From Eledone cirrhosa (Eukaryota), in NCBI GenBank assembly GCA_964016885.1, contig OZ024751.1, positions 48,670,001-48,734,000 on the forward strand: a stretch of DNA of 64,000 bases. The letters are read 5' to 3'. Under the pieces are notes generated by a model. That model saw only the letters and a program-made list of their open reading frames with translations, ran no database searches and was not told where the DNA came from. Of the stretch, positions 1 through 64,000 are shown piece by piece. The position numbers and the translations under genes were made by a program. The number at the start of each line of letters is the position of its first letter. Within the stretch, counting starts at the first letter, position 1.

Positions 1-80
<80 letters not shown>

Positions 81-188
81 TTGCGTGAGTGTGTGTTTGT
101 GTGTGTGTGAAAATTAAACAGAAACAACAAACGTTCTTTCCTCTTCTCACTCTTTGTCTTTCTACTTTATCTTCTATTTCTAATTGTA

Positions 189-226
189 GGTTTTGATGAA
201 GGGTTCGTGTCCGAAACGTAAAGATT
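189..226 (+). ncRNA. Degenerate minimal type I hammerhead ribozyme motif (PLE pLTR-like)
   Basis: TTGATGA(193-199)-AGGG.TTCGTG.TCC-GAAAC-GTA-AAGA. Stem III is reduced to palindromic ACGT. C3 is T and stem I is weak. Confidence 0.45.
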
Positions 227-395
227 CGTTTCCGTTTATCTCAGCCGTTAAACTAACATATTTCTTCCGTGTAATGTGTCATTTATTTCAGTATTTCTAT
301 TCACTTTTTACACACACACACATGTATATATAATTATGAATATATATATATATATATACATATCCCCCACCATATATACATATATATATACACAT

Positions 396-479
<84 letters not shown>

Positions 480-513
480 ATACATAGATACATACATATA
501 AAAACATACATAG

Positions 514-556
<43 letters not shown>

Positions 557-942
557 CTTAGATACATACAAATATGTATATACGTCAGCTCAAATACAGT
601 AATTATATCAGGGAGAGATCGAAGCATAGAATCTCTATCGCATGCAATTAACCTGAAAACGTGAATTTGATACACAATTAATTATTTGGCAGTTGACATA
701 TTCATACATTTATTATTATTTACCTTAACAATTTCTGATTTAGTTATTCTAACAAGTTACGGAAGTTATTTATTAGTTAATTTAATAATATTGATTTAGT
801 TATTACCACCAAGAACCTCATTAGCGTACGATTTCTGATCATGAAACTAACAATTTATTCCTGACATTTTCTAAACCCATTCAGTTTGCTTACAGCTCAC
901 CTTAGTACGTTCATAGAATAATACCTCCCTCTATTCATCTCA

Positions 943-1068
<126 letters not shown>

Positions 1069-1233
1069 ATATTTCCCCTCTCTCCCATCGCCATTACATT
1101 GCAGGTTGAAAGTTGCTTCATATATTTAAGGTGGTTTGATTAAATATTTCACGCATGTTCGATCTTTATTTCACATATATTTCGATATAAGGTTTCAATC
1201 GGTGATCGTAGAAGTCAATTTAAAACGATAAAG

Positions 1234-1237
<4 letters not shown>

Positions 1238-1322
<85 letters not shown>

Positions 1323-1334
1323 CCCACACACACA
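1238..1334. repeat. (AC)n microsatellite
   Basis: Direct reading. Confidence 0.95.
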
Positions 1335-1432
1335 TATATATATATTTATATATATATATATAATATATATTATAATCGGTTACTGCCCGACGACAAAGAT
1401 CTTCCCGTTGCGAGGGATAGTGGATAATATAA

Positions 1433-1464
<32 letters not shown>

Positions 1465-1467
1465 TAC

Positions 1468-1531
<64 letters not shown>

Positions 1532-1546
1532 TTTTAATATATATGA

Positions 1547-1595
1547 GATTCTACAGGACTAGAACTGTTTCATTCTTTAGAAATCATCAGGAATC
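1547..1595 (-). ncRNA. Type I hammerhead ribozyme
   Basis: Minus strand reads GATTC-CTGATGA-TTTCTAAAGAAT-GAAA-CAG.TTCTAGTC.CTG-TA-GAATC: intact core, 5-bp stem I, 3-bp stem III, GUA site. Confidence 0.75.
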
Positions 1596-1646
1596 GATTC
1601 CTGATGATTTCTAAAGAATGAAACAGTTCTAAGTCTCTGTAGAATC
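1596..1646 (+). ncRNA. Type I hammerhead ribozyme
   Basis: GATTC-CTGATGA(1601-1607)-TTTCTAAAGAAT-GAAAC(1620-1624)AG..CT-GTA(1639-1641)-GAATC. Confidence 0.75.
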
Positions 1647-1748
1647 TCATCTATATTAAAACTGTTATACTCTGCTATGTATTGAGTACCTTACTTACTG
1701 TGGTTACCTCCGATTCAACCCGGAATAACGTATATATATATATATATA

Positions 1749-1907
<159 letters not shown>

Positions 1908-2496
1908 ATATATACGTACATATTAGTAATAACCTATATACATATTTACACAGACACCCATACACGCATACCTATACATATATAACAGACGTTATCAGTT
2001 ATAACAGCATTTGTGCGGTTGTTTGCGACCTTTTCCAAATCGCGTGTAACATACCATTATCAACATCATTTTCAGGATGTGGCGGAGAATCTCTTGAAGT
2101 CTACACGCATATAAATTCTTGAACAGACACACATACATGATAAGAACAGCACAAACTTCACACCAAGCATACAAGCAGCAATATTACGAAATATACAAAC
2201 AATCACGCATTCAGATTTTCAGTCATGCACGCGTGCAGGCGCATATGCTGATACGCATATTAAACATATGTGTACGTGTGTATGTGTACACATAATATCG
2301 ATATAGGTATAGACACACGTGTAATATATTCGTGTCTCCATATGTATAAATGAATATAAGATCACTAAATATCTCTGATCTAGACTGATAACTATTAACA
2401 CATACGTTCCTATATACATAAGACATATGTGCGTGTGGGATGGTATGTTTGTACACACATATAAACACACACACCGACATAGACACAAACATACAG

Positions 2497-2552
<56 letters not shown>

Positions 2553-2740
2553 TTATATGTGTATATGGATAAAGGGTCAGCAAGAATTTAACAATATAAT
2601 AAAATAATAGTATATTAGTACAGCGCATCAAAGAGTTGGAAAAGAATTGTAGTTTTGGATGCTAATCCTTCATCGGAAGATAGAGCAAGAGAGAGAAGAG
2701 ATGCTTTAGAGAGAGAGAGAGAGAGAGACAGAGAGATAGG

Positions 2741-2810
<70 letters not shown>

Positions 2811-3087
2811 GAAAAGAAAAACAGACTTTAATAAAATAAACGGCAAAAACAAGCACTGTAAAAATTCAGGTGTTGTTAGTCTGCTATAAATTTATTTATA
2901 TATTGTCACTTTATAAAACTAACTAAATATAGACAAATATAAACACTCACAAGGAACTAGCCAGTTAGCTAATTTTATCGATAAATAAACTAATAAATAA
3001 TAAACAGGTGCCAATGTGCTCACACTGAAAGACAAATATATATTCATGGTAAGTAATTAGATCCGAATGGGTACAACATAAATGCTG

Positions 3088-3235
3088 TCGGCAAATTGGC
3101 AGACTTTAGAATGTCGCATACATTGCCAAGTGATATTCATTCTGGTTCTCTACACACTGAGTACAAATGCCACTGAGGTCTGCATTTTTTTTCAGTCTTT
3201 AGGGGTCGATATATGAAGTATAAATGTAATACAGT
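3088..3235 (+). mobile_element. Degenerate tRNA-derived SINE (family 1)
   Basis: Decayed A box (TGGCAGACTTTAG), B box (GAGTACAAATGCC) and GGGGTCGATA central motif. Confidence 0.55.
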
Positions 3236-3309
3236 TCTGCAGAACCCTATCACTTTCACAATTTCTCACTTTCTCACTTTCTCACTTTCTCATTCACACT
3301 CCCTGGAAT

Positions 3310-3444
3310 AAATAAAAATATAGGTTGGGGTCCGGACGAGCTCCACCTTGTCTAAATTTCCCAAGATGGCGCCCTTCAGCCTCCATCACAGGATTGAGAC
3401 ACAAAGAGATATGGATGCATCCAGAATGAAAAAAAAAAAAAAAA
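3310..3444 (+). mobile_element. Short poly(A)-tailed retroposed insert with TSD
   Basis: A16 tail at 3429-3444, flanked by TCCCTGGAAT (3300-3309) and TCCCTGCAAT (3445-3454). Confidence 0.55.
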
Positions 3445-3454
3445 TCCCTGCAAT

Positions 3455-3660
3455 TTTGATAGTTTCTAACATTTGCCCAAGCATGGCAATTTGTGGGCAG
3501 AGGAATGCGATTACATCGACGCAAGTATATAACTGTCACTTAAGTTTGAAAGGCAAAGTTGTCATTAGTGGAATTTGAACTCACTGTGTAGAAAATCGTA
3601 ACTAAATGCCGGAAATCATTTTGTTCGACACTCGAAGAATACTTTCAATTCACCAACCTA
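3455..3660 (-). mobile_element. Degenerate SINE (family 1)
   Basis: GAAAGGCAAAGTT..GGAATTTGAACTC is the reverse complement of the B box and central domain. Confidence 0.6.
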
Positions 3661-4200
3661 ATACCTACTGTAAGATATATAAAGAAAAACAAACTACAGC
3701 ATTCAATCGCAATCAAGTATGACTAGGTAGGATCTGCCTTCATTTTGTTATAACCTTTAGGTAAAAACGAACAGGCAGATCAATATTTATATATAACACG
3801 ACGAAGTTCAGGCGATATCAGTTTAATTCCAGAAAATTTAGTTAAAATGTATGCTTAATGCTATCATTTTATTTCACTTTAGGTCTTTTACAATAGAGAT
3901 GCACTTATACATAGCTTTATACGTACACGCATTTCGACATACGTATGTATGTATAAACATACGCACACATATATAACATACGCACGTATATATAAATAAA
4001 GGCAACATATACACATGTAGTTTTGCTCTCCCTTTCTCTCTCTCTGTATATATATATACGTATATATATGTATGTCTGTATGTATATATATATATGAATG
4101 TATAAGTATATTGACAAATATACACATAGATACGACGAAAGAAAGTCAGATAGATAGATGCATTACGTATAAGCACACAAAGAAACTGATACATACACCA

Positions 4201-4233
<33 letters not shown>

Positions 4234-4253
4234 TAAATATATAATATATATAA

Positions 4254-4332
<79 letters not shown>

Positions 4333-4557
4333 CATAAATATCTATTTAGATGCAGTTATACATACATACATAAACATGTATATATATATATATATACATG
4401 CATATCTAGATATTTGTACACATATTTATACCTGCAATATGAATCTCTGGGGTCGTAGACGAAATTATCTGGAAACAAAATGGAATGGAATGCTGGAAGA
4501 ATAGAAAGCCAAACAGCACACATGATATCAGGCTTTTGAAAGTTAACAAACCAAGAA

Positions 4558-4621
<64 letters not shown>

Positions 4622-4790
4622 ATATATATATGATAGAAGACTGGAAGGAGATGGCTGTTATCTATTCTGGTTTTCAAATTGACATCTTTTAATAAATTGT
4701 ATTATCTTCCATTCAATTTCCCCGATATGCTATTCAATTGATATATATATATATATATATATACATGCAAAGATATACAAATACATACGC

Positions 4791-4861
<71 letters not shown>

Positions 4862-5290
4862 TATAGATATATATATGTATGTATATATACGTGTATACAA
4901 GCATTCAAACATATATGCAAGTGTTCATATTTGTATGTTTAGACAGCTACGTTTATTAAAGTACATTTACATTATAAAATATACGCAACTTTAATGCATG
5001 TAAACATACACAGAAAATTTCACGCATTACTTATACGTATAGGCATATATATGCCTATACATGTATATATAAGATGGAGAGACAATAAGAGTCAATAAAG
5101 GGGGATGAATAGGAGCATATATATATACAGGTTAAATATACATGTGTTCATGCATTAGTGTATATATGTTTGCACATATATATGCAGGCATATATATGTG
5201 TTTATATGTACTATATATATATATATAATACATAATATAATACGAAATATATATATATATATATTTCATATTACATTATGTATTACGTAT

Positions 5291-5375
<85 letters not shown>

Positions 5376-5454
5376 ATATATATATGAAAACAGGGGGAAA
5401 GAGACGATTATGAGGAAGAAATATATATTTTTTCCTTTTTTTGTCTCTCTCTTC

Positions 5455-5531
<77 letters not shown>

Positions 5532-5549
5532 TATATATATATATATATA

Positions 5550-5611
<62 letters not shown>

Positions 5612-5931
5612 AAGTATATTGACAAATATTTGCCGTAATGTTTTCATTATCTGTAATTTAATATAAAGTTCTTTTCAGCTATTTTTTGTATAGAAAATAA
5701 GTTAGTTTTGTCCACAAACATTTCAAGATCTGAATATATTAGGAAAAAGAAAAAAATCATGTATTCAGCCTTTGTTATTGGAGTTTGCTTTTTATATTGG
5801 GAATCATAAAAAGATGTACATTATATTGCTCCTAGTTACGTATGTTTATAGACACGTACTTATGCAGACGTGCACGATATCTACACACACATAGACACGA
5901 ACACAGCTACACAGATTTGCACCTCTCCAGC

Positions 5932-5994
<63 letters not shown>

Positions 5995-6008
5995 TGCGTG
6001 TGTGTGTT

Positions 6009-6058
<50 letters not shown>

Positions 6059-6167
6059 CGCGTGTGTGTGTTTGTGTATATATATATATATATATATATA
6101 TACACCTCCATATACATATCCACCTAATTATATATATATATTTATATATATATATATATATATATAT

Positions 6168-6349
6168 AGGAAAATGTATGACCCCGACGTACAGAGCTCA
6201 AGCCGTTTCGACGGCTAATTCTGAGTACAGAAATAGCTTGAGCTCTGCCGTCGGGGTCATACTTCTTCCTATTTCCCACTCTATACCCTAAGTATTGAGT
6301 ACTCTGGTGCGTTATGGTCCATCTGGTTCCTTACCACAATTCCTTTGTT
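6168..6349 (+). mobile_element. Short palindromic element with half-hammerhead and tail (family C)
   Basis: Inverted arms ~6168-6203 and 6236-6270. GAAAC-GG..CC-GTC stem III can be reconstructed from the two arms. Tail contains TATTGAGTAC. Lies in (TA)n. Confidence 0.55.
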
Positions 6350-6658
6350 ATATATATATATATATATATATATACTGGGGTCTGTATATATATGCGTGTG
6401 AGCTATAAGTGTATATGTGCAGTCTGTGTGAGTGTGTGAGTGTTTATGTCTACGTCTTTGTGTATGTATTTGTAAGAACACATTATAGATCACCTTATAT
6501 ACACATATCACTTACTCATCAAAACTTCTCTAACCATTGTATACTATACAACACACCATATATACGTATATATATATATATACATATATATACTATATAT
6601 ATATATACTATATATATATATACTATATATATATATATATACTATATATATATACATA

Positions 6659-6711
<53 letters not shown>

Positions 6712-6757
6712 TATATATATATATATACTATATATATATACTATATATATATACATA

Positions 6758-6811
<54 letters not shown>

Positions 6812-7159
6812 GTATGTGGGTGCTGCTAATACAAAGATTTATTTCATCTGAGTGTATCTAAGAGCTTAGGTCAATTCCATTAACTTGCTATCAGCCAATG
6901 AAAATTAGATATGAATTTAGGCATCAATACTCACACGTTGATGGCTAGTTTAGATGAAAATATAAGAGCACTTCCTATGTTATATTTCTTCATGAGAGAT
7001 ATCCTGTGTAATACTGTATTACTTTCTATGTAAAACACAGAGGTAGACATCCAGCAATTGACTACGCTAAAGCTGCCGGCCACACCAACGTGGACACGAT
7101 AGACCATCATATATATGTGTATGTAATGTATGCAAAATATATAAGTGTTTTTGTATGTG

Positions 7160-7195
<36 letters not shown>

Positions 7196-7249
7196 TGTAT
7201 GTATGTATGTATGTATGTATGTATGTATGTATGTATGTATGTATGTCTC

Positions 7250-7775
7250 ATATTCGGGTCGTTGGCGACTAAAGCGACAACCTCACCAAGCTTCCTGGGC
7301 GAGGAGGGTGATATTTGGACACCCTGCGGGATGAAATACAAACACAGCAAAGGGTGGAGGAACTCAGCAGAGTCAACCGCCATCCAAATAGTACTGTTTT
7401 CTTTCACCTGGGAGTGAAAGGCCCCCAGTTGTTGTCACAATACCTTTCTAAGAGAGGGAAACTCTGAAAAAAACCTGCGGCTTTGGAAACATCCGATGAT
7501 GTTGACCAGTTTTCCTTTTCAGGTGGTGCAAGGCCTTTCCTCACTTAAACAGTCTTAAAAGCACAGACATTGCTTCTTTAGGATATGTTACAGGTTCCTG
7601 TGGCTGACTGTAGCCTAAAAGTGCACCATTTTCTGTAATTTGACAAGCGATTGCAATACTCTTAGCAGAGTTTGCAGCTATCATGTATGTATGTATGTAT
7701 GTATGTATGTATGTATGTATGTATGTATGTATGTATGTATGTATGTATGTATGTATGTATGTATGTATGTATGTA
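7250..7775 (+). mobile_element. Non-autonomous retroposon with (TATG)n tail, RTE-like 5' UTR motifs
   Basis: AGAGAGGGAAACTCTGA..AAACCTGC motif. Shares CCGATGATGTTGA and CTTTCCTCACTT with the next copy. Ends ATCAT(GTAT)n. Confidence 0.45.
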
Positions 7776-7811
7776 TGTGTATATACATGGGTTCATGTGT
7801 ATGTATATGCG

Positions 7812-8185
7812 CGGGGACATAGAAATTGTCAGGCTGGACACCCGATCGCGTGGTTAAACCACTGGAAGTGAATGAACCCTAGTTTTGTTAGGGCATTCTT
7901 CTAGGAGAAGGCAGCTCAGAAAACTGCGATAACTCCGATATAAAACCTGCAGCTCAGTAGTTACCGATGATGTTGATCTTTTCTTCTTTTCGGCTTATAG
8001 CTACTGTCGCTCAGAGAGTGGGATTGGCTCAGTGTACAGTCTTTCCTCACTTGAAAAAATATCTTCACGCACAGCCATTGCACGATAGAATTAACTAATA
8101 ATTATTTATAATGGTATATCGTGCAATGGCCATACTCGATAACGAGGGGGGGGGCACCCACCATCATGTATATATGTATGTATAT
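7812..8185 (+). mobile_element. Related non-autonomous retroposon with (TATG)n tail
   Basis: CTAGGAGAAGG..AAACCTGC..CCGATGATGTTGA..CTTTCCTCACTT; ends CCATCATGTAT. Confidence 0.45.
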
Positions 8186-8402
8186 ATGTGCATGTATATT
8201 TTCTTTATTAAGACCAACCCAGAATGCTATAATTCTCTGGCTTCACCTGTGTATTCACAGGGTCATCAGATGACACTTATATGATAAGCTTGTAAATTCA
8301 ATGAAGAAAATTCTTATTAAAGAATTATATTCTTGGAAATGATAATTATCTCTTCCTCTCCCGATTGTCAATACTAAGTCTACACACACATTCACCCCCC
8401 CC

Positions 8403-8496
<94 letters not shown>

Positions 8497-8649
8497 CCCA
8501 CTCTCAAGCGTGAAACTAAAAACCATATCATTTGTACTGCCTCTCTGTTTTTTGTTTTCTGTTCATTTATTAAACTATATATGTATGAATACTGCCACTT
8601 CTTTTACAACTTTACAGAAAAGGGACATTTCTTAAACGCTGCACAAATG

Positions 8650-9800
8650 AAAGATCCTAAGCCCGCGAATGACTCCGCAATTCTGCCACGCTCCTGCACA
8701 TCATTTTGCAGATGTGACACTCAGGAGGCTCCCGCATAGTCCTGAAGGTAACCTGCGCCTTATCCGCTCTCATGTGCTGATTGAGTCCAGCATCATTCGT
8801 ACAATCCTTGCTGCAAAACCAGACACGAATTTCCTGCATGCCTTTCACGGTGGGCACCAACGTAATCTTACCTTTCACGGAGGGCACCAACGTAATCATA
8901 CCTTTCACGGAGGGCACCAACGTAATCATACCATTCACGGAGGGCACCAACGTAATCATACCATTCACGGAGGGCACCAACGTAATCATACCATTCACGG
9001 AGGGCACCAACGTAATCATACCTTTCACGGAGGGCACCAACGTAATCATACCTTTCACGGAGGGCACCAACGTAATCATACCATTCACGGAGGGCACCAA
9101 CGTAATCATACCATTCACGGAGGGCACCAACGTAATCATACCATTCACGGAGGGCACCAACGTAATCATACCTTTCACGGAGGACACCAACGTAATCATA
9201 CCATTCATGGAGGGCACCAACGTAATCATACCATTCACGGAGGGCACCAACGTAATCATACCATTCACGGAGGGCACCAACGTAATCATACCATTCACGG
9301 AGGGCACCAACGTAATCATACCTTTCACGGAGGGCACCAACGTAATCATACCATTCACGGAGGGCACCAACGTAATCATACCATTCACGGAGGGCACCAA
9401 CGTAATCATACCTTTCACGGAGGGCACCAACGTAATCATACCATTCACGGAGGGCACCAACGTAATCTTACCTTTCACGGAGGGCACCAACGTAATCATA
9501 CCTTTCACGGAGGACACCAACGTAATCTTACCTTTCACGGAGGGCACCAACGTAATCATACCTTTCACGGAGGACACCAACGTAATCTTACCTTTCACGG
9601 AGGGCACCAACGTAATCTTACCTTTCACGGAGGGCACCAACGTAATCATACCTTTCACGGAGGACAATAACATAATCGACCCCAGACTGCTGATTGCTGT
9701 GAGGTCTTAAATGACTAGCAAGCCCAGTAGGAGAAAGAACCAATGTAATCTTTCCGCAGATATTACAGATATGCTGCCACCAGATTAAAACCTGACACAA
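8650..9800 (-). pseudogene. C2H2 zinc-finger-encoding remnant (probably LINE C-terminus) split by a minisatellite
   Basis: CNICGK..GLASHLRPH on one side of the array; WFCSKDCTNDAGLNQHMR and CHICKMMCRSVAELRSHSR on the other. Confidence 0.5.
8841..9676. repeat. 30-bp minisatellite, 27 full units plus one degenerate
   Basis: Unit CC(T/A)TTCACGGAGG(G/A)CACCAACGTAATC(A/T)TA, head-to-tail with no spacers. Confidence 0.97.
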
Positions 9801-9898
9801 TTAAAACCTGACAAAAAGGATAGGTATACATATATATATATACATACATAACCACATTCCTAGATTCATGCATACATACATACGTACACACACACACA

Positions 9899-9933
<35 letters not shown>

Positions 9934-9936
<3 letters not shown>

Positions 9937-10524
9937 CAAGATGTAAGGTAGGTCGTACGTAAATCGCCATGATCACGCCTGACCTACCAAATATGCGACG
10001 GTAGCTAGTTTCTTTTGAAGGAATTTTTTAAGGAGACTTTTTATTTTTTTATTCTATTTTATTTATTTTTTTTATTCTCTTAATCTCTTCTGGTTTTTAA
10101 GTTTATTGAGGCTTATAAGCTTTATGCGCTTTATGCGCTTATTGAGGGATTTTTAAGGTGCTTTTGAGAGATCCCAAGTCTTGTAATTTTAATGCGTAAC
10201 TTATAAATTCCTTAATTTTTAACCTTCAATCCCTAACTTGTAGGCCCTTTTCAAATTCTCTTAATTCCCTATAACCCATCCCTCTTACAACTCCTACAAC
10301 TAATATAAAAGAGCCCCCTTAGAATATAGACCCCAAATATACAAGCTGAGCTGTTGATGTATACCACGATTTCAAACTGCTAATTTTGAGTGAAACGTTG
10401 ATGAAAATAATGAACTTACAATCACCCGTTATATGCCTTGAAAAGTCCCACCATATGGTCGGACGAAACGGCTGTCGGCAATAAACTTGTTATAATGTCA
10501 TAAAAGTTCCTTTGTTCTTTTTCC

Positions 10525-10527
<3 letters not shown>
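9934..10527 (+). mobile_element. PLE-like 3'/pLTR fragment in (TA)n
   Basis: Unique segment bounded by (TA)n with an HHR ~45 nt from its 3' end. Confidence 0.55.
10429..10484 (+). ncRNA. Type I hammerhead ribozyme, U3-A8 core variant
   Basis: TGCC-TTGAAAA-GTCC.CACCATATGGTC.GGAC-GAAAC-GGCT-GTC-GGCA; stems I and II perfect. Confidence 0.75.
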
Positions 10528-10581
<54 letters not shown>

Positions 10582-10852
10582 CATACATACACACATTCAT
10601 ATATACCTACATTGATGCATACAAACGTACATACATACATATATATATATATTATATATATATATATATACATACAGACATACATATATACATACACACA
10701 CAGGAAGGACTAGCTTCAAAACTTTGAGATGAGACTTTTCCTAGTATATTAAGCATAAAACTGATATATATCTTCATTGAACTTCATCGTCTGTTGTGTT
10801 CTTTTCCGTTTAACCCCACACCTGGCACATACATACTTATATATATATATAA

Positions 10853-10962
<110 letters not shown>

Positions 10963-11020
10963 AATAACAAAGAACGCCTATAGCATATGCATATATATAT
11001 ATACATATATATACATATAC

Positions 11021-11089
<69 letters not shown>

Positions 11090-11092
<3 letters not shown>

Positions 11093-11200
11093 GCGTGTGG
11101 CTGAGTGGTTAGAGAATTGGATTCGCAATCGTAAGGTTGTGAGTTCGATTCCTTGAGCAAGACACTTTATTTCACGTTGCTCCTTCTACCTGGAGTTGCA
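11090..11200 (+). mobile_element. tRNA-derived CORE-type SINE (family 2), partial
   Basis: A box TGGCTGAGTGG, B box GAGTTCGATTCC, then CCTTGAGCAAGACACTTT (CORE-like). Confidence 0.7.
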
Positions 11201-11338
11201 ACCGATAGATAGTATTAGCAATTGGAAAGACCAACGGAAACATTGTTCCCTCGGTCCGATTTGACGAAAGTCGGTCGTTCCTAAAAAAAAAAATATATAT
11301 ATATATAGAGAGAGAGCGAGAGCGAGGGAGAGAGAGAG

Positions 11339-11750
11339 AGAATAGAAAACGAAAAATCAGTGATGCATCTGAACTCAATTTATTGTGTGTTACAATTGTT
11401 TCCCTGGCGGACAGCTCGAGACGCGATCATTGTGTGGATCTGTCTGATTCTGGACCCGCAGGTTCGACGGACATCTAATGATTTCGGACTATATTCTGAG
11501 TGAATATGCTCCTAAATCATTAGACGTGTCCATCGAACCTCCGGGTCCAGAATCAGACAGATCCACACAATGATCACGTCTCGTGCTGTCCGCCAGGGAA
11601 ACAATTGTAACACACAATAAATTGAGTTCAGATGCATCACTGATTTTTCATTTTCTATTCTATCATACTCTGCTCTGTAAGAGAATAGAGTGCTCAACCG
11701 GCATAACACCTAGGAAAGCATCTTAGCTACCATCTGACGCCCCCCCCCGC

Positions 11751-11755
<5 letters not shown>
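11339..11755 (+). mobile_element. Long palindromic element with tail (family D)
   Basis: ~150-bp inverted arms at 11339-11489 and 11510-11661. GAAAC-AATT-GTA in each arm. Tail has a TACTC..GAGTG hairpin. Confidence 0.7.
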
Positions 11756-11785
<30 letters not shown>

Positions 11786-12403
11786 GAGAGAGAGAGAGAG
11801 AGAGAGAGGACAAAAAGAAGCAGTAAAAAACACACACACACACACATATATACATATAATAAATAGGCGTTATTTCTTCGTTAAAGGTATATCAATTGAC
11901 ATATTTTCCATATGTTAAAATGTTATAGCTTCGCTTTGATACAATTTGTCTTAGAAAGTGAAATATTACTTCGTTATTCCTTTTTGCTAAAGAACGAACT
12001 ATATAGCAGCAGTAATATAAAGATATATATTAGCTGCTTCTGTGAAGAAGTCGGCAGATTACGTCGATGAACGCTTAGTGATATTTACGTTGAAGAAAAT
12101 ATCACTGAATTATCAATAAACTGTTCTGTAAATATTATTATGACATTCTCAGAAAACATATGTTAACCTTAGTCTATTCTCTGCATATTGCAAGATGTAT
12201 CGAAGTCTTTTTGAAGTTAAAAAAAAACAGCAAAAAATAAAATGATAAACAAAAAATAAAAATAAAAATAAAATAACAAAGCATAACAAACGTTAAGAAA
12301 GAGTAAATTAAAACCTTTGAAGTATCTCTCATACTACAGAGAGAAAAATGTTATTACTGTTACCTTTATTATTTCTTGTAGTATTGTTATTATTATTACT
12401 GGA

Positions 12404-12607
12404 GGGCGGTGGATTGGCAGTATCGGTAGAGGGTGGGACGCCATGCTTTCTAGCATAGTTACGTCCCTTTACATCTGAGTTCAAATCCCGCCGAGGTTAA
12501 CTTTGCTTTTCATCCTTAAGGGGTCGATAAAATATAGTACCAGTAATGTACTGGAAATTGCTGGTCTTGTGCCTAAAGTAGAAACAATTATTATTACTAT
12601 TATTATT
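12404..12607 (+). mobile_element. tRNA-derived SINE (family 1), full length
   Basis: A box TGGCAGTATCGG, B box GAGTTCAAATCC, central GCTTTTCATCCTT..GGGGTCGATAAAA..GTACCAG, 3' CTTGTGCCTAAAGTAGAAAC plus (ATT)n. Confidence 0.9.
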
Positions 12608-12713
12608 GTTGTTGTTGTTGCTGTTATTATCATTGCTAATAAGGATTATAATATTACAACTACTACTACTACCACTACTACTACTACTGCTACTACTACT
12701 ACTACTACTACCG

Positions 12714-13545
12714 ATAATGATTCTTTCTACTTTAGGCACAAGGCCAGCAAATACCCAGTGCATTACTGGTACTTTATTTTATGGACCCCGTAAGGATGAA
12801 AGGCAAAGTTAACCTCGGCAGGATTTGAACTCAGCACATAAAGGGCCATAACACTATGGTGCAACGCATGATGTCTGACGCTCTACCGATTCTGCCAATC
12901 GACCACATTGATGATAATGGTTTCTTATACAGACACAAGGCCAGCAATTTGTGGGAAGCGGAAAGTCGATCAAATCGACCCCAGTGCGTAACTGGTACTT
13001 TATTGAACCCGTAAGGATGAAAGGCAAAGTTAACGTCGGTGGGATTTGAACTCAGATAATAAAGGGACGTAACTCTATGCTGCAAAGCATGTTGTTCGAA
13101 GCTCTACCGATACTGCCAATCAACCGCCATAATAATAATAATAATAATAATAATAATTATTGTTATTTCTTCTTTTGGCATAACGCCAGCAATTACCCCA
13201 ATGCATTACTGGTACTTCATGTTATGTACCCCGTAAGAATGAAAGGCAAAGTTAATCTCGACTGGATTTGAACTCAGAACGTAGAATGCCAAAACTCCAT
13301 GCCGCAATGCCTGGTTTCCGACGCTCTAACGATTCTGCCAATCCACCACCATAATAATTGTTTCTACTTTTGGAACAAGGCCAGCAATTATAACAGTGCA
13401 TTACTGGTACTTTAATTTATCGACCCCGTAAAGATGAAAGGCAAAGCTAACCTCAGCGGCATTTGAACTCAGAACATAAAGGGCCATAACTCTATGCCAC
13501 AAAGCATAATTTCCGACGCTCTACCGATTCTGCCAAATCCACTAA
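12714..13545 (-). mobile_element. Four tandem family-1 SINEs
   Basis: Units at ~12714-12906, 12914-13128, 13150-13350 and 13351-13545, each with reverse-complement A/B boxes and an (AAT)n or AAT junction. Confidence 0.9.
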
Positions 13546-13940
13546 CAAGTTTGTCATTGTTACTAGTACTAGCTAACTACCATTGATATAATATTAATGT
13601 AAGATATCTCCAGTGTGAATATAACTGGAGCAATGACTATGAAGAATTCTGTTCTAATGTCGAGATATTTTACCAGAGTTCTAGTTTCTAAAGCTGAGGT
13701 GACCGTTTATTGAATTATTGTGAAAAGATAATTAAATAGTTAATTCTGCCTTCCCTGTAGATCTATTCAGCTAGCTCACATGGTTCCATTGTTTTTACGC
13801 CATTTTCACGATTTGCCATTTCTTTGATTCGCTTCCATTATACCATTCTGTTATATTGTTACCAATACAATGTCTTTTTTATTCGTCTCCAGAACGTTAC
13901 AAAGAAATTGTTTGTGTACGTGTGCAGCAGTAAGTGTGTA

Positions 13941-14014
<74 letters not shown>

Positions 14015-14122
14015 CCAGGTCGTGCATGTGTGTGTGTGTGTCGGTATAAATGTGCGTGTGTGTGTGTCAGTATATATATGTGTGTGTGTATGTGTCAATA
14101 TGAATATGTATGTGTGTGTCAG

Positions 14123-14155
<33 letters not shown>

Positions 14156-14298
14156 CAGTATGTATGCATGTGCCCTTATGTGAAAGTGTGTATGTATCGC
14201 TGTCTATATATATATATATATGTGCAGGACTATGCCTATGTGTCTCTGCAAGTAATTATCTGCGTGAGCAAGTCTGTTTGTATATGCATATGTATGTG

Positions 14299-14395
14299 TA
14301 AGTGTATGTGTGTGCTGTAAGTGTATGTGTGTGCTGTAAGTGTATGTGTGTGCTGTAAGTGTATGGGTGTGCTGTAAGTGTATGTGTGTTCCTGT
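14299..14395. repeat. 20-bp tandem repeat derived from microsatellite
   Basis: TAAGTGTATGTGTGTGCTG-type unit, about 4-5 copies. Confidence 0.75.
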
Positions 14396-14779
14396 GACAG
14401 TATTTATGTATGAGCCCTTATGTGACAGTATGTATCTCTGTATGTATATATATGTGCATACAAGAATATATATGTGTGAGAGTGTCTGTTTGTATCTATA
14501 TGTATCTGTATTTGCAGGACTGTATTTGTATGATTCTATGAAAGTATACGTATGAGCGTTTCCGTGCGTTGTATATCTATGTGTGTATATGTATGTGTAG
14601 ATATATGATTTAACTAGCGGTGGACGTATGTTCTGTTCTTGTAAGTAATAATTGTGTCCTAATTATTTTGGCAGCAGGACAAGACTCAGAAATATTCCAA
14701 GACAATAGAATAACACAGAAGTAATCCAAAAACTTACATATTCGGAGAAACGCATTACAATACAACAATACCACAATAG

Positions 14780-14825
<46 letters not shown>

Positions 14826-14999
14826 TAAAAAATGTATATTTATATAGAGAGATGTATATATATATATATATTTAAATATATATATATTTAGATATATGTA
14901 TATATTCAGATTTATATATATATATAAGCACATAACTATATACATATATTTACATACATACTTGTATATATATATATTTATATATATATAGATACATAC

Positions 15000-15669
<670 letters not shown>

Positions 15670-15736
15670 TTAGTGGTTAGAGCATTGGTCTTGCAATCAA
15701 AAGGTTGTGAGTTCAATTTTAAGACCCGGTAATGTT

Positions 15737-17066
15737 TAAGACCCGCTTCATTGTAGTTAGCTAGAGCAGGATATAGTGATAAGATTATGTACATAGATAA
15801 TGATAGACAAACTAAACAAAATAACAACTATTTTAATTACGGCCACAACCTTAACAACTATAATAGAAAGCATTACAATAATTCCAAAAGCCAAAAAAGA
15901 AATAGAACTAGGAACATAATATGGTTTGCCCCCCCCTTCTCACTAAACATTAAAACCCACATCGCTAAACTATTTTTTAAAGCTCTTGATAATCGCTTCC
16001 CTAGAACACATAGGTATCACTCAATTTTCAATAGACATACTATAAAATTAACCTACTCATCCACCAAAAATTTAGCACAAAATATTAATAGAATAAATAA
16101 TAGGAACTTAAAACCTAGCGATAATAGCATAAATAATATACAAGTTAACAAATGTAACTGTAGAGATAGATCTAAATGTCCGTTAAATAACAACTGCTTA
16201 GTTAAAAATATAATATACAACTGTAATGTTAAAACGGACTCTAATTCTTTTAACTACGTCGGTTCCACATCGACGGAATTTAAACTTCGCTATAATAACC
16301 ACAAGAATTCTTTCACAGATCCAAGCAAAAAATCTTCAACTGCACTATCAGGCGTACTCTGGCAACTTAGGCAAGATAACGTTAGATATTCGACGGCTTG
16401 GAATATAGTCTCAAGAGGGATTCCTTTTAATTCATCCTCTGAGACATGTGACCTCTGCGCGGAGGAGATATTCTTTATACTAAAATCTAAAAATTCCCTT
16501 AATCTACGGACAAATTTATTCAGTTGCTGCAAACATAGATTGAACTCAACTTTTAAATATAAATTTAAATTTAAAATGTAGTATATTTAGTTTGATTTGT
16601 AATTATTTGGGAAACTAGCCGATAAATCTTTCGATTTCTTCTTTTTATTCTTCTTTTTATTTTTATTTTAAACATTCTTCATGAAAAATTAAACTACCCT
16701 AAAAGTTGATGCTCCAAATATATCGAATAAACGTTACACTAGATAAACTTCTATATTAAATATAAGAACATATGTAGACCAAATGGGCATCCTAAACTTT
16801 TGAAATGATTTCTGCTAGACGCGATTTGGTAAATAATTTTTAGCTTTATCTGTTTTCGACTCTGATGCTTATAATGAACTTGGCAATATATTGTCAATTA
16901 ATTTTGAAGGGTTGATCTTTGTGGTCGATTTGCGTGGCATACTATGTTTTTATTTTTATTTTTATTTTTATTTTTATTATTTTAATATTTTTTAATATTT
17001 TTAATATTTTTAATATTTTTATTTTTAATATGTAATATTTTTTATTTTTTAGTTTTCTATTTTATT

Positions 17067-17111
<45 letters not shown>

Positions 17112-17470
17112 TTTGTTTTTGTTTCTGATATTTTTTATTAATATATTAATATATTGAAATCTGTTCTCTGTTTCTGCTTGATAGATAATCATGTAGAGTA
17201 AAAACAAGAATAGTATTGTTAAAATTAAAATTAATATAGACTCTATATATATGTGTATATATACACATATATGTATACTTAAATTTTTATAGCACAATGA
17301 GAATGTTCTCCGTGTGAAATAGGAGTTTGCAGAGTTGATCACGTAAATTCACATCGATGTTTGTAGTTATCATATAAACATATGAATTTTTAAAACTAGA
17401 CATAAGATCATTACTTTTCACACATTTAGATACGTGTCTCATTCATGAATACTGATATTTACATATAAAT
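15737..17470 (+). mobile_element. 5'-truncated Penelope-like element (Nematis-like)
   Basis: C-terminal ORF followed by an AT-rich 3' region; 3' boundary approximate. Confidence 0.7.
15787..16581 (+). CDS. PLE C-terminal linker plus GIY-YIG endonuclease (truncated ORF)
   Basis: IIWFAPPFS, CNCRDRSKCPLNNNC, NIIY..YVGST..FKLRYNNH, CDLCAEE, LN.R..CKH. Confidence 0.85.
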   Translation: MYIDNDRQTKQNNNYFNYGHNLNNYNRKHYNNSKSQKRNRTRNIIWFAPPFSLNIKTHIAKLFFKALDNRFPRTHRYHSIFNRHTIKLTYSSTKNLAQNINRINNRNLKPSDNSINNIQVNKCNCRDRSKCPLNNNCLVKNIIYNCNVKTDSNSFNYVGSTSTEFKLRYNNHKNSFTDPSKKSSTALSGVLWQLRQDNVRYSTAWNIVSRGIPFNSSSETCDLCAEEIFFILKSKNSLNLRTNLFSCCKHRLNSTFKYKFKFKM

Positions 17471-17521
17471 AATGGAGGCATATGGCTTAGTGGTTAGAGC
17501 ATTGGTCTTGCAATCAAAAGG

Positions 17522-17572
<51 letters not shown>

Positions 17573-19656
17573 CATTCATGGATTTGTGGACGTTTGTTTT
17601 TACAAATTGTGAAAAGGTTATTTAATAAATACCATGTGAATATTTTACTATGAGTTGAATCTCTGTTTCACGCTTCCAATAACTCAAACGTTTGAAGTGG
17701 AGAATTCACCTGATTATATATATATATATGAGTAGATGTATTGAAAATATTATAAATACAAAAGATAAATGGTAATCGAGAGCTGAGTGATTGGCAAACT
17801 CTGTCCGGAAATGCACAGTAAATTCCTCTGTTCAGTTGTCATATACAGAAGTATAATCTATTTACATATTCACATGAGAAAATAAGGCCAGAGCTACGTG
17901 TCTTCGGTATTAAATATAGATATATATAAATCATTAGTAAAGAAGCGAAGTTGACTAATTTCTAATCTGTCTATCAGGATATGGCAATTATTTATTGTAG
18001 GAAATAAAATCAAAATCAAAGCGGTTTATTTGCAGTCACGGGAATATAGGAGACAAGTGTTCCTAATTTTTGTGTAATGAATTAATTCGAGTCTGAGCAA
18101 GGTGTACTTTGCCTTTTATTCCTTTCGGTTCTGCTGTAACAAGATAGAGGGTTTCAAGTGTGAGTTTACACCTGACCGTATCTTCATGGAGACGTCACTC
18201 AATTGTAAGTGTCTTTTCTTTTACTTTTCATTTTGTTAAATCGATATTAGTCAATAAATATCAATAGAAAAGTCGGCATTATATCAGTAATTTCCGATGT
18301 CTTGATCAAAACTGCAAAATTCAGTAACAGAATGTTGTATTTCTCCAACACATATACCACACATGTTTGAGAAATTGGTGTAGGAGGACACATGATTTAT
18401 AATGAATAATTTGAGATTCTAATTGATGAAAGTTTACTCTGTTAAGCACGGTTATATGGAATATGTGCTGAGGTCAAATTTGCTTTTATCATTACGGAGT
18501 CGATAAAATGTCAGCCTCGGTCATAATAATATAGGAAGACGCAATAATCTTATACAATGACAGAGATTATAATAGAAAATTGGCCAGGAAAATAAGTACA
18601 AAGGTGGTTATGGCCGACTAAATTCCTCCAAGCTGGTGCCTCAGTATAACCACAGTAAAAGAACAAAAGAATACGACAAGGGAACAGGGAAGCTGCTAAT
18701 AATAGAAATCTTTTAATAATTGATTATATATATTAGATAAAAACCAATGTATAGGACATAAAAACAATCAGATCGATTATTAAACAAAAAGGAAGTCTAG
18801 TCGGGGTGCTGTTATGTAACAAATGTAATCCTCTTCTTTGCATTTTTGGTCAAACGAGTTTCGCATTCCACAGTAGCAATACACTAGGTTTCCACCCGCT
18901 GTCTTTTCTTCTTCTCCGTAAACAGGATGTAATTTCTAGTGTGAAAAGATTTCGCAAAAATCGATTACATTCAGAAGGGAACCGTTCTGTTGTATTGCTG
19001 AGAATTACTTGAACTCGGCAGAAAGATTCCGACAGCGAAAACAAGAATCTCTGACAATGGCCTGAAGGTAGCGTTAAGGAACGTTTACTGAATAGTGTGA
19101 AATTGAATACAAGGTTAGCGTAGGTTCTAGTGAGTTGAAGTAATGGACAGCTATATTCAATGGGAACAAGCTCTTACACATTAAATATTCACTATCTCAC
19201 CTTCTTCATTTCTCTTTATTCCTGCCGTCTCTCCTCACCCTTTTCCACTCCTCTCTCTTTTCCTTTGTCCCTTTCTCATCATCTCTCTTTTTCTCTCTTA
19301 TGATTTCGTTCACTCCTTTTTTCAATCTAGCCAACTTTTTCGTTTTATTTATTTCTGTTTTACACCCCCCCTGTCTCTCTCTCTCTCTCTTTCTCTCTTT
19401 CTCTCTTTTGTCTCTGTCCTACTGTCTTTCTTTGTCTCCTTCTTTCTACCTTTCTCTATCGTGCAAGTTATTTCTCTATGTCTGTTTTATTAACTCTTTC
19501 GCACACCGAATCTCTTATCTTTGCCGGCGTCTCTCACACATTCACTGTTGCACTCAATCACAGTTTCATTTATATGAATAAATGCACACACACACACACA
19601 CACACACAAACAAACAAACACAAACACACACACACACACGCACACACACACATACG

Positions 19657-19692
<36 letters not shown>

Positions 19693-19844
19693 TATACATA
19701 TACATATATATATAAATCAGTTGAAACTTCAGAGTAACAAGACCCAATATTTAGCCTTGATAAAATAAGTATAACTCTACTTAGGTATTGAGTACTCATT
19801 TCTCTCGTCCGTCAACTACATATTGATACCCCCCCCCCACAGAA

Positions 19845-19903
<59 letters not shown>

Positions 19904-19918
19904 CGTGTGCTTATATAT

Positions 19919-20117
19919 ATATTTAATATAGTATTGGCTTCTACAGGATTAGAACTGTTTCACTCGGGAGAAATCATTAAGGGCTTCCTGGTGATTTCTC
20001 CCGAATTAAACAGTTCTAGTCCTGTAGAAGCCATTTCTATATTAAATATTTATACTCTGATATGTATTGAGTACCTTACTTACTGTGGTTACCCCCCGAT
20101 TGAATACGGGATAAACT
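19919..20117 (+). mobile_element. Palindromic dual-hammerhead element, family A, diverged copy
   Basis: Palindrome ~19919-20049 with the same tail as 1663-1730. HHR cores are decayed. Confidence 0.75.
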
Positions 20118-20136
20118 TATAAATAAATAAATATAT

Positions 20137-20860
20137 ATAGCTCTGGTTTATCCAAACTATTGAGCCCTCTGCCACACATGTCGGATATTGTTTATCGTGA
20201 TTTCGTGGGCCGATATTCAGATTCTCGATCATTCTACTGTATTTAGCTCCAGTCTTTAGCTATTGACCAGTTAATTTTATTGATTTTTTTGTTGATCTTA
20301 TTGACTGATGAATAGCTCTTGTTTATTTTAACACGTCTGTTGAGCACTCTGATTCGATATGCGATCCTTTGTATTTTTACATAAATTACACATCACCAAA
20401 TTCTTTCGCTAATATAGGGGTTCCCTCCCCTGCTGAATACCATGTGCGTTTTTGGCTGTGGGTCTCTCTGTATTTTTGAACGGAAACTCGTTGAAGAAGC
20501 TCTTTCTCGTTCATCTCCTCACTAGAAGTCATATATATATTTTATGTGGGCTGATAGTGATTTGATTAAGGAATTGCAGTAACCCAAAAAGCTAGAATTT
20601 AACATCCTTCTAGCGGGTCCGGGTGAGTTTTTTACATTCATTTAATTTATTAATTTATTGATATTTTATTTGAGCGACCCGAATCTTCCTGGTCGTTCTT
20701 TTTCGGCTGCACGGGTGATTTTAGGCATGATCTCTGTGTGTTGGTATTTTAACGATAGTTATAGCTCTGGTTTATCCAAACTATTGAGCCCTCTGCCACA
20801 CATGTCGGATATTGTTTATCGTGATTTCGTGGCCCGATATTCCGATTCTCGATCATTCTA

Positions 20861-20866
<6 letters not shown>
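20137..20866. repeat. 106-bp direct repeats (20137-20242, 20761-20866)
   Basis: Two copies with about 2 mismatches; period 624 bp. Confidence 0.85.
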
Positions 20867-20932
<66 letters not shown>

Positions 20933-20952
20933 TTATTTGCATTGTATTGTAT

Positions 20953-21002
<50 letters not shown>

Positions 21003-21247
21003 GGAGAGAGAGGGGGTGAGAGTTTGTGTGTGTATGCATGTATGTGTGTATGTGTGTATGTATGCATATATGCATGCTTGTATGTATGTATGTGTGTATG
21101 TGTGTATAGGTATATCAATCTATCTAGCTATCCATCTATCTATCTATCTCTATATATACATATATACATATATATATATACACATATATATATATATATA
21201 TATAATCCTATACTTATGTACACATATTCACACACACACACGCGCAC

Positions 21248-21312
<65 letters not shown>

Positions 21313-22156
21313 CAATAATTGATATATATATATATACATATATAAAGATAGATATCGATAAGGTTGGACATGTACAGTTTTCCGCGTCAATATGAATATG
21401 GACAGCCACAATAACTAAATTAAGCAAGTGTAGCCGTTAGCTACGTATTAACCTCATTGAAGTAAAGGAAAGCTTAACAACATGCCCTGCAGATTAACTA
21501 CTGATAGGCTGGCTGCCAATTTCTTGATACTTGGGATAAATCACCACAAAAAGTCCACTCAAATGTTGAATTTGAGCTCTACATCCACCTATGAATGTCT
21601 CTCGACCTAATCGGCTGTGATAACTTGCCTTGTAGATTGACATACACATTGACTTAAACGTATTGAATCATATTGGCATAAACATATCGACATACACATA
21701 TTAACACGCACACATTCACCGAGTAAATCACGGTACTTCTATCTACTGGGCTGGGTGAAATGCTAGAAATTAAAGGGTAACATGTATAAAAAATAAATGA
21801 TGCAGGTTTGGTTCAATAAATGATGTGACTGGCTGTTGAAAATGTGGCAAGCACGATTGGAACGCTTTCGGTGAGTTGTCATAGTCGCTTGAGTGTCGGA
21901 GGAAATGCTTCACTCTATTTGTTCTGGTTCTATGTTCAAAGTCCACCAAGATAAACTTTGCCTCTCATTCTCTCTGGGATTCAGCCCACGGTAGTGTTTG
22001 GCTGAATTGTACGAGTAGCGGACATTTGGTGTGGATCTGGTGTGTGGCGTTGTATACAGCTTTGCAGATGGTGTGTCTGGATAGCATTGCATTGGTGTAG
22101 AATTATTTACATTCAAGTCTAGGTAATTGACGGTCTTAGTTACGTATATGTATATA

Positions 22157-22660
22157 AATCGTTTCTACCTTTTGGCACAAGGCCAGCAATTATCCCAGTG
22201 TATAACTGGTACTTTATTTTATCGACCCCGTAAGGATGAAAGTCAAAGTTAACCTCGGCTATAATACCTTGATATATAATTGTTTCTACTTTTGGCACAA
22301 GGCTAGCAATTATCTCAGTGTATTACTGGTACTTTATTTTATCGACCCCGACATGATGAAAGGCAAATTTAATCTTGGCGGTATTTGAACTCAGAGGGCC
22401 GTAACTCTTTACTCCAAAGCATGGCGTCCGCCCCTCTATTGATACTGCCAATCCACCGCCCTTTGTATATAATTGTTTCTACTTTAGGCACAAGGCCAGC
22501 AATTACCCAGTGTATTACTGGTACTTTATTTTATCGACCCTGTAAGGATGAAAGGCAAAGTCAACCTCGGCGGGATTTGAACTCAGATCGTAAAGGGACG
22601 TAACTATGCTTGAAAGCATGGCGTCCGACCCTCTACCGATACTGCCAATCCACCGCCCTT
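22157..22660 (-). mobile_element. Three tandem family-1 SINEs (one 5'-truncated)
   Basis: Repeated GTTTCTACTTT.GGCACAAGG..GGATGAAAGGCAAAG..GATTTGAACTC..CTGCCAATCCACCGCCC. Confidence 0.9.
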
Positions 22661-23451
22661 TGTATATAATACCTTGATAACATGTATACTCAGTTCCCCG
22701 TTGATGAGCCTCTGATATTAATGTGCCACGGTAGCCTCGGCTGTTTTCCCATTGGCTTGTATTCAGGGATAACACAGGATTGCTAGAGATCTGATTATAT
22801 TCAAATTAAGGCAATTCATTTTATTTCATGGTCAGGATTGGCTCAGTGCGTGCGTTTCTTTATCTCTATATCTTATAGTTAGCGTTGTTGTTTGATCTGC
22901 TTGGCTTGGGTACGGTGTGGGTCTATTAGTAATCATGCTTACTTGTCGGTAATGGATGGAGAGGAACGGTTCAGTAGCTAAACAAGTCACTGATAAACAA
23001 AGATATCGAACATATAAAATCTCACAATGTCATGAAAAACCCAATGGTTTTATATAAAAATATTTGAGCAGTATTTAATAAAAACAAAACACCCTGTGAA
23101 TGGAAGCAAAAAAAGGAAATGATAAAAAGAAAAAGAAAATGGATCCAGTAACGAAAGAATGGGAGAGAGAGAGACAGACAGCCCTGAATTGTATTTGAAG
23201 ACAGAAGCAAAGCGATATAGCGTCCCTGGCTTCGGCCAATACCACTTAGGTACACTGGTTATCAATTGTTGTTTCTATAATTTTACATATGGAAATATGA
23301 AATTTAAATTTTTCATGAAAAATGAAGATGGAACAATGAATATTATATTCTATATAATATATATATTTATATTCATATTTATATTATATTATATCTAATA
23401 GATACTGACCGCTGAGATTCCAAAAGTGAAGAGACATTAAAAGACAAAATA

Positions 23452-23540
23452 CAGGGCGTCCTAAAAACATATATATAATCTTCAGCAATGCTGCCTCTGC
23501 AGGTAATCAAAGTATATATACGTTTTGGGGGGACACCTTG
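23452..23540. mobile_element. Tc1/mariner-type MITE (89 bp)
   Basis: TIRs CAGGGCGTCCTAAAAACATATATA and rc CAAGGTGTCCCCCCAAAACGTATATA, with TA on both sides. Confidence 0.65.
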
Positions 23541-24001
23541 TAGATACAACACTAGTTACAACGTTCAGTCTCATTTTATCGGCCTGTTTGTATTTAGGTA
23601 AAACCTCATCAATATGACAGAAAATGCCAGATGCTGTTTCAAATCTCGTCAATATTTCTTCTGAAGTCGTTATATATAAACATTTAATATAATTCACGAC
23701 AGACTTCCAAAAGATTGTTTTGAAAACGCAGAAAAAATCAAAGTTCGTTGATTGCTATTTATTGTCTTCTATATAATTTAAAAAAACTGACATTTTTTTA
23801 AAGAATAAACATCTAGCCAAGAGTATACGAGAGATAAGGCGATATACCAGTGTGTAATAGAAGACGTGTTTGTATAGGTTTCCATGTGTGTGTGTGTGTG
23901 TGTATGTGTGCGTGCGTTGAATATGGTTTGTGATTTATCATTTCCAAACAGAACGATTGCTACAAAATGTCTCTCGAAATGTTTCTATGTATGTATATGT
24001 C

Positions 24002-24077
<76 letters not shown>

Positions 24078-24225
24078 GAGGCATATATACATACATACAT
24101 GAATATGTATGTATATATATATATATATGCACGCATACACGAATATGTGTGGATGCGTTTCTCTGTATCTATTTTGCCAATTTATACACATTTCCTTTCT
24201 ATTAAAGCATCTCTCTCTCTTTTTA

Positions 24226-24278
<53 letters not shown>

Positions 24279-24527
24279 GGACACACTCACACACATACCT
24301 ACAAATACATACATACACGCATAAACCCTCACGTGGGTGGTTTCATTTTCGCACACATGACACGTAAATCGCTTTCAGCTAATAACAAATTTTGGGGGTT
24401 GATATGACAAGATGTGATGATATGTGATTTCTTTAATAATCTTTTCTATGATACTGACATTCATAAATTATTGAAATATATTCTTTGACATCCTAACGGT
24501 ATACAAAATAATAAATTCCCTGCAACA

Positions 24528-25120
24528 TGGGCGGTCGATTGGTAGAACCGCCACAGTACCAGATGAAAGCCGTTGCAGAGCCTGGTTAAGGTCCTCTACA
24601 TTTTGGTTTCAAATTCCAAACGCGACGAAATCGGCTTTGCCTTTGATTCTTTCGGGATTCCATAAAATAAAATACAAATGAAATCGGTTGAGCGTGGGAC
24701 ACCAGGCCTTGTAGCATTGAATAACGGACCTTTATGTTCTGAGTTCAAATCCCACCGAGATTAGCATTCCCTTTCCTACTAACGTGATCGAAAACATATA
24801 GTACCAGTTATGCACTGATGTCTATTTAATTGACTATACCTCTTCCTTTCAAATTGCTGGATTTGCACCTAAAGTAGAAGCAGTTGTTACTATTAAGGGC
24901 TAAGCAGTTGGATTGGCAGTATCGGTAAGGCGTCGGACAACATGCTTTGCTGCATAGAGTTACGAGCCTTTACATTCTGAATTCATCCAGCCAAGGTTAG
25001 CTTTGACTTTCATGCTTATGGCGTCGACAAAATAAAGTAAAAGTGACGCACAGGAATCGATTCATCGACTATCATCCCCTGAAATTGTTGGCCTTGTGCC
25101 TAAATCAGAAACCTTTATTA
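24528..25120 (+). mobile_element. Cluster of three degenerate family-1 SINEs
   Basis: Recurrent GTTCAAATCC-like boxes and CCTAAAGTAGAA ends. Confidence 0.75.
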
Positions 25121-25489
25121 GACAGGACTAATTTATCAGAAGATGAGAGTATATATATATAGAGAGAGAAATTTATCGGCAGTATAGTGGAGTGGTGAGT
25201 GACTCTTGGAATGATATATCGTATATATAGCAATACAATGGTATACCCAAACAGAGAAAAATAAAGTGGGTTGCGTAATATAAAGAAAAGGACAGGAGGA
25301 GATAAACGGCAAAGATGAAAAAGAAAGACAAAAAAGAAACGAAAGGAGAAAGAGGAAAAGATGATAAAATAGTGGAACTGAAAAGTATAAGGGTTTTAAC
25401 TACGTTTGGTTTTAATAAAAGGCAGTTAGTTTTAATTACTGAACACTTAATGATGTGTACACGCATTGGAATAGCTCTGCATTTCGGGC

Positions 25490-25790
25490 TCCTCGTGACT
25501 GAGTCGCACATTTACCGTGATTGACTCATGTTCAACGATATAGAACTATGACCGCTCTTTTGTCGCCATAGTGCAGATTTATTTCTTCTGTTCGCCGCCT
25601 TGGATGACGTCATCATATGTAGCCATCACGAGGAAGGTTTCCCATCGCAACCACAGACTGGTCCTCAATTGGCTAACCCTTCTAACCCTTCTCCAGTTTG
25701 AAATGCTAACCTTTCCTATATATACAATATCAAGCCTTGCTTTATACAGTATTCCGCTGATTCGGCCTAAGACTTACGTCAATAGTTCTC
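25490..25790 (+). promoter_or_regulatory. Possible Pol II promoter or enhancer
   Basis: Non-repetitive, CpG-containing stretch with TGACTCA (25522-25528), TGACGTCA (25605-25612), ATTGG and TATATATA (25717-25724). Confidence 0.3.
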
Positions 25791-26132
25791 GTGATTGTGG
25801 AATACTCCACCAATTATTCGTTAATTTATCGAGTAAGAAGAGATGTTGTTAAAACAATAGAGTGCTCATCGTTGAAATCGACGGAGGTTCCATAAGTCGA
25901 CAACAAAATGTCTCATTAGTGTGCTGGTACTATTGTTTGTAGAGAAATACATAGAGAAGACTATAGAGAAAACTATAACTGTGATAGAACTTTAAAAATA
26001 AAGCATCATAAAATATAAAATTGCGCAAATCAGACCCAGTTGTCAGCATTTTTGTTTCATCCGCGTATTTCCTCGTTTCTCTTTCCTCTTTTTTATTCAT
26101 TTTCTATTTTTTATCATCATCATCATCATCAT

Positions 26133-26191
<59 letters not shown>

Positions 26192-26317
26192 ACTAATTTA
26201 ATTTCAAAATATTTTTTTTTTAGTTTTATAAGCATATCTACTGAAATTTCATATTTATTAATTTTTATTTATGTATATGTATAATATTTTATCATTTATA
26301 TATTTAGTTAAAAAGTG

Positions 26318-26395
<78 letters not shown>

Positions 26396-26440
26396 TATAT
26401 ATACATATATATATACATACATATATATATATACATATAT

Positions 26441-26554
<114 letters not shown>

Positions 26555-26574
26555 ATATATGTATATATATGTAT

Positions 26575-26610
<36 letters not shown>

Positions 26611-26621
26611 GTATATATATG

Positions 26622-26695
<74 letters not shown>

Positions 26696-27169
26696 CATAT
26701 ATATAAGCAGCAGAAGCTGGATTCGTTGGACGAATTGAATTATACAACGTGTGACATGTTTTATGAAAATAGAAATCCAACGGCGAATCCTTAATTTCAA
26801 ATTCTAAACTTGTCAAATATTTCAGCAGCACCCCTTTACAAAAGTGGGTGGGTGGCTATGTTGATTTAATTTTAAATTGAAAGAGTATTTTAGAAATGTC
26901 TTTCTCTCTATATTATTACATATGGTCATCTTGCTCTGTTTTCTTTCTCTCACACACTGCTATTTTCTCTCTCATTCTCGATAATTCTATCACAAGATTT
27001 TCTTTTAAATCTTTATTTCAATCTGTACTTCTCTCAGCGATTTGGTTTTATATTTATTTCAGTCATATTCTATTTTCCTTTCTTTCTTTATATATACACA
27101 CACATATATATATGCACACATATATATATGTGTGTATATATGTATATGTATATATATCTATAGCTATAG

Positions 27170-27308
<139 letters not shown>

Positions 27309-27312
27309 TTAT

Positions 27313-27373
<61 letters not shown>

Positions 27374-28378
27374 AGTGAAAGTGAGAGAAGCGGCGCGATA
27401 TGTGTATATATATTCGCAATATTTTTTCCACAGTTCCTGTTTTCTATCTAATGTACATGTTTCATAGAGTAAGACGTAAAATAAAATATATCTAACAGTA
27501 AAAATACATGGCAGCATACAGAAATACAGCATACAGTAACGTGAAAAACTAGAAAACTAAAGAAAATCTTATAATAAATTAATTAAATCTAAACTATCAA
27601 TACGAAAATGTTATTTAAAAATCTAGAAACTGCATCTTAAAAAGCAATGACAATGGCATCAGTGATGACCACAAGAACAAAATGTTCGATATTGAAGAGA
27701 AATATATTGACGAGCATCAAGAATGAAGCAGGAAGCTAACAAACGCAGCAAATGTCAATGAAATTCAGCTTGAGAGAGACACACAACTAGACAGTAATAG
27801 ACTGCAGAGAAGTCGTGAGCACAAAAGAAGAAGGAAGCACCACACTGAAGATGAACTTCCCAACCTCGCTACCATAAGAAGGAACAAAAACCCTAGAAAT
27901 CATCTCCCCCAGAATGACATTTACAACTTTCCCCCTTCAAGGAGACACCATACCAAATCACTCAACTACTACGCGGATGCCTCATCGTCAAACATAGGGA
28001 AAAGATACCACCACCATGATAAATGTAACAACTTCCCCGCTTCAAGGGGACAGCAAGGTAATTTCCATTTTCTCAACTCTCGCTTCCACAATAAACAACA
28101 AACCCACACCATACGATACAACCAACAACGCAGGCCACCTATAACACCACAATCCAACATGGCACATAGAAACACACATCTATACTCGCAATACAGGAAC
28201 ACCCCATTCAATCTACAACCACGAACCCGAACCACATTTTACAACAACAAGGAATATAACAAACACAGGAGACCACTTAACATCAGCAGATAACCCCTCT
28301 ACCCCAACCATTTTTTAGACACAGCACACAGATACAGGCAAACAAAATAACACAAGACAGAGAGGAGAAACCGAGAGT

Positions 28379-30620
28379 AATAAAAATTATCAATCTAACT
28401 AGTGCAGAACCAACACCCAACCTTAACAACTTACTCTCCAAAGGTCTTACATTCACACCGACCCCACTACGTCCTAACTACTATGAAATGAAGGAAGACA
28501 TAACAGACTTCTGTAGAAAGTTACGACTCAGTGAACAACTATTCGACCAGTAGAATGAGGATAAATCATTAGCCAGAAATAGAAGCAATTACACCCCATC
28601 AAAAGGTAGAAGTAAAATCCTGAACGAATTCTGTGAACACATCACAAACTTCCCTTATCAACACTTGCACAGACAAAAACACAAGCCAACCTCATCAAGA
28701 AAGAATGGGAAGAATTAAATAGATTAAAAATCGACAGAACCATTACAATTAAAGAGGGTGATAAAGGGAGTACAGTAGTCCTAATAGAGGCAGAATTCTA
28801 TATCAACTTAGCGTTCTCCACTTTGGAAAACGAAATATACTACGAAAAGGCTGAACACTACAATCAACAGAAAATTATGAGAAACCTAAAAACGATGATC
28901 AACCAATACAAAGAAGGACTCACTAACAAGGAATTCAGCTTCATCACAGACTTCACAAGTAAATCCAGCCTTTTCTACGGTATCCCTAAAGTACATAAAA
29001 GCGAATTAATAAGTAAGGCATGCAAGGAAGCCACAGGCATAGTCATCAATGTCCCCTCACCCAATGACCTCAAATTAAGACCTATAATAGCAGGCCCCGC
29101 TTGCGAAACCCAGCGCCTTAGCAACTTCATTAATACCCTTCTCAAGCCTTTTCTCAAACACATCAAAAGCTATATGAGGGACGACCTAGATATGCTCAAT
29201 CACCTCCCTAATATGCCCCTTTCTGAACAAACCCTACTAGTAACGTTCGATGTAGTCAACCTATACTCCAACATCCCCCACAACCTAGGAATAGAAGCTA
29301 TCCAATTCTGGCTGGATAATTACCACAATGAACTCCCACAACGCATCAAAAAAGAATTCGTGATAGAGGGACTCAAATTTATCTTGGAGAACAATTACTT
29401 CGTTTTCAATAACAAACCCTACAGGCAGAAATCTGGGACCGCTATGGGAACGAAAACAGCCCCCACTTATGCCAATCTAGTCATGGGATACCTGGAAATC
29501 ACCCTCTACACTAAAGTACTAAACAAATTTGGAAACACTCTCCACTTACACATAGAAAGGAACTGGAAGCGATATCTAGATGACTGCTTCATCCTTTGGC
29601 ACGAAAACATCGAGGAACTTAAAGAATTTCACACCTTTATAAATGGGCTCAACACGAATATTAATACAGCCATCAACAAATCCCCTTCCTCGACATCCTC
29701 ATTAAGATCAATAACCAAAAAATAGATACAGACATATACTACAAGCCCACAGACTCAAAGCAATATCTTCCTTTCAACTCTTGCCACCCTAGACACGTTA
29801 AAATTAATATTCCCTACAACTTAGCCAAGAGAATCTGTACTATAGTCTCCAATAAAAACACCTGCTACTTACTACTACAATAACTAAAGGACACACTCAT
29901 AGGCTGGGACTACCCTGCATCACTAATTGACAATGGAATCCAACGTGCCCTAAAATTCAGTACCCAGGACCTTAGACACCCTAAAGTAAATCAACCGAAA
30001 CTAAAAGCTCTTCCATACATCTCCACACACAACCCCCTCAACAATGAGGCCTTTGACACCATCCCCCAGAACATCCCTGTGTTGAAAAAGGACCATAGAA
30101 TGAACCAAATCCTACGAACACACGATATCATAAAGAGCAAAAGACAATCTAAGTCAATGAAAAACATCCTAACACATGCCAATGTACTGCCAACCACAAC
30201 AACGAAACCTACAGTAAAGAAATGCGATAGACCCAACTGTGGCATATGCATCAACCTAATAGAGGGTTCGGAATTCTATTTCAAAGAAGGACAACGTTTT
30301 ATAGTAAAACACAATTTCACATGCGCATCAGAAAATCTAATATATGTATTAACTTGCTCAGGTTGTCGAGAACAATACATAGGCCAGACCCAATACAGCC
30401 TCCGCCAACGCATGACTGTCCATATTAAAATAGGTCCAAATTAAAATACGGGAATACAGGAAAATACCACTGAGTGAACACATTGATACCTGTGCCGCCC
30501 AAAACCATCCCAACTTCAGAATCTTTCCCCTTTACAAATTTAATGATAATGCCACCCACACCCAGCGCATCAGCAAGGAATCTCACTTTATTAACAAATA
30601 CGGACCCCGTCTAAACACTT
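28379..30620 (+). pseudogene. Disrupted Neptune-type PLE ORF (RT plus Cys linker plus GIY-YIG)
   Basis: IINL..LLSKGLTFTPTP, FYGIPKVHK, LRPII, FDVVNLYSNIP, GTAMG, RYLDD, KCDRPNCGIC, NLIY..YIGQT. Several stops and frameshifts. The element probably extends ~27400-31060. Confidence 0.9.
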
Positions 30621-31306
30621 CTCCCTAAGACGAACCCACAGCATACACACGTCAACATACATACCTACATCAGCATACATCTCTATCCACATATAAACAC
30701 AATGACACACGTAAACACACATGTTCCATGGTGCAACACAAATATACACAAATATGCATACCTTTTGATGTATATAGATATAAACGTGCCGACACACACA
30801 TACATATACGCACACATGCATTGCACACTGATGGGCACATACATATTTGTACACAAGTATTCCAATACGGCAAGTCCTAATGGATTCCCCTTGCAGTACG
30901 TGCAATCTGGACACTCACACACACCTTGGTATTATGCCAATACTATATATCATTTCACACCTTTTATTATTAAGGTTTTTGATGTTCTATTGAGAGAATC
31001 GTTTTTACTGAAAATATCGAATAATTTACACCATTTTTACCAGTATCACAGAAATACTGGTCCACCAACACACACACACACACACACATACACATATATA
31101 CACACACACATATATACACACACACATACACACGCGTACATTAACATACAAAGAGACATATACACACACACACACACACACACTTCTCCGTATAAGACAA
31201 GAGCTGAAAAATATCTTTTAACATGTTAAAATATCCCCCACACACGTACAGACACATTCCTACTGACCATCCCTCTACCACGAATTACTCTGCTACACAC
31301 ACACAC

Positions 31307-31418
<112 letters not shown>

Positions 31419-31899
31419 TTGTCTTAATAGGTATTTGAACTGTCAACAGGCTGCGGTTCGCACACACATCCCTGCTGACCATTATCACAACAACGAACCT
31501 CTTTACTACTACTACACACACACACACATACACACACATATTTGTCTTGAAAGACTTATTTTTCAGTGACTTCTCAATCAGCCGAGACAAACTTACATTT
31601 GGCGCAAAATCAATTTTTAACATTCACATGACCTCTACCGACCAATCAAATTTGTTTTGACCACAAGAATTTTTTCATACATCTGGAGCCACTTTTCTTT
31701 ACATAAAACAGGTAGAATTTCCAAAACTAATCAGATTAGAGCAAACATCACGGGCGCTCTATCTCAACTTATTTTTGAAAAGCATTAGAAATGCGCAACC
31801 GGTAAATCTTAAAACCAAAACTGAATACTAACTTTTACTTATTCCTAATTAAACTATTTTTCACTGGGAACAATTTGTCAGCATTTTCTTTTCCTTTTA

Positions 31900-31968
<69 letters not shown>

Positions 31969-32070
31969 TATACATATACACTTATATATACACTTACATA
32001 TATATATATATATGTATATATCATATACATATACACTTATATATATATGTATATATGCATATGTATACAT

Positions 32071-32123
<53 letters not shown>

Positions 32124-32221
32124 TATATAAATATATATATATGTATATATATATATGTATATATGCTTATGTATATATATATATATATAAATATATACAT
32201 ATATATGTATATATATTTGTG

Positions 32222-32266
<45 letters not shown>

Positions 32267-32360
32267 CATACAAATATATATACATGTATATGTATATGTA
32301 TATCTATGGTGTCACTCTGGTATATTAATAATTATCTGTAGGTTAGATTTCCATCTATCC

Positions 32361-32406
<46 letters not shown>

Positions 32407-32586
32407 ACATGTATACACACATTCGTACATACATAATACATAATACATACATACATACATACATGCATACATATATGCATACATAAGTACATACATACAT
32501 ATATGCATACATATACACACACATGCAGTCATACGTACTTAAATAATATATTCATACATATATACGACATAATTACATGTACATAT

Positions 32587-32680
<94 letters not shown>

Positions 32681-33039
32681 GAATACATAATTGCATATAC
32701 ATTACTGTTATTACTTAAAACTCATTTGTCTTATCACGTTTCCCCAACATATTTCTTTGAACATATTCTCCATGTATATCTATGATGTTTAAATATCTTA
32801 TTTCTTTACATCCACACACACAAACACATTCACACACGCATATATGTACAACACATACACAAACATATTTATATATGTATATATAAGTATGAATATACAT
32901 ATGTCTGTATATATTTATACATATCTACAGCAATACCTGAAGTGGAATTATATATACATAAGTTTATATATATATATATATATATATATTCTTATATATA
33001 TATATATATACGTATATGTATATATTCTTATATATACAT

Positions 33040-33081
<42 letters not shown>

Positions 33082-33148
33082 ATATATATATATATATATA
33101 TTCAAATATAAATATATATATATTCAAATATATATATATATATATATT

Positions 33149-33180
<32 letters not shown>

Positions 33181-33211
33181 CGTATTTTTATATGTATATT
33201 TGTGTGTATGT

Positions 33212-33282
<71 letters not shown>

Positions 33283-33839
33283 AGTGTGTGTGTGTGTGTG
33301 TGTGTATGTGCCTACGTATGTCTGTATATGCAGGGAACGATAGAAAGTATGGGTGATATGAATCTAGATAGATGTGTAGATTGATAGATAGCAACGAAAG
33401 ATAAATTCTGTACAGAGGTCACTTATGAAAGTGTGAAGAAATTTCAATCCACCATGTTGTCTGTCTATCAGTTGTTATTGTTGTAGATGGAGTAGTTTTT
33501 GTTATTGTTGCTGTCAATATTGCTGTTGCTTTTCACTGATGATTTTGTGTTAAAGTTTTGTTTTTGTTGTTGTTAATGTTGCTTTAGTATTTGTCCCATC
33601 CGCCGCACCATCTTAATTTATTTTACATTCTTTTTCTTTTTGTTTGGCAGCCATTCATGTAATGGCAAATATAACGCAAGGTCATATTTCACAGGAATAG
33701 CGCTTTTCTCTGAAGTGAGCGAGAATTGTATAGCTTTTTTCGTAATGGAAGAATCTTCATGGCTAACAGGGGCGGAAGAGATTGAATGGTGTGATGACGC
33801 AACGGTGGTTAATAATAAAATAATAACGGTAATAATAAC

Positions 33840-33894
<55 letters not shown>

Positions 33895-34619
33895 GGAATA
33901 ATGACGATATGGTAGTAATAATGAAGATAATGATGATGATGATGATAGTGATGTTGATGAGGATGATGATAATGATGACGATGATGGTGATGATGATGAT
34001 GATGATGAGGATGATGTCAAGTGAAAGCAAAACAAAAAAAAACTCCTGGCGATGTAACAACTATAATGATGTTGATGACAGAAATTATAATTACTATACA
34101 ACTCCCAATACTAATATTAATAATGACAATATAATACTAACAATAATTTCTAACAATGATAACAAATACATACTAATAATAATAAAAGAATAATTTTCCA
34201 CATACGAAATAAATGGATGAATAAAAAAATAATAAATTAGACAAAGTGAGAAAACATGCGAATTGCAAAAAATAACGGAATAACTGAACAACCAAGGGGA
34301 AAATGGCGTCGAAGAGAAAAAGTCACAGGGAGAGAAAAAATATATAGAATTAACATAAACACGAAAATATAACAAACAAAAAGAAATTATAAAAACTACA
34401 GATGAAATGGCGATATCAGATCTGAAAATTTGACAAGTGACAGGTGAAACATTATTCGAGTTATGCCCCTTTGCTCTGGCTTTTGTTGGCTTGATACCAT
34501 TATTATTTATTTTGTTATTTTTCAATTCTTGGTGATTCGATTCTGCGTTGAAAATTATTTGCTATTCTTTATTTTTCTGATTTCATTCTGATTATAAGTA
34601 TGTAGATATCTATATGTAT

Positions 34620-34749
<130 letters not shown>

Positions 34750-35504
34750 ATGTATATATATATATATATATATGTGTACATGTATGTGTGGTATATATAT
34801 ACACATAGAGTCTCTCTCTCGCTCGGTCTCTCTCTCTATCCTACACTATCCTACACAAAAAAAAAAAAAAAAAAAAATTATGGATTTATTCGGCCAAAGC
34901 CATTTTCCCCTCTATTCTCAAACATATAATATATGGTTTGTGTAGACAGATTTGATAGACATTTTGGTGCTTTGCTGTGAGATGTACATGACGGTAACAT
35001 ATTGTTGTTGTTTAACACCAGGTTATACCTGATAGATCTGACATATCGTTACCGTCTGTTCTGCCATCAAATGCGCCGCTTCTTTCTAGTATTATATTGA
35101 TTCTATATCCAGGAATATATTGTTATAGTAGAGCTTAATTTTATTTTAGACATTTGTTTGTGAATCGAAGAAGATTTGGCTGTTATTTTAAACAGGTTTA
35201 ACATCAATGTAAAAATCACCCGCATGAACTCGACAACAATGTGTTTGTTGCTGATTGTGTTGTTGTTGTTGTTGTTAATTTAGTGTTTTAAGCTTAGGTC
35301 AGTTTCGACGGAACAGTTCAATGATCAATGTAATTCTAAGAATTAACACTTCATCTATTAATTAGGTCACTGGCTAAAATATGGTAATTGTAAAGGAATG
35401 AATGGCACAAAATTAAACAGACCTCGCTCTCCAAATCTTTGATCTACCGGCCATTGTTTACAATTATTCAAATAATTAGTCAGATTTATATTTTGAGCAT
35501 AGAC

Positions 35505-35630
35505 AGCGAATTGGCAGAGTCGATAGACGTCAGTTGGAATACTTTGTTCTACACCTCCTTGCGCCCTGAGTTCAAATCCCACCGAGCTCAAATTTCATCC
35601 TTTCAAGATCGATAAATAAAATATCAGTCT
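35505..35630 (+). mobile_element. Partial family-1 SINE
   Basis: TGGCAGAGTCG..GAGTTCAAATCCC..TCATCCTTTC..TCGATAAA. Confidence 0.7.
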
Positions 35631-36134
35631 ATGTCTAAGACCACTTCTTTATCTATGTCTCTTTCTCATTTTCTCTCTGTATCTTTTGTTGTCTTTCGCT
35701 GGCAAACATCGGCTGTGGTCAAATCTAGAGCCATTGGGTCCCACCAGTTATAAACGCCCAAGGAGCACCTTATAACACCTTATAACACCCCTACGATATC
35801 ATCAAGATATAACTGCCTATGGATGCATGGATAAATATTTTGAAATGTGAGTTCCTATTTGAATATGATCAAATAAGAGACTGATTTTAAAGCCTGAGGA
35901 AACATTTGATTGTCCTCTACACAAATCCAGATAAGCCTGAATCTCTATATAGTCATTCCCTGTATTAGAGATGGTAGCCAAATCTCTGATGATTCCAACT
36001 ATCTAAAAAAAAACAATAACATTGAAAAGGAATAAAATATATTTCTAAAGATGGGATGGGGATGGCAAGAATAGCTTTGATTTTAGTTAATGTCTGCTCA
36101 AGACTGAGAATCAGCATTATATATATATATAAAA

Positions 36135-36325
36135 GGCGGTGGATTGGCAGTGTCGGTAGAAGGTTGGACGCCATGCTTTGATGCATAGAGTTACGGCCCT
36201 TGCCATTCTGTGTTCAAATCCCGCCGAGGTTAACATTGCCTATCATCCTTATGGGGTCGATAAAATAAAGTACCAGTAATACACTGGGTAATTGCTGGCC
36301 TTGTGCCTAACGTAGAAACAATTAT
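36135..36325 (+). mobile_element. Family-1 SINE, full length
   Basis: A box, B box, central domain and CCTTGTGCCTAACGTAGAAAC end. Confidence 0.9.
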
Positions 36326-36994
36326 ATATATATATCGCTCACCCGGCAAACAGATGACAGGGCAATGAAGAAATACAACCAAAATAGTAATAAAGAATAT
36401 ATAGCAGGTGGTTATAGTATATTCATAAAACAAACGCGTATTAAAGTCAAACCTCAGTCTTCAACGCATTTACTCTAGTATATAAACACCTGTGTTAAAC
36501 ACCAACAAAAACGGCAGAAAATCAAGTGTCAAGATTTAGCTTAAGAAATGAGTTTTAGATGCTGTGTGTCGAATTGGCGAGACAGTCTCGATGCTCGATC
36601 ATAGAATGTTTACCTCATTATCACTGTTAATTTGTTGGATATAACTCCACATTATTCTGCTGCTGAAAAAGTAATTCGTTTGTCTTTAAAATAAATAGGT
36701 ATGAAAGCTGAACAACGGTTTAGATGAGAGCCGACTGTTATAACACTAAAATATACTTTATGAACCTGAAATAGTTATAGAGTGTATGTGGATTAATACC
36801 GAAAGAGATATGAACATAGACCTAAATGATTCCAAGCTAGATACTGGATAAGTGTCTATTTTATATATTTTCGACACCAACGCACACGCCACACCACACA
36901 CATATATATATATATAATTATATATATATATATATAATTATATATATATATATATGTGTGTGTGTGCGTCTGTTTATCTGTTTGTCTGTGTATG

Positions 36995-37061
<67 letters not shown>

Positions 37062-38219
37062 GTCTGTGCAATCTATGCCTCTCCATCGCAACTACCTCAT
37101 TAGTGTATCTATGAGTTTCAACGAAATAGCTTACCGTCATAATTCAAAAATCAAATTTGGCCAGACAGACTTTTGAGCGTTGCCTCTACTACCAACCGTT
37201 TATTCACATACAATCATTTGTATGTGTAGACTATTTCGATTTATCTTTTAATTAAATCTCCAGCGAATTTAGTTATATCTATGTTTAGAATTAAAATTAA
37301 AATTGATTTTGTTTATTATATATAAAGATTTTGATGTGCTGTTAGTATTATCATGATTCCGACCATTATTCATATTCATACTTATATTATTATTTATATT
37401 GTTATTTGTGTTACCATTATCATAGCATCACACTACTCCAGTTGTTGTTGTTGTTGCAGGGTTTTGTTGTTGTTGCTGTTGTTATTGTTATAAAGTTAAA
37501 GCAGTGGGTTGGTTGAATTGTTAGCGCGTCGTTAAAAAAATGCGCCTACGCTTGAGTGTCTATATAATATATTTTGCTTTAGATTTTCATTTCCCTGTAT
37601 TATATTGTAGAAATCAACGCATTGACATAGATATAGACAGATACGTATTACATTTGGTTATATATTACATATTTGCGTTACAGCTTAATACTTGTATGAC
37701 GTAATACTTGGTTTTAAATATTCTGCTTCTTAGTTGAGCTGGGTCTAAAACATTTCTTTATGTTTTAATAAATATACCGAAACATCATGTAATAATATTG
37801 TCATATTTTTTCTCTAACACAGTTGAAAAAGACTCTATAAAATCACGTTAAACTTTAAACAAATATACACAACTAACATATACTGACAGGCGTTGAAAAG
37901 ATTAACAAAAAATGTAAGTTCTATTTTTGGTTGTTCGTTGAAATTCAATCCATCAAACATGAACTTAAAACAACGATTTTAATCTTTCCATTGTAAGACA
38001 AACCTAATAATATATATATATTCAGAAATCACGTGGTCTTTGTTTTCTATGCGCATGTAAGGTCGTACATAAATAAAACATGGCCACCAGTACTGTTTTC
38101 TTGCTGATTAAAACCGTCTCACTACACAGGGAAAAACCATCACAAATCTTTTCATACAAATTCGCTATTTTCCATGCACACATACACATATACGCTTATA
38201 TTTATTTATATATGTATGC

Positions 38220-38262
<43 letters not shown>

Positions 38263-38813
38263 GAGAAGAAAGAAGAATACTGCGTGGTTGCTCATGGGTT
38301 ACATATGATAAAAATAGTCCTCCGTCAGTGATTTTCCAACCATCATTGGTATTTCATAGCATTAAAAATCATATACCTCAGGTTGGTGCGAGCAATAACT
38401 AAAAAAAGTTATTGGGACCAGTAAATCGCATAAGGCGAGGGGGACAAGTAAACAACATAGAAGGATAAAAGGAAACCAAAGATAGGAAAAAAACAAGCAA
38501 CATGGTTGTCCGGTCAGCATAAGCTGGGTGGATTTCATGAGCGAAAGATACAGACCGTCCGACGTGAGTGAGATGTAAGCAAGAAGAGACCCACTGTAAG
38601 CCAAACGGGAGGAAGTGAGAAGGGGAGAAACAGAGAGTGAGTGAGTGGAAGTGCGAGGAAGCGGTCAGTCGAGAGAAAGTGTAACTGACAGAGGGGGCGA
38701 AAGAAGGTGAGAGAAACAGAGAGAACGGGGAAGCAGTGAGAGAGAAACAGACAAACGTAGCCGAGGTAAATATATATAAAAAACATGAGAAGAAAGAAGA
38801 ATACTGCGTGGTT

Positions 38814-38864
<51 letters not shown>

Positions 38865-38903
38865 CTATATACATATGTATATATGCATGTATATATATAT
38901 GTA

Positions 38904-38943
<40 letters not shown>

Positions 38944-38944
38944 A

Positions 38945-39044
<100 letters not shown>

Positions 39045-39325
39045 ACTTCCATTTTCGCTAAAAAAACCTTTAGACTAATATCCCCTTCTCATCATCCTCC
39101 CCCTTTATTTTTGTTGTTATTGTTGCTCTTTGTGCCATAAACAAGAAAAAAAAGAACAAAAAAAAACAAAAAATCAAACAAAGAAAAAACCCAACAAGAA
39201 AGAAAACCAATATTAGTATTTTTTTTCCAGCATGGAACAAGTTGAACTTAGATGGTGGTGGCGATCGGGGTGTGGAGTGGTGGAGAATATATAAAAAAAA
39301 TGTTCACAAATACAAAATAGAGAGG

Positions 39326-39383
<58 letters not shown>

Positions 39384-39642
39384 TTTCTTTATTAACCACA
39401 AGGGTTTACATTATGTAGACATTAAGGACAGTGCAGGACAATACAGGACGGTACAAATGGGCATTTCTGCGTGTAAAAAACAAAAACAGAGGATGTAACA
39501 AAAATAACAATGAATATAGCAACGAAAAATTCCCCAATAGGGGGGAGACTTCGGAGGGACATTTGTGGAGAAAGCCCAGTAAAAGGCCACAATGACCTTG
39601 ACCACCAAGGCAAGTGCCCTCTCCCAGTTTTCCACCTTTAAT

Positions 39643-42600
39643 TTACAAATATATACTCCGAGTAGGCCCATTCACTCGGGCCATTCTTGCTTCTCTCACC
39701 CATCTTTCAACAAAATGCTGGGAAGAGAGCACTTCCCTCTCTACTTTGATTTTCCTTTTCAAATGAAATTTGAAAAAGTCAATCAGGGCATCACCGAAGA
39801 GGTAAGTGCTCGTCTTCAGCTCTTTCAAACGTGTCCACCATACTATCTCTTTCGCCATGGCCACCAGACAGATAAAAACTGCCTGCCCTTCCCGGCTAAA
39901 GGAGGAGGGCGGAGCAATCCTTACGATGGACTCAGATGATAGCCGGATCCGTCCTAAACGCGACAGCAGATGTTCGACATAAACCCACAAGTCAGCAATG
40001 TTCGGACACTGGACGAGTGCGTGCAGGACGGTTTCCTCGCCCTGCGCGCATCTCGGACATGCCCGGCTGACGGCACCTCCATGCCTGTAGAGTTTATCCC
40101 GAACTGGCAAGGCTCCTCGTTAGCACTGCCAGGCCAGAGATTTCTGGAAGTTGTCCATAGGCCCCGGCCCGAAAGTCCTTCCGAAGAGATTGGCTAGTTG
40201 ATTTTCGTCGACGCCTAGAGTTTCCCCAAGTACGTCGTCGCTCTTCCCCTCCACTAATCCTCTATAGAACGCCGAGGTAGAGTTTCCACCGATCACATTG
40301 CCCGATTGGTCGAGGGCTGTGAACGCCTGAAGACATTCCAGTCTCCAGGCGCTCCCTCTCGGTCTTCGCTTGACCCAGGACTGCAGCTCCGTCAAGGAAA
40401 CGAGCTGGGTAAATACGTGTCTAGCAAACGGCGACCACACCTGATCACCGTCGAGGAAGAGGTGGAGATGTAGTAGCCTGAGCGCGTGCCTGCGCATCAT
40501 CAGCCACGGCATGTCCAGCCCTCCACGTAGCGGGTGTTGACAACAGATGGACCGCCTGACCATCGGAGCGCATCCCTTCCACAAAAAGCGAAAGAGCAAA
40601 CGCTCCAGCGCAGTCAGGCGGGGCTTAGGACAAGGTACGACAGTAAGGCGGTAGCAGATGACAGACGCGATGTACGCGTTAGCCACCTCCGCTCGACCTT
40701 TCAGGGATAGCTTCCTCTCGTCACATCGTCCCAGTTTTTGTCCGTCTGGAGGTCCGGACCGAACCAGACCCCTAGCAATTTAACCGGTCCGTCTGTAGTG
40801 CCGATCGCCTCAATGTGTTTGGCGTTCGACACCACTACGGTGACATCGTCCGCATATGCTGACACGGATCTTCCGCATCCTAGTTCGCGCGGGACGCTCC
40901 TCAACGTCTCCAGTTTGTGCAGTAATGGCTCGAGAGTCAATACGTACAAGAGGGACGAGAGGGGACATCCTTGGCGCACCGAGCGCATGATGTTGAACGG
41001 TTCCGAAAGGTGACCGTTCACTCTCACCACAGAGCAGATGTCACTGTGCATGGCAGCGATCCAGTCTCTGAAGACGGGCCCAAAGCCAGCCGCCCCACGA
41101 CTGCCGCTAGGTAACGATGGTCGACCCTATCGAAAGCTTTCGACTGATCTAAATTGATCAAGGACCCACCCGTGCCAAGTTACCTAGCTACCCTCTCTAC
41201 GATGTATCGCATGAGGTGGAGGTTGTCGTGGATGGATCTATCGGTAATGGCGCATGTCTGTGCCTCTCCCACCAGACCACCAACGACAAGCGCCAACCTC
41301 TTTGCTAGCACCTTGGCGAAAATCTTGAACTCTGTGTTTAGCAGAGTTATGGGCCTGAAATTATCTATGTTATCCCCCTTGTTCGGATCCTTTCTCAGCA
41401 GTACCACCGCTCTTCGGCTCACATAACTGGGAATTCTCCCGTTCTGTTGCCAGTTGCAGTAGACGTCCGCCAAGAGGCCTCCAAACAAGTCTGGCATGTG
41501 TACGTAAAGTTCATAGGGCAGACCATCCAAACCAGGCGATTTACCCCTTGTGCAGCCAGTCATTGCCTCCCTTACTTCAGCGGCTGTTATCGGCTTTTCA
41601 CAACACTCCACCTCAGTGGCCGAGAGCCGCGGAAGTCCGTCGAGGTAAACACTAAAGTCCATCCCTCGACCCGGCCCACCGCTGCCCCCGAACAGCTGAG
41701 TGAAGTGTCGCTGAAAAGCTTCACACATTTTCCCGGGATCGAGTAGCATGCGCCCGTCGTGGTCCATCAAAGACCGGATCGTGGCTTTGTTGCCACGACG
41801 CGCCTCCGCCACTCGGGCCCATTGAACGGCTTTCGTCCCCTCGTGTCTGAGAGCACGCACCCTAGCTCTGACAACGCAGCCTTCGTGCTTTGCATTGAAG
41901 AATTGGCCAAGGGCCAATTTCGCCGCAAGCACGTCGGTCGCAATGCCTTTGCTAAGCGCCTCGTCTAATTTTCTAACTAGTTCTCCCTCTGCTCTATTTT
42001 TCTCTATTGCTAAAGCCTTACTAAACCTAATGGATTCTATTCTAATCGCTCTTTTCAGAGCAAACCACCACTTGTTGTTGACGATGGCCCCCGTCAACGC
42101 CCGCTTAACTAGTTCGCTAATCCGGTCTCTGTAGGCCTTGCGCGCTGGTAAGGACGCGTTTAGCTTCCAGTAGCCGGGTCCTCGTCTATGAAGCCTATCT
42201 AAGTCAAGCACACAGATCACGAATTTGTGGTTCGTGTAGCTGACTATCTTGAATTGTGGACAGCCTATGCTAGACCTATCTATTTCCCTACAAAATACTC
42301 TATCTAGATATGATCTGGATGACCCTATGCAATTTGTCCAAGTCCACATTGGCACATTCGGGAAATCCAATCGGTACCTGTCAGACAGTTCAAAACGCCT
42401 GAGCAGGTTGGTGAGACTCTTGCACCCTCCTCCCCTATCCATTAATCCCACACAGTCCCAGCGTGCATCTAAGATCCCGTTCCAGTCGCCCACTAACACT
42501 AAAGAGCGGGACGTTCCAAGAAAGGTCTCCAGACGCCAGAAGAAATCAGGCCGCTCTGATCCTGTCGGGGCATAGACGGCCACTAACCTGAAAGCTTGCC

Positions 42601-42907
42601 CGTCTTCGCTGCTCATGCCCAGCACCACCAACTTACCTTCTGGGTCCAGGAAGATGGCCCGTATGGCAAGATCCAAACCTCTCCGAAAAAGCACAGCAAC
42701 TCCTCCCCCCGATCCAGGACGGCTGGGAGATGCGTACACATCGTAGCCGCCGAAGATCGGTGCGAAGGCCCGTGCTTCGGAGATTCTGGTCTCGCTGATG
42801 GCCACTACATCTATGTTTAGTGACCTGAGGTCGTTGAGCAGGTGGCCCTGCTTCCATGACGACCCCAAGCCACGCGCATTTATGCTGCCTATTCTGAGTG
42901 AGGTCAT
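39643..42907 (-). pseudogene. Tx1-type ORF2 (APE endonuclease, RT, CCHC), frameshifted
   Basis: SINARGL, ISETR, VYAP, VGDWN, YLDR, GPGYWKLN, SPGLDGLPYE, FRPITLLN, RQGCPLS, YADD, GGL, CPRC..ETVLHALVQC, spread over four ORF pieces. Confidence 0.93.
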
Positions 42908-42909
42908 GT

Positions 42910-44927
42910 TGAAATGCAGTGGAAAAGATGGGAAAGACCACTTACCTTACTTCTCTATGAGGAAGGACGGTTTCTCCATCCTTTTCACTGCTTGTGGCCT
43001 CCTCAGGAAGGATGTCCTTATAAATCCTCCTGTAGAGTGCTTGTCGGAAGTCTCCGATGTCTTTTGGGAATTTTTGTTTTAGTGTCATGTACGTTTTCTG
43101 TGTGATGCGAGTGATTTGTATGTGTGGAGGTGGTGTGAACTTTTGGGATGTTGTGTAGTCTGTTTCTGTGATGCTGGTGTTGTGTTGGTTGTTGTTCAAA
43201 TTTAATGCTGTGTAGTGTGTATCGTTTTGGTTGTTTTGTTTTGTTTTGTTTGCGTTTGTTGTGGGTTTGTTCCTGTTTCGCATTTTGGTGACTTTTGTGG
43301 TGTAGGTGATGGTGGTGTTGGGGTTAATGATGGTGATGGTGTTGGTGTTTGGGGTAATGGGGTTGGTGCTGTGGATGGTGGCATGTCTGTCGTAACTTTT
43401 TTGTTAGATAGTTTATTTGTTTCCCTCTGTGTTTTGTTTTTGGAGGGGGAAGGAAGAGAGTTTTTTCTTTTTTGGTTTCTTTTTTTCATTTTTCCTGATA
43501 CCGTTTCCCACTCCTCGTCGTCACAATCTGTCTCCGTTTCCCACTCCTCGTCGTCACAATCTGTCTCCATTTGTGATAGGCCGGGGAGTGGAAAATCCTC
43601 CACAGGCGTTAGTTTTGGTTGTGGCGTGGTGGATGGTGTAGGCGCTGGTGCTAGTTCTGGCGCGTTGGGTGGTGGTGGTGTTGGTTTTGCTACTGTTGCT
43701 GGGGTTGTTGCTGTTACAGTTGCTTCTGTTGTTGCTGCTACTGTTGTTGCTGCCATCTCTGCTGCTGGTGGTGTTGATTGTTGAGTCACTGGGGTGGGTA
43801 GGAGAGGTGGCCTCATCCTTTTAGCCTGAGGGCAGAAAGCCATTAGGTGGGTTCCTTCACCACAAACGACACACCTAGGCCTTCTGCCCTCGACAATTCG
43901 GTGAGGTGGCTGCCGTCAGTGAGGTCTATTACCTCTGGGATCTCCTCAATGCTATTTTGGTCCGCTTGGATCAGGAGCTCCATCCCAGATCCGGACCAGT
44001 TCTCCTGCTTTTCTTTCGCTATTTCTATTATCTTGGTGTTGGCTTCGGTGCCGGCGAGGACGGCAGCTATTAGCCAGGGAATTTCGATGGCCGGTGGAAC
44101 GTGGGTGACCCTGATCTTTACGAGTCTCTGGCCACAATAGCTTGGGACGAATGTGAAGTCGTCACTTCTTAATGGGGCCATGGAGTTTTCTCTAGCCTCC
44201 TGTGGTGTTTCAAAGAACACATCCACGGTTCCATACTTCTGCCCACGTCTGATGTGGGTTTTTTTTGCCCACACATGTCCCAAACCTTTTTGGATTTGGG
44301 ACTCGGATGCCCGTTCCACTCGGAGCGATTTTATATTAATTGTTCGTTAAGACACGGTGCATAGGCGCCGATGCTCCATTTTATTGGGTGTGTGTGTATG
44401 TCGGGGGTGGGGTGGGTGGGTGAGGCTGACCCTGTAGCCATCTTTCTTTACCATTCTTTTGTCTTCTTCTAATTCCTCCTGAGTTACCTGAAATACTTCG
44501 CACTGTTTTGCTACTCTGGCAAAACTCAGGGTGGTTTTCTTAATTTCATTGTTGCTGTTGTTGTTATCGTTATTTTTGTTTTTATTAATTTTAGTTTCAG
44601 TTGTCGTGGGGGTGGCGTCAGTGATGTTCGGTGTGGAAGAGTTCATTTTGGTCGATACGTGTTAATTTATTTTTTTCTTTTGTTTCTGTTGTCGCGGTGG
44701 TGGTGGGGTGGGGTGGTGGTTGTTGCGGTGGTGGTGGTGGCTTTAACACCTGCAACCATTGGTAATGGCGGGAAATGAATGTCTGCCTGAGCCAAATTTA
44801 AAATATTGCTACTGCTTAAATTTTTAGTGTTGGCAAACGTAGTAATATTTACAATGGTGGTGTCGGTGTGAGGTGTTAGTTTGTGAGGAAGGCTCTCAGT
44901 TGCTTGGTGCAGAGGTGAGACAGTCAT
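42910..44927 (-). pseudogene. Tx1-type ORF1 (gag-like zinc knuckle), frameshifted
   Basis: Across ~43830-43885 the minus strand reads GRRPRCVVCGEGTHLMAFCP (CX2CX4HX4C), followed by a Pro/Thr-rich tail. Start uncertain. Confidence 0.75.
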
Positions 44928-46058
44928 GATTTTTTCAAGGAAATTTTTTGATAATTATAAAAGTTTAAATTTTGGGTTCAAGGCCCCAATATTTTTGGGT
45001 GTCCTTTTCAGATAACAATGTATGTGCACTTATATACAGTTAACAATAAACATTTTCCATGAATGGCAATTTTGAACAACTGAAAATAACAAACCTTTGC
45101 GGAGCTCACGTTGATACGATTTACTACGTAGGCCGCCAGAAATAATAATAATAATAATAATAAATTGCTCCCGTAAGTTTTTTGATTTTTAACATATTTA
45201 AATCAATTGTGAAAGAACAATTCTTAGCACAAATGTTGCATAAAGGCACCGAATGAGGTTCCATAAAGTTTCGGATCCATATTATATTGTTGTATCGCTC
45301 AAATATTCAATTTTGTATTATATATTTTGTATTCAAAAAAAGAAAATGGTTATAAATGGAACAAAACACCCTCTGTCTACACTATATAGAACAGCGGCAA
45401 TTTCAATTTCACCAACACCAGAAACTTGATACACTACCTATCCCATCACACTAAATATAACGGCAACTTCACCGGCATCATAATAATAATTACTATTATT
45501 ATTGTCTCAAATTTAAAAAAATGTCTCAAATTTAAAAAAATGTTTAATTCAAATTTTACGGGAATATGTCAACACAAAATATAATGAAAATATATATTAA
45601 ACATACGAACACAAACTCATAGATACTATATCAGTAACCACAACACCACCGCTGCCACCCCCCCACCACATCCATCATCGCCGCCACCACTCATTCAATG
45701 CTACTGACACTATTCCCCTGTTAACTTGAGAGAGAAAAGGGAAGGTGGTGGTAGCACTAGACAAGAGAGAGGCTAGCAAAAGATATAAATAGATTGACTT
45801 GGTGACCTTGCCACGGACAAACGTCTACATCAACAATTATGGGACTGCTGGCTCACCCCTTCCTCACCAACAATATAAAAAGCCCCGGCACCACCACCGA
45901 CATAACCAGCAGCAATAACAGCCAACTACAACAAAAAGTATATTATATTATTGTAATGCACTGGGTGATTGCTGGCCTGGAGTGGAGACAATTATTAATA
46001 ATTTCATTCTTAAGCCACGCAATGCTCACATTAAGGAACCACTCATGATAATAACAAT

Positions 46059-49000
46059 TTAAAAAAAACAACAAAAAGAAAACCCCGTGACCAAGAAATA
46101 CCGGGATGGCGGCCGGCGGGGAATAGCCATGTCTCTAGGGGAGAACGACCCCTCTAGTCTTGGTTGACACTCGTTCTAGAAGTGGTAACACGAAAAGATT
46201 ACCCCTTGGCGGATAAGGATAAAACGCGACAAAATAAAGTAGATGTCTAATGATGAAATCTCATACCGGATCGGCCGTCACCCGGGTAAAAAAGGGCCGC
46301 GTCCCTCAGAGAGCAACCAGACTGGGGTCGAAAAATCAGCTAATGGTTCAAACCTTCCCATCACTTCGGAGCTGGAGACCTCCCATAACCGGAATACTCC
46401 TACTGTTGGCCCTCCATGCTCACCACCAAGAAATCCAAAGAAAAAGAGAGAAAAATGGTCAAGGGAAGATAATAAAGAAGTCCTTGAGGCTTTCTACACT
46501 GCCATGTACTACCCATCAAATACATCGAATACAGAGCAAACATATATCAACTGGAAAAAGAAACATCCCGAAAACAGAGGCTATATTGACAGTAACAAAC
46601 TAGCCAATATACGAAGAAATATTGTAAGAAAAAAGTTACTAACTGATATAGAAATTGATCAGATCAAGCTAGTAGCACAAAGTCAGCGAAGGGAAAATGA
46701 AGCATGTGTCAGTGAAAACGAGGTAAACTGTAACACTTCGAATCCCAGAGTTGGGGCGGAATCACTGGCAACAGAACAAATTAAAGAAAGGAGCGAACAA
46801 GTGGAGGGAGTGCATGCTCAGGATGAAACTCCAAATGAAAATAATGAGATCGTAAATGATAAAGAAATGAATGAAAATGAACTTGCCAACTTGAAGGATG
46901 AAATTATGATCGAATGGATGAAAATGAAAGAATCTGACATGGGGGAACGAGACACCCTCCCTAAGATCCAGAACTCCAAACAGAACCAAAAGATAATACA
47001 CAAGACTAACATAATTCTCAAAAACATTATCATCACAAACAAACTAAGCATTACTGACTTAAATCATCTCTATTATGCATCGGCTAAAGTCACCACTCAC
47101 TTATGTGGAGTGAAGATGAAAAAACAAAGGAATTCCCACAAGAAATCTACTTGGCAAGATAACATCAATCGCCAAATAAACCTTCTCCGATCTGACATAG
47201 AAATTTTAACAAACTATAAAGTAGGTGAACATGTTAAACAAACTAAACTTAGAAAATTGAAAAAAAAGTACAGTATAAGATCAACATGTGACATAGACAT
47301 GCTGATAGAAACAATCAAGCAAAAAGTGTCGGCCAAAGCTGCTCGTATAAGGCGCTTTGAAAAACGATCTAGATTCTATAAGGACAATAATATGTTCAAA
47401 AACAACCAAAGAAACTTCTACAGAAAAATTGGTAAGTCAACAATAACTGCTAAATCAATACCACCCAAGGAGGAAGTGCAAGAATTCTGGGAAAAGATCT
47501 GGGCCGAAGAAAAAGTTCATAACATACATGCCCCATGGATAGACAGACAAATGAAAGAAACAGCTCACCTTGAAGAACAAACATGGGAAAATATAACAGT
47601 TGAACAGCTGCGCTTGGCTCTAAGAAAAACCAGCAAATGGAAATCCCCAGGAAAAGACAAAATACAAAACTTTTGGATAAATGCCTTCACAGAGTCTCAT
47701 GAGCTGTTAGCCCAACTTTACAATGAAATAGTTAAGGAGCCAGAAAAGATACCATCATGGCTAGTTAACGGCATTACATTCCTGCTACCGAAGAATGATG
47801 AGACAAACAATCCCAAAAATTACAGACCGATAACCTGCTTGACCACAATGTATAAAATTTTAACATCAGTCCTAACTGAATACACATATGACCACCTGAT
47901 AACAAATGACCTATTTCCCATTGAGCAGAAAGGGTGTAAACGAGGCTCATATGGCTGTAAGGATCAGCTTCTGGTTAACAAAATGATACTGGAAGATTGT
48001 CATAATAGACACAAAAATCTATCGATCGCTTGGATAGATTATAAAAAAGCATTTGATAGTTTGCCACACAGTTGGATTGAAAAATGTTTAGAGATTTTCA
48101 AAATATCCCCCGTTATCAGGAGGTTTTTGTCATTCAGTATGAGGACATGGAGAACGACACTCCTTTTGAATAGTGAAACAAAATCACTGGAAGCTGGAGA
48201 AGTTAACATTAATTGTGGAATTTTTCAGGGTGACTCTTTATCACCGCTTTTATTCTGCATCGCACTTATACCATTAAGTAAAATGCTCAGTGAAACAAAA
48301 CATGGATATAGAGTCTATGACAAAACCATTAATCACCTGTTCTACATGGATGACCTGAAACTATTTGCAAAAAATGATGAACAATTGCAAGGGCTATTAT
48401 CCACTGTGAAGCAGTTCAGTGATGACATTAAAATGGAGTTTGGACTGGATAAATGCGCCAAAGCAACGTTCACCAGAGGAAAGCTGCTGAAGAGTTCAGA
48501 CATTAATCTTGATCGGGGGAACGTGATAAGAGAGCTTGATCAAGAACAAACTTACAAATATCTAGGTGTTTGTGAAGGAGACGGAATCAAGCACTCGACA
48601 ATGAGGGAAAGGATAAGGAAGGAATGTTACCGCAGAGTCAGAGCAATCTTAAGAACGGAATTGAATGCAAGGAATAGGATCGATGCCATAAACACGCTTG
48701 CCATACCAGTAGTAACCTACAGTTACAATGTCATCAACTGGTCAAGCACAGAGATCCGTAGGCTCGATACAAAAATCCGAAAATTCTTAACCATGCACAG
48801 AATGCATCACCCTAAGGCAGACATAGATAGAATATATCTCCCTAGGAAAGAAGGAGGACGTGGGTTAATCCAGTTAGACATTGCGTTGAAAACTGCAACA
48901 ATTGGATTATCCACATATCTAAGGGAATCACATGATTGGATGATCAAACTCGTTTTGAAACACGAAAGCACCAAAAGATCATATTCCATTACAAAAGATG

Positions 49001-50057
49001 CACAAAGATACAGTAATGGACTACAAATTTCAGAAGTCCCATTTACTGCTGAAATGGAAAACACAGAAAAAGCAAAGCAGGTAAAAGTAACTGCAAAGAA
49101 AGAACTGCTACAGAAACTGGCTAAGAAATGGCAAGAAAAGCCTCTGTATGGAAAATACCCAGAGCGAGCTAACAATCCTGATGTTGACAAAACTTTAACC
49201 CATCAGTGGTTGGCATCCTCTGGACTGAAATCGGAGACTGAAGGACTGATTATATCCGCACAAGATCAGTGTCTGCCAACAAAAAATTACCAAGCCAACA
49301 TAATAAAAAATGGGTGCAGCCCATTATGCCGTGTATGCAAAAAACAACCAGAGACCATTGACCATATAATTTCAATGTGCAGTCCTATAGCTCCAACCGA
49401 ATACCTAAACAGGCATGACAGAGCTGCACAATACATACATTGGATAATGTGCAAGCATTTTGACCTGCCCCATCAAAAGAATTGGTGGGAGCATCAACCA
49501 CCTCCCATACTTGAAAAAGATCACATCTCAATCTTGTGGAACTTTAGCATCCAAACAGACCGAAAAATAGATGCAAATAGACCTGATATAATATTGAAGG
49601 ACTTTCAAAGGAGGGTATGCCTGCTAATTGATATGTCTGTTCCAATAGACAAGAATGTATCTATAAAAACATTTGAAAAATTGAGCAAGTATAAGGACCT
49701 GGAGATAGAAATTGGAAAAATGTGGAAATTGAGAACTAAAACAATACCAGTGGTTGTAGGCGCTCTGGGAATGATACCTAAGGGGTCTAACGACTACTTA
49801 TCGCAAATCCCAGGAAACCCGCGTATAGGAGAAATACAAAAGATAGTACTAATGGGAACTGCCCATATACTAAGGAAGATCCTGTCAATATAAGTACATC
49901 ACAAGTCTAAACACTAAGGATGCATGTGTGAATATGTGTGTTCTTTCTTGAACATGGCGGACCTTGTTGTCTCTTGAGGTCACTGGTTGTGACTTGGTGA
50001 TAACTCGTATAAACATAAAGCAAGATAAATGCAAATAATAATAATAATAATAATAAT
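46059..50057 (+). mobile_element. Full-length R4/Dong-clade non-LTR retrotransposon
   Basis: GC-rich 5' UTR, single ORF, ~140-nt 3' UTR and (AAT)n tail at 50034-50057. Confidence 0.9.
46243..49893 (+). CDS. RT plus CCHC plus restriction-like endonuclease polyprotein (1216 aa, intact)
   Basis: WKSPGKD, NYRPITCL, IDYKKAFDS, GIFQGDSLSP, YMDD, YKYLG, GGRGL, CRVC..HIISMC, RHD, RPD..D..KLSKY. Confidence 0.95.
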   Translation: MSNDEISYRIGRHPGKKGPRPSESNQTGVEKSANGSNLPITSELETSHNRNTPTVGPPCSPPRNPKKKREKWSREDNKEVLEAFYTAMYYPSNTSNTEQTYINWKKKHPENRGYIDSNKLANIRRNIVRKKLLTDIEIDQIKLVAQSQRRENEACVSENEVNCNTSNPRVGAESLATEQIKERSEQVEGVHAQDETPNENNEIVNDKEMNENELANLKDEIMIEWMKMKESDMGERDTLPKIQNSKQNQKIIHKTNIILKNIIITNKLSITDLNHLYYASAKVTTHLCGVKMKKQRNSHKKSTWQDNINRQINLLRSDIEILTNYKVGEHVKQTKLRKLKKKYSIRSTCDIDMLIETIKQKVSAKAARIRRFEKRSRFYKDNNMFKNNQRNFYRKIGKSTITAKSIPPKEEVQEFWEKIWAEEKVHNIHAPWIDRQMKETAHLEEQTWENITVEQLRLALRKTSKWKSPGKDKIQNFWINAFTESHELLAQLYNEIVKEPEKIPSWLVNGITFLLPKNDETNNPKNYRPITCLTTMYKILTSVLTEYTYDHLITNDLFPIEQKGCKRGSYGCKDQLLVNKMILEDCHNRHKNLSIAWIDYKKAFDSLPHSWIEKCLEIFKISPVIRRFLSFSMRTWRTTLLLNSETKSLEAGEVNINCGIFQGDSLSPLLFCIALIPLSKMLSETKHGYRVYDKTINHLFYMDDLKLFAKNDEQLQGLLSTVKQFSDDIKMEFGLDKCAKATFTRGKLLKSSDINLDRGNVIRELDQEQTYKYLGVCEGDGIKHSTMRERIRKECYRRVRAILRTELNARNRIDAINTLAIPVVTYSYNVINWSSTEIRRLDTKIRKFLTMHRMHHPKADIDRIYLPRKEGGRGLIQLDIALKTATIGLSTYLRESHDWMIKLVLKHESTKRSYSITKDAQRYSNGLQISEVPFTAEMENTEKAKQVKVTAKKELLQKLAKKWQEKPLYGKYPERANNPDVDKTLTHQWLASSGLKSETEGLIISAQDQCLPTKNYQANIIKNGCSPLCRVCKKQPETIDHIISMCSPIAPTEYLNRHDRAAQYIHWIMCKHFDLPHQKNWWEHQPPPILEKDHISILWNFSIQTDRKIDANRPDIILKDFQRRVCLLIDMSVPIDKNVSIKTFEKLSKYKDLEIEIGKMWKLRTKTIPVVVGALGMIPKGSNDYLSQIPGNPRIGEIQKIVLMGTAHILRKILSI

Positions 50058-50104
50058 GCTTTCTTTATTAACTACAAGGCTTTACATAAAGTAGATATTA
50101 AGGA
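50058..50104 (-). mobile_element. Tx1 element 3'-end fragment
   Basis: Matches 39382-39428 and shares the (AAT)n tract with the Dong tail. Confidence 0.8.
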
Positions 50105-50306
50105 ACAATAATAAAAAAAGGACAACAGCCCAGTGTTTTGACCAGAGGGTCTTTGGGTTGTTGGGTGTGATATATATATATATATATATTAGGTGCAATT
50201 TATATAAATCTTATAGAATTAAATGATTTTAATATCGCTTTAGCCTATATATGTATATGTGTACGAACGTACGTGTTAAGCATGTCTGTATGAACGTAGG
50301 AAGGTA

Positions 50307-50356
<50 letters not shown>

Positions 50357-50360
50357 AATT

Positions 50361-50399
<39 letters not shown>

Positions 50400-50430
50400 T
50401 TGCATATGTATGAATGTATGAACGCAAGAA

Positions 50431-50547
<117 letters not shown>

Positions 50548-50686
50548 GTGTGTGCGTGTATGCATGTATCAATGAATGTATTTATGTATGTAAATATCTA
50601 TATTCATATGTGTGAATGTATATAAGTCAATGTATGTATCAAGTCAGTCCATTTGATTACAAGTCTTATATATAAGTCTGTGTGCG

Positions 50687-50718
<32 letters not shown>

Positions 50719-50767
50719 AGTGTGCGTGCGTGAGTGTAAGTGTGTGCATAAGTATATCTCTCTCTCT

Positions 50768-50879
<112 letters not shown>

Positions 50880-50888
50880 TTATATGTA

Positions 50889-50919
<31 letters not shown>

Positions 50920-50957
50920 GTATATATGTATATATATATATATACATATTTACATAT

Positions 50958-51007
<50 letters not shown>

Positions 51008-51255
51008 TAATAAAAGCAATGAATAAAAACAAATAAACAGTTAATTATATTTAAAAATTCAGCATTTTACGATCGTTTCTAGGATATATATGTATGTGTT
51101 GGTATGTATATAGTATAGACCTATGTAAAAATTTTACAAACTATCAGAGGAAATATACATACCTACACATATATATGCTGTCTTCAGAAATTTCTGAAGA
51201 CATATATATATATGTTTTATATATATATATGTATATATATATATAAATGTATATA

Positions 51256-51341
51256 AGTTTTAATATAGATAAGATTCTACAGGACTAGAACTGTTACATT
51301 CTTTAGAAATCATCAGGAATCTGATGATTTCTAAAGATAAC

Positions 51342-51342
<1 letters not shown>
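51256..51342 (+). mobile_element. Family A element, internally deleted
   Basis: Left arm as 1531-1595, then CTGATGATTTCTAAA joined to the tail end GATAACG. Confidence 0.75.
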
Positions 51343-51391
<49 letters not shown>

Positions 51392-51404
51392 ATATATCTA
51401 TCTA

Positions 51405-51479
<75 letters not shown>

Positions 51480-51946
51480 ATATATGAATAGATATCTATT
51501 TGTTTGTCTACAGTTATACGAATCTGCCTGTTTAGGTTGTTTGGATTTCGCTGTCTGCCCCCCCTCCCCCTGTATCTAACTAGACAGATAATAAGTTCAC
51601 TCTATCTTGAACTATTGTCCACTATTACCTACATTGTGCATATATACTGATATAGCTGCAAATAAGTGTACAAGCGTTCGCACACGTTAATGCATACGCA
51701 CTCAGAAATGTGATATACATATATATATTGTATTGTTATTTCTGTTTACCTTTTACATACATATATATATCTATATATATATATAGAAAGAGAGCGAGAG
51801 AGAGAGTGAGAGAGAGAGTGAGAGAGAGAGTCAGAGAGAGTCAGAGAGAGAGAGAGAGAGAGAGAGAGGTGAGTGAGAGAGAAAAAGAGAGAAAACTGTA
51901 CACCCAAAAAGATAAATACATTGAACGAGAGAACAGCAGCCACATG

Positions 51947-51980
<34 letters not shown>

Positions 51981-51994
51981 TATAACACATATGC

Positions 51995-52055
<61 letters not shown>

Positions 52056-52778
52056 AACACATATGCATAAATATATATATACAAACACACATGCATTCAT
52101 ATATGAATTGTTTCTTGTTTATTTAGTATTGCCAGTTTCTACATGCCCAAGCATCTATTGGAAGTATCCGACTACTTATTCTATATTCTGTAATTTCAAA
52201 ACACTATAACCACGGTGTACCTTTAACCTACACTACTTGAGATACACGATGTAGCTTCAGAAACGCTTTTTAGCCGGCGGCGAACTTTCAGTCCCGGTTA
52301 AGACTTCCTCTGAACACACAAACAATCGACAAAATCTTACACACATACGTGCCTTACATATACACTGATGTAGACACTCACAAAATCGCGTACACATACA
52401 CGCGTGCACACATCTGCACACGTACATATTCATGTGCAAACAAGCGCATACATTGTGCGTGTGTATATGAGTATGTATATATGTATAATTGCTTACATTA
52501 GGAACAATCTCAACATTATAAGAAAAACGTGATGTGCGGTCAGTAGACTTTCCTGATACAGTTATACTTAATCTCATATGTGTAGATATTATACATCTAC
52601 CTAATTCTTTAACAACTGATGTATATATATGTGTGTATACATATATGTATAATATATATATATGTATTTATATAAGTATATATATATATTATATATGTAT
52701 GTATATATATACATATATATATATATATGTATATATATATATGTATATATGTATACATATATATACATATATATATAC

Positions 52779-52827
<49 letters not shown>

Positions 52828-52867
52828 TACGTATATATATGTGTATATATATGTATATATATGTATA

Positions 52868-52960
<93 letters not shown>

Positions 52961-52962
52961 GT

Positions 52963-53190
52963 AAAACAGAAACTGACCACACAAAATTCAAGAAGTCTTT
53001 GGACAAATTCCTCCAAGTAATCCCGGACAAACCACCCACACCCGGATATGTCTCCGCAAACAGTAATTCTCTTCTCGAATGGGCCATGGTGCCCAAATCC
53101 TGAATTGAAAGACTTCGCCAGGCGGTGCTATTAAGTTAGACATGGCCTGGGCCAATACTGGCCAAAACATTTCAAAGTTATTCAAAGTTA
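52963..53190 (+). mobile_element. CR1/L2-type LINE 3' end
   Basis: [24 protein letters not shown], stop, short 3' UTR and a duplicated TTCAAAGTTA tail. Confidence 0.7.
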
Positions 53191-53198
53191 CATATATT

Positions 53199-53359
<161 letters not shown>

Positions 53360-53455
53360 TTGAGGTTGGTAATGGCACATGGAATATATAAGAGGCAGAA
53401 TACTTTTTTGTGAAAAAACATAATTTTATAAGGTAAGGAAATAATAAAGGGTATA

Positions 53456-53505
53456 AAAAATGACCGGTTTCGATGGGTCTGCAAAAGCCATCTTTTCAAA
53501 TGTTG
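53456..53505 (-). ncRNA. Hammerhead ribozyme (U3-A8) in the inverted pLTR
   Basis: Reverse complement of 57668-57715. Confidence 0.65.
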
Positions 53506-53952
53506 ATTAATATTAAGAAAAATTAATAATACGAAGAGTTAAAATTTGAGACTTGAAAATTCAAGTATAAAATTCATTGTGGGATTTCATAGCAGTTTTC
53601 ATCTAGGTAGCAACAACAGGTTGACTGCTGTGTCCCTTTCTGGTAGTGAATGAGAAGTTATTTGGGGTGTGGGTTATTTTATAAAGGTCAGATTTAGCAA
53701 TCGCCAGCTGCTGGTCAGTGAGGGGGTGGAAGCAATATACACACACATATCTTCCTGTGATGGGTAGGAGAGTGGAGCGTGATAGAAAAGGATTTAGTGC
53801 ACTTACACCTATATATACACACATACCTTCATCCACACATACATACATATACATATACATATATATATATATATATACATATACACACATACATACACAC
53901 ACACATACATATACATACACACATACACACACACACACATATATATACACAT

Positions 53953-54007
<55 letters not shown>

Positions 54008-54038
54008 TATATATGCATACACATACATCCAGATACAC

Positions 54039-54132
<94 letters not shown>

Positions 54133-54206
54133 CCCCACACATACATACACACACACATATATATATACATATACATACACACATACAAACATACACACAC
54201 ACACAC

Positions 54207-56411
54207 ATTTTAAGTAAGGGCCTGAAATTTACACCTACACCACGTAAACCAAACTTCCCCGAAATGAAGGATGACATCATGGAATACTGCCGAAAGCTGC
54301 GACTAACGGAATTCTTCCACAACGACACCAACACTGAAGACGAATCACTGGTTAGAAATAAAAGCAATTTCTGCCCACAAAAGGGAAGAAATAAAGCACT
54401 GGACACGTACTGCGAACACATCACCAACTTTCCCTATGAAAAAATTACAAATAAACACACGAAATCAAACCTATCTACACACGAATGGGAAGAATTATTC
54501 ACACTTAGAAACAACCCTGAGATAACTATCAAAGAAGCCGATAAAGGCAGTACTGTTGTGATTATGAATACGGACTACTATAGGACCCTCGCACTTAACA
54601 TTTTAGAAAACAACACATACTATGAAAAAACAGAAAACTACAAACACACCAAAACAATGGGGCACCTTTTGACCTTACTGAATAAATACCGCAACAGCTT
54701 AACCACAAAAGAGTTTAACTATATAAGCCACTTCAAATGCAATACAAGCTCTTTTTACGGCTTACCGAAACTTCACAAATGTAAACCCATAAACGATGCA
54801 TGTGACACCTCAACCAACAATTACATTGAACTAACACCACCAGAAGACCTAAAACTCAGGCCAATTATAGCAGGCCCTACATGTGAAACCCACAGACTTA
54901 GCAACTTTCTGGACATCCTACTGAAACCCTTTCTACAACATATACAGAGCTACATACGAGATGACCTTGACATGCTGAAACACCTCCCTAAAACAGTAAG
55001 TGCAAATACAATTCTTGTCTCCTTTGACGTAATAAACCTCTACACAAACATACCTCACAACTATGGAATAACAGCAGTCCAATACTGGCTTAACACACAC
55101 CCATCAGAAATACCGACACGCATCAACACAGATTTTATCACTGACGGACTCCGCTTTATCCTACAAAATAACTACTTCACATTCAATGGTTCAACATACA
55201 GACAAGTATCAGGTACGGCAATGGGCACGAAAGTAGCACCCACATATGCCAACCTAGTCATGGGATTCCATGAACAACAAATATACAGTCAGTCCCTTCT
55301 CTTATTTGGAGACTCTTTCCACACACACCTCAAAGCCAATTGGAAAAGATATCTAGACGACTGCTTTATCCTATGGCAAGAAGACATGAACTCACTTACT
55401 ACGTTTAAAAACATGATAAACAACATAGATAATAACATACAATTCACAATGGAATCCAATCCTAAGGAATTAGCCTTCTTGGATATTCTCATCTCTGTAA
55501 TAGACGGGAAATTAGATACAGATATATTCTATAAACCCACAGATTCCAAGCAATACCTCTTTTTCACATCAAGTCACCCAAAACATACAAAACTTAACAT
55601 TCCTTACAATTTGGCCAAACGTATATGTACCATAGTATCAGATCCACCTAAACGGGAGCAAAGACTAAAGGAACTAAAAGACACCCTTATCTTAAGAGCC
55701 TTTCCACTTGAAATAATCAACAATGGAATAGACAGGGCAAAACACCTAAATCCCCATCAACTTAACAATCCAAAACAGAAAACCACACTCAACACCCTGC
55801 CATATGTATCCACTTTCAACCCCAGAAATACCGAAATGTTTGATCACCTACACAAAAACCTCCCCATCCTACTTAAAGATGTAAAAATGAAGTCTATTCT
55901 TGAAACACACAAGATCCTTAAAAGTAAAAGACAACCCAAATCACTTAAACGCATTCTCACTGGACCAAATATACCCAAACCAATCCTCAACCCTACAGTT
56001 ACCAAATGTGGTAGAACAAACTGTGGAACGTGCCTCTACCTCACTGAAGGACAAACATTTACATTCAAAGATGGCCAAACATTTACAGTAAAAAACAATT
56101 TCACCTGCAACTCGGAGAACTTGATTTACGCAATAACTTGCGGTGGGTGCAAACACAACTACATAGGACAGACGGGCACCTCATTACGCAAAAGAATGAC
56201 CATCCACCGCCAACAAATCCGGGACGCTAACACAAGAAAAATCCCCTTGAGCAGCCATATTGCGAACTGCGCAGGAATGACACTACCCAACTTTAAAATC
56301 TTCCCCTTCTACAAGTGCTCAGATTCGTTCACACAACAACAAAGAATAAACAAAGAAAATCTATTCCTTAACAAATTTAAACCAAAACTAAACGGGTTAT
56401 CACCCCAATAG
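54207..56411 (+). CDS. PLE reverse transcriptase plus GIY-YIG endonuclease (5'-truncated, otherwise uninterrupted)
   Basis: LSKGLKFTPTP, ADKG, FYGLPKLHK, FDVINLYTNIP, GTAMG, YLDD, FLD, KCGRTNCGTC, NLIY..YIGQTG..RMTIH. Confidence 0.93.
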   Translation: MLSKGLKFTPTPRKPNFPEMKDDIMEYCRKLRLTEFFHNDTNTEDESLVRNKSNFCPQKGRNKALDTYCEHITNFPYEKITNKHTKSNLSTHEWEELFTLRNNPEITIKEADKGSTVVIMNTDYYRTLALNILENNTYYEKTENYKHTKTMGHLLTLLNKYRNSLTTKEFNYISHFKCNTSSFYGLPKLHKCKPINDACDTSTNNYIELTPPEDLKLRPIIAGPTCETHRLSNFLDILLKPFLQHIQSYIRDDLDMLKHLPKTVSANTILVSFDVINLYTNIPHNYGITAVQYWLNTHPSEIPTRINTDFITDGLRFILQNNYFTFNGSTYRQVSGTAMGTKVAPTYANLVMGFHEQQIYSQSLLLFGDSFHTHLKANWKRYLDDCFILWQEDMNSLTTFKNMINNIDNNIQFTMESNPKELAFLDILISVIDGKLDTDIFYKPTDSKQYLFFTSSHPKHTKLNIPYNLAKRICTIVSDPPKREQRLKELKDTLILRAFPLEIINNGIDRAKHLNPHQLNNPKQKTTLNTLPYVSTFNPRNTEMFDHLHKNLPILLKDVKMKSILETHKILKSKRQPKSLKRILTGPNIPKPILNPTVTKCGRTNCGTCLYLTEGQTFTFKDGQTFTVKNNFTCNSENLIYAITCGGCKHNYIGQTGTSLRKRMTIHRQQIRDANTRKIPLSSHIANCAGMTLPNFKIFPFYKCSDSFTQQQRINKENLFLNKFKPKLNGLSPQ

Positions 56412-57018
56412 AATTGTCATAAAATATAAACACACATACGCACGGAATCACTACTATTAAAGACCAGAGACCAATTCTGTAGAATCAGGTTTATTCATTG
56501 ACAGACCATGCCTTTGTGTGACCAACACATCCATGTTAAACCCTGCACGTGCACACACATATATCTATATATATATGCGCACACAGAATTCACCACTGTC
56601 GGTTGCGGGGCCCAATCTACATGAAGATCAGAATGACTTGTATTTTAATTTCACTGCCCCAACTTCTTATATTATGGAAAAAATATATGTGTCTGTATGT
56701 ATATATATATATATATATATTTGAAGGCCATTTCTCTGTGTGTGGGTGTATGTATGTGTGTGTGTGTGTGTGTGAGTATGTGTGTGCATGTGGATGTATG
56801 TATTGTGCGTGCGTGTGTGTGTGTGTGTGTGTGTATGTATGTGGGTATCTGGATGTATGCGTATGTGTATATATATATATATATATATGCGTGTGTGTGT
56901 GTGTGTGTGTATATATGTGTGTGTATGTGTGTATATATATGTGTGTGTGTGTGTGTGTATGTTTGTATGTGTGTATGTATATGTATATATATATGTGTGT
57001 GTGTATGTATGTGTGGGG

Positions 57019-57132
<114 letters not shown>

Positions 57133-57163
57133 GTGTATCTGGATGTATGTGTATGTATATATA

Positions 57164-57216
<53 letters not shown>

Positions 57217-57667
57217 ATGTGTATATATATGTGTGTGTGTGTGTATGTGTGTATGTATATGTATGTGTGTGTGTATGTATGTGTGTATATGTATATATAT
57301 ATATATATATATGTATATGTATATGTATGTATGTGTGGATGAAGGTATGTGTGTATATATAGGTGTAAGTGCACTAAATCCTTTTCTATCACGCTCCACT
57401 CTCCTACCCATCACAGGAAGATATGTGTGTGTATATTGCTTCCACTCCCTCACTGACCAGCAGCTGGCGATTGCTAAATCTGACCTTTATAAAATAACCC
57501 ACACCCCAAATAACTTCTCATTCACTACCAGAAAGGGACACAGCAGTCAACCTGTTGTTGCTACCTAGATGAAAACTGCTATGAAATCCCACAATGAATT
57601 TTATACTTGAATTTTCAAGTCTCAAATATTTAACTCTTCGTATTATTAATTTTTCTTAATATTAATC

Positions 57668-57715
57668 AACATTTGAAAAGATGGCTTTTGCAGACCCATC
57701 GAAACCGGTCATTTT
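57668..57715 (+). ncRNA. Minimal hammerhead ribozyme (U3-A8) in the pLTR
   Basis: AACAT-TTGAAAA-GATGG.CTTTTGCAGAC.CCATC-GAAAC-CG-GTC-ATTTT, with palindromic ACCGGT stem III. Confidence 0.65.
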
Positions 57716-57947
57716 TTATACCCTTTATTATTTCCTTACCTTATAAAATTATGTTTTTTCACAAAAAAGTATTCTGTCTCTTATATATTCCATGTGCCAT
57801 TACCAACCTCAATTTTCTCTATAACCTCGTTTTGTGTAGAAAATTACACTTTTCATATATATATATATATATACACATATATATATATATATATATATGT
57901 ATATACGATATTAAACAAATAGAAACTATATTTATAAAACCATATTT

Positions 57948-58010
57948 TTTTCATTATACGTATTTCAGGGATACCATATTAAAAATATGGCATGCCTTCG
58001 TCAGATAAAA
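57948..58010 (-). ncRNA. Type I hammerhead ribozyme
   Basis: TTTTAT-CTGACGA-AGGCATGCCATAT.TTTTA.ATATGGTATCCCT-GAAAT-ACGT-ATA-ATGAAA. Confidence 0.7.
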
Positions 58011-58141
58011 TACAATATATAACCAGCTTTATAAATAATTTTGACGTACCATAAATATAGCGACCATTAAGGTAGGAAGCTGGCTTGGTCGCTATATTTA
58101 TCGTACGTCAAAATTATTTATAAAACTGGTTATATATTGTA

Positions 58142-58203
58142 TTTTATCTGAGGAAGGCATGCCATATTTTTAATATGGTATCCCTGAAATATGTATAATG
58201 AAA
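58142..58203 (+). ncRNA. Type I hammerhead ribozyme
   Basis: TTTTAT-CTGAGGA(58148-58154)-long stem II-GAAAT(58186-58190)-ATGT-ATA-ATGAAA. Confidence 0.65.
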
Positions 58204-58336
58204 TAAATATGATTTTATTAATATAGTTTCCATTTGTTTAATATCGTATATCTATTCCAAAAACTTGTCGAGTGCTTTATATAAGTTATAAAATATTTAC
58301 TTGTTGTAGCCCAACAATTTTAAATAAAACTTTTGC

Positions 58337-58372
<36 letters not shown>

Positions 58373-58400
58373 ATATATTGTAGGTCTGAAAGTAAATAAT

Positions 58401-58583
58401 TGTTTCTACTTTTGGCACAAGGCCACCAATTGTCCAGTGTATTACTGGTACTTTATTTTATCGACCCCGTAAGGATGAAAGGCAAAGTTAACCTTGGCGG
58501 GATTTGAACTCAGAATGGCAAGGGCCGTAACTCTATGCGTCAAAGCATGGCGTCCGACCCTCTACCGATACTGCCAATTCACC
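58401..58583 (-). mobile_element. Family-1 SINE with 18-bp TSD
   Basis: GGTCTGAAAGTAAATAAT at 58383-58400 and 58584-58601. Confidence 0.9.
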
Positions 58584-58713
58584 GGTCTGAAAGTAAATAA
58601 TACCAAGTCTCTAGATAAGGTAAATGGACTTTTCTTCTCAGTGAAAAGATACATGCTTCTAGAAATGGCGCGTCAGATTAAGAGACATAGTCATTTTATT
58701 CCTTTATTATTTT

Positions 58714-59040
58714 AGTATCGGTCGAGCGTGAGACACCATGCTTTGTAGCATAGAGTTATGGCCCTTTGTGTTCTGAGTTCAAATCCATCGAGGTTCACTT
58801 TGCCTTTCATCCTTACGAGGTCGATTAAACAAAGTACCAGTGATGCACTGGGATAATTGCTAACCTTGTACCAAAAGTAAAAACTCCAATTCTTTCCAGC
58901 ATAGAATTACGGTCCTTGCCATTCTGAGTTCAAATCCCACCGAGATTAACTTTGTCTTTCATCCTTACGCTGTCGATAAAATAAAGTACCAGTGATGCAC
59001 TGGGGTAATCGCTGGCCTTGTGCCAAAAGTAGAAAAAATT
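58714..59040 (+). mobile_element. Two tandem family-1 SINEs
   Basis: Two GAGTTCAAATCC boxes and two 3' ends. Confidence 0.85.
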
Positions 59041-59415
59041 ACTTTACTTGTCTCACTCATTAAATTACTACCAAGCTGGTGCATCGCCTGATAGGTTTGT
59101 AAACGTTTGCCTAATTATCACACACACAGACAAACACTACATAGATATATACATATATTTACACTTCTATATACATAAATCCCACGCCTTTATATATGTG
59201 TGTGCTGCGTAGTATTGAACCAGTAATAATAAGCTTTATATCGGTTGAAGTACATTATAATTTCTCTCTCTATAATGATATCAAGAATCAGTATTTCAAG
59301 TTATGTGGAAATCCTGGCTTATGTAGTGTTAAAATACACTGTGATTATATTTAGACCATGGTAACTCGGGGCACTTCAGGTTTGGTGGACCACTCATACA
59401 ACAAAACGCTCCCCC

Positions 59416-59481
<66 letters not shown>

Positions 59482-60062
59482 TAAAACATGTCTATAGAAT
59501 CACAAGATAAAATATATACTATTTCCTCCCCCAATTAGCATAATTAACTATATAAAAAATCGTATAGACCAGGCTATACGAATGAGGCTTCTATGAAGGA
59601 ATCTCCAACGAATAACCAAAACTAGCGCTTCGTGTCGGCCGTAGTGGAATATTTATCGAATATTTCGATAGCGTAATCGCCTAGATACAGTCAACTAAGC
59701 AGAATTAGGTTTAAAATAAACTAGGAGAAAATAGAATACACTTAAATACCTCTACCATGGTTTCGTCCGTGTTTTGAGTTATCCAATAATTATGTAATAA
59801 TTATATAAACTCGAGCGCCAGATTCTTCAGGAAGCTCGCTCATATCTAGACATTAAATTTTCCAAAACGATCGCGCCAAGAATTCACTTCAAAATGGCTA
59901 AAAATCGTGACGTAGTCGCGGTCAAGTTGGAAGGGGTGTGGTAGTTGCTTACGACTGGTGGCATTTTTGCTAGAAAGCACAGCACAATACAGCCAAATTT
60001 GTATCTCAACCTAGTGGGAGATTATTACATATAAAAGTTTACATTGACCAGTTGCAAAACAC

Positions 60063-60207
<145 letters not shown>

Positions 60208-60243
60208 CATATATATATATGCATATATATATGTATATATGCG

Positions 60244-60288
<45 letters not shown>

Positions 60289-60334
60289 ATGTGTATGCAT
60301 AATATGCGTGTGTTTTTATGCTATATACAGGTAC

Positions 60335-60370
<36 letters not shown>

Positions 60371-60480
60371 CTATGTAAATATATGCGTGTGTGTGTATAA
60401 ATATATATGTGCAAGGTATCAAATTCATTTCAGCAATCCATAATGTTAAAAGTCCCCATATACGTATATATATTCACTCT

Positions 60481-60544
<64 letters not shown>

Positions 60545-60597
60545 TTGTGTGTGTTTATATGTACATATATGTATGTATATATGTGTATATATATATT

Positions 60598-60668
<71 letters not shown>

Positions 60669-61647
60669 AAATATATTCGTGTGTGCGTACATAAGATTTT
60701 CTACACACGTATTAAGAAATACATAGGTGTCCAAAAACGATAAGTTAGCGATGTGCGACTACTAGTAACGCAGCAGTTTATGGCAGTTATAACTGTTTCT
60801 AACTGTTACAGATATTCCAGAGAGCGTCTGATTTGCGTTTGTCTCTGATATTATTTGATAAGCAATGCTATTATTAACTTCTATTAAAGATCATTAAAAT
60901 ACATCAATTTTCAAATATCTCATAAGTCTAATACAGAAAATTCTAATAAAGTCATTGATAAATTGTCATTTTGGTGTGTCTTGATATTATGGCCGTCTCG
61001 ATTTATCAGATTATGTAAGGGAATTTACGAGTGTTCTTTGTCAGTTTCGTATTCATATATTCCTGCTTTTGCAAAGTTTTAGGAGTCATTACATATAGAA
61101 GAGCAGACCATTCTTTCGTCTACAGAAACAATTATAATGATATTCGAGAAATCTATCTAGCTAGATAGCTAATATGAAACAATCGCAAATGGATAAAATA
61201 AGTTTTGTTCAGTTAAAAGAGATATCAAATCATAGCGGACATACTGCTGTTGCTGCTGCGGCTGCTGCTATTGCTGCTGGTGCTGCTGCTGCTGATAACT
61301 CTAATGTTGATGTAGATAGTGGTAGTGAAAATGATGAATAGTATGTGGATGTTCATGACGATGATGATAATGATTATGATGTTTAGGATAATGATAATCG
61401 TAGTGGCAAAGATGTCTGTCTATTCTGAACAGAAGTTGAGACATTCTTTCTAATGTGGCCGATTAACTTGATATCAATACATGTTTGGTAAATATTGTAT
61501 TGATATCTGTGAGATAAATAAATGACAAATTCATATCCACCAAAGTTCGAACTCGAAACGTAGAATAACTAAACTGATAGCATAGCTCATTGAACATAAA
61601 TATTTACAGAGTTTCAGAAGCTGAACTACATACAGAAACACAAACAG

Positions 61648-61877
61648 TAATGATTGTTTCTACTCTTGGCACAAGGCTAGCAATTACCCAAGTGCATTAC
61701 TGGTACTTTATTTTATCGACCTCGTAAGAATGAAAGGCAAAGTTAATCTCGGTGGGATTTGAACAGTAATAGTTGTTTCTACTTTTGGTACAAGGCTAGC
61801 AATTACCCCAGTGCATTACTGGTACTTTATTTTATCGACCCTGTAAGGATGAAAGGCAAAGTAAACCTCGGCGGGAA
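61648..61877 (-). mobile_element. Two 5'-truncated family-1 SINEs
   Basis: Two 3' halves separated by AACAGTAAT repeats. Confidence 0.85.
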
Positions 61878-62293
61878 CAGTAATAATGAAAGGAAAGTAA
61901 CCAATCGTTTGTTCGGAATGTTATCATTCGTTGTTGCATTGTTGATAATATTTACCGGTTGCAACGTAAAATAAAATATTTTGCTCAGGAATACAATCTT
62001 TCGCCCGGTCCAGGAATCGAATCCATGACGTCATGATTGTATGTCTCACACCCTGACCAGAAAGGGAAATATATCGATATTTAGAAAGCAGTTTTTATTT
62101 TATAGAATGCTACTGCTATGCAAATAAAACACCTAATATTGAAAGAAAGTGTAAACATGGTGTTGAATTGTTATCTTGGAAATATTTATTTGTTTATTAA
62201 ATTTCGGGGAAACGTCCCATTTGTCAAAAGAATTAAAGGATCTAAAAGAACACGTGGATAAATATATAATATTGAGTTTCTCGCATTTTTCTA

Positions 62294-62479
<186 letters not shown>

Positions 62480-62504
62480 TAGATCGATATATATATATAT
62501 AGAG

Positions 62505-62548
<44 letters not shown>

Positions 62549-62979
62549 GTATATATATATATATTATAAAGAATCGGGACCCGATGCCTGAGATCTTGTC
62601 GTTTAAACTGCTAGTTCCGACTCTGTATAATATAGCCGTACTCTACAACGGAATAAGTGGCTCTATCTCGCCACCACTGGATGTAAGCAATAACAGCACT
62701 AAAAATAACAACAACAAAAGCAGTACCATCAAGCTTTATATTAGTTGTCGCCTCTCTTTCCAACTTCTTTTGTTTCAATCATCTCTAAAAGTTCTTGACC
62801 ACGAGACGAGGTTTTTCTAAGAAGTTTAACAAAAAAATATTCTTAAGCCGACGTGGGACTCTGTGGAAAATTATGGAGATTTATATAATAGAAGGGAATT
62901 ATCATCATCCTCACAACAGTTAAGGTTGTTATTATTATTAAGTGTTCTTCTGCAAAAGTAGAAGCAATTATTATTATGA

Positions 62980-63045
62980 TTACCAGTAATGCACTGGGTA
63001 TTTGCTGGCCTTGTGCCTAAAGTAGAAACAATTACTATTATTATT
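62980..63045 (+). mobile_element. Family-1 SINE 3' end
   Basis: ACCAGTAATGCACTGGG..CCTTGTGCCTAAAGTAGAAAC plus ATT tail. Confidence 0.8.
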
Positions 63046-63312
<267 letters not shown>

Positions 63313-63680
63313 GAGGAGGAGTAGTGGTGGTAGTAGTATTACTATGCCATTCCGATAACTGCTACACTTCTCTGTCATATTTCACAGAGTATTATCATAT
63401 TTATGCTTCATATAATTTACGTATAATCTGTAATAAGTTCACTTTCCTCGCCCCAACATTTCACCTTCCATCTATTCATTTCTGGTTCTCTCTATATATT
63501 TTCTTTCCTTCTTCCTTCCTTTCTTTCTATCCTTCGTTCTTTCCTTCTTTCTTTTCTTCTTTGCTTTCTAACTATTACATCCTATGCTTTCTTTCTATTT
63601 CGTTTTTTTTTTCTTTTGTCTTTCTTTAAACACTTTTCTGTCTCTTTGCATTTTCTTTGCTACTAACTTAACAATAACTA

Positions 63681-63722
<42 letters not shown>

Positions 63723-63859
63723 GTTTAGTTGCTGTACGTCTCCAAATATGGACTCATGGGTAAATATAGACGCATAGATATCTATAGATAGACCTGTAGG
63801 TTGGCAGACAGATATAAACTTAAATATGTCTATATGCCTTAAATATTAAGGCAGAACAG

Positions 63860-63990
63860 ATAAACCGTTGGACCAAATACAATGTGGCATTTACTTACAG
63901 ACCCTTATGTTCTGAGTTCAAATCCTGCCGAGGTCAACCTTGCCTTACTTCCTTCTGAGTTGATAAAATAAAGTACCAACTAAGTACTTC
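63860..63990 (+). mobile_element. Partial family-1 SINE
   Basis: GAGTTCAAATCCTGCCGAGGTCAAC..GATAAAATAAAGTACC. Confidence 0.75.
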
Positions 63991-64000
63991 CTGTTACGAG

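Follow-up and report, generated by a model that had tools for sequence, protein, structure and literature searches.

A palindrome with a hammerhead ribozyme motif on each strand may be a mobile unit in its own right, amplified as such, or a product that a larger element leaves behind anew each time it inserts. This question is raised by a locus in the 64-kb stretch of the Eledone cirrhosa genome analyzed here (hereafter, the window; contig OZ024751.1, positions 48,670,001 to 48,734,000). As the sequence-only reading of the window had described, a 132-bp palindrome (1531–1662; centre at 1595|1596; arm complementarity of 95.5%) is followed by a 68-nt tail (1663–1730) and sits in (TA)n, with a target microsatellite detected as a TRF array on the left (1427–1529) and a (TA)n/(CA)n microsatellite array on the right (1731–1914). 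Both arms satisfy a type I hammerhead descriptor, with CUGAUGA at 1601 on the plus strand and at 1590 on the minus strand, GAAA, a GUA triplet and a 5-bp helix I. The plus-strand motif (1596–1646) comprises helix I (1596–1600/1642–1646), CUGAUGA (1601–1607), GAAA (1620–1623) and a predicted cut at 1641|1642; its helix II is UUC/GAA with a U·U at the base, and its helix III has 4 bp and a private 2-nt loop insertion. In the minus-strand motif (1547–1595), the 5′ strand of helix I lies at 1595–1591, CUGAUGA at 1590–1584, GAAA at 1571–1568 and the predicted cut at 1552|1551. When the whole window was searched with Rfam, the 150 matches listed of 237 were all to miRNA models and fell on microsatellites, and in the search of 1590–1730 no hammerhead family came near its gathering score, the only match being Hammerhead_3 (12.7 bits, E = 4.1, versus a gathering score of 48.5). 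The ribozymes had been called complete and intact on each strand; the descriptor matches on both arms agree with this, but the U·U at the base of helix II and an Rfam score far below the gathering threshold qualify it.

The same reading had counted three copies in the window with one shared centre. The other two differ in their centres, have broken cores and fail the hammerhead descriptor. The compact palindrome at 19922–20114 (plus strand) belongs to a second, more diverged subfamily (81.5% identity; helix I GGCTTC/GAAGCC) and has the centre ATCATTAA-GGGCTTCC, with the cores mutated on both strands, and the degraded compact palindrome at 51257–51343 (plus strand) has a centre deletion, a mutated GAAA and a right arm whose deletion starts in helix II and spares just the final bases of the tail. 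One other descriptor pair is present in the 64 kb, a head-to-head pair at 58004 (minus strand) and 58148 (plus strand), about 144 bp apart, with CUGACGA/CUGAGGA, a long helix II and a tiny helix III, which probably represents the inverted ends of a different Penelope-like element (PLE) family. The window also holds open reading frame (ORF) fragments of other PLEs (15757–16500 and 29686–29859, both plus strand) akin to the PLE protein P0001 described below (35.6% identity over residues 505–728, E = 2e-43; the second hit is weak), a 30-bp minisatellite (8837–9677; 28 copies, 96% matches) that is open in several frames, a 1,216-codon open frame (46243–49890, plus strand) and a broken frame (42946–40123, minus strand) whose starts look by eye like a LINE-type endonuclease and reverse transcriptase (RT), and many copies, some of them tandem, of a SINE-like repeat of about 190 bp (12408–13545, 22145–22654, 36138–36334, 58394–59046, and 61643–61876).

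The arm is the terminal repeat (pLTR) of an autonomous PLE. At locus L039, an arm with its tail is followed by a 758-codon open frame for an RT and a GIY-YIG endonuclease, then by a 3′ region rich in microsatellites and by another arm, in a unit of 5,966 bp with the first ATG at +182; the frame runs uninterrupted through 4462–6790 of the locus (minus strand). Native sequence extends no more than about 7 nt upstream at the 5′ repeat of L039, which therefore has no TATA box of its own. The link to PLE pLTRs with hammerhead motifs and to mobilization by RT and GIY-YIG, proposed from the window alone, has thus found its partner element. On the scale of this element, the long arm of the window palindrome (1596–1730, plus strand) corresponds to +2 to about +134 of the PLE 5′ UTR, with 97% identity to the L039 segment preceding the 758-codon frame, and the short arm (1531–1595, minus strand) to inverted positions +2 to +66/67, with a 95.5% match to the right arm. 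The two meet head to head at 1595..1596, where copy-specific linkers in other copies and the TATA spacing place the parent's predicted transcription start (+1/+2), and in this copy the junction is linker-free. The tail (1663–1730, plus strand) runs on into the ORF in L039 and L056 and would be the stretch between two RT start sites, a meaning that follows the description of another PLE in PMC11167929; the long arm is likely to be a cDNA begun at the outer of these sites and the short arm a cDNA begun at the inner one. The pLTRs form a direct pair in L039 and inverted 135/68 ends in L033–L037 and L040–L044, and longer insertions keep both ends, with a 135-nt arm and an inverted 61–74-nt arm around 0.1–8 kb of element. 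Very long inverted arms of the same element occur within single insertions at L033 (933–7889; 2.7 kb) and L035 (1–9877; over 4 kb).

For P0001, the protein encoded by L039, 1,199 of 8,000 scored candidates are relatives (about 40–54% identity for the best), and YRDD is invariant in 67 aligned relatives. The fold closest to the structural model of P0001 (pLDDT of 90) is that of telomerase RTs (Foldseek E = 2.6e-9, TM 0.32), with TERTs as the top six matches. Pfam RVT_1 gave a hit in only 1 of the 67 family members, PF01541 matched P0001 below the cut-off (E = 0.019) and one relative at E = 1e-5, and NCBIfam and PDB sequence searches with P0001 returned nothing useful. The GIY-YIG domain is C-terminal, with VY (631–632) and YIG (647–649) conserved, and P0001 further contains D161-K162-T163, R83-W84-R85, C611-C613-C619 (CxCx5C), C711-C714 (CxxC), and C739-H741 (CxH). 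[quoted passage not shown] The parent element combines the features expected of a PLE, namely a single ORF with a telomerase-like RT, a C-terminal GIY-YIG domain, pLTRs with a tail and a hammerhead motif in the pLTR, and, as in the Hydra clade, it inserts into (TA)n, which flanks both sides of 48 of 50 copies with intact centres; by its motifs, the parent is a Hydra-type PLE. The hammerhead was compared across 19 distinct arms from the two subfamilies, collected with a search pattern that itself demanded most of the core: CUGAUGA is present in 18 of 19, and GAAA and GUA are present in all 19. Helix I, which begins at +1, covaries: across the 19 arms, which represent two subfamilies and few independent events, pair 1 is A-U or G-C and pair 3 is A-U or C-G. 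The parent element appears to maintain the motif.

The palindrome is no chance structure: the window itself excluded, 35 of the 40 genome candidates scored (of 928 found) are near-full-length copies with 94–97% identity. Genome-wide (3.0 Gb), there are 1,036 exact centres of the form GGAATC-N0-12-GATTCC, together with 11,275 exact hits for a hammerhead pattern of 31 nt and 8,108 for a tail pattern of 29 nt, part of the latter two counts stemming from tandem arrays, as indicated by strand imbalance; each reversed control gave 0. One head-to-tail array, L193 (C1:83679000–83684500), consists of at least 10 units of about 1.07 kb, made up of promoter region, hammerhead, tail and microsatellites; each unit could be transcribed and cut, which makes this the retrozyme-like arrangement, if there is any. 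For the junctions, we used samples ordered by position, which replaced 30 loci skewed to the best 200-mer matches and a set skewed to the query's own G. The first 100 tail matches on C1, taken without exception and hence representing one chromosome arm and exact 29-mer copies, comprise 52 compact palindromes, 35 copies that read through into the element, 11 without an adjacent inverted arm and 2 mixed cases. Inversion points in the 35 read-through copies are variable, from −6 to beyond −430, and the core start survives on both arms in no more than 21 of the 52 compact copies. A search for copies extending past the tail yielded two loci, one of them with native upstream sequence.

The centre appears to be rebuilt in every copy. 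The earlier proposal that the fixed architecture is amplified as a unit, with an invariant centre as its check, finds no support in the genome: centres are copy-specific, with 31 different linkers among the first 50 intact centres on C1; linkers are not tied to haplotypes, as 9 of 37 same-linker pairs share a haplotype versus 6.8 expected by shuffling (p = 0.21, 50 copies); and 35 of the 100 sampled copies extend upstream into element sequence. Among the haplotypes of compact copies, five are also found in copies that bear the promoter. Many of the longer linkers are re-copies of neighbouring arm sequence, and such re-copying is seen in microhomology-mediated end-joining. Two compact palindromes 2.3 kb apart, L188 and L189 (C1:196961500–196964450), are identical in linker and haplotype and probably arose by local duplication; the 50-copy counts include the two. 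Descent of unit from unit, as for a non-LTR retrozyme, was rejected on the lack of linkage between linker and haplotype in this small sample, in which rare secondary amplification is possible.

Variable inversion points and an autonomous PLE as the common source, named by the sequence-only reading as what would mark ordinary truncation by-products, were both found, but the stops are not random and pile up at the predicted transcription start. The 163 arm ends include 57 within the 7 nt from −3 to +4 but 10 within the 50 nt upstream of these; another 52 are at +5 to +54, and for this group trimming or early stops are needed. In 21 of 26 distinct read-through variants, which cover two subfamilies with different spacers, the first base of helix I comes 30 nt after a TATA box; a CCAAT motif is found further upstream, and the centre site fits an initiator consensus. 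In the 11,275 arms, the bases before the arm are native CCCA in 5,128 cases, GA in 1,694 and AA or TA in 368. Among the 50 centres, 27 of 100 cDNA ends, 11 from short arms and 16 from long arms, start with TC versus a shuffled mean of 4.9 (p = 1e-4), and the 13 TC-only centres found genome-wide divide into 7 on the short arm, 5 on the long arm and 1 unassigned. In the second subfamily, a hand count of the first 100 of 632 matches, with queries for G, C and A, gave G before +1 in 58 cases, native C in 30 and A in 12; among 30 copies retrieved with 60 nt of upstream sequence, the promoter region is present in 6 of 6 C copies and 0 of 20 G copies. An extra G of this kind marks the cap at full-length L1 5′ junctions, as reported in PMC11702581. 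In several of 25 GA contexts and most of 20 second-subfamily G contexts, the G is also readable as borrowed from the partner arm through microhomology, and the five cases in the 50-copy set with TC on the short arm only are mostly readable as templated re-copies too. RTs are also able to add C without a cap. Taking the motifs and the junction letters together, we infer that the centre is the predicted transcription start of the parent, with a cap.

The two arms of a copy are coupled. In 44 of 45 scorable copies the loop II variant of one arm recurs on the other, where 41% would be expected if the arms were independent; the arms therefore share a single template or source, or have been homogenized since. 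A single cDNA that folded back, or gene conversion at a later time, would account for these mirrored variants equally well. Among 65 copies with an adjacent inverted arm, the outer ends of the short arm concentrate at +67 (24), +60 (20) and +73 (8). Relative to the centre site, both arms extend past it in 10 copies, neither does in 52 and only one does in 1 (n = 63, after 2 of the 65 were dropped, their inverted piece excluding the arm; p = 9e-11).

We consider it probable that the palindrome is the hammerhead-bearing end of a Hydra-type PLE, in which two cDNAs have run off the 5′ end, predicted to be capped, of one sense RNA and have been joined head to head, anew at each insertion. The endonuclease would cut both strands of (TA)n, and the RT would begin at two internal sites in the 5′ UTR, one per DNA end, at about +134 and about +66. 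Each cDNA would be copied through the uncut hammerhead to +1, gaining a C opposite the cap, and host end-joining would fuse both 3′ ends by way of microhomology, leaving small deletions and templated insertions. The same two starts on the downstream pLTR copy of the RNA would give the longer inverted insertions, which would explain the coupling of the two arms. In vitro, the protein of a Poseidon PLE cuts and extends both DNA strands, with two internal RT starts bounding the tail and uncut hammerhead RNA as the template, as described in PMC11167929. We lean, by a small measure, toward the further view that compact palindromes record an intermediate of PLE insertion, in which both DNA ends prime on one capped sense mRNA at two internal sites and strong-stop-like run-offs are fused at the cap after failing to continue or jump. 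The compact product is likely a dead end.

Predicted folding bears on whether the palindromes could act as ribozymes. The G10.1-C11.1 pair that closes helix II is absent, with U·U in 17 of 19 arms; a natural U·U variant, the axolotl HHR_Amex2, is described in PMC7229834 as cleaving weakly as a monomer and better as a dimer. For an isolated arm, the hammerhead is not the predicted minimum-energy fold (−3.4 versus −9.2 kcal/mol), and the helix III segment is predicted to pair at −12.8 kcal/mol between two molecules versus −1.4 kcal/mol within one. A transcript of the whole palindrome is predicted to form a hairpin of −100 to −103 kcal/mol, lower in energy than the hammerhead fold by 67–68 kcal/mol, and whichever strand is transcribed, the antisense arm would come first. 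Lacking a promoter, and with their ribozymes buried by the predicted hairpin, compact palindromes are therefore likely inert. Of the claim that there are ribozymes in both polarities, the motif on both strands stands, but function is unlikely at the modelled cost of the hammerhead fold.

The main rival to joining of two cDNAs, which we regard as unlikely, is fold-back: one cDNA, the long arm, would run off the 5′ end of the RNA, fold, extend itself to +60–73 and join the other flank, again as a by-product made anew at each insertion. The variants shared by the arms in 44 of 45 copies, the passage of both arms or neither beyond +1 and the similar arm lengths in several long inversions would all follow from it. 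TC-only centres, however, are as frequent on the short arm as on the long (7 versus 5, small numbers), and on the short arm they could not be templated by fold-back without a later deletion; the commonest outer end of the short arm, +66/67, is fixed, as an RT start site would be (PMC11167929), and linkers of 0–1 nt would leave little for hairpin priming. Self-priming on an antisense template has been proposed in PMC3846280 for head-to-head PLE palindromes of Adineta vaga, which have the same geometry, but it predicts neither a centre at the position of a sense-strand TATA box and initiator nor an extra G on the sense side, and of all the readings weighed here we give it the least credence.

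The two-cDNA joining could also be kept with a different 5′ boundary, set by a splice acceptor (a T-rich tract plus CAG) or by a block to the RT at the base of helix I and not by a capped start, which seems to us quite improbable. The sequence upstream in the young subfamily is indeed T-rich..CCCAG, and an intron of Drosophila virilis Penelope ends at helix I (PMC4209133), but no common upstream exon, as splicing would share, is found in 25 GA contexts, and the second subfamily has AGTC-G at this site, so that AG does not immediately precede the bases retained, and its TATA spacing is unchanged; for the RT block, helix I should already be unwound once the RT reaches its 5′ strand. Very improbable, finally, is the model of the sequence-only reading, a non-autonomous hairpin element of about 200 nt amplified as a unit, even with its centres diversified later by breakage and repair at the palindrome tip. 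The 1,036 or more near-identical compact copies, their preferred outer ends and the few recurring linkers are in its favor; yet the recurring linkers occur on different haplotypes (p = 0.21) and are the ones that A+1 plus G would give, the TATA/CCAAT region is missing from compact copies, longer inversions with the same ends form a continuum, and the ribozyme fold is predicted to lose out to the hairpin by 67–68 kcal/mol.

The joining of two run-off cDNAs at a capped start bears on a question that PMC3846280, which favors antisense self-priming over a sense template, and PMC8557442 state as open, namely the origin of PLE head-to-head repeats; in vitro work on PLEs left the steps after priming unvalidated (PMC11167929). 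A literature search, mostly without subscription papers and supplements, found no paper on start-site-centred, cap-marked PLE palindromes. Such junctions, on both arms and in over a thousand young copies, provide a direct, testable prediction in vivo, and, if the reading is true, it would settle whether the template of head-to-head PLE palindromes is sense or antisense and would make PLE transcription starts readable from genome sequence alone. Back-to-back hammerhead pairs in animal genomes can be insertion scars and not bidirectional ribozyme elements. The value lies in the junction statistics rather than in the element: the parent works like an endonuclease-positive (EN+) PLE, and an inverted pLTR with a tail is an already published PLE insertion pattern, so the element itself is ordinary.

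The insertion unit described for EN+ PLEs (PMC8557442; PMC3846280) shares the head-to-head inverted repeat, one-sided tail, hammerhead in the repeat, microsatellite target and strong 5′ truncation; by contrast, the tail there is 30–40 nt and here 68 nt, about half of the sampled young insertions here lack ORF or promoter sequence, and the junctions cluster at the predicted start with an extra G. The likeness to the Hydra clade (PMC8557442) is one of motifs and extends over DKT, RW(R/K), CxCx5C, CxxC and CxH around the EN end, the C-terminal GIY-YIG, the hammerhead and the (TA)n target, whereas the usual unit of that clade is given as <3 kb and L039 measures 5,966 bp with its microsatellite-rich 3′ region. 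The Poseidon element PAc of Anolis (PMC11167929) has an AT-rich target, like the parent, and would resemble it in cutting and extension on two strands, two internal RT starts that bound the tail and an uncut hammerhead RNA as template, but it is of another clade and its ORF starts inside the hammerhead, not at +182. Animal non-LTR retrozymes (PMC7229834; bioRxiv 10.64898/2026.07.22.740005) are likewise small, non-coding and PLE-related, with a type I hammerhead; they are described as head-to-tail tandem repeats that give circular RNA, whereas the palindromes are dispersed and head to head with per-copy centres, and an identity with retrozymes was rejected on the absence of head-to-tail tandem units among compact copies. 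L1 twin priming (PMC11702581) similarly involves two primings on one RNA, an extra G at full-length 5′ junctions and microhomology joins, but its cDNAs copy different RNA segments, whereas here both cDNAs would extend to the 5′ end over a shared stretch, with a palindrome as the result.

Follow-up and report, generated by a model that had tools for sequence, protein, structure and literature searches.

The closest described counterparts of the palindrome analysed here are the insertions of EN+ PLEs. In the accounts of insertion structure given in PMC3846280 and PMC8557442, such insertions carry an inverted, 5′-truncated copy placed head to head, a tail at one end and a hammerhead within the repeat, and show a bias towards (TA)n targets in which the target duplication becomes unreadable; the recurrent inverted layout is a published by-product of PLE insertion (PMC3846280, PMC8557442, PMC4209133). 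All of these properties are shared by the palindrome, which differs in lacking any ORF, in having no parent element in the material searched and in the length of its tail, the 85 nt of which, compared with the 30 to 40 nt reported for PLE tails (PMC8557442), count against a PLE origin. For the anole PLE, nicking and extension of both target strands in vitro, a preference for AT-rich sequence and two internal RNA starts which bound the tail are described in PMC11167929.

Pairs of minimal hammerheads on opposite strands, located 100 to 700 bp apart near truncated PLEs, were reported in 2014, scattered motifs being ascribed to truncated PLEs in the same account (PMC4209133). The palindrome likewise harbors two type I motifs (144 bp apart) with a long stem II, a tiny palindromic stem III and a dimer-type design, but differs from the pairs described there in its 2-bp stem III, 4-nt loop and A-U or G.U pair at the base of stem II. 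Non-LTR retrozymes, as portrayed in PMC7229834 and 10.64898/2026.07.22.740005, are similarly short, AT-rich, non-coding, equipped with a type I hammerhead and likely PLE-derived; they form head-to-tail tandems yielding circles, whereas the palindrome has a head-to-head arrangement and bears a tail, and the 15 joints listed include no full tandem joint. Finally, Chlamys PLE derivatives such as MRC1 (PMC8557442) resemble the palindrome in being protein-less, pLTR-forming and reliant on a PLE in trans, but are algal, often head to tail and associated with a known partner sharing the same 3′ end, which was not found for the palindrome.

In the 64-kb window (the whole stretch of DNA analysed), the palindrome represents a copy of an abundant hammerhead-bearing repeat family and is, with high likelihood, a protein-less PLE insertion composed of two 5′-truncated cDNAs lying head to head in (TA)n. 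This reading is favored because the inverted 5′-truncated pLTR, the one-end tail and the (TA)n target match those of PLE insertions. The palindrome exists as described, belongs to a multi-copy family and is accounted for by the known structure of PLE insertions; it constitutes one more example of a layout already known in animals and in print since 2013-2014. Such stubs can be misread as MITEs, as microRNA hairpins or as dual ribozymes by design.

Anatomy of the palindrome and neighboring elements

The features of the locus and of related elements are collected in Table 1. The arrangement set out in the preliminary description was confirmed: two arms of 166 nt are separated by a 19-nt spacer, the tail measures 85 nt, and each arm contains a hammerhead motif, here classed as type I. 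The arms are complementary at 158 of 166 positions, and at three of the eight mismatches (58102, 58212 and 58219) 94 to 100% of the covering depth in runs X1 and X9 (mapped as detailed below) carries the left-arm letter; these are, therefore, considered private changes of the right arm. The palindrome is flanked on both sides by (TA)n, into which its outer ends merge, leaving the boundaries uncertain by a few bases and the target duplication unreadable. The spacer sequence is single in the window (one match at ≤3 mismatches), which consists of microsatellite-rich animal DNA presumably akin to that of octopus.

Table 1. Positions of the palindrome, its flanks and related elements in the window
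Feature	Position	Strand	Description
(TA)n tract	57855..57900	none	target common to the palindrome and the Neptune-type element
Left arm	57901..58066	-	pLTR-like unit in inverted orientation, without tail; (TA)n at its outer end
Spacer	58067..58085	+	19 nt; either 5′-most piece of the direct copy or junction filler
Right arm	58086..58251	+	direct copy of the pLTR-like unit
Tail	58252..58336	+	85 nt, one side only; opens with a 4-bp stem (58254-57/58270-73)
Right (TA)n flank	58337..58379	none	
Type I hammerhead motif, left arm	57949..58010	-	predicted; core at 58004 (CTGACGA), ACGT loop, cleavage predicted between 57955 and 57954
Type I hammerhead motif, right arm	58142..58203	+	predicted; stem I 58142-47/58198-203, core 58148-54, stem II 58155-85
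Right-arm motif, remainder	58186-89; 58190-95; 58197	+	GAAA; stem III and loop; predicted cut after 58197
Neptune-type PLE	53352..57854	+	separate insertion; RT, CX2-5CxxC linker, GIY-YIG-type domain; ORF to 56411
Family-A palindromes	1531-1662, 19914-20054, 51300-51337		centres of 0, 15 and 4 nt, respectively; copy at 51300-51337 without the family tail
Further short palindrome	6166-6272		one-sided tail
ACTC-N11..15-GAGT tail stems	1669-1689, 6278-6302, 19774-19795, 20054-20074, 58254-58273		otherwise unrelated stubs

The palindrome had also been described as lying next to a Neptune tail, and this tail indeed ends at 57854, with 46 nt of (TA)n ahead of the left arm. The Neptune-type PLE to which it belongs displays an inverted pLTR (left), an ORF, a direct pLTR and a 34-nt tail (right), which is the layout of the palindrome with the body retained. 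A search with its ORF recovered 940 homologues (E<=1e-20; 7,130 candidates), many carrying the GIY-YIG accession PF01541, and the sequence of its CX2-5CxxC linker would fit an assignment to Neptune or Nematis. The latter distinction follows PMC8557442. No blastn match at E<0.05 was obtained between the Neptune-type PLE and the palindrome, in either the pLTR or the tail, and their adjacency reflects a common (TA)n target and not common sequence. Because the non-repetitive arms of the Neptune-type PLE differ at 3 of 460 columns, compared with 8 of 166 in the palindrome, it is likely the younger of the two, having entered the common (TA)n tract as an independent insertion.

Two additional observations concern this neighboring element. 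Its pLTR (57672-57720), together with the inverted copy near 53450-53500, contains a hammerhead-like motif in which the core is of the U3-A8 type known from PMC4209133, stem I is weak and CCGG forms a palindrome. In addition, a frame remains open for approximately 175 codons (53685-54209) through the microsatellite of the inverted pLTR, before the RT region.

Hammerhead motifs of the arms

The cores CTGAGGA (at +58148) and CTGACGA (at -58004) read outward on opposite strands. In each motif, the elements downstream of the core are, in order, stem II (31 nt), GAAAT, a loop reading ACGT in the left arm and ATGT in the right arm, an AUA triplet and stem I (6 bp). A type I descriptor applied to both strands of the 64 kb returned these two matches only, compared with 0.01 per window in 200 block shuffles, and a CUGANGA plus GAAA core with a UH cleavage site is present in both arms. 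No hammerhead family was among the 12 Rfam matches at E<=10 for the palindrome region, and these 12, like the best 150 of 237 matches in a second Rfam search, were only sub-threshold hairpin or microsatellite matches. Stem I is open-ended, includes one G.U among its 6 bp and can be extended to 8 bp in the right arm, while the 31-nt stem II (-12.2 kcal/mol) is longer than usual. The base of stem II is formed by A-U or G.U, as opposed to the G10.1-C11.1 pair usual in hammerheads; a C at 58185, found in 9% (X1) to 21% (X9) of the depth, would give the usual unpaired base and a G-C pair.

Among 40 of the 52 variants detected in reads on the unit, none affected the 11 core positions, while N7 (58152) was variable, with A, C and T representing 17, 17 and 29% of the depth in X1, respectively. 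This sequence pattern likely counts for hammerhead constraint. The loop variant ATAT (42% in X1 and 29% in X9) remains self-complementary and, within the same 40 of 52 variants, the single variant listed for stem I retains its pair, while four of the eight listed for stem II retain the pair and the other four, taken unphased, break one unless compensated.

The hammerhead fold of the monomer, at -7.9 kcal/mol, is not the lowest-energy structure, the best fold reaching -13.3 to -13.7 kcal/mol, and stem I has a predicted pairing probability of ~0.001 in the unit RNA. Stem III is predicted to form a self-duplex of -6.5 (left) or -2.2 kcal/mol (right), its short palindromic loop being compatible with a dimer. 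The energetic cost of the monomer fold, coupled with the self-duplexing of stem III, fits dimer-type or protein-dependent hammerhead motifs: monomers of the former reportedly show weak or no cleavage (PMC4209133), and some PLE hammerheads are reported to require PLE protein (PMC11167929).

RNA read through the whole palindrome is predicted to adopt one hairpin of -235 kcal/mol, in which the pairing probability of stem II falls from 1.0 (in the unit RNA) to 0.0; the hammerhead would be buried within this 166-bp hairpin. Because there is one hammerhead per strand, and stem II is predicted to be lost in the read-through hairpin, the two motifs are unable to act as a pair in one transcript. The special dual-ribozyme design read into the locus at first was thus not upheld, each RNA carrying one sense motif, and the label “dual” is misleading for what is one ribozyme motif per strand.

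Certain joints in the reads coincide with the predicted cleavage position. In X9, one joint (53 reads, 2 starts) connects the spacer with 58198, which directly follows the predicted cut, and in X1 a contig runs to 58197 and immediately thereafter resumes upstream of the core; these could be traces of cleaved RNA, each perhaps representing a single locus. Read pile-ups at 58158 and 58161 were considered as RNA ends and rejected, as they sit on a CATG restriction-type site in a RAD library; their outward to inward ratio of 13,045:1,464 is consistent with palindromic copies, though library bias could produce it as well.

Abundance, junctions and the probable template

The 270-nt unit (58067-58336) was mapped at 80% likeness in four of the 11 listed runs (X1, X4, X5 and X9), which derive from the same or a related organism, the best sharing 0.35 of sampled words and thus representing a relative or lacking the exact locus. 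Matches to the unit were found in 2,667 of 17.1 million X1 contigs and 33,265 of 12.5 million X9 records, the depth summed over the unit not being a copy number, while X4 and X5 provided 4 and 15 contigs, respectively, mostly short and too few to indicate host range. The family is therefore abundant in the mapped organism, and the unique one-off inversion which the preliminary description had named as its counter-case is at odds with these counts. The proposal that the architecture is recurrent is supported by the multi-copy nature of the family and by the repetition of the layout in the neighboring PLE and in family A, to which the palindrome is unrelated in sequence, as had been claimed (no significant blastn match to family A or elsewhere in the window; best E 0.079).

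Ten of the 15 listed joints connect opposite strands, every breakpoint pair being different. The junction of the window copy (58067/58086) is represented by 33 X9 reads from 5 starts and a sister junction (58067/58093) by 52 reads plus a single X1 contig (depth 277), while the remaining eight are covered by 3 to 19 reads each (2 to 3 starts) from one reduced-representation library, in which PCR fold-back artefacts are possible. Given ten different opposite-strand junctions, the mirror half of the palindrome is likely formed anew at each insertion. That two junction forms both begin at 58067 may be a sign either of whole-junction copying in some cases or of a fixed end at this position. At the other extremity, the arm (58175-58246) has an X1 depth of 1.2-2.2 million and the tail one of 0.15-0.46 million; in X9, 5,974 reads extend beyond the arm end (58255) into (TA)n, and loose ends into (TA)n are present in X1, X4 and X9.

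Based on PLE biochemistry (PMC11167929), it is proposed that a PLE protein supplied in trans would nick both strands of an AT-rich target, following which reverse transcription would start at two internal RNA sites, one start giving rise to the tail-less arm and the other to the arm plus tail. Joining of the truncated cDNA ends would then create the palindrome centre, self-priming on an antisense template being the other proposed route to such junctions (PMC3846280). The hammerhead is likely inherited pLTR cargo, which could cut only in unit-length RNA, and then weakly, as a dimer or with protein, and which would stay silent in RNA read through the whole palindrome. With its high copy number, short arms and varied junctions, the family is well suited to tests of the way in which PLEs generate their inverted ends.

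The nature of the template is the least certain step. A short non-autonomous RNA is tentatively preferred to a full-length element, at a confidence just short of even, because depth decreases sharply towards the 5′ side and a reading frame is lacking: in X1, depth is 561,000 at 58130, 1,400 at 58085 and 277 within the spacer, stops interrupt every one of the six frames of the unit, and the best blastp match of the unit to 120 Neptune-like proteins (E 0.006) covers 33 aa on the minus strand. Furthermore, the listed reads crossing 58067 fold back, and no loose end leading upstream from the spacer into other sequence was seen among 21 of 328. These same data weigh against, yet leave a substantial minority chance for, a variant of the mechanism in which a full-length autonomous PLE from outside the window served as template and the palindrome is an extremely 5′-truncated stub. 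PLE copies are mostly 5′-truncated, and most hammerhead matches lie outside full elements, according to PMC8557442 and PMC4209133; the neighboring Neptune-type PLE has the same layout with its ORF retained, and the 21 of 328 loose ends from which the above judgement was made are a further point in favor of this variant.

The preliminary description implied that the palindrome itself replicates, as a dual-strand hammerhead element transcribed whole with its centre copied. The reads and the X1 contig across 58067/58086 and 58067/58093 are what such copying would be expected to leave, but the eight further junction forms, the different centres of all three family-A copies in the window and a spacer depth of approximately 1/8,000 of the peak (277 versus 2.19 million) are not, and the predicted loss of stem II in the read-through hairpin also argues against this improbable reading.

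It is still less probable that the unit is a non-LTR retrozyme, propagated as head-to-tail hammerhead repeats through a small circular RNA, with the palindrome as an inverted by-product. Retrozymes are defined by tandem units (PMC7229834; 10.64898/2026.07.22.740005), while the window copy is head to head, and no joint from tail end to unit start occurs among the 15 listed, short reads limiting the detection of such joints. A type I hammerhead, a unit of ~270 nt and low GC would suit a retrozyme, as would three short go-back joints in X9 and the X1 contig restarting after 58197, and retrozymes have themselves been argued to be non-autonomous PLE derivatives (10.64898/2026.07.22.740005). Lastly, a MITE-like fold-back DNA element with TA as its insertion site, or else a hairpin gene of microRNA type, the hammerhead being incidental in either case, is highly improbable in spite of the long inverted repeats, short spacer, TA flanks and a best Rfam match to a plant microRNA hairpin, since the one-sided tail outside the right arm largely refutes it, the centres vary where a fixed interior would be expected, the core is spared while N7 varies (40 of 52 variants), and the Rfam match (76.9 bits against a gathering score of 211) reflects hairpin shape only.

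Autonomous partner and shared tail stem

A link to an autonomous PLE sharing the pLTR had been suggested at the outset. A PLE-type insertion remains the best reading of the layout, but neither the window nor 44 Neptune-related loci nor prokaryote-centred collections yielded a PLE ORF carrying the pLTR of the palindrome. Motif scans returned 0 loci in metagenome contigs and 0 in genome contigs, queries with PLE proteins returned no relatives in viral contigs, and the 44 Neptune-related loci from genome contigs gave no match to the unit at E<0.1. Three viral-contig matches extended over 20 to 22 nt only and were dismissed as chance, and one loose hammerhead-plus-stem pattern match, at locus L014, was judged not meaningful. 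The Neptune-like ORFs of loci L004-L047 are on contigs assigned to bacterial genomes, a single bin accounting for many of them, and likely represent host DNA carried over into the bins.

The tails of family A (two copies), of the 6.2-kb palindrome and of the present family begin with ACTC-N11..15-GAGT, located 0 to 7 nt past the end of the tail-less arm. The copy within the palindrome reads ATTC; as 98 to 100% of the covering depth at 58255 (X1, X9) has C, this is regarded as a private change of the window copy. A scan of the window for ACTC...GAGT gave four matches against 0.52 expected, a number reached in 1 of 100 shuffles, for a motif picked after seeing the data and with three of the four matches having defined the pattern. 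The fourth (19774) corresponds to a further stub between (TA)n tracts. The chance of the motif per shuffled tail is 0.0003-0.0009, again for a post hoc choice, and the stem is absent from the Neptune-type tail.

It is conceivable, though rather unlikely, that unrelated protein-less mini-PLE families share this stem as a cis signal marking the internal RT start for one PLE enzyme other than that of the neighboring Neptune-type element. If so, thousands of short palindromes would constitute a genome-wide record of two-site, two-strand priming, and the model of PLE integration would become testable from sequence alone; a stem found genome-wide would point to the RT-start signal and the partner enzyme. 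No description of the palindrome family or of the ACTC...GAGT tail stem was found in a literature search which had subscription papers and repeat databases mostly outside its reach, and the common tail stem is one small lead that may be new.

Several minor observations were made elsewhere in the window. The spacers at 58067-58072 and, in family A, at 19977-19982 both start with TTAAGG immediately after CA, the families being unrelated, while those of the 6.2-kb and 51.3-kb palindromes do not start with TTAAGG. A second, broken Neptune-like ORF (27727-30650) has no sequence in common with the palindrome, and neither does a 274-aa fragment (15757-16581) which presumably resembles the GIY-YIG end of a PLE and gave no Pfam match. 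A 69-nt perfect inverted repeat surrounds a 300-nt (TA)n tract at 15298-15735, with a third partial copy at 17484-17523, and a 30-nt tandem array at 8651-9710 is open in several frames on both strands.
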